A stretch of DNA of 44,219 bases from NCBI GenBank assembly GCA_013265495.1, contig MU057848.1, positions 62,001 to 106,219 on the forward strand, written 5' to 3'. The position numbers were made by a program, and so were the translations under genes. The first letter of the stretch is position 1, and every line of letters begins with the position of its first letter. This DNA comes from Vicugna vicugna. Taxonomy: Eukaryota. Below, piece by piece: positions 1 through 44,219 of this stretch. Below the pieces are notes generated by a model. The model made no database searches and was not told the origin of the DNA. It saw only the letters and a program-made list of their open reading frames with translations.

Positions 1-569
1 ATTACCAGGCCCTTCTAGTGTGAGTGGTTTATCTGGCTATGATTCACCACCGCAGGCATAAAGCCTAGAAAATGCCTGGCCCCGAATAAGGACTCAGTGA
101 ACGTTTGCTGTGTAAACAGCTCCTCATTCTGTTGATGAGGAGCCTGAGGCCTGGAGGAGTGATGTCACCTTCCCAAGGTCACAGGAAGGAGTGAAGAGGT
201 GGCGATTGGCTTTTAATTAATGTAAGAAAAGGGTACTTCTGATTTAGGGGTAGGAATAAGAAACTGCATCAAAATTAATAAGTGAGGTGCAAGAGTGAGT
301 TTGAGATAAGCCATGTGAACGCGCTCTAACCTGCAGGGACAGCTGTAAGTGACGCAGTTTGTGGACAGAAGTCATAGCGCTGGACTCTGCAAAGTTTCTG
401 CTCCTGGGCTTTCTTGTGCTCCAGGGCTTTTTTTTTTTTAAACAGCAGGAACTATAATTTAATCATATCATATTGGACTATGTAAGATTCTATATTTTGC
501 CTGTTGTTCTATTCAGAACAATGTTTTTCTTCTGGGTCCCCCCCCCCTCAGTGGAGTGACTATTAATTA

Positions 570-1420
570 ATTAATTGAAGTTGATTTACAATGTTTTGTT
601 AATTTCTGGTGTACAGCATAGTTACACATCTATCTTCAGTTATACATCTTCTTTTTCATGTTCTTTGTCATTATAGGCTGTTCCAAGATCTTGAATGCAG
701 ATCCCTGTGCTGTGCAGGAGGACCCTGTTGTTTGTCTCTTTTGTATATACTAGTGTGTATTTGCTAATCCCAAACTCCTGATTTATCCCCCTCATTTCCC
801 CTTTGGTAACCATAAGTTTGTTTTCTATGTCAGTGAGTCTCTTTCTGTTTCATAAATAAGTTCACCTGTGTCCTTCTTTTAGACTCCACATAGAAGTGAT
901 ATCATATGATATTTGTCTTTCTCTGACTTACTTAGTATGATCATCTCCAGGTCCATCCTTGTTGCTGCAAATGGCATTATTTATCTCATTCTTTTCTATG
1001 GCTGAGTAGTATTCCATTGTATACATATACACCACATCTTTTTTATCCATTCATCTGTCCAGGAACATTTAGGCTGCTTCCACATCTTGGCTACTGTAAA
1101 TAGCACTTCTGTGAACATTGGGGTGCACATATCTTTTTGGATTAGAATTTTCTCCAGATATATGCCAGGAATAGGATTGTTGGATCATATGTTAACTCTA
1201 GTTTTTAAAAGAATCACCATACTGTTTTCCATAGTGGCTACACTAAATTACACTCCCAGCATTTACCGTTTGTGGACTTTTTAATGATGGCCATTCTGAC
1301 TGGTGCAGGTGATCACTCATTGCAGTTTTGATTTGCATTTCGCTTATAATTAATGATATGTAGCATCTTTTCATGTGCCTATTGGCCATCGCTATGTCTT
1401 CATTGGAGAAATGTCTACTT
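570..1420 (-). mobile_element. LINE-1 3' fragment (ORF2 end and 3' UTR), cetartiodactyl-type
   Basis: Antisense L1 hallmarks: 'ccctttggtaaccataagtttgttttctatgtc', 'ggctgagtagtattccattgtatacatataccacatctt', 'gttttgatttgcattt', 'ttggagaaatgtcta'. Boundaries approximate. Confidence 0.9.
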
Positions 1421-2399
1421 AGGGTTTTGTTCTGGGGGTTTGGGGAGGCTGGCTTTTAAAGGGAAGGATGGTGGTTACTAATCATCCGTCACAATGAGAA
1501 CTGTTGTTTCGAGGACCTCAGAGGGAGCCTGAGCTCAGCATGCCCGTCCTCGCCTCCAGGAGCTGGGGCTGCTGTGGGAAAGAAAAGCCAGTCCATGGAA
1601 ACTGCACCTGTCACAGGCACATTCGGGGAGTCTCCTTCCCATTAATCAAGCTGTTGTCTCCTGACTTGTCAGAAAACCGTCTAGATGTGTTTGAGCCTAT
1701 CGGCCAGGTGGAGCTGGGCAGCCCCACCGGCTGCTTTCCTTGAGGGTGGCCAGATGGCTGTGTTCAGGGTGACCTGAGAGAAGGAAGGGGTTCTCTTCCT
1801 GTTTTCCTGAACAGGAGAAAAGTGCAACAAACCGACAAATCCCCGCTACTGAGGGTATCAGAGAAGCCAACGGCACACCTGCCTACGGCCTCAGAGCATG
1901 CAGGGCAGCTCTGCTATTTTTGTCCAGTTAAACACTGGCATCTGGGCAGCTGGCCGCTCAAGGTACAACAAGTCAACAGAGGAGAAAATTAAAGCCCAAA
2001 CTCTCCCTGTAATTTATCCATCACAAACTGCACTGACTCCCCGCTTGTCTGCATGCAGGTCGAGCTCATTTCACTGCTTCCACTGTGTCTGTTTAAAGAG
2101 AAAACAAAAGAATTGTCTCAGGGGAGTAAGATAAACCAAAACATGAAACCGCAACAACAATTCTTTCATTTTATGTATGGCTCAAATGACTTTGTTTTCT
2201 CTGCTGGTTAAGATGAAAATGAGTCTGCATCATACTGATTAATGACTGTTGTCATTATTTCAAGTTGGATGTCACTTGAAAAGACAATATGCTCCGGAAT
2301 TCTTTTTTTCCTGAATCTAAGTTCTCTAGACCAAGAAAGCAAAGCCCCAGTTAGAGACTCTAATGAGGTTTTCTTCAGCTTCTAAAAATATCAGTGCAC

Positions 2400-2525
2400 A
2401 TTAGACGTTATTATCATCAATTTATGGATGGAGATCAGAGAAGTAGAGTGACTTGCCCAAGGTCACACCATCAGAATGAGTCAGAGCTAAGACAAACCTC
2501 AGTCTGTCTGAGCCAAAGCCTCAAA
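2400..2525 (-). mobile_element. MIR SINE fragment
   Basis: MIR core 'agagaagtagagtgacttgcccaaggtcacacc...agtcagagct' in antisense orientation. Confidence 0.7.
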
Positions 2526-3569
2526 GTTTCCTGAGTTTCATGTAGGAGATCATGGTCAGTAGGGCAGAGACCTACAGAGGAGTGTAGCCAAGACACTGTG
2601 AAGCAGGAGCTATTTTGGTAAACATAGACGTTATTCTAACTTTTGAAAAGTAGTTTTGGTTGACAGGTGGGGTGGGAGCTGGATTGCTTGGAAGGGCAAG
2701 TTAAGTTTTATGTCATATCTCCCCAGTGAGATTTTATGCTCCTTGAAGACAAGTACTTCAAAAGAGTACACAGTTAGGTCTGCAGGAAAATTTCCTTTGT
2801 AATGCACCCAGCGGAGCCAAGAACAAAGATACCTTCCAGTTTGCCAGTGATGCTGTTGACAACGCTGCCAGTGAAGGACGGTGTCTGCCAGGGTGACGGC
2901 AGGCATAGGATTCTGCTGCTGTCCAAGTGTGAAGACGAGAGCTCCATCCCAGCCATGTCTGGAAAGAGAAGAGTTTGGAATTCCAGGATAACAGGGATAG
3001 GCAAAAAGGAAGATTTATATGTTGTGCAGAGACACCAGAAGAGGACCGGCGGCGCAAGGGCACCTGGGGAAGCAGAGAGCGGGAAGGCTTGCTGATGACA
3101 AGGGGGGTGAGCCGCATCCCCGGCTCCGCTGACTGGGGAAGCAGCGGAAGAGATAGGCTGGGAGAGAAAGAACGCCATATTGAACAGGTGGGGAGACATA
3201 AGAAACTCTTCCTCTTTATGTTCAGGGAGGAGGGTGGTGAGGAACCTGAAGAACCCACTCTCATTTCCAAGGCTCAGGGAGTGCAGTGAGGAAGGAATTT
3301 GAACACCTGCCAGAGCAGGTGAGCAGGGCTTGGGAAGAGAATCTGGTGCCAGCACGGAGATGCTAGCAGGAGGTGGAAGAGGGTCTGAGAGTGCACACCT
3401 CATCGTTTGCACCAGCTTGGCCGTGGTCAGAAGCAAACGTGCTGCCCGTTCCTGCAGAGGAAGGCTGACCATGTCAAATGCCACCACAGCAGAGCTCTGA
3501 GGCAGACATGAGCAACTAAGGTCACGGAAACCCCTCAGAGCTGGGAAATGGGGGTGCCAGAGGAATGCG

Positions 3570-4130
3570 AGTTTTTTAGTTATTACACAAGTGCTATATA
3601 TTCACTGGAGAAAAATCGCAGAGAAGCCAAAAAATAAAAATAATTAACACATAATCGCTATTAACATGTTGATGCAATTCCCCCCCAGACATTCTTCTCC
3701 CTTACACACGCACATACATTTATGTTTAGGGCATTACATGACACTCTGCATACTCTTTGGAAACCTCCCTTTTCACTTAAAATATATACAGAGCATTTGT
3801 CTATGTTTATGAATAACGTCTTCCTATTAAATGCCTGTTGATCTTCCATCATAGTGGTGGGCCCTTGACATCCAGCTCCTCCAGTTGGGAAGTTTAGGTG
3901 GCTTCCAGTTTTTCCCATCATCAAAAGTGATTTTTGGTACCTTTGTCAGACATTTCCTTACAAGTGGACTTGCTAAATAAAAGGTCTTGTACACACTGAG
4001 AGCTTTGGAGATATATCGCCAAATTGCCCACCTGAAGGGCGTCACCGGCTTACATCCTTCCAGAAGTAAGTGTAAGCATCAGTCTCTCCCCATCCTCACG
4101 CTCACAGAGTATCATCATTAAAAAAAAAAA
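3570..4130 (-). mobile_element. Old LINE-1 (L1M-type) fragment
   Basis: Degenerate antisense L1 motifs 'tttaggtggcttccagttttt', 'atatcgccaaattgccc', 'ttacatccttccag', 'ccccatcctcac'. Confidence 0.6.
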
Positions 4131-7100
4131 TTGATGCTGTTAAAATTTGAGAGTCTTGAAAGAATACCATGAACTAACTCCTCCTGGAACCCCCTGACAG
4201 CACTCTTTAGGAAGAAAAGGTTTAGGTACTGGGGACATTTAGAGCCCCCAGTGGTGGATTTGAAGAAATCAAGCTACATATAAACAAGTGCATTTAAGGC
4301 CTGGGCAGTGGTGGTGACTGGGTTCTCTCCCTGTCAGGTTTAACACATAGACTCAGGAGACAGCTTCAGCTGTCAGAACTGACAGTTTAAAGAGGAGCGG
4401 GCCCAGGTAACTGTCTCCTGGGGACACAGGTGGAGAGAGACAGCACCTTCCTGTCTCATACTTCCCAGTGATTCCAAGCCAGTTTCCCAAGTTTTGTCTT
4501 TCTGTTATAAAAATATCACCCTGGCTTTAAAATAAAGAAATCCACTGAACTCCTCCATCCCTTGCAGGCAAAAGGTTGAACTTCATCTGGGTCCCATTTG
4601 AGAAGGGCAGGCGTGCAAAAGTCTGACACAAATGGTGCAGATAAGATCGAGCGCTCACAAGTGTTCCACATTCAAAGCATGTGTCTCTAATACTAATCAG
4701 ATAACTGGCTTTTAGTTCTTACATCTGGCACAGAGCTCTTGCTTTTATGTTTCCTATTTGTTCCCAGAAGGTAATAAAATTCACACTTGTATCTCATAAT
4801 CAATACACAGCATCTCTTCAGGCACTTCTGCACATTACAAGCACCTGGGCTCTGGCCCGCCTCACATAAGGGAACCGTATGCTGCTTCGGATCTGCCCTT
4901 GCTGAGATGCTCAGTTCAGAGACCTCGTCATTGGGTGATTTAGCAGGCAGGCCTTGTTTCCCCAGCTAAGCAGGGCAAGGGCAGACAGCGAGAGGGACAG
5001 GCTGAGCTCACAGTTGGGATGGTGGGCACAGCACAGTACATTCCAGTGGGGACTGTTGAGCTATTTACCTAGAAACCAGAAGTGCCAACTCAGAATTGAG
5101 TGGAAAATTTGCCCTCAGAAACAGTGAGCTTGTTAGGGCGCATGGCTGGTAAGTGACGGAGAGGAATCCTGTCTGTGCTCAGAGCAGCCACATCACAGCA
5201 ATCTGCAACTTGGGTGTGTCGGACTGCTCTTGGCACGCTGCCCATGTGGGGTGACAGACGTGACGTTTGCCGGGAGGGACCCATGCTTGAATAGGCAGAA
5301 CTCATCGTATTTTCCTGAACTGACTTAATATCAGTCAAAATGCAGCGCAAGTCACAATTCTATGTTTGGGGACTGATGGGCATGGACAAAGTAGTTTGGT
5401 ATTTTGTAGCTATCTCAAGTTCATACTCAAGAGTAAAAAGAGAAACACCCTATCCGAGTTTTCTTCTCAGAGACGAGGGTCTCAGACTTCATCTTCCTGC
5501 TTTAGCTTTGCTGAAGGTGCTGCAATCTCTCTCCACGGGAAAGCAAGCACATTCTCACACCTCAGGAACGTGTGACTTATTGCCTAAATGCTAATGAGAA
5601 TAAGCTTATGTCATAATTTTTGTTCTTACCATTTTATCTTTATATATCTTAAATATACATATTTGTCATTGTAAGATTTGTCTCTTTCACAAAACTCTAA
5701 ATGAAAGAAAACACTGTTTCTCTTCTTTTAAAGTAATCCATTTAGGTTCAGTTGTCCAGAAAACAAAAGATGAGGAGCCTGGACTCTGGTGAGATGAGCA
5801 TGGTGTTCAGGGCACACCATGTAAGGAGGCACACGCTCAGAGACGTGTAAGTGGAGGGGTGGAACCTGTGGGCAGGCAGCCTCCTGGAATAGTGTCCTGG
5901 TCCCTCCACCTGCCTCACCCTCGTCCTGGCTCTGAGCATGATGATCATCTCAGACCTTTCTTTGGACCCATCAGTGACACCTGGCCTTTAGATCCTTCGC
6001 TAGACATTTATTAAGGATTTATGCTGGAGGTCAGGAACTGTGCTTTGTAGTGTGTGGTATGTGAAGAACAGATTGCCTTACAGCAAAGAGGTTCCTCTTC
6101 ACTGATCTCCAGGTAGCTCAGCTCCTAACAATACAGGTTGACTGTTACTCTTTTGATGTCCATCCTAGTTTACATTACATCTTTGCCTCTGTTACATTTT
6201 TGTGCCAAAAATCTAGAAACATACCACCAAGTGACCAGAAGTCTCAAAGGCTGATTGCTTGAACTGCATGATTTTACATTTTTTTTCCAGCTTTTGCTTT
6301 ATTTATAAACAGTAAAGTTCACTCGGTTCACCTGGCTTCTTACTTTTAGTTCAGTCTGAAATATGAAGTGAGGTCGTTTTTAGAACAGTGCATCCAGCAG
6401 TCTCCTCATCTCCCCTCGTACATCTTATTGGCCACAGTACACGAAATTGTGCGCCAGGCTTTCTAGAAGTGCGTGTAAATATCCGCCTCTCTCTTACCTT
6501 TTGTGGTAGCAGTTTATCGAGGAAACTTATCTCCAATCGGCTAGGCATTAAACTCTCCCTTGCATACACCCACATTGGACGTCTCTGATCAAATTATAAT
6601 TTCCAAAGTATTCCATCACTGAGTCCAGTGAAATTGTTCCTAACATTTTCCCATGACTGGGTGACTTTCAAAATCTTGGCAGTGCTACACAAGTGTTTTC
6701 CCAAATGCTTCATTACATTAAGATTTGCACAGATGCTCTTTTTATCAGCAGGAATTCTTGGCCCATTTGGAGAAAAAACAATCTGATGAATTTTTTTCCC
6801 TTTTCTCTAGCCTCTTGCATTTCACTTCATTGGGGCTGCCGTCTGCGAGCTTGCCACCGTAACAGAGGACAACCCTCTGTGGACTCATAAATCAGAATTG
6901 TTCATATTTATGGCTTTGTTGGTCTTTCAAAATCCAGTGTGAGGGTTGGGTTTTTTCCCCCGTCTCTTAAAAATTTATCTTTTGTTCTTTTTTAAGGGCA
7001 CCATGGTATGGAATGAAGGTTATCTTCTGGTTTTTAACTCCAAACTGAGTACAAGGAAAGCCTTACACAAAAGCACCAGCACCAAGAATCTGGGGTTCAA

Positions 7101-7285
7101 AGATGCAGGTCATTCTCTTGTCACTGACTTGGCAAATCCCAGCCTTGCGTTTTTGAGGATCTTCCAACAAATACCTTACCAAGTGCCTATTATGTGCCAG
7201 ACTCTTGGGCTGGAAACTGGGAGCGCTCTGATTCAAAAGGCAATCTTTTTTTAGCCTCTGTCCTCGTGGAGTTTGCCGTCTAATG

Positions 7286-7507
7286 CAGAGGTCACTACAC
7301 TTTTTCCGTAATAGGCTAGCGAGTAAATATTTGGGGCTTGGAAAGCCACAAGGCCTCTGGCACAACAGCTCATCTCGCCTTGAAGAGGGGAAGCTGCCCA
7401 GGCAGTCTGCGCAGTGAATATGAGTGACTGCTGCCCAGTGCAGCTTTAGTTACAAAACCAGGCAGTGGGCTGGACTGGGCGTATGGGCCAGAGTCTGCCA
7501 GCGTCTA
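7286..7507. mobile_element. MER58A-like hAT-Charlie DNA transposon
   Basis: Collinear with the recalled MER58A consensus: 'cagaggtcactacactttttccgtaataggctagcgagtaaatatttggggctt...ctttagttacaaaaccaggcagtgggctggac...gggccagagtctgcca'. Confidence 0.75.
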
Positions 7508-8769
7508 GCCAAGTGAGAGCAAGAAAGAAGTGGAAACAAGTAAGAGCTCAGTGCAGTAATTACCACGTGACCACTGGCATTGAAGAAACAGGCGCCGAGA
7601 CGGAAATGAGGGGGGTGGGGGGCTTCCCTTGGACGGGGCGGTCTGGGAGGGAAAGGCGGCCTGGTGGGGGGGGGGCGTCATTTAAGCTGGACCCTGAGGG
7701 AGGCGAGCAGTCAGCAGTGTGAAAGGAGGACTTCAGGGAGAACTGCGGTTCCGAGGAGGCAAAGCGCTGGTGAGTCTGAGTTGCCAAAAGGCCGCTGGGG
7801 CCGCCTTCGATGCCGCCCAGCTTTCTTCGTGCCTGCAGTGGGGTGCTCCTGGGGGACATGGGCAGTCTGTTGGTGTACCCCACAATCTGGCCTTTGAAAG
7901 CAGCTGCTCAGGCTGCCCTGGGGGGCTCCCTGGGATTCCCAGTGTGTGGGTAATGGCCGCACCTCTAGCCACCCAGGTAGAGTGGGGTGGGTGGGGTGGG
8001 GGCGCTTACTTTTTCTTTTTTTTCCTTCTACTTCTTAAGGGAGGACCTTTCACCAGTACATGGAAAACAGAAAACATGCTTGGAATGTGTCAGGCTAAGC
8101 AAAAACACGTGGTCTGGATATATTCTACTAAAATAGAGCAAGAGAAAGGTGGGAAATAGAGCAGCCTCCTATAAACCATCATTTGTCCAGGGAAAAGGTT
8201 TCTGACGGATGTGCAGGGTACCATTGTATGTGTGTGTGTGTTTGATTTCCAAGGCAGAATTTCATCGTCTGGTCGTATCTGAAGAACAGGATGCATGTGC
8301 TTTGTGTGTCCGGAAGCTGTGTCTCTGGTGTGGCTAGCCCTGAACCCCACTGGGTATTAAAATTCCCTGTGGGTACCAAACCGGCCAGAGATCCCTGGTC
8401 AGGGCAGAGGCTGAGCAGGTAGGGGAATCCGTAGTTCTGTGCAGTCAGAATGCTAAGACACTGCAGTCCTGTGTGGTGGGGCTCAGCAGAATCGTGGAGT
8501 GATATGACCTCTTCCCTTTCCTGACCTGCCCCATCCGTGCTCCATGCAATACCCAGAGCCACCTGTTCAAAGCACCACTTCACAGCACCACCTCTGTGGA
8601 TCTGTCCCTCTCCCACATGCACACACACATACATGTGCACACACACGTACATACACATACATTACATGGTGCCCTATGGCTTTTAAGATAATGGTAAACA
8701 AGCCCAACATGGTACAAAATATCCCTATAATTAGGCCTTTGTCGTTTCTCCAAGAGTCATCTTGTCCTT

Positions 8770-9215
8770 TTCTCCAGCACCACTGAACTTATCAATTCTA
8801 CCAACCCATCATGCCTCCTCCCGCTGCACAACCTCTGTCCATGCTGTTCCCTCTACATGGAAGCACTGTTCCCTGACACGTCTTCCCTTTGTTTGCAGCT
8901 CAAACACCTGGACTTCTAATCAAGTCCATTTTCTCTAAATCCCTACAACACCCTTTGTTTTTCTTTCAAAGCACTTATTGCTACTATAGTTTTCTACTTG
9001 GTTGTATTATTTGATGACTGTTGATTCATCTTTGATTAAGCTTGGTGCTCACTACCCCCTCCCCCACCATCAGTTCTGCAGGAAACAGGGCACGGTCTGG
9101 GTATAATTTTTGTGTTGATCCTATTTTTGTTTTGTTCTGTTCATCTTTTTACTAAAACAGTGTGTAGTATGTGGTTGAAACTAAATACAGTACATTTTTT
9201 CAATGAATGAGTGAC
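8770..9215 (+). mobile_element. L2 LINE 3' fragment
   Basis: 'catgctgttccctctacatggaa', 'cagctcaaacacc', 'aaagcacttattgcta', ending in the L2-type tail 'tcaatgaatgagtga'. Confidence 0.55.
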
Positions 9216-11879
9216 TTTGCTTCCTCTTGCAATGGATACCTGATGATCTTCAGTAATTTATCCTATTACCTAGGGGTTTCCCCTCTGCCAGGGCATCTAT
9301 CCAATCAAAGATGCATTGGTCCTTGACTGGGTATTTCAACAGTGAAAGGAGAAGGGGGGAGGGGAGGGTTAATGACAGTCCTTTCTGGAATGAAGATTTT
9401 CTGAGGGAAAGATGTTAGGAGATTATCCACTGACTCCTCCTCATATAGGTGAGAAACTAAAGGATTTCAAGGCCAAAGTCTCGTTAGATTGCCATTCATC
9501 TTTACAGCCTGAATTGTCAGTTCCTTGGACACAAACTCTTCCTGTAAGACATACTGCCTGCTCCCAGTCTCACTCAGTCTCAGTGCAACATCTTTCCTGA
9601 GTGCAGTGCCCTTTTTTTTTATCTTAAAGCAAGATTAACTTCTAGAAAATAATAAAGCTTCATCACCTCTTCCCATTCTCTCTTGGAATACCCCCTCTCC
9701 AGTATCGTTGTCCACCCTGAACTAAGCCCAGTGCCCCTTTCCACTCCAAGGGTGCCCAGCACCTTCTAGATGGTGTGCTTGTGTCCACCTTTCCTGACCC
9801 TGTATCACCCTTGAAACGTACCTGTCTGTTCCACATCCATGATACACTGATTTGTAATTTCGCTGATTCCACTGTCAAACTGTCTAGTTGTGTTCATGGC
9901 TGTATATGCAGTTCATCTCGGTAAACACCCACATCCAAACCAGGACCTCCTGGAACTGCTTAGCAGTAGGAACCTAGGACACTCTTACAAACCTGTGTGG
10001 GAGCTTTTCACCCAACTTGTGTTCGTTCAGCCCAGTTCTCAGCAGAAAAGAAAAAAACTAGATTTCACTTCTAACACAGGAATTTCCCCCCGCCCTATGT
10101 ATACTAAAGGCTGCTGCTTCTCATCACAACTGAACTGACTTGACTTCTCCATCACTTTCCATCTATACATGGACTGAAAGTTAACTCTTGAGTGATATTG
10201 AGCCCATCCAAGTTTCAAGAAGTCGTTCAGCTTCATTCCACATCAAGCTTGCCAACATGTGGACAGTGCAAAATTCCCTGGGCTCTCTCATTGGCTCAGC
10301 CATGCCATTTGGAGCTAACTCTCCCCACCTTACCTGCAACTGTGGAATATGTCCCAGGTCCCTGGGCTTAACTTCCCCATTTGTAAAATGATTCTGATTG
10401 CTTTTTGTGTCTTTCTAGGCACCTACATTTAATTGTGGAGAGCAGGGCATGAATTCGATTCATTGTTCAATATCTGGGAAGCGTGGTTAAAATGAGCCAG
10501 GTGTCCAACAATGGGGAATGGTGGGGAGTATGGTGAATTGGAGAGCAGGTACCCACCAAGGGGGACAGCAGGACTTAGCAGACAATGGGGCTGTCTCTCC
10601 AACATCAACTCTGCCCTTCCCCCACTGGGCAGCGACCCATATGTTTAGGATGCGACCCACCCCAAGCCACATGTTATGTCCCTGACTGGTATAAACTAAT
10701 CAGAGGACCCTTGTACCCCTTGCTATCATGACTGTTTCAGGTCATCCAAGTTTAAGCCAACCCACAGAATGGTATTCCCAAAGCCACAGGTATCAGTTCA
10801 AAGTGGCCCAGTCAGCCCAAATCTTGGGAGTCTTTGCTGGAAATTTTGAGAAAAACAAAGGCTGTTTCCTCTCAGTTCTACAGAAGGCAGTTGTAAAGTC
10901 TAGAACCAGAGCCACCATTTATAAGGAAGCTAGTATCTTAGAAGGAAGACTGGAGAAGCAGAAAGTTACTGCGGGTTCCTGACCACCTTATAGGGCCCTA
11001 AATCTAACCAACTTCACCTTCTAATCTCTGAGCCTTTCAGGTACTTGGCTTGGGTTTTCCTTTACTTGTAACGCAATTCTTACCCAGTTCAGCTCCATCG
11101 AATATTTACTGTGTGAGCATGCAGACCCACACATTTCAGATCTTCCTTTTTTCCCCTAAGAAAATTTGAATATTTGGGTTTTTAGCTTAAATTTCATTAT
11201 TAGAGTACCTTTTGGGCCAAGCAAACCATCTCTGTAAGCTTCTGGTTCATACCTCCCAGTGCTCTAGGGGTCTGATTTTAATATTCTCTGCTTATGTGAC
11301 CACAAATCCTTGCTAGATGCCCAGGTATTTTCTTTCCAATAATCATAACCTGGCTTTATATCATCTGCTCTGTCTTAAAATCTTAGCATTATCAGGGGTG
11401 CTGAAGAAGCTGTCACCAGCTCCCGTCACTGAGCTAGTGACGTCTGAATGACTTAGGACTCCGATGGCTCACAAGATTCAGGCAGGATGAGGGAATTAGG
11501 AAAAAACTTAAGGGTGTCTCATACCTACCTTCTCAGTGCTGTCCTCTTCATCACAACCTCCGGTGGGCCGGAAGGAGGCCCTGCGGGACCTCTGCGACAT
11601 CTCCTGGCCCTCTTCTGGGCTCTGAGTTTTTCATTGAGTCATAGACCATTGGAATTGGGAGGTACTTTACTGATAATCCGCTTGAGCCTCCTCATTTTAC
11701 AGATGGGACCAGATAGGGGAGAAATTTTGTAATTTAGAAGGTGACAAGCTTAAAATCCCCAACTTCTGACACTAGTTTTATGTTATTTACATTGTACTAT
11801 GTGTGATTCTTAATTTTCTCCCAAACCAAACCATCTAAGCCTAAAAAGGTATCTTTGACCAGGACTGGTTTAAGTTTGG

Positions 11880-12135
11880 ACTCACACTGGTAATAACACA
11901 TGGTCAAGGAATGTTACGGGGTCAGATAGTCCTGAGTTTGAGTTCAGCTCTACCATTTACATCTACAGGATTTGGGGCAACTGACTTAAGCTCCCTGAGC
12001 CTCAGTTTCTCCCATATGTAAGGAAGTATGAAGCTGTACATCTCTTCGTTGTTACGACAATTAAAGAAACCAATCACGTAAAACATTTCACGTAGTATCT
12101 GGCATATAGTGGGCATTTAACAAATGTAGTTAACC
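11880..12135 (+). mobile_element. MIR SINE
   Basis: 'gtcagatagtcctgagtttgagttcagctctaccattta...gacttaagctccctgagcctcagtttctcccatatgtaa...gtatctggcatatagtgggcatttaacaaatgtag'. Confidence 0.85.
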
Positions 12136-12409
12136 TTTTTCTTTTCAGGAAGCTTAAGAATCTTGGAAGGAGGCATCGCTCCTTAACTCTTACCTAGTGG
12201 ATTCTATTCATGGATCTATTTGTGCCTGCATTTATAAATCAGGGATTCACTGAGCAGCCACTGTGTGCCATGTAATTGCTGGGCACTGCAGGCCCAGTGT
12301 GAGTAACTGAGACATGGGCCCTGCTCTCTGAGAGTTTATAATCCAGCAGGGAAGACGGTCATTTAAATGAGCGCATAGAAAATATGAGCCACCAGCCATG
12401 TTAAGGAAA

Positions 12410-12875
12410 CAGTATAATATGTGGCTAAAATGAAAGGCTTGGGAATCTGACCACCTGGGATTGAGCCCTGCCTCTGCCCTCTGCCCACATGTCACCTTGG
12501 GCAAGTTACTTAACCACTCTGTGCCTTAGTTCCCTTATCTCTAAAATGGGGATAAATTAGGAGTTTGGGATTAGCAGATAGAGACTACTGTATACAAAAT
12601 AGATAAACAACAAGGTCCTACTGTATAGCACAGGGAACTGTATTCACTAGCTTGTAGTAACCTGTAATAAAAAAGAATATGAAAAGGAATATATATATGT
12701 AATTGAATCATTATGCTGTGCACCAGAAACTAACACAACACTGTAAATCAACCGTACTTCAGTAACAAAATCTTAAAAAATAAAATAAAGTGAGGATGAT
12801 AGTAATTCTTCCGTCGCAGGACTGTTGTGAGGGTTCAAGTATATATAACTGTGCCTGGCACTCAATAAACATTCT
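12410..12875 (+). mobile_element. MIR SINE interrupted by an L1 3' fragment
   Basis: MIR 5' half 'accttgggcaagttacttaaccactctgtgccttagttcccttatctctaaaatggggata' (to ~12555) resumes after ~12788 as 'gtgaggatgatagta...ctgttgtgaggg...gtgcctggcactcaataaa'. Confidence 0.8.
12558..12790 (+). mobile_element. Short L1 3' UTR fragment (cetartiodactyl-type) with A-rich tail
   Basis: 'gagtttgggattagcagata...aaaatagataaacaacaaggtcctactgtatagcacagggaact...ccagaaactaacacaacactgtaaatcaac' followed by an A-rich tail. Confidence 0.9.
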
Positions 12876-13416
12876 GTGTCATGCTGTCTGGGATGACAGG
12901 GTTCTCACAAAGGCCAGATGTCTTCATTTCTGCTGAGAGGCCACAGCCATGCTCCTGCACGTCTGAGCTGAACGGAGAAGCAGCTCCAAGCTGACTCCCA
13001 GGCACGAGGAAGACAGAGCTGGGGCCTGGCAGCCACAGAAGAACTAAGCAGCCATGTCCTTGGGGCTCCAAATCCCTCTGCCCACATCACTAGGCCAGGT
13101 ACTTGGCCCCCACACCTCAGGCTCCGTCCAGAGAGATCACCCGCTCCAGACAGCCAGGGGTGGGGCCTCTGCCAGGTTGTCACCCATAAAGGAACAAACA
13201 TAATTGTTTGCTTTTTCTTCCACTTACAGACATTTTATCCCACAAAGTCGCAGATAATGTGGAAGAGTGGCCTCTCCAGGGTGGGCTCTCCTGCAGGAGG
13301 GTTTTCTTATGTGGGCTGGCCGTTCAGTCACATGACCTAACACAGACAGAGCCTGCTTTTCCCTGATGAACTCCACCTGGCTTTGAACATCTGTCAGAAG
13401 CTGGGATGTTATTCTT

Positions 13417-14815
13417 TTTTTTTTTTTTTCAATGTTCAGTTTCCTTTAATGACCCCCATTCTCCCTGAAGGGCAGGTGCAGACAGCTAGGCGATGGCAAG
13501 AAATGTTCACTTGAAGATCTTGCCCTGATTGAAGGCTTTGCTTTGACCCCCTCCCAGGAAAAGTATTCTCGAACCAGCGTCTGGGTTTCCTCGCTTCCAG
13601 GATCCAGTTTCCGCCATGTGTACGACTCGTAGTCCACCTGCCAATCTGGACTCAGCGGAAAAGCAAGCTCCTGGCCTCGGAAGACCCAGACCCCAGAAAT
13701 GGAGCTGCTATTGTTGGTTCCAAAGAGAATGACACTGGAAAAAGGCATTCTTCCTCAGCTTGTCCAATCGCTGGAACATTCCAGTGATGAGGTTGCAGCT
13801 CATGAAGGTCTGAGTGAGCTCTTCAGGGAAGCGGTACTCGGAGTACCACAGGGACCAGCCATCCTTATCGAAGTGCTCCCAAAAGTACGGCAGCACCACA
13901 GAGAGCGTGTCCTCGTTGGAGTACTTGCGCTTAAATTCATCCAANNNNNNNNNNNNNNNNNNNNNNNNNNNNNNNGCCTTTGGCTGCCAGTGCCTGCTCA
14001 CATTCATCCATCTCCTCCTCAGGAGCGGGGGCAGCTGCCTTTTTCTCTTCTTTCCGCTCGGCCTGGGGCTTCTGCTTCTCTTCTCAAGAACCCTTCTCTT
14101 TCCATGGGGTGTCCTTTTTAGGCTGGCTCTCTGCAAACTTTTTAGCATCAGATTGAGCCATCTTCTCACAGAGTTTCACCTCCCCCAAGACAGCCCGGAA
14201 CTGGGGCTGGTTAATGCAGGTTAAAAACCAGCGGTTGGTGTTGGGGAAGGCCTGGCGGAAAGAAGGCTCCAGGACCTGCCAGGAGGCAAGAGTGGAAACA
14301 AAGTCAGTGGACGAAAAGATCCGGATGAGCTTCCGGCCAGAAAAGAGAGACTCTTGTTTCTTTCTACACCAGCATCCTCTCAGCCCCCAGAAAGCACCTC
14401 CGAGACACCATCTTTCCCCGGAGGGCTACTGCCCATTTACCTTCCAAATCTTTCTTGCAGTCCAGTCCAATGTAACGAATGCCTGGTCCCATCCTCCATT
14501 TACTATGAATCAGACTGGTAGGAGTACTTATATGGTGCCTAACTCCTTTTACAAAGCTACTTCACACCTACAATTTCATATGTCAATAAAACTTTAAAAG
14601 GTTGGGACCAGCGGAGGGCTATCAACTACTCATTTTGCCAAATAATGAAAATGATCTACACGAACTACATGGTATGTGATATACAGATGTCACCAAATTT
14701 CAGAAAGTAAATAATATTCAACAGCAAAAGGGGAGAGCCGTGGAGAAACAGCAGCCGGAAAGCGAGGACGGCATAGAAGGCATACGCACGACAGTTCGGT
14801 ATCCCGCGGCGGCCC
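13417..14815 (-). pseudogene. EEF1G: Semi-processed retropseudogene of translation elongation factor 1 gamma (C-terminal part, 3' UTR, poly-A, and ~540 bp of intron-like 5' sequence)
   Basis: The - strand translates to EEF1G peptides ([167 protein letters not shown]) over 14275-13507. ATTAAA at 13445-13450, poly-A (T run 13415-13429), and 18-bp TSD AGCTGGGATGTTATTCTT at 13399-13416 and 14816-14833. Lesions: premature TGA at 14084-14086, frameshift near 13740, deletion near 13540. Confidence 0.97.
13945..13975. other. Assembly gap (31 N)
   Basis: Run of N inside the EEF1G retrocopy, where KDPFAHLPKSTFV would be encoded. Confidence 1.
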
Positions 14816-17800
14816 AGCTGGGATGTTATTCTTGAGAGAGACTTCAGGTCCTCTCGGACGTCAGCCAAATCCTTCATTTACAGATCTGTAAACTGAGGCC
14901 CGGGGTCAGACCTAACTTGCGTGAGGTCACAAACAAGTTAGTGCGAGAGCCAGGGTTAGAACTCGGGCTTCGTGCTACTGCTGCTTTGGCACTGGGGCAG
15001 GGAGGCTGCGTGCCCGCGTGCATGGTGTGGCTGTGTCCTGCCTTTGTGTTGCACTGGCACAGCAGATCACTGCCCCTGCTACTTTGCTGGAGTGGATGTA
15101 ACCCAGATGTTTGTGGGCTGGTCTCTTCTGCTTCTTGAGCAACTTAAGATCAGCTTCAGCAGGAGCCACATATCCCAACCTGAAATCTTAGCCACGACTG
15201 GAGACGCTACTGGAAGTGGGAAAGGGGCAGGAGAGAAGCTTCCACCACATTCACAAAGCCAACTGTAAACAGACTTACCATTAGTGATTTCTTCCTTGCT
15301 GGTGCTCTGTTTCATCTCATCTCTCTGCCTCACCTCAACACACGGTCTCTGTAATCTCCACTCTTACCCCGAGCCTTTCAGCAATGGCCCAAATCTTATT
15401 GCCCTTTCTGGGTCCAGCAAAGGTTGGGAAGTTGGTCCAATGGTGCTGTTTCCCAAGCTTGTCCCTTACATGCCCCGGCTCACCTGGCCACGTGGTCAGT
15501 GCTGGAGTGTGGCTCCCAGGGGACAGGCGGGGCTGCAGATTTTTTAATTCATGCTCAAATGCATTTCCCATCTCTCAAGCCTCAAACAGCCAGACCCCTA
15601 GAAAAGGCTGAATAAACTCAATCAACCTGAAGTAGGGAGCAGGCTCAAGGTTGTGGGTGGGGTATATCTGAAATATTACCAGTCATAATTCTGGTTATTG
15701 TGATCAGGTTTCTTTATCGATTACAGTGTAATGGTATTTAACCATGCTTTCAAATCTTTTATCATTTATAGGCAGTTATTATTATCTATATAAATATATA
15801 TAACATCTATATGGCACATATGTGATATGTGATATACAGAAATAAGTAAGTCAAAGTATTTTAATGGCATTGTGGTGCTATGTGGTTAAAGCTTTTGTCC
15901 CATTCTGTATCCCCTGAAGGGCAGTTACCAGCTGTTCCAAGACCTGTTTAAATGAACTATCTTTAAAAACCATTGAAAATTAGTCAGTGCTCGCCCAACC
16001 CCCATATCATTACTCAGGGACAAAGAGCCCCGAAGTGTCTGCTTATAGGGTAAAACTGTGTTCTGCCATGCACATGTACTCTTGCCTGGCGTCTGCACAC
16101 CATCAGCTCTGTGGCTAAATATACACGTTTTCTTGTGTACTGTTCCAAACTAAGCCACTTCAGACCTGTTGGCAGAAAAAAACTCTTTCCAGGAAGGAGG
16201 CTCTGCTCTTGGGCTGACAGGTCAGACAGACCTTGTTTTCATCCGCTGATATTGGTAAGGGAGGGACTCTCTCAGGGAGCTGGGGACAATTTATACCTTG
16301 CACTATTTGGGCTCAAAGATGGGCAGGGGTCCCTGGCGCTTACTCACTGGCCCCCTCTGGTCACCCCTGGCAGCTGGGATCAATGATGCAGAATTTGATA
16401 TTTCCCCTGACAGCCTCCTGTTGGGGCACTCCCTCATGCAGAGGCTGCAGGATTGGAAGATCCTAGAAAGGGAGGATGCGGCCCCCATGCCAAATGTAAA
16501 ATGTTCCCTCTGGCAAAATGCTGGAGATTAAGGGATGATGGGAGGGACAGGACACAGGCTGGCTTCCCTAATTATTTTTCCTGTCTGCTGATAAAGGGAA
16601 AGGGTAGATGGCAATATGCAGCATTGGACTGAGAGTCAGACCCGTTTTCTGGCCTGGCTCTTCCATGACATTTTCCTATGGCTGTGGGCAAGTCACAGCC
16701 TTTCTAGGGGAGTTTCCTTCTCTTAAAATGAAGTGGTGGGACCAGTTGACCCCCAGGGTCTTTCCAGCCCACAGTTCTGCTCTCTGATTCCAAATGGACT
16801 GGTGCTGGCTCTAAAATGGCACTCCTGGAATGCGAATAGTTTTCCAGAAGCCCATGGAAGGGGTCTGCATAAAGACAGGACGTCTGGTCAAACTCTGATG
16901 AAAGCTGCAACCAGCCCCGCTGTGCAGCATTCGGAAAGAGTTGTGTGGGTTCAGCTCTTTTTCTTTATGCAGAGACCAGGCTCAGCTTCTGTGGGGTTAG
17001 CAGGCTTGCTTCCCTGACCGCCTCCTGCATCTTCGGCTTATGTGTGGAGCAGGGACGGGTCCAGACATGGGAGCGACTTTCCTGCCCAGCTGACTTTGTG
17101 GAAATCATTTGCAGACCTGAGAGAAGTGAATAATTGGCGTCCAGAAAGTAATGCACAAAGACGGTTTTGCTTTGGTGGGAGACGGTTTTAATATCCATAC
17201 TCCTGGGTTTCAGTGAAAATGGGTCTTTGGAGGGTGTAAGATCCAGGTGTAAAATTAAGAGACGGAAAGGGCAGAGTGGAGGGTGAGGGATGTGGCAGGC
17301 ACTTCAAAGTATTCAGCTTCAGAAAATACACTGTTTAAACACTGTGCTTACTCATGGATGTGAAATGGCTCCACAGGTTTGGAGCAGGGCAGGCAGGAAA
17401 GCAGGTGGGAGCTACTGGAGATCTGCAGAGGGCACGCCCTGTCCGCATGCAGTACTTCCACTCAGCTCCAAACCTGCGCTACCCACTAAGGCAGCACTAC
17501 TATTACTTGAGTCCACCTAAGTGTCACTCACAGGACATGATGACAATGGGGGTCTTGCTAATTCAAGACCCTCTGTTAGTAAAGAACGGTTCAATGATCT
17601 TCACCATATCGTCAACTCAGGGATGTTCACCACTACATTTTCAGTTCAGAGACTAAACTAGCCTTTACAGGAACAGGAAAATGAAAGAACATGGACACCA
17701 CTAGAACCCCCCAGATTCTAGTTACTCAGACTGTTAGAGTGCTACTTAGGTGCTTTTTCCTTAAGCTGATGTTCTCAAAACCAAGCCTGTCACTTAAGAG

Positions 17801-19039
17801 CTTGATAAGGATCTGGCTGCAGTCTGGGTGACTGTGAATGAGAGTGTGCATTTATGGGAAACTCAGGTCCTTTCCAAGTGCACTGGGGGCTGAATGGAAG
17901 TTACTGTGCTTTCCACAAAGCACAATTTTAATCCTGATCGCCTCAACAAATCACAAATTGTAGCACAGTACCAAAAAAAAAAATCATGTTCTGGAATTTT
18001 AAGATTAAGCAATGACAGTTCTATATTCAAAGCCATGTCATGACTGAACACCCAGATTCCAACCACTGTTGAAACAAATAAAATGTTTGCATTTCCCAGA
18101 GAAACCCAGGTGAGATGTTTAGTAAATAAATGAAAAATGCATCTTGTCTCTGTTAGAAAACACCAATTTTCACCACGGCTCTAATTTTGTTCATTATTAA
18201 AAAGGAAAAAAAAATCACCACTTAGCTGAAGGAATAGAAGACCAAAAGTAATATGAGAAATGTGCTGTTTCAGTAAAATGCTACATTGCTCAACATTTAA
18301 AATAATTCTAGAACAACCACAACCATAGTTCTGTTCAGGGCTGAGACACAAGGGAGAAGCTTGAGCCTTGGGTGGGGAAAACCTCAAATTCAGTTCATTA
18401 CAATCGCCCCCCGGCCCCTGCTGGTTCTGCATCTCAGCTCCAACTGCAGATGGATTGGTGGGATACTGCATCCGCGGATGCAGGGGGCTGAGCCAAATTT
18501 CAACTCAATGTGGTTCCATGAACTTTAACTGACCACCTACTATGGGCCAGGCTTGTGCAAGGTCCTAGAGGTCAGGCAGTGAGCAGTACAGGAATATTTT
18601 TCAATTTTGGTGTTTATAAGCACCCTGACTGGACATCTGCTATTTGCCAGCCACATGCCTGAGGTATCTCCTTCAGTCCACACAACTAGCCTAAAGGCTG
18701 GTATTACTTCTCTTTTTCAAGGAAATGAACCCCAAACCACCCAATTTGGTGAAGCTAGTTTGGCCACCAGTCCGATGGGAGGACAGTAATCCCCTCAAGC
18801 AGCTCAGCCTTTGCCTCCTGCCTCCACATCTGGGGCAGTTTCACAGGATGGGACATGAGGCTGATTAAGCTGATGTCACAGGCTTAGATCTGAGTGTCCT
18901 GGGGGTCAACTTCTCAAAAAAAAAAAAGTGTGCTTCCTGAATTATTCTGGGCATTTTCTACAGCTAATAATCTCACCAGTGCATACAACTGTTTTGTGTT
19001 TTGGTATGTGTGCTCTGGTACGTGTTTTTTAACTTTAAC

Positions 19040-19290
19040 ATTTTGTAGCAGGGAAGTTAAGTGCCGGTGGAGCTGGATTTGATACTGGAAGAGTAATCCC
19101 CCTCTGCTTGTCATTGTCACCCCGGGCAAGTTATTCAACTTCTTTAAGCCTCAGTTTCCTCACTGGTGAGAGTTGATTACCAAGATCTACCTTGTAAGGT
19201 TGTGGAGAGGGTTCTGTAAGATGCGACATTCTAATGTTTCATCACAGTGCCTGGAAGAGAGCAGATGCTAAAGCACGGAGGCTATGAGAG
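19040..19290 (+). mobile_element. MIR SINE
   Basis: 'ccgggcaagttattcaacttctttaagcctcagtttcctcac...tctaccttgtaaggttgtggagag...cacagtgcctggaa'. Confidence 0.8.
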
Positions 19291-22200
19291 TAATCACAAT
19301 ATTTATAATAACTATATAGTAGTAACTTGCATGATATTGCATTATACAATATAGCAATACATTATTATCTGTCAATCAGAACATCTAGTTCCCACACAGA
19401 GGACACTCATTTGAAGTGGAGGACCACCATCACTTGCACTAAGCTCTAGCTTTTCTGAATTGGACCGACTGTGTTTATAAATGTTTCAACACAGTGCCCA
19501 GCACCCCTCAGCTGGGACAAGCACCCTCCCCGGGGGGAGTGAGCACGCCCTGATCTGGGTGTCACGACTGTCGTCAGTTCCTTTCCCCTGCTGTCTCATC
19601 ATACTGGAAGAGGACTTTCTTCTATATTCACGTTCTGTACCTGAAAGTAGGGCTCGGAGGCAGGCCATGTCATGCCTGACCGGATGTGGCTGAATTAAAA
19701 CTACGATCAAAGTCTGGCTAATTCCCACCACTGCTTTAACTCTTGACTTTCTTTTCTCCAAACGAGGACTGAGAGGTTGCTCATTCCACAGGCTGACACT
19801 GGGGTCTAGGGAGGAAGAAACTTGGTGAGGGGTATTCATCTCTTGTTTCTTCTCATATGCACAAACCCCATTACAACTGTTTTAAAATCAAAGGGAATCT
19901 GCAGCCAAGTTCAACTCCTGAGAAGAACGTCCCAGTAGATGAGGCGTGCGACATTCCTGATGGCTCCCGAGATGTCCTTGTTCAGTCTGGGAGTCCTGGA
20001 CTCCACGTCACCTGGCTCTGTCTCTGCACGTCTGTTCAACAAGTTTGGTAAGCACCGGGCTTTAGCGCTCGATCCGCCAGAGCACCTGCTCACTTAAAGC
20101 TTTACTGTCCCTGGCAGAGTGTGCTCTTGCTTCTCAAATGGATTAAAGCATGGGCTGCCTGGACTGGCAGGTCACTGAAGTGGGTGGAGGCTGGTGGAAA
20201 GTGGAGCTTACACACCCCATCTCAGGGGGGTATGTGCTTTTCAGCCACAACTGACCACTGCAATGCAGAAATGCAGCCCAGGGTTGCCAATGCTTCTGGC
20301 TTGCCCAAGTCCAAGGCTGGAATTCTGGACTTGCACAAAAAATAGCATAAATTTTCAATATGAAATGCTGATTTCAAAGTGTAAATACTCTATTGAATTA
20401 AAAAAAAACTCATCTGAAGTCAGTAGTCTAGTTTGCAAACTCTGGTTTCAAGAAAGCTGAAAGCAGAATCATGCTTTCTGTCATGGACTAGAGTTTGCCC
20501 TCCCCCAATCTCCTAAATAATATAAAACATTTAATGAGGAGTTTTGAAAGAACAACTGTGATTAGGGTCCCCAGTTTTACCAGAGGATTGCTTCTGAACG
20601 GCCTCATCGCATGGAGATGCCCACTGCAGGCAAAGAACATGGGATCAGAGTCCCGAGACCCAGGTTCTAGTCCTTTGCTACCGCCAATGTGCTGTTGCAC
20701 TTGGCAAGTCTCCTAGCCAGGGCTAGGATAAGTGTGAGGGAAGTGGGGTGCCCCAGACACAAAGTATTAGGAGGCATAGGCCTCCCTCTAGTCCTAACCC
20801 TGCTCTTAACCTTTCCATGCCTTATCTCAACAATAAGAGCTCGTCCTAGAGACATCTAAGGTCCTCCCACAGCCAGCCGATAATAATGGCATGAAACTTC
20901 CAAAAGTGGTAAGTGACATGAATGGGAGCAGGGCTTTCAAAACAGCACACACTGGATATCTGCAGACCTGTTGGATCGATGGGGAATCTGGCCAGTACTT
21001 GTGATGTATCAAGGGCAGACCACACGCTGAGAGCACTTTCAGGATGTGTTCCTGACATCTTTGGTTTGGCATTTTGGGCAGCACATCTACTGAACTGATT
21101 TGCCGCACAGAGTCAGAAGACAGTGAGAATCTTTTCTCTTCTCCTGCAATACTACTGAAAAAAAATTAAATATTTTACTAACTAGGTTTTCTTGTTTCTG
21201 TTTCACTTGTCCATACCCTTAAACTTTTTTTCCCATTAACTATTCTTCTGGCTTAGGATGGCAGGTTGGGCAGGGAGGAGCCTGGTAAAATTGGTGAAAT
21301 GCCCGGCAGTCCTCAACCTAGCTGGCAGAGGCAAAAACCCCAGGGCGCAGAGTACGTCTACACACAGTTCCTGACCAGCCAGAGAAGTACAGTCTCGGCA
21401 TATCTGACTGCGGTTTAAGCACACCTTACTCTGGTACGACCTTGTACGTGAGCAGCCAAATATGCGGAACGAGTGGAAATGAAGGGTCCATGATTTGGGT
21501 AACAGAGGGTGGCTGGGTCATGGAAAACTAGGGCCCCTCAATTAAGAACCCTAAACTCCCTACAGAAAGCCGGGGCTGCAACTTAGGGAGGTCTAGAGAA
21601 CAGACCCCCCAAACCACTGGGTGCCAAAGTCAATGGGTGACATCCAGAAGTGAGAAAAAGTCACCTCTGGGACTAGAATGTAGGTCATGGACGAGCAGGA
21701 TGACCTTCCCTCCCCTGTGAGTTTGATTTATCTTCCACTTTGTGGGGACCCACCACTGGGTAAAGGGAATGACAAGCTCACAAGCTGTGGGAGGCTCTGG
21801 CAGTCCCCTCAGCAGGACTGTGAGGCACAGACAGCTGGCCCCGACCAGCCCTCGGGGCCAGTTCACAACCCCCTGCAGCATACGCCGGCCATGCTTCTGG
21901 GGAGCCAATGCCACGAGAGCCTTAGCAACACAGATCAGAAAGGCAGCTTGGGAGAAGGGTTAAGTACACAGGTTCTGCTGCTTGCTAGTTAAGCCACTGC
22001 TTGGCTTCTCTGAAATGGGAATTCTTCTGGAAAAGGAGGGTGACAGTAAGAGTTTCTTGGAGGGGTTGTGAGGATGCAAAGAGATAACAGATGTAAAAGC
22101 GCTGCTTTTCGTGTTGGGTGCCAGCACCTACACAGTGAAGGTCAGCTGTCATCACCTGCCTTACGATTCCTCCTCCGCAGCGGTGTGGGAGCCTTGAGAA

Positions 22201-24299
22201 GTTTTGCCTGTACTGTGCTTTCCTCCTTACTCCCTTTTCTGGCTGCCTGGAAAGGGGAGGGTGGTGGCTCTCTCCCTTTGTGTACCATACGCTGTGCTGG
22301 GCGTCCCCCCAGGGGGCCTGAGTTAAAAATGAGGTTGAAGTGGGCAGATTTCACAGTCTTTCCCAACCTTGCACAGTTCCTCACTCCTCACTGCTAGGGC
22401 TTCCAGCCCCGATTCACCTGGTAGGTTCTATTCAATGAAACCAGTGTGGCTGATCTCAGACTCGACGGAAAGGAGTTGACAGTATTACCACCCACAGAAA
22501 GGATGGAATATCAGGGTGATCCCATGTGAAATAGTTCCACTAGCAGTTTTTGTTCATACACTTAATTTTCAGAGATAATTTTCATGAAGTAATCAGGAGT
22601 CTTGTACTTCCTGCTGCCTTATGCCAGAGAGAAAACACACTCCAAATACTAGACTCTGTCTTCTTGATTTGCAGACTGCAGAAGCGTGAGATATTTAAAG
22701 ATGACCTTTGTGGAGACAGAGTGTTTTGAACTCCTCTCTGTCCATCTCTATCTCTCTGAAAAATTTATAAAGTTAATGTATGATGCTCTCACTGAGTGCC
22801 TATTTATTATTTCATTGTCAAGTTTTTTATGGTGCCTAAGTCGTGATTACAGAGAAGTATTATAAAATGTCAATGTGTAGATGAGATTTGGAAGGTCTGG
22901 GGGTAGGGCAGGGAGGTCCTTTAAATGGAGATGTCAGCTCCAGCCAATTTCAGGATGGCTTGCCATTAAGGTGGATGGTTCCAAAGCTGTGTGCCTCTGC
23001 TGGAAATTAAAAACCCATGGAATAACTGATTATCATTAATTTTAAGTACTTAGCCATGTGAAGCCAAACGAGAGTGTCTTGAAAACAAAGATTTTGATCT
23101 ACCTTTGTTTGGAATTGAGAAGATAAACTAATCAGATCCTGTGGGCTCTTTACAATGATGGAGAATGAGGACTTTCTTTTTTTAATCACAGGCTTTTAAG
23201 CTTCAAGTTTGAGAGACCTAGTGTATCTGGATTAAAAATATCTACATATTGTCATAGCAAACATCACAAAGGGGCAGTCCAATTCTGTCCTGGACAAGGG
23301 TTTGACGGAGATGAGGGCATGGTGGGGAGAAAGTTAGGGATATGAAGGGGACATCATTTAGAGGGCCCCTCCTGTGTAGTATGTAAGGCATCAAAGTTAA
23401 GGAAACAGACTCAGAGAAGCAGACTAGCCCGGCCAACGTCCCACCACATCTGGGACCCCACACCCAGGTGTGTCTGACGGTACGCCCACCCCTCTCCCCC
23501 TAGACAGCCTTCCTGGTGAGGCGAGATGATACCACTCCTGGTTTACAGAACTAACATGTGAGCTGTCAGGTCATCACAGCTGTTTCGTGGCAGCTGGTGA
23601 CTTTCATTTCCTGGTCTCTTCCCAGGGAGTTTTCTCATCCTTCTCAAGAAGAAGGTGATATGCTCCTGGCAAGCCCTTTTCCACAGAGGCTTTTTGCAGG
23701 CAGGGAAAATTGTGCCTTCCCTTCTCAGCTCCAGCCTCTTGATAACAGAAGTCCTGGGTTACTAAACTGGGGCTGGCATCCTCTCCCTAGCAGACATGGG
23801 TGTGTTGCTGGTTCCGGGGTCAGAGTTTGGGTGAGGAGAGACCATCCGTCTTAGGAATGACAACCTGACCTCTCTGGCTGTGGGTCCTGCCTTTTCTGTA
23901 CTGGGAACTCTCGGCTTTCATCTGATTTACAGCAGCCTACAGTATCAGCATCCCCTCTGACTTCCCATGACTCCTCTTGGAATCACCTTCCTCTCACACA
24001 ATGTGAAGAGGATGTCTCCAACCTGTTGCTACTGTGTGCAGGGCAGGTGAAAAGGAAGGTGGAAGGAGGACCTTCCTTTATGGATAAAGGGACATTTTAA
24101 TATATTCACTCATTTATTTATTTGACATTTATTCATGCTTCTGGAAGGCAGAGATAGGTAACCTGGTGACTATGTAATTTTTGTATTTTCAGGAGGATGC
24201 TCAACACATCCTACTGTTATCATTCTGGCTCAAACTGTACCATCAGAATTATTTTTAGAAGCAAGCAATTACAGAACATGGAAAGGGGAAGTCACCCCC

Positions 24300-24440
24300 G
24301 AGATATAGCAGCCACCCTTTTCATTTTCCAAATGAGAAAACTGAGGCTTCAAGCACGGAAGGGACTTGCCCAAGGTCACACAGCCAATTTAGGGGCCATG
24401 TCGGGACTGAACCACATGAGTCCTGGTGCAAGTTCTGCTA
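24300..24440 (-). mobile_element. MIR SINE fragment
   Basis: 'cattttccaaatgagaaaactgaggcttcaag...gggacttgcccaaggtcacacagc'. Confidence 0.8.
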
Positions 24441-24626
24441 GGCTTTATTGCCTTCCTCTCCAGGTTTCCCCAAATTAGGGACAGCTGGGAGTGTAGTTTT
24501 GGGGGAGAACTGGTCAAAATGTTTTCTTACACAATTCAATTTTAGTTTGAATGACCCCATGATGACTCCTAGCTGACTTTCCCCCAGAAATAAGGTTTCC
24601 TTAGCTAGGACCATTTGAAAATCCAG

Positions 24627-27356
24627 TATGTATTTATGATAAAAACTCTCAACAAAGTGGGTATAGAGGGAACATCTCTCAACACAATAAAAGCTGTATA
24701 TGACAAACCTACAGCCAGCATAGTAGTACTCAACAGTGAAAAACTCAAAAGCTTCCCACTAAAATCTGGGACAAGACAAGGCTGCCCACTATCACCACTC
24801 CTATTCAACATAGTCTTGTAAGTCCTAGCCACAGCAATCAGGCAAGAGAGAGAAATAAAAGGGATCCAAATTGGAAAAGAGGTAAAAGTGTCACTATATT
24901 CAGATGACATGATACTATATATAGAAAACCCTAAAAGGTCCACACAAAAACTACTAGAGCTGATTGAAGAATTCAGCAAGGTAGCAGGTTACAAGATTAA
25001 CACTCAAAAATCAGTTGCATTTCTTTACACTAATGATGAATCAACAGGAAAAGAAAGTAAAGAAACAATCCCCTTTAAAATAGCACCCGAAGTAATAAAA
25101 TACCTAGGAATAAATCTAACCAAGGAGGTGAAAGAATTATACACAGAAAACTATAAACCATTGATGAAGGAAATTAAAGAAGACTTTAAAAAAATGTAAA
25201 GATATCCTATACTCCTAGATTGGAAGAATCAGTATTGTTAAAATGGTCACACTGCCGAAGGCAATCTACAGATTTAATGCAATCCCTATCAAATTACCCA
25301 GGACATATTTCACAGAACTAGAACAAATCATAATAAAATTTATTTGGAACCATAAAAGACCTAGAATTGCCAAAGCATTACTGAAGAAAAAGAAAGAGGC
25401 TGGAGGAATAACTCTCCCAGACTTCAGACAATACTACAGAGCTAGAGTCATCAAGACAGCATGGTATTGGTACAAAAAGAGACATTTGGACCAATGGAAT
25501 AGAATAGAGAGTCCAGAAATGAACCCACAAACTTTTGGTCAACCAATCTTCGACAAAGGAGGCAAGAGCATTCAACGGAATAAAGACAGTCTCTTCAGCA
25601 AATGGTGTTGGGAAAACTGGACAGCAGCTTTTAAAGCAATGAAGCTAGAACACTCCCTTACACCATACACAAAAATAAACTCAAAATGGATCAAAGACTT
25701 AAACATAAGACAAGATACAATAAACTTCCTAGAAGAAAATATAGGCAAAACATTACCTGACATACATCTCAAAAATGTTCTCTTAGGACAGTCTACCCAA
25801 GCAATAGAAATAAAAGCAAGAATAAACAAATGGGACCTAATTAAACTTACAAGTTTCTGCACTGCAAAGGAAACCATAAGTAAAACAAAACAACCACCTA
25901 CGGAATGGTAGAAAATTTTTGCCAACGATGAAACTGACAAACGCCTGATCTCCAGAATATACAAGCAGCTCATACGACCATGTAAGAAAAAAACAAACAA
26001 CTCAATCTGAAAATGGGCAGAAGACCTAAACAAACAATTCTCCAAGGAAGAAATACAAATGATCAATAGGCACATGAAAACATGCTCAGTAGAACTAATT
26101 ATCAGAGAAATGCAAATCAAAACTACAATGAGTTATCACCTCACACCAGTCAGAATGGCCATCATTCAAAAGTCCACAAATGACAAATGCTGGAGAGACT
26201 GTGGAGAAAAGGGAACCCTCCTTCACTGCTGGTGGGAATGCAGTTTGGTGCAGCCACTGTGGAAAACAGTATGGAGATTCCTCAAAAAACTACGAGTAGA
26301 CTTACCATATGACCCAGGAATCCCGTTCCTGGGCTTATATCCTGAAGAATCCCTGCTTCAGAATGACACCTGCCCCCCAATGATCATAGCAGCACTATTT
26401 ACAATAGCCAAGACACGGAGACAGCCCAAATGTCCATCAACAGATGACTGGATAAAGAAGAAGTGATACGTTTATACAGTGGAATACTACTCAGCCATAA
26501 AAACTGACAACATAACGCCATTTGCAGCAACATGGATGTTACTGGAGAATGTCAATTCTAAGTGAAGTAATCCAGAAAGAGAAAGAAAGATACCATATGA
26601 AATCACTCATATGCGGCTATAAAAAAAATTACAAAACAGAAACAGACCCATAGACAGAATACAAACTTGTGGCTGCCAGGGGGACGGAGGGTGGGAAGGG
26701 ACTGGGATTTCAAAATGTAGAACAGAAACAAGATTGTACTGTGTAGCACAGGGAAATATATACAGGATCTTGTGGTGGCTCACAGCAGAAGAGAATGTGA
26801 CAATGAATGTATGTATGTTCATGTATAATTGAAAAATTGTGCTATACACTGGAATTTGACACAACATTGTACAATGACTAAAACTCAATTAAAAAAAGTA
26901 AAAAAAAAAAAAAGACAACATAATGCCATTTGCAGCAACATGGATGTCCCTGGAGAATGTCATTCTAAGTGAAGTAAGCCAGAAAGAGAAAGAAAAATAC
27001 CATATGAGATCGCTCATACGTGATATCTAAAAAAAAACAAAACATAAATACAAAACAGAAACAGACTCAGAGACATACAATGCAAACTTGAGGTTGCCAA
27101 AAGGGAGGAGGGTGGGAAGGGGCCGACTGGGATTTCAAAATTTGTAGATACTGACAGGCATATGCAGAATAGATAAACAAGATTATACTGTATAGCACAG
27201 GGAAATATACACAAGATCTTGTGGTAGCTCACAGAAAACAAAAGGTGACAATGAATATATGTTCATGTATAACTGGAAAATTATGCTTTACACTGGAAAT
27301 TGACACAACATTGTAAAATGACTATAACTCAATAAAAAAAGTTAAAAAAAAAAAAA
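24627..27356 (+). mobile_element. 5'-truncated LINE-1 (ORF2 RT and C-terminal region, disrupted) with two tandem 3' ends
   Basis: ORF fragments carry L1 ORF2 motifs: [31 protein letters not shown] (YADD-like), [47 protein letters not shown]. Stops and frameshifts are present. Poly-A tails at ~26890-26913 and ~27344-27356. TSD GAAAATCCAG at 24617-24626 and 27357-27366. Confidence 0.97.
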
Positions 27357-38197: not shown

Positions 38198-39415
38198 CTC
38201 TAGTGTGTCTGTCTATCTGTCGGCCTGCCTATCTATCTATCTATTCGAGGAAGGGAGAGGCTAATCTATGTCTGTGAGTGTCTGTCTGTCTATCTAATGA
38301 AGGAAGAGGAGGCTAATATGTCTTTCTATCTCTCTATCTCTCTGCCTATCTGTCTGTCTGTCTGTCTGTCTAATGGAGGAGGCAGAGGAGACTAGTGTGT
38401 GTGTGTCTATGTATCTAATATTGGCGGAAGCTAGTGTGTCTATCTGTCTAAATGAATAGAAGGAGGGCAGTGTGTGTGTGTGTGTATGCATGTGTGTGTC
38501 TGCCTGTCTGTCCATCTCACTACTTTCTATCTAATGGAGGAGGAGGAGGCTAGGGTGACTCTCTGTCTCTCTGTCTCTATGTGCATGTATCTGTCTGTCT
38601 CTCTGTCTCTATGTGCATGTAATGAAGTAGGAGGAGGCTAGTGTGTCCATCTGTCTGTCTATGTGTTTCTCTATCTAACGGAGGAGCAGGGTAGTGTGTC
38701 TATCTATTTAACCTATTGTAGTAGTAGGAGGAGTGTAGTCTCTCTGTCGCTATCTATCTATCAAGTGGAGGCATACAAGCAAGCTAGTGTGTCTTTTCAT
38801 GTGTCTGTCTGTCTGTTGGAGGAGTAGGTTAGTGTGTCTATCTACCTACCTACCTAATTGAGGAGGACACGGCTAGTGTGTGTGTGTGTGCATGTGCGTC
38901 TGTCTATGTATGTATCTGTATCTAATGGAGGAGGAAGAGGCTAGTATGTCTGTCTATCTATCAGATATCTATGCATCTATATATCTAATCGAGAAGGAGG
39001 AGGTTAGAGTGTCTGTCCATCTCATTACCTATCTGAGGAGGAGAAGACCTGTGTGTGTTTGTCTGTCTTTATGTATATCTAATGGAGAAGGAGGAGGAGG
39101 CCTGTGTGACTGGCTATCTGTCTGTCTCTCTAACAGGAGAAGGAAGAGGCTAGATTGTGTGTCTGTCTCTCTATCTGTCTAATGGAGGAGGAGGAAGTCT
39201 ATTAAGTCAATCTGTCTAATGGAGGAGATTAGTGTGTCTATCTACTTACCTACCTAACTGAGGAGTAGGAGCAGGCCAGTGTGTGTCTGTCTGTCTGTCT
39301 CTCTATCTGTCTACCTATCTAATGGAAGAGGGGGTTAGAACATATGTCTGTTTCTAAACAGAGGAAGAGGCTAATGTGTCTGTCTGTCAATTTACTTGTT
39401 TCTCTGTCTAATGAA
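38198..39415. repeat. Complex minisatellite of ~40-60-bp units: TCTAATGGAGGAGGAGGAGGCTAGTGTGT plus (TCTG/TCTA)n
   Basis: Roughly 20 degenerate repeats of 'tctaatggaggaggaggaggctagtgtgtc' separated by variable tctg/tcta/tg runs. Confidence 0.92.
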
Positions 39416-39419
39416 CGAA

Positions 39420-40013
39420 GTTTCCCAGGACTCGAATGACCTGGACGGATGCCAACTGCCACCCTAAGGCAGCAGAGTGCACGCTTGAGCAGGCTGAGGG
39501 GTCTCAAGAGGAAATCCACAGGCTTGCCTGGGTAGCCCCGGCCCCCTACTGCCTACCTCTCTGCAGCCATCATTGCATCCTCCACCGAACCCGCCCCCTA
39601 ACCACACCTCGCTGGCCTCCAGGGAGCCAGCCTAAAACACAGATATGCACTTCAGGACCCTGGGGTAGCAGAGGCCAACCTCAGACCCGGCCAAAGAGGT
39701 GATGGAGGCAAATGCAGGGGCTGGGTTGCACAGCCCCACCTCTTCACTGCAGCTACTGACCTTATCGACCCCGCCACCAGGGGGCCGTCGGCCCTGCAAA
39801 CACACATACTATCAACCTAGGGCAGGCCAGACCGCCCTCAGGCCAGGCTTTGGGGACAAGGGAGTAAACTGATCTGCTCACCCAAGACAGTTTCCTATCC
39901 AAGACGGACCTGTCAACTCACCTGACCACGACACCATCCCAAGATCTGGCTAACAAGGAAACTTAAATCCCCCAAACCTGAGATAGCACAGGCCGTACCC
40001 AGGCCAGCCCACA
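39420..40013 (+). repeat. Diverged GC-rich satellite monomers leading in register into the macrosatellite
   Basis: Same monomer motifs as 37509-38197; 39590-40055 is collinear with 37520-37980 at an offset of ~2073 bp. Confidence 0.85.
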
Positions 40014-40781
40014 CGGGAGATGGGAGCAAAGCCATAGGCTGGCCCAGGGCAGCGCCCTCTTCTCCCGCCACCCCCGCCGACGCCGCCTCAGCTGCCGCCG
40101 CTGCGGTCTCCCTGCTGCTCCCTGACCGAACCGCGCAGGCCTCCAGGAAGGAGGCTGACCTCAACACGTGAGTCCTGCAAACCTGGGGCACCGGACGCTG
40201 CCCCCAAGCCAGGCCGCTGGCGAGATGAGAGTCAATGCGACGGCTTGCACAGGGCAGCCTCACTCCCGACACCCCACCGCCGCCCTGGGCCCTGACCCAA
40301 ACATGCCAGCCTCCTGGGAGCCGCCTGACCTAAAGACGTGGGTCCAGTCAAACTGCGGCGGCAGAGGCCACCCCCAGGTCACGCGGTGGGGGAGATGGGA
40401 ACAAACGCATGGCTCCCAAGGGGCAGCCCCCTCCTCCCGCATGCAGCGCGGGAAGGCCACGCAAGGCCTGAGGGCCAGTCTCGGCCGGTCCGGGGCCGTC
40501 CATCGCCCTCCCATCTCCCGGGGCTACCCCCGCTTTGCCAAAGCCGCCTATGAGCGGCGGCCAGGAAAGCCGCGGGGTTCAGCCAATACTAATGGGGGGG
40601 TAGGCACCCCAACCAGGGCGGGGGGCCCCGGGACCCGCCTCAGGGTCCCAACCTGGACGCGCGGCCTGGACCCCACCGACGCACCCCTCCCCTCCCCCCC
40701 CCCGGGCGCCTCCCCAACTGCACAGCCCAGGCCTCACCCGCCGACTCCCCGACCTGCGCGCCCCCACCAGCGCCCCCTTAC

Positions 40782-40985
40782 CTGGCTCGCGACGGCAGCA
40801 CAGGCGACAGCAAGCGGCGGGAGGCCGAGACCCCAGGCAGCCTTCCTCCTCCGGGAGCTGGTCCAGGAGCACCCAGCTCCCGCCCAGCTTCCTCACGTTC
40901 TGCGCGCGCCCCAGCGTCCCGGCGCCCCGGCGCCCGTGCGCGCGCGCGCACGCGCAGCTTTGGGCGCCCCTCCCCCGCCCGCCTG
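40782..40985 (-). promoter_or_regulatory. Putative CpG-island promoter and non-coding first exon ending in a consensus splice donor (unit 1)
   Basis: On the - strand: GC box GGGCGGGG (~40973-40980), alternating purine-pyrimidine NRF1-like tract 'gtgcgcgcgcgcgcacgcgca' (~40935-40956), ~130 nt of exon-like sequence, then CCAG|GTAAGG (GT at 40781-40780) and a G-rich intron-like start. Confidence 0.55.
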
Positions 40986-43057
40986 CCTGACAGCAGCATG
41001 GAGGCTTGGCTGGGACTTCAGCAGGAGGGATGCTGCGAGTGGGGCCGGGCGGTGGGCCGGTGGAGCTTGGGGCGGTGGGGCAGTGGGGCGAGCCCTGCCC
41101 GCGGCCAGGGCTGGCCGGGCCCCCAACCCCAACGCCCCCCCCACGCCCTCCTTCAGTGTCCTGGCCCCCAGGTAGGACCACCACGGACCCAGGGCCAGGC
41201 CACGCCCCACCAGCCCCACTACCCCTGCTCGCCGATCCCCACCCAGTCAATGCCTCCCCACCCCCTGCCACGCCCGGTCCCCCGATCCACTGCACCCCCG
41301 ACACAAAGCTGCTTCTCCTCACACCCAAGTCCCGCCCCAGGTCTGCGCCCCACTAGGTCCTACGCCACAGCCCCTGTAAACCGCGCTCACCCCTCGTGCC
41401 TCACCCCAGGTCCCCCCACCGTCCGGAGATACTCCCCTAACCCTTCACCTCGGAATGACCCCCCCACCCCTCAGCCGGGTCACTTCTGCTCCCAGCAACC
41501 CCTCCCCCTCAGCCTGTCCGCCCTCACCGCCAGATCGCCCCACACCCGGAGTGCACCCCTACCCCAGATGACCCCATCAGCCCTTTCCTCGCGGGAGCGG
41601 GGCGGTCTGGGCTCCGATCACCCCGGCGACAGCCGCTAGACAGGGATCCCCGGGGCCCACGGCAGGCACACAGCCCTGGGTCCCAGGTGCCCGGCCCCGG
41701 GCGGGCGGGAGTTGAGGCCATTCCACTTCCCTGCCCCACCCCCATGCCCACTGCCTCCTCTGAGGTGCCTCCCATGGGTCAGGGTGTTCCTGGGCGGCAC
41801 ACCGCTAGCCAGTGGGCCTTGGCTGCTTGATGCTGCTGCGGGGAGGGAGGGTGCAGCTGCAGCCCGCCCCCCGGGATGGACAGCAGGCAGCAGTGGCGGC
41901 GGCGTGGGAGGGGTTGCTGCCCTGGGAGAGCCAGTCCACTTGCTCCCATCTCCCCTGCTGCCTGGCCTGGGGGCAACCTCTGCTGCCAGATCTTCCCGGA
42001 AAGAGTTTCCCCCTGTCAGCCTGCCCCTGGGAGGCAGGCCGGCTGTGGCCAGGGGGGCGGGGGGGCGGCAGTGGCAGCAGCAGGGCTGGAGATGGCAGGA
42101 TTGGGGCTGCCCCATACTGGGTGAGGGATGTGCTCCCATTTCCCGCTGTCACTCTCTCTGTCCCTGTAGCTGCTGCCCCCGCCCCCGGCACACTGACTGC
42201 ACCACGCCCACCTCTCAGGAGCAGGCTGACCTGAGGACAAGCCTCCAGGGACCCTGGGGCAGCAGAGGCCGCCCCCAGGCCAGGCCGCGCGGGAGATGGG
42301 AGCAAAGCCATAGGCTGGCCCAGGGCAGCGCCCTCTTCTCCCGCCACCCCCGCCGACGCCGCCTCAGCTGCCGCCGCTGCGGTCTCCCTGCTGCTCCCTG
42401 ACCGAACCGCGCAGGCCTCCAGGAAGGAGGCTGACCTCAACACGTGAGTCCTGCAAACCTGGGGCACCGGACGCTGCCCCCAAGCCAGGCCGCTGGCGAG
42501 ATGGGAGTCAATGCGACGGCTTGCACAGGGCAGCCTCACTCCCGACACCCCACCGCCGCCCTGGGCCCTGACCCAAACATGCCAGCCTCCTGGGAGCCGC
42601 CTGACCTAAAGACGTGGGTCCAGTCAAACTGCGGCGGCAGAGGCCACCCCCAGGTCACGCGGTGGGGGAGATGGGAACAAACGCATGGCTCCCAAGGGGC
42701 AGCCCCCTCCTCCCGCATGCAGCGCGGGAAGGCCACGCAAGGCCTGAGGGCCAGTCTCGGCCGGTCCGGGGCCGTCCATCGCCCTCCCATCTCCCGGGGC
42801 TACCCCCGCTTTGCCAAAGCCGCCTATGAGCGGCGGCCAGGAAAGCCGCGGGGTTCAGCCAATACTAATGGGGGGGTAGGCACCCCAACCAGGGCGGGGG
42901 GCCCCGGGACCCGCCTCAGGGTCCCAACCTGGACGCGCGGCCTGGACCCCACCGACGCACCCCTCCCCTCCCCCCCCCCGGGCGCCTCCCCAACTGCACA
43001 GCCCAGGCCTCACCCGCCGACTCCCCGACCTGCGCGCCCCCACCAGCGCCCCCTTAC

Positions 43058-43261
43058 CTGGCTCGCGACGGCAGCACAGGCGACAGCAAGCGGCGGGAGG
43101 CCGAGACCCCAGGCAGCCTTCCTCCTCCGGGAGCTGGTCCAGGAGCACCCAGCTCCCGCCCAGCTTCCTCACGTTCTGCGCGCGCCCCAGCGTCCCGGCG
43201 CCCCGGCGCCCGTGCGCGCGCGCGCACGCGCAGCTTTGGGCGCCCCTCCCCCGCCCGCCTG
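43058..43261 (-). promoter_or_regulatory. Second copy of the putative promoter / first exon / splice donor (unit 2)
   Basis: Matches 40782-40985 at +2276; donor GT at 43057-43056. Confidence 0.55.
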
Positions 43262-43754
43262 CCTGACAGCAGCATGGAGGCTTGGCTGGGACTTCAGCAG
43301 GAGGGATGCTGCGAGTGGGGCCGGGCGGTGGGCCGGTGGAGCTTGGGGCGGTGGGGCAGTGGGGCGAGCCCTGCCCGCGGCCAGGGCTGGCCGGGCCCCC
43401 AACCCCAACGCCCCCCCCACGCCCTCCTTCAGTGTCCTGGCCCCCAGGTAGGACCACCACGGACCCAGGGCCAGGCCACGCCCCACCAGCCCCACTACCC
43501 CTGCTCGCCGATCCCCACCCAGTCAATGCCTCCCCACCCCCTGCCACGCCCGGTCCCCCGATCCACTGCACCCCCGACACAAAGCTGCTTCTCCTCACAC
43601 CCAAGTCCCGCCCCAGGTCTGCGCCCCACTAGGTCCTACGCCACAGCCCCTGTAAACCGCGCTCACCCCTCGTGCCTCACCCCAGGTCCCCCCACCGTCC
43701 GGAGATACTCCCCTAACCCTTCACCTCGGAATGACCCCCCCACCCCTCAGCCGG

Positions 43755-44219
43755 GTCACTTCTGCTCCCAGCAACCCCTCCCCCTCAGCCTGTCCGCCCT
43801 CACCGCCAGATCGCCCCACACCCGGAGTGCACCCCTACCCCAGATGACCCCATCAGCCCTTTCCTCGCGGGAGCGGGGCGGTCTGGGCTCCGATCACCCC
43901 GGCGACAGCCGCTAGACAGGGATCCCCGGGGCCCACGGCAGGCACACAGCCCTGGGTCCCAGGTGCCCGGCCCCGGGCGGGCGGGAGAGTCACTTCTGCT
44001 CCCAGCAACCCCTCCCCCTCAGCCTGTCCGCCCTCACCGCCAGATCGCCCCACACCCGGAGTGCACCCCTACCCCAGATGACCCCATCAGCCCTTTCCTC
44101 GCGGGAGCGGGGCGGTCTGGGCTCCGATCACCCCGGCGACAGCCGCTAGACAGGGATCCCCGGGGCCCACGGCAGGCACACAGCCCTGGGTCCCAGGTGC
44201 CCGGCCCCGGGCGGGCGGG
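43755..44219. repeat. 234-bp tandem duplication within macrosatellite unit 2
   Basis: 'gtcacttctgctcccagcaacc...ccgggcgggcggg' occurs at 43755-43988 and again from 43989 to the window end. It is single-copy in unit 1 (from 41479). Confidence 0.95.

What the first reader, a model, noticed from the sequence alone, without database searches (positions are those of the whole stretch)
40014..44219. Homogeneous 2276-bp CpG-rich macrosatellite that I cannot assign to a known family
Seen: two adjacent units are nearly identical, CpG-dense and composite. Each combines ~160-bp satellite monomers with a ~1.3-kb non-monomer core holding the promoter-like element and a C-rich (+) / G-rich (-) tract. I see no 5S rRNA, tRNA, snRNA or homeodomain sequence in it. 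Known: D4Z4, DXZ4 and RS447 are 3-5-kb CpG-rich macrosatellites with regulatory or coding content. Inference: a lineage-specific macrosatellite under concerted evolution that amplified a captured gene 5' end.
Basis: partly seen in the sequence, partly recalled or inferred. Interest (0 to 1): 0.7.

Follow-up and report, generated by a model that had tools for sequence, protein, structure and literature searches.

The report
Duplicated promoter inside camelid satellite DNA
A GC-rich piece that looks like the first exon of a predicted camelid transcript sits among old satellite repeats and appears less than twice at the end of this sequence, so it is probably an ordinary local duplication or an assembly echo rather than a proven new macrosatellite.

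Summary
The 2276-bp period is real, but the window holds only 1.75 units: 40014-41711 recurs at 42290-43987 with one mismatch. A perfect 231-bp copy then runs to the window end. A homogeneous array is not shown.

The unit is composite as described. It has about 150-160-bp monomers, one of them inverted, and a 1470-bp core. The core's minus strand matches NCBI gene models from Camelus ferus and alpaca. Both leave the window at the same splice-donor site and share a downstream stretch absent here, which supports a captured 5' end.

The monomers and the left flank resemble the published alpaca satellite VpaSat10-3126 (about 78% by eye). No listed alpaca satellite matches the whole unit. An orphan, altered SLIT3 exon points to a mosaic of duplicated gene pieces.

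Copy number and the junction were not tested on reads. My odds: low-copy tandem 0.45, false duplication 0.3, true high-copy macrosatellite 0.2. The scan had not noted this sequence before, though it has noted similar mosaics elsewhere in this genome.

The parts
40014..42289 (+). Repeat unit, 2276 bp, 71.9% GC; begins inside a monomer
42290..43987 (+). Partial second copy, 1698 bp, 1 mismatch to 40014-41711
43989..44219 (+). Perfect 231-bp copy of 43755-43985 running to the window end; possible assembly loop or variant unit
39910..40063 (+). Hybrid monomer at the left edge: 5' part 77% like monomer 37836 (61% like 42188), 3' part identical to monomer 42188
40115..40436 (+). Two about 150-bp GC-rich satellite monomers (40115-40263, 40286-40436)
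40437..41906 (.). Non-monomer core, 1470 bp, with the CpG-island peak
40782..41000 (-). Putative first exon ending at donor CAG|GTAAGG; matches NCBI models from C. ferus and alpaca; the 5' limit is not known (the C. ferus model extends to 41352)
40990..41171 (+). Possible divergent exon ending at a weaker donor (7 of 9 consensus bases); no database support
   Evidence: inference
41180..41711 (+). C-rich (+) / G-rich (-) tract
41907..42145 (-). Inverted monomer (41907-42055) and faint partial monomer (42102-42145); strand switch near 42150-42187; CpG-depleted
42188..42339 (+). Monomer that spans the unit-to-unit junction
37520..40013 (+). Older satellite block: four monomers, simple-repeat tract (about 38190-39420), further monomers; holds an old about 2.07-kb duplication; resembles VpaSat10-3126
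   Evidence: by-eye comparison; one shared 10-mer found
28019..28090 (-). Context: orphan SLIT3 exon, 21 of 24 residues identical to mammalian SLIT3; no other SLIT3 exon found in the window
33706..34600 (-). Context: two exon-like pieces that I recognise from memory as CEP162; the name was not confirmed by any search
   Evidence: name recalled

Best explanation
This is the edge of a South American camelid satellite and segmental-duplication mosaic. A CpG-island first exon of an uncharacterised camelid transcript, older than the camel-alpaca split, lies among old 150-160-bp GC-rich monomers of the VpaSat10-like group. Unequal exchange between two monomers, at their shared purine-rich box, made a head-to-tail duplication of 2276 bp that is young or recently homogenised and probably low in copy. 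The assembly stops inside it. It would act, if at all, as a spare promoter copy that can splice into whatever duplicon lies downstream; it encodes no recognisable protein. SHOWN: the period, the monomers, the hybrid edge monomer, the match to two gene models, the orphan SLIT3 exon. INFERRED: the species group, the recombination mechanism, the low copy number, the pericentromeric location, any promoter activity.
For: The repeat starts inside a monomer whose 5' part belongs to the old block and whose 3' part is identical to the junction monomer, which is what monomer-to-monomer exchange predicts. The monomers already produced an older 2.07-kb duplication: three supported pairs at 74-75%. The core matches two camelid models, which leave it at one donor-like site and share a 15-residue downstream stretch not found in the window. 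The alpaca model is a net 16 bases shorter inside the exon than the window (read), so it is another copy or allele. Mosaic context: one SLIT3 exon only, with two substitutions seen in 0 of the 117 listed relatives that hold the motif (117 of 120 listed). Pseudogene-rich satellite blocks are described in alpaca (PMC13751797, main text read). Fourteen runs from 8 studies and 4 coded organisms hold 53-63% of the unit's 224 sampled words, so the sequence exists outside this assembly; one run may be the source.
Against: No read or contig was laid on the junction, so the tandem join is unverified. One difference in 1698 bp fits two alleles (probability 0.49 at 0.1% divergence, 0.15 at 0.2%). The window has a 31-N gap and other perfect local copies at 30586-30873 and at its end, which are marks of a short-read, gap-filled assembly (inference). 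Donor-consensus matches alone are weak: 6 sites of 7 of 9 or better in the unit. No canonical promoter motif among those tried except GC boxes and a CG-repeat tract.
Confidence: 0.45

Rival explanations
1. False duplication. One copy of the promoter-in-satellite element exists here. The assembler or gap filler wrote a second allele, or walked a graph loop, at the end of the sequence.
For: 1 mismatch in 1698 bp. A second, 100% identical 231-bp copy ends exactly at the last base. N gap and other perfect short copies in the window. False duplications, some adjacent and on the same scaffold, are common in older assemblies (PMC9516828, passages read).
Against: No gap separates the copies, whereas that paper found a gap most often. 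The monomers share only short exact words (63% mean identity), too short for an assembler to jump on (inference). The junction monomer at 42188 is the best-scoring match to the family profile, not a broken join.
Confidence: 0.3
2. A true D4Z4-like macrosatellite: tens to hundreds of near-identical 2276-bp units, each with a CpG-island exon, collapsed by the assembly.
For: Unit size and GC content are in the macrosatellite range (several kb; D4Z4 71% GC; PMC5687341, passages read). Alpaca has many 1.8-8.5-kb satellites, and 6 of 20 loci lack a consensus. Arrays typically break assemblies (recalled).
Against: Only 1.75 units are seen. The best public runs hold at most 63% of sampled words, where a homogeneous high-copy array in the same species should give nearly all. 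This is weak evidence, because contigs drop variants and the species labels are coded. None of the 14 consensus sizes is 2276. None of 9 published primers tested marks the unit at up to 3 mismatches.
Confidence: 0.2
3. Part of an rDNA intergenic spacer, or the 5' end of a transposable element with tandem monomers.
For: TCTG-rich tracts and GC-rich repeated monomers occur in mammalian rDNA spacers and some L1 5' ends (recalled).
Against: No rRNA family in the window. No Sal-box core, TATA or box B pattern in the unit (patterns recalled). No transposon protein domain in the unit's ORFs. The paper places the VpaSat10 group below centromeres and names a different satellite, SAC-SAT, at NORs. I could not see the SAC-SAT sequence.
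Confidence: 0.05

Closest known systems
Alpaca satellite VpaSat10-3126 and its likely relatives VpaSat02-5021 and VpaSat03-3224 (PMC13751797)
   Same: The visible start of the VpaSat10 consensus aligns by eye with window 38120 onward: 57 of 73 columns, then similar into the simple-repeat tract. It begins inside one of the monomers, so the monomer appears to be part of that family.
   Different: About 20% diverged. The VpaSat10 primers do not mark this region. The unit size differs and GC is 54.6% against 71.9%. Only the first 400 bases of each consensus were visible, so whether any contains the core is unknown.
Pseudogene-rich satellite blocks of alpaca chromosomes 11, 17 and 36 (PMC13751797)
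   Same: Fragments of unrelated genes beside GC-rich repeats.
   Different: The fragments named there (NEK10, FMN2, ATF5, ABHD17A and others) are not the ones seen here. The chromosome of this window is unknown.
Human macrosatellites D4Z4, DXZ4, RS447 (PMC5687341)
   Same: kb-sized GC-rich unit with promoter-like content; DXZ4 has a bidirectional promoter in each unit.
   Different: They are arrays of about 10-150 units with shown copy-number variation; D4Z4 and RS447 encode DUX4 and USP17. Here 1.75 units, no Pfam domain, no CTCF-like core by a simple pattern, and 599 of 2276 bases are older monomers.
NCBI models LOC116661096 (Camelus ferus, XP_032328215.1) and XP_072810016.1 (Vicugna pacos)
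   Same: The same exon sequence and the same point of departure from the genomic sequence.
   Different: Their downstream parts are not in the window's 40 kb downstream. The alpaca model has a short deletion in the exon.

Membership tests
Macrosatellite (general) | Unit of kilobase size, head to tail | tested here: met
   2276-bp period in the assembled sequence; junction not checked on reads
Macrosatellite (general) | Array of many units | tested here: inconclusive
   1.75 units before the sequence ends; run shares 0.53-0.63; no depth data
Macrosatellite (general) | Copy-number variation between individuals | not tested
   no depth data obtained
Macrosatellite (general) | Concerted evolution (units alike within a species, unlike between species) | tested here: inconclusive
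   two partial copies 99.9% alike; one pair cannot separate homogenisation from youth or artefact
D4Z4 | DUX double-homeobox ORF in the unit | tested here: not met
   0 Pfam families in 13 of 13 ORFs of 100 aa or more
RS447 | USP17 ORF in the unit | tested here: not met
DXZ4 | CTCF-bound X-linked array | tested here: inconclusive
   no hit to a recalled CTCF core pattern; chromosome unknown
VpaSat10-3126 group | Sequence homology to the consensus | tested here: inconclusive
   flank about 78% by eye over the first 73 columns and one shared 10-mer; only 400 of 3126 bases visible
VpaSat10-3126 group | Unit of 3126 bp and primer sites present | tested here: not met
   period 2276; no primer site in the satellite region at up to 3 mismatches (the one hit lies at 1869-1888)
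VpaSat13-2326 and VpaSat04-5242 | Primer sites, size and GC content | tested here: not met
   0 matches for one VpaSat13 primer and both VpaSat04 primers; VpaSat13 is 63.4% GC; VpaSat04 has the same GC (71.8%) but its visible 400 bases do not resemble the unit by eye
Small-RNA gene array (5S, tRNA, U2) or rDNA | RNA gene in the unit | tested here: not met
Mosaic segmental duplication | Intron-containing fragments of unlinked genes side by side | tested here: inconclusive
   one altered SLIT3 exon without neighbours; the second gene's name is only recalled
Mosaic segmental duplication | Further copies elsewhere in the genome | not testable with these tools

The most novel reading that the evidence does not exclude
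An undescribed camelid macrosatellite in which old centromere-proximal monomers captured the CpG-island first exon of a camelid non-coding transcript and amplified it to many copies. Each unit would carry a possibly bidirectional promoter able to splice into neighbouring gene fragments and make copy-number-dependent chimeric RNAs. It would be a D4Z4/DXZ4-like element built from a satellite higher-order repeat.
Probability: 0.15. Interest if true: 0.55.

Novelty: new member of a known kind. Interest (0 to 1): 0.25.

Why it matters
If it is a real array, it adds one promoter-bearing unit to the still incomplete alpaca satellite catalogue. It would also show, in one locus, how monomer-mediated unequal exchange turns a gene 5' end into a large repeat unit. 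If it is low-copy or an artefact, it is an ordinary feature of camelid duplication mosaics and a warning about sequence ends in short-read assemblies.

Tried and rejected
No read-level depth or junction result was obtained.

Six rows listed as RNA or guessed RNA hold only 5-9% of the unit's words.

Two scans of metagenome contigs, one for an exon 22-mer and one for a degenerate monomer pattern, gave 0 matches.

The search of protein representatives used 40999-41172 (+), one base off the ATG frame I intended. It gave 2 weak hits to unrelated repetitive proteins, so the plus-strand ATG frame remains unsearched.

The CEP162 name could not be confirmed: one unnamed hit at 76% and no informative Atlas hit.

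Downstream parts of both gene models gave only short chance-level matches in the window.

Nine published primers gave no site in the satellite region.

Literature: 7 searches. The VicPac4/SAC-SAT paper itself was not found. The slide-file supplement of PMC13751797 and its consensus sequences beyond 400 bases could not be read, and they bear on family assignment. CAGGG repeats at primate duplicons (PMC2566985, passages) were considered as an analogy only.

Full report
OBSERVATION. Self-comparison of the window shows 40014-41711 repeated at 42290-43987 with a single difference at 40228. The period is 2276 bp, but the second copy is 1698 bp, 0.75 of a unit, and 41712-42289 occurs once. At 43988 the sequence jumps back by 234 bp: 43989-44219 is identical to 43755-43985 and ends at the last base of the window. 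So the evidence for an array is one junction at the end of a sequence. The unit is 71.9% GC. CpG observed/expected is 0.55 overall, peaks at 0.89 in the 300 bases from 40700, and falls to 0.26 at 41712-42187. The rest of the window runs at 0.07-0.50 per kb.

MONOMERS. An iterated profile finds 14 monomers of about 125-155 aligned bases between 37520 and 42712. Successive starts are mostly 155-205 bp apart. I aligned 12 of the 14, leaving out the two inside the second copy; mean pairwise identity is 63% (50-75%). A profile made only from the 7 monomers left of the unit finds the unit's monomers at 56.6-70.5 bits, against 6.2 for the best of 100 shuffles. Monomer hits cover 599 of 2276 bases. 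One monomer is inverted (41907-42055), so the core (40437-41906, 1470 bp) lies between monomers of opposite orientation. A tree pairs 37520 with 39592, 37679 with 39755 and 37836 with 39910, with support of 95-99 (rough values): an older 2.07-kb duplication. The monomer in which the new repeat begins is a hybrid. Its 5' part is 77% like 37836 and 61% like 42188; its 3' part is identical to 42188 and 68% like 37836. I infer exchange between two monomers at their shared box as the origin of the repeat's edge.

KNOWN SATELLITES. PMC13751797 catalogues 20 alpaca satellite loci, 14 with consensus units of 1.8-8.5 kb. I read its main text through the discussion and its spreadsheet supplement, where each consensus is cut at 400 bases. 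The visible start of VpaSat10-3126 aligns by eye with window 38120 onward at 57 of 73 columns and continues into the simple-repeat tract; a window 10-mer is found in that row. It starts inside a monomer, so the monomer appears to belong to that family, which FISH places below the centromere on 8-10 pairs and PCR restricts to South American camelids. The window's copy is diverged: neither VpaSat10 primer has a site in the satellite region. No listed unit is 2276 bp. Seven further primers, of VpaSat02, 03, 04, 07 and 13, found no site. The unit could still be one of the six loci without a consensus, or lie in the unseen part of a longer one.

THE CORE. A minus-strand frame of 40777-41004 found 2 proteins among 142 candidates (lengths 134-2000 aa only): XP_032328215.1, LOC116661096 of Camelus ferus, and XP_072810016.1 of Vicugna pacos. 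The camel model tiles 41352-40777 in six ungapped pieces at 79-100% identity. The alpaca model matches 41 of 41 residues at 40905-40783 and 23 of 25 at 40999-40925. Both leave the window's sequence at or within two codons of the donor-like site CAG|GTAAGG at 40782|40781 (8 of 9 consensus bases). Both later share a 15-residue stretch that is not in the window. The models are predictions without Pfam domains; I take them for a non-coding or untranslated exon (inference). The alpaca model is a net 16 bases shorter in the exon than the window, so it is a different copy or allele. A plus-strand donor at 41171|41172 (7 of 9) would make the island bidirectional, but it has no support: six sites in the unit score 7 of 9 or better, and the one search on that side was in another frame and negative.

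CONTEXT. 28019-28090 (-) is a SLIT3 exon (256 hits among 427 candidates, 120 listed). It differs from horse, whale and marmoset SLIT3 at 3 of 24 residues. Two of the changes occur in 0 of the 117 listed proteins that carry the motif, and no other SLIT3 exon is found in the window. A long intron could hide neighbours, but a decayed partial duplicate is the simpler reading. Exon-like pieces at 33706-34600 I recognise from memory as CEP162; no call confirmed the name. The paper describes pseudogene-rich satellite blocks in alpaca. Earlier scan notes report similar mosaics elsewhere in this genome (unchecked), and none covers this sequence.

IS THE TANDEM REAL? Fourteen of 24 listed runs, from 8 studies and 4 coded organisms, hold 53-63% of the unit's 224 sampled words. 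The sequence therefore exists beyond this assembly. A ceiling of 0.63 equals about 1.5% divergence if all loss were substitution. It is lower than I would expect of a homogeneous high-copy array in the same species, but contig simplification and coded species make this weak. No depth or junction result was obtained. For artefact: near-identity, a perfect terminal copy, a 31-N gap at 13945-13975 and perfect short copies at 30586-30873. Against: no gap between the copies, unlike most false duplications in PMC9516828 (passages), and a junction made of an intact monomer. I put a real low-copy tandem at 0.45, false duplication at 0.3, a high-copy macrosatellite at 0.2 and other origins at 0.05.

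COMPARISON AND VERDICT. It works, at most, like DXZ4 or D4Z4 in carrying promoter-like DNA in a kb-sized GC-rich unit (PMC5687341, passages). It is not a member of D4Z4, RS447 or the small-RNA arrays, and macrosatellite status is untested on the features that matter, which are array length and copy-number variation. The best filing is a new member of a known kind: a promoter-bearing duplication within camelid satellite and duplication mosaics. Interest 0.25; about 0.55 if a real high-copy, transcribed array is shown.

Noticed in passing
window 28019-28090 (-): Orphan SLIT3 exon with three amino-acid changes; no neighbouring SLIT3 exon found in the window.
   Followed up: partly
window 33706-33800 and 34380-34600 (-): Exon-like pieces recognised from memory as CEP162; the longer one looks frameshifted. 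A 47-bp piece of it recurs at 30731-30777 at 93.6%.
   Followed up: partly
window 30530-30873: Patchwork of perfect 34-, 48- and 100-bp copies between the SLIT3-like and CEP162-like parts: a templated-insertion breakpoint or a gap-filling artefact.
   Followed up: no
window about 13440-14280 (-): EEF1G-like retrocopy (Pfam PF00647, E 2e-29) interrupted by the window's only gap, 31 N at 13945-13975.
   Followed up: partly
window about 24620-27360 (+): L1-like 3' part by eye (label recalled) with a duplicated 3' end: 26499-26918 against 26907-27361 at 80%.
   Followed up: no
window 39422-39896: The second set of old monomers has longer branches and lower GC than its partners at 37520-37825 (0.33 and 0.28 against 0.05 and 0.07 changes per column): asymmetric decay after the old duplication.
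   Followed up: no
window about 36000-36565: LTR-like element by eye (polyadenylation signal near 36477; label recalled, not tested) about 1 kb left of the satellite block.
   Followed up: no
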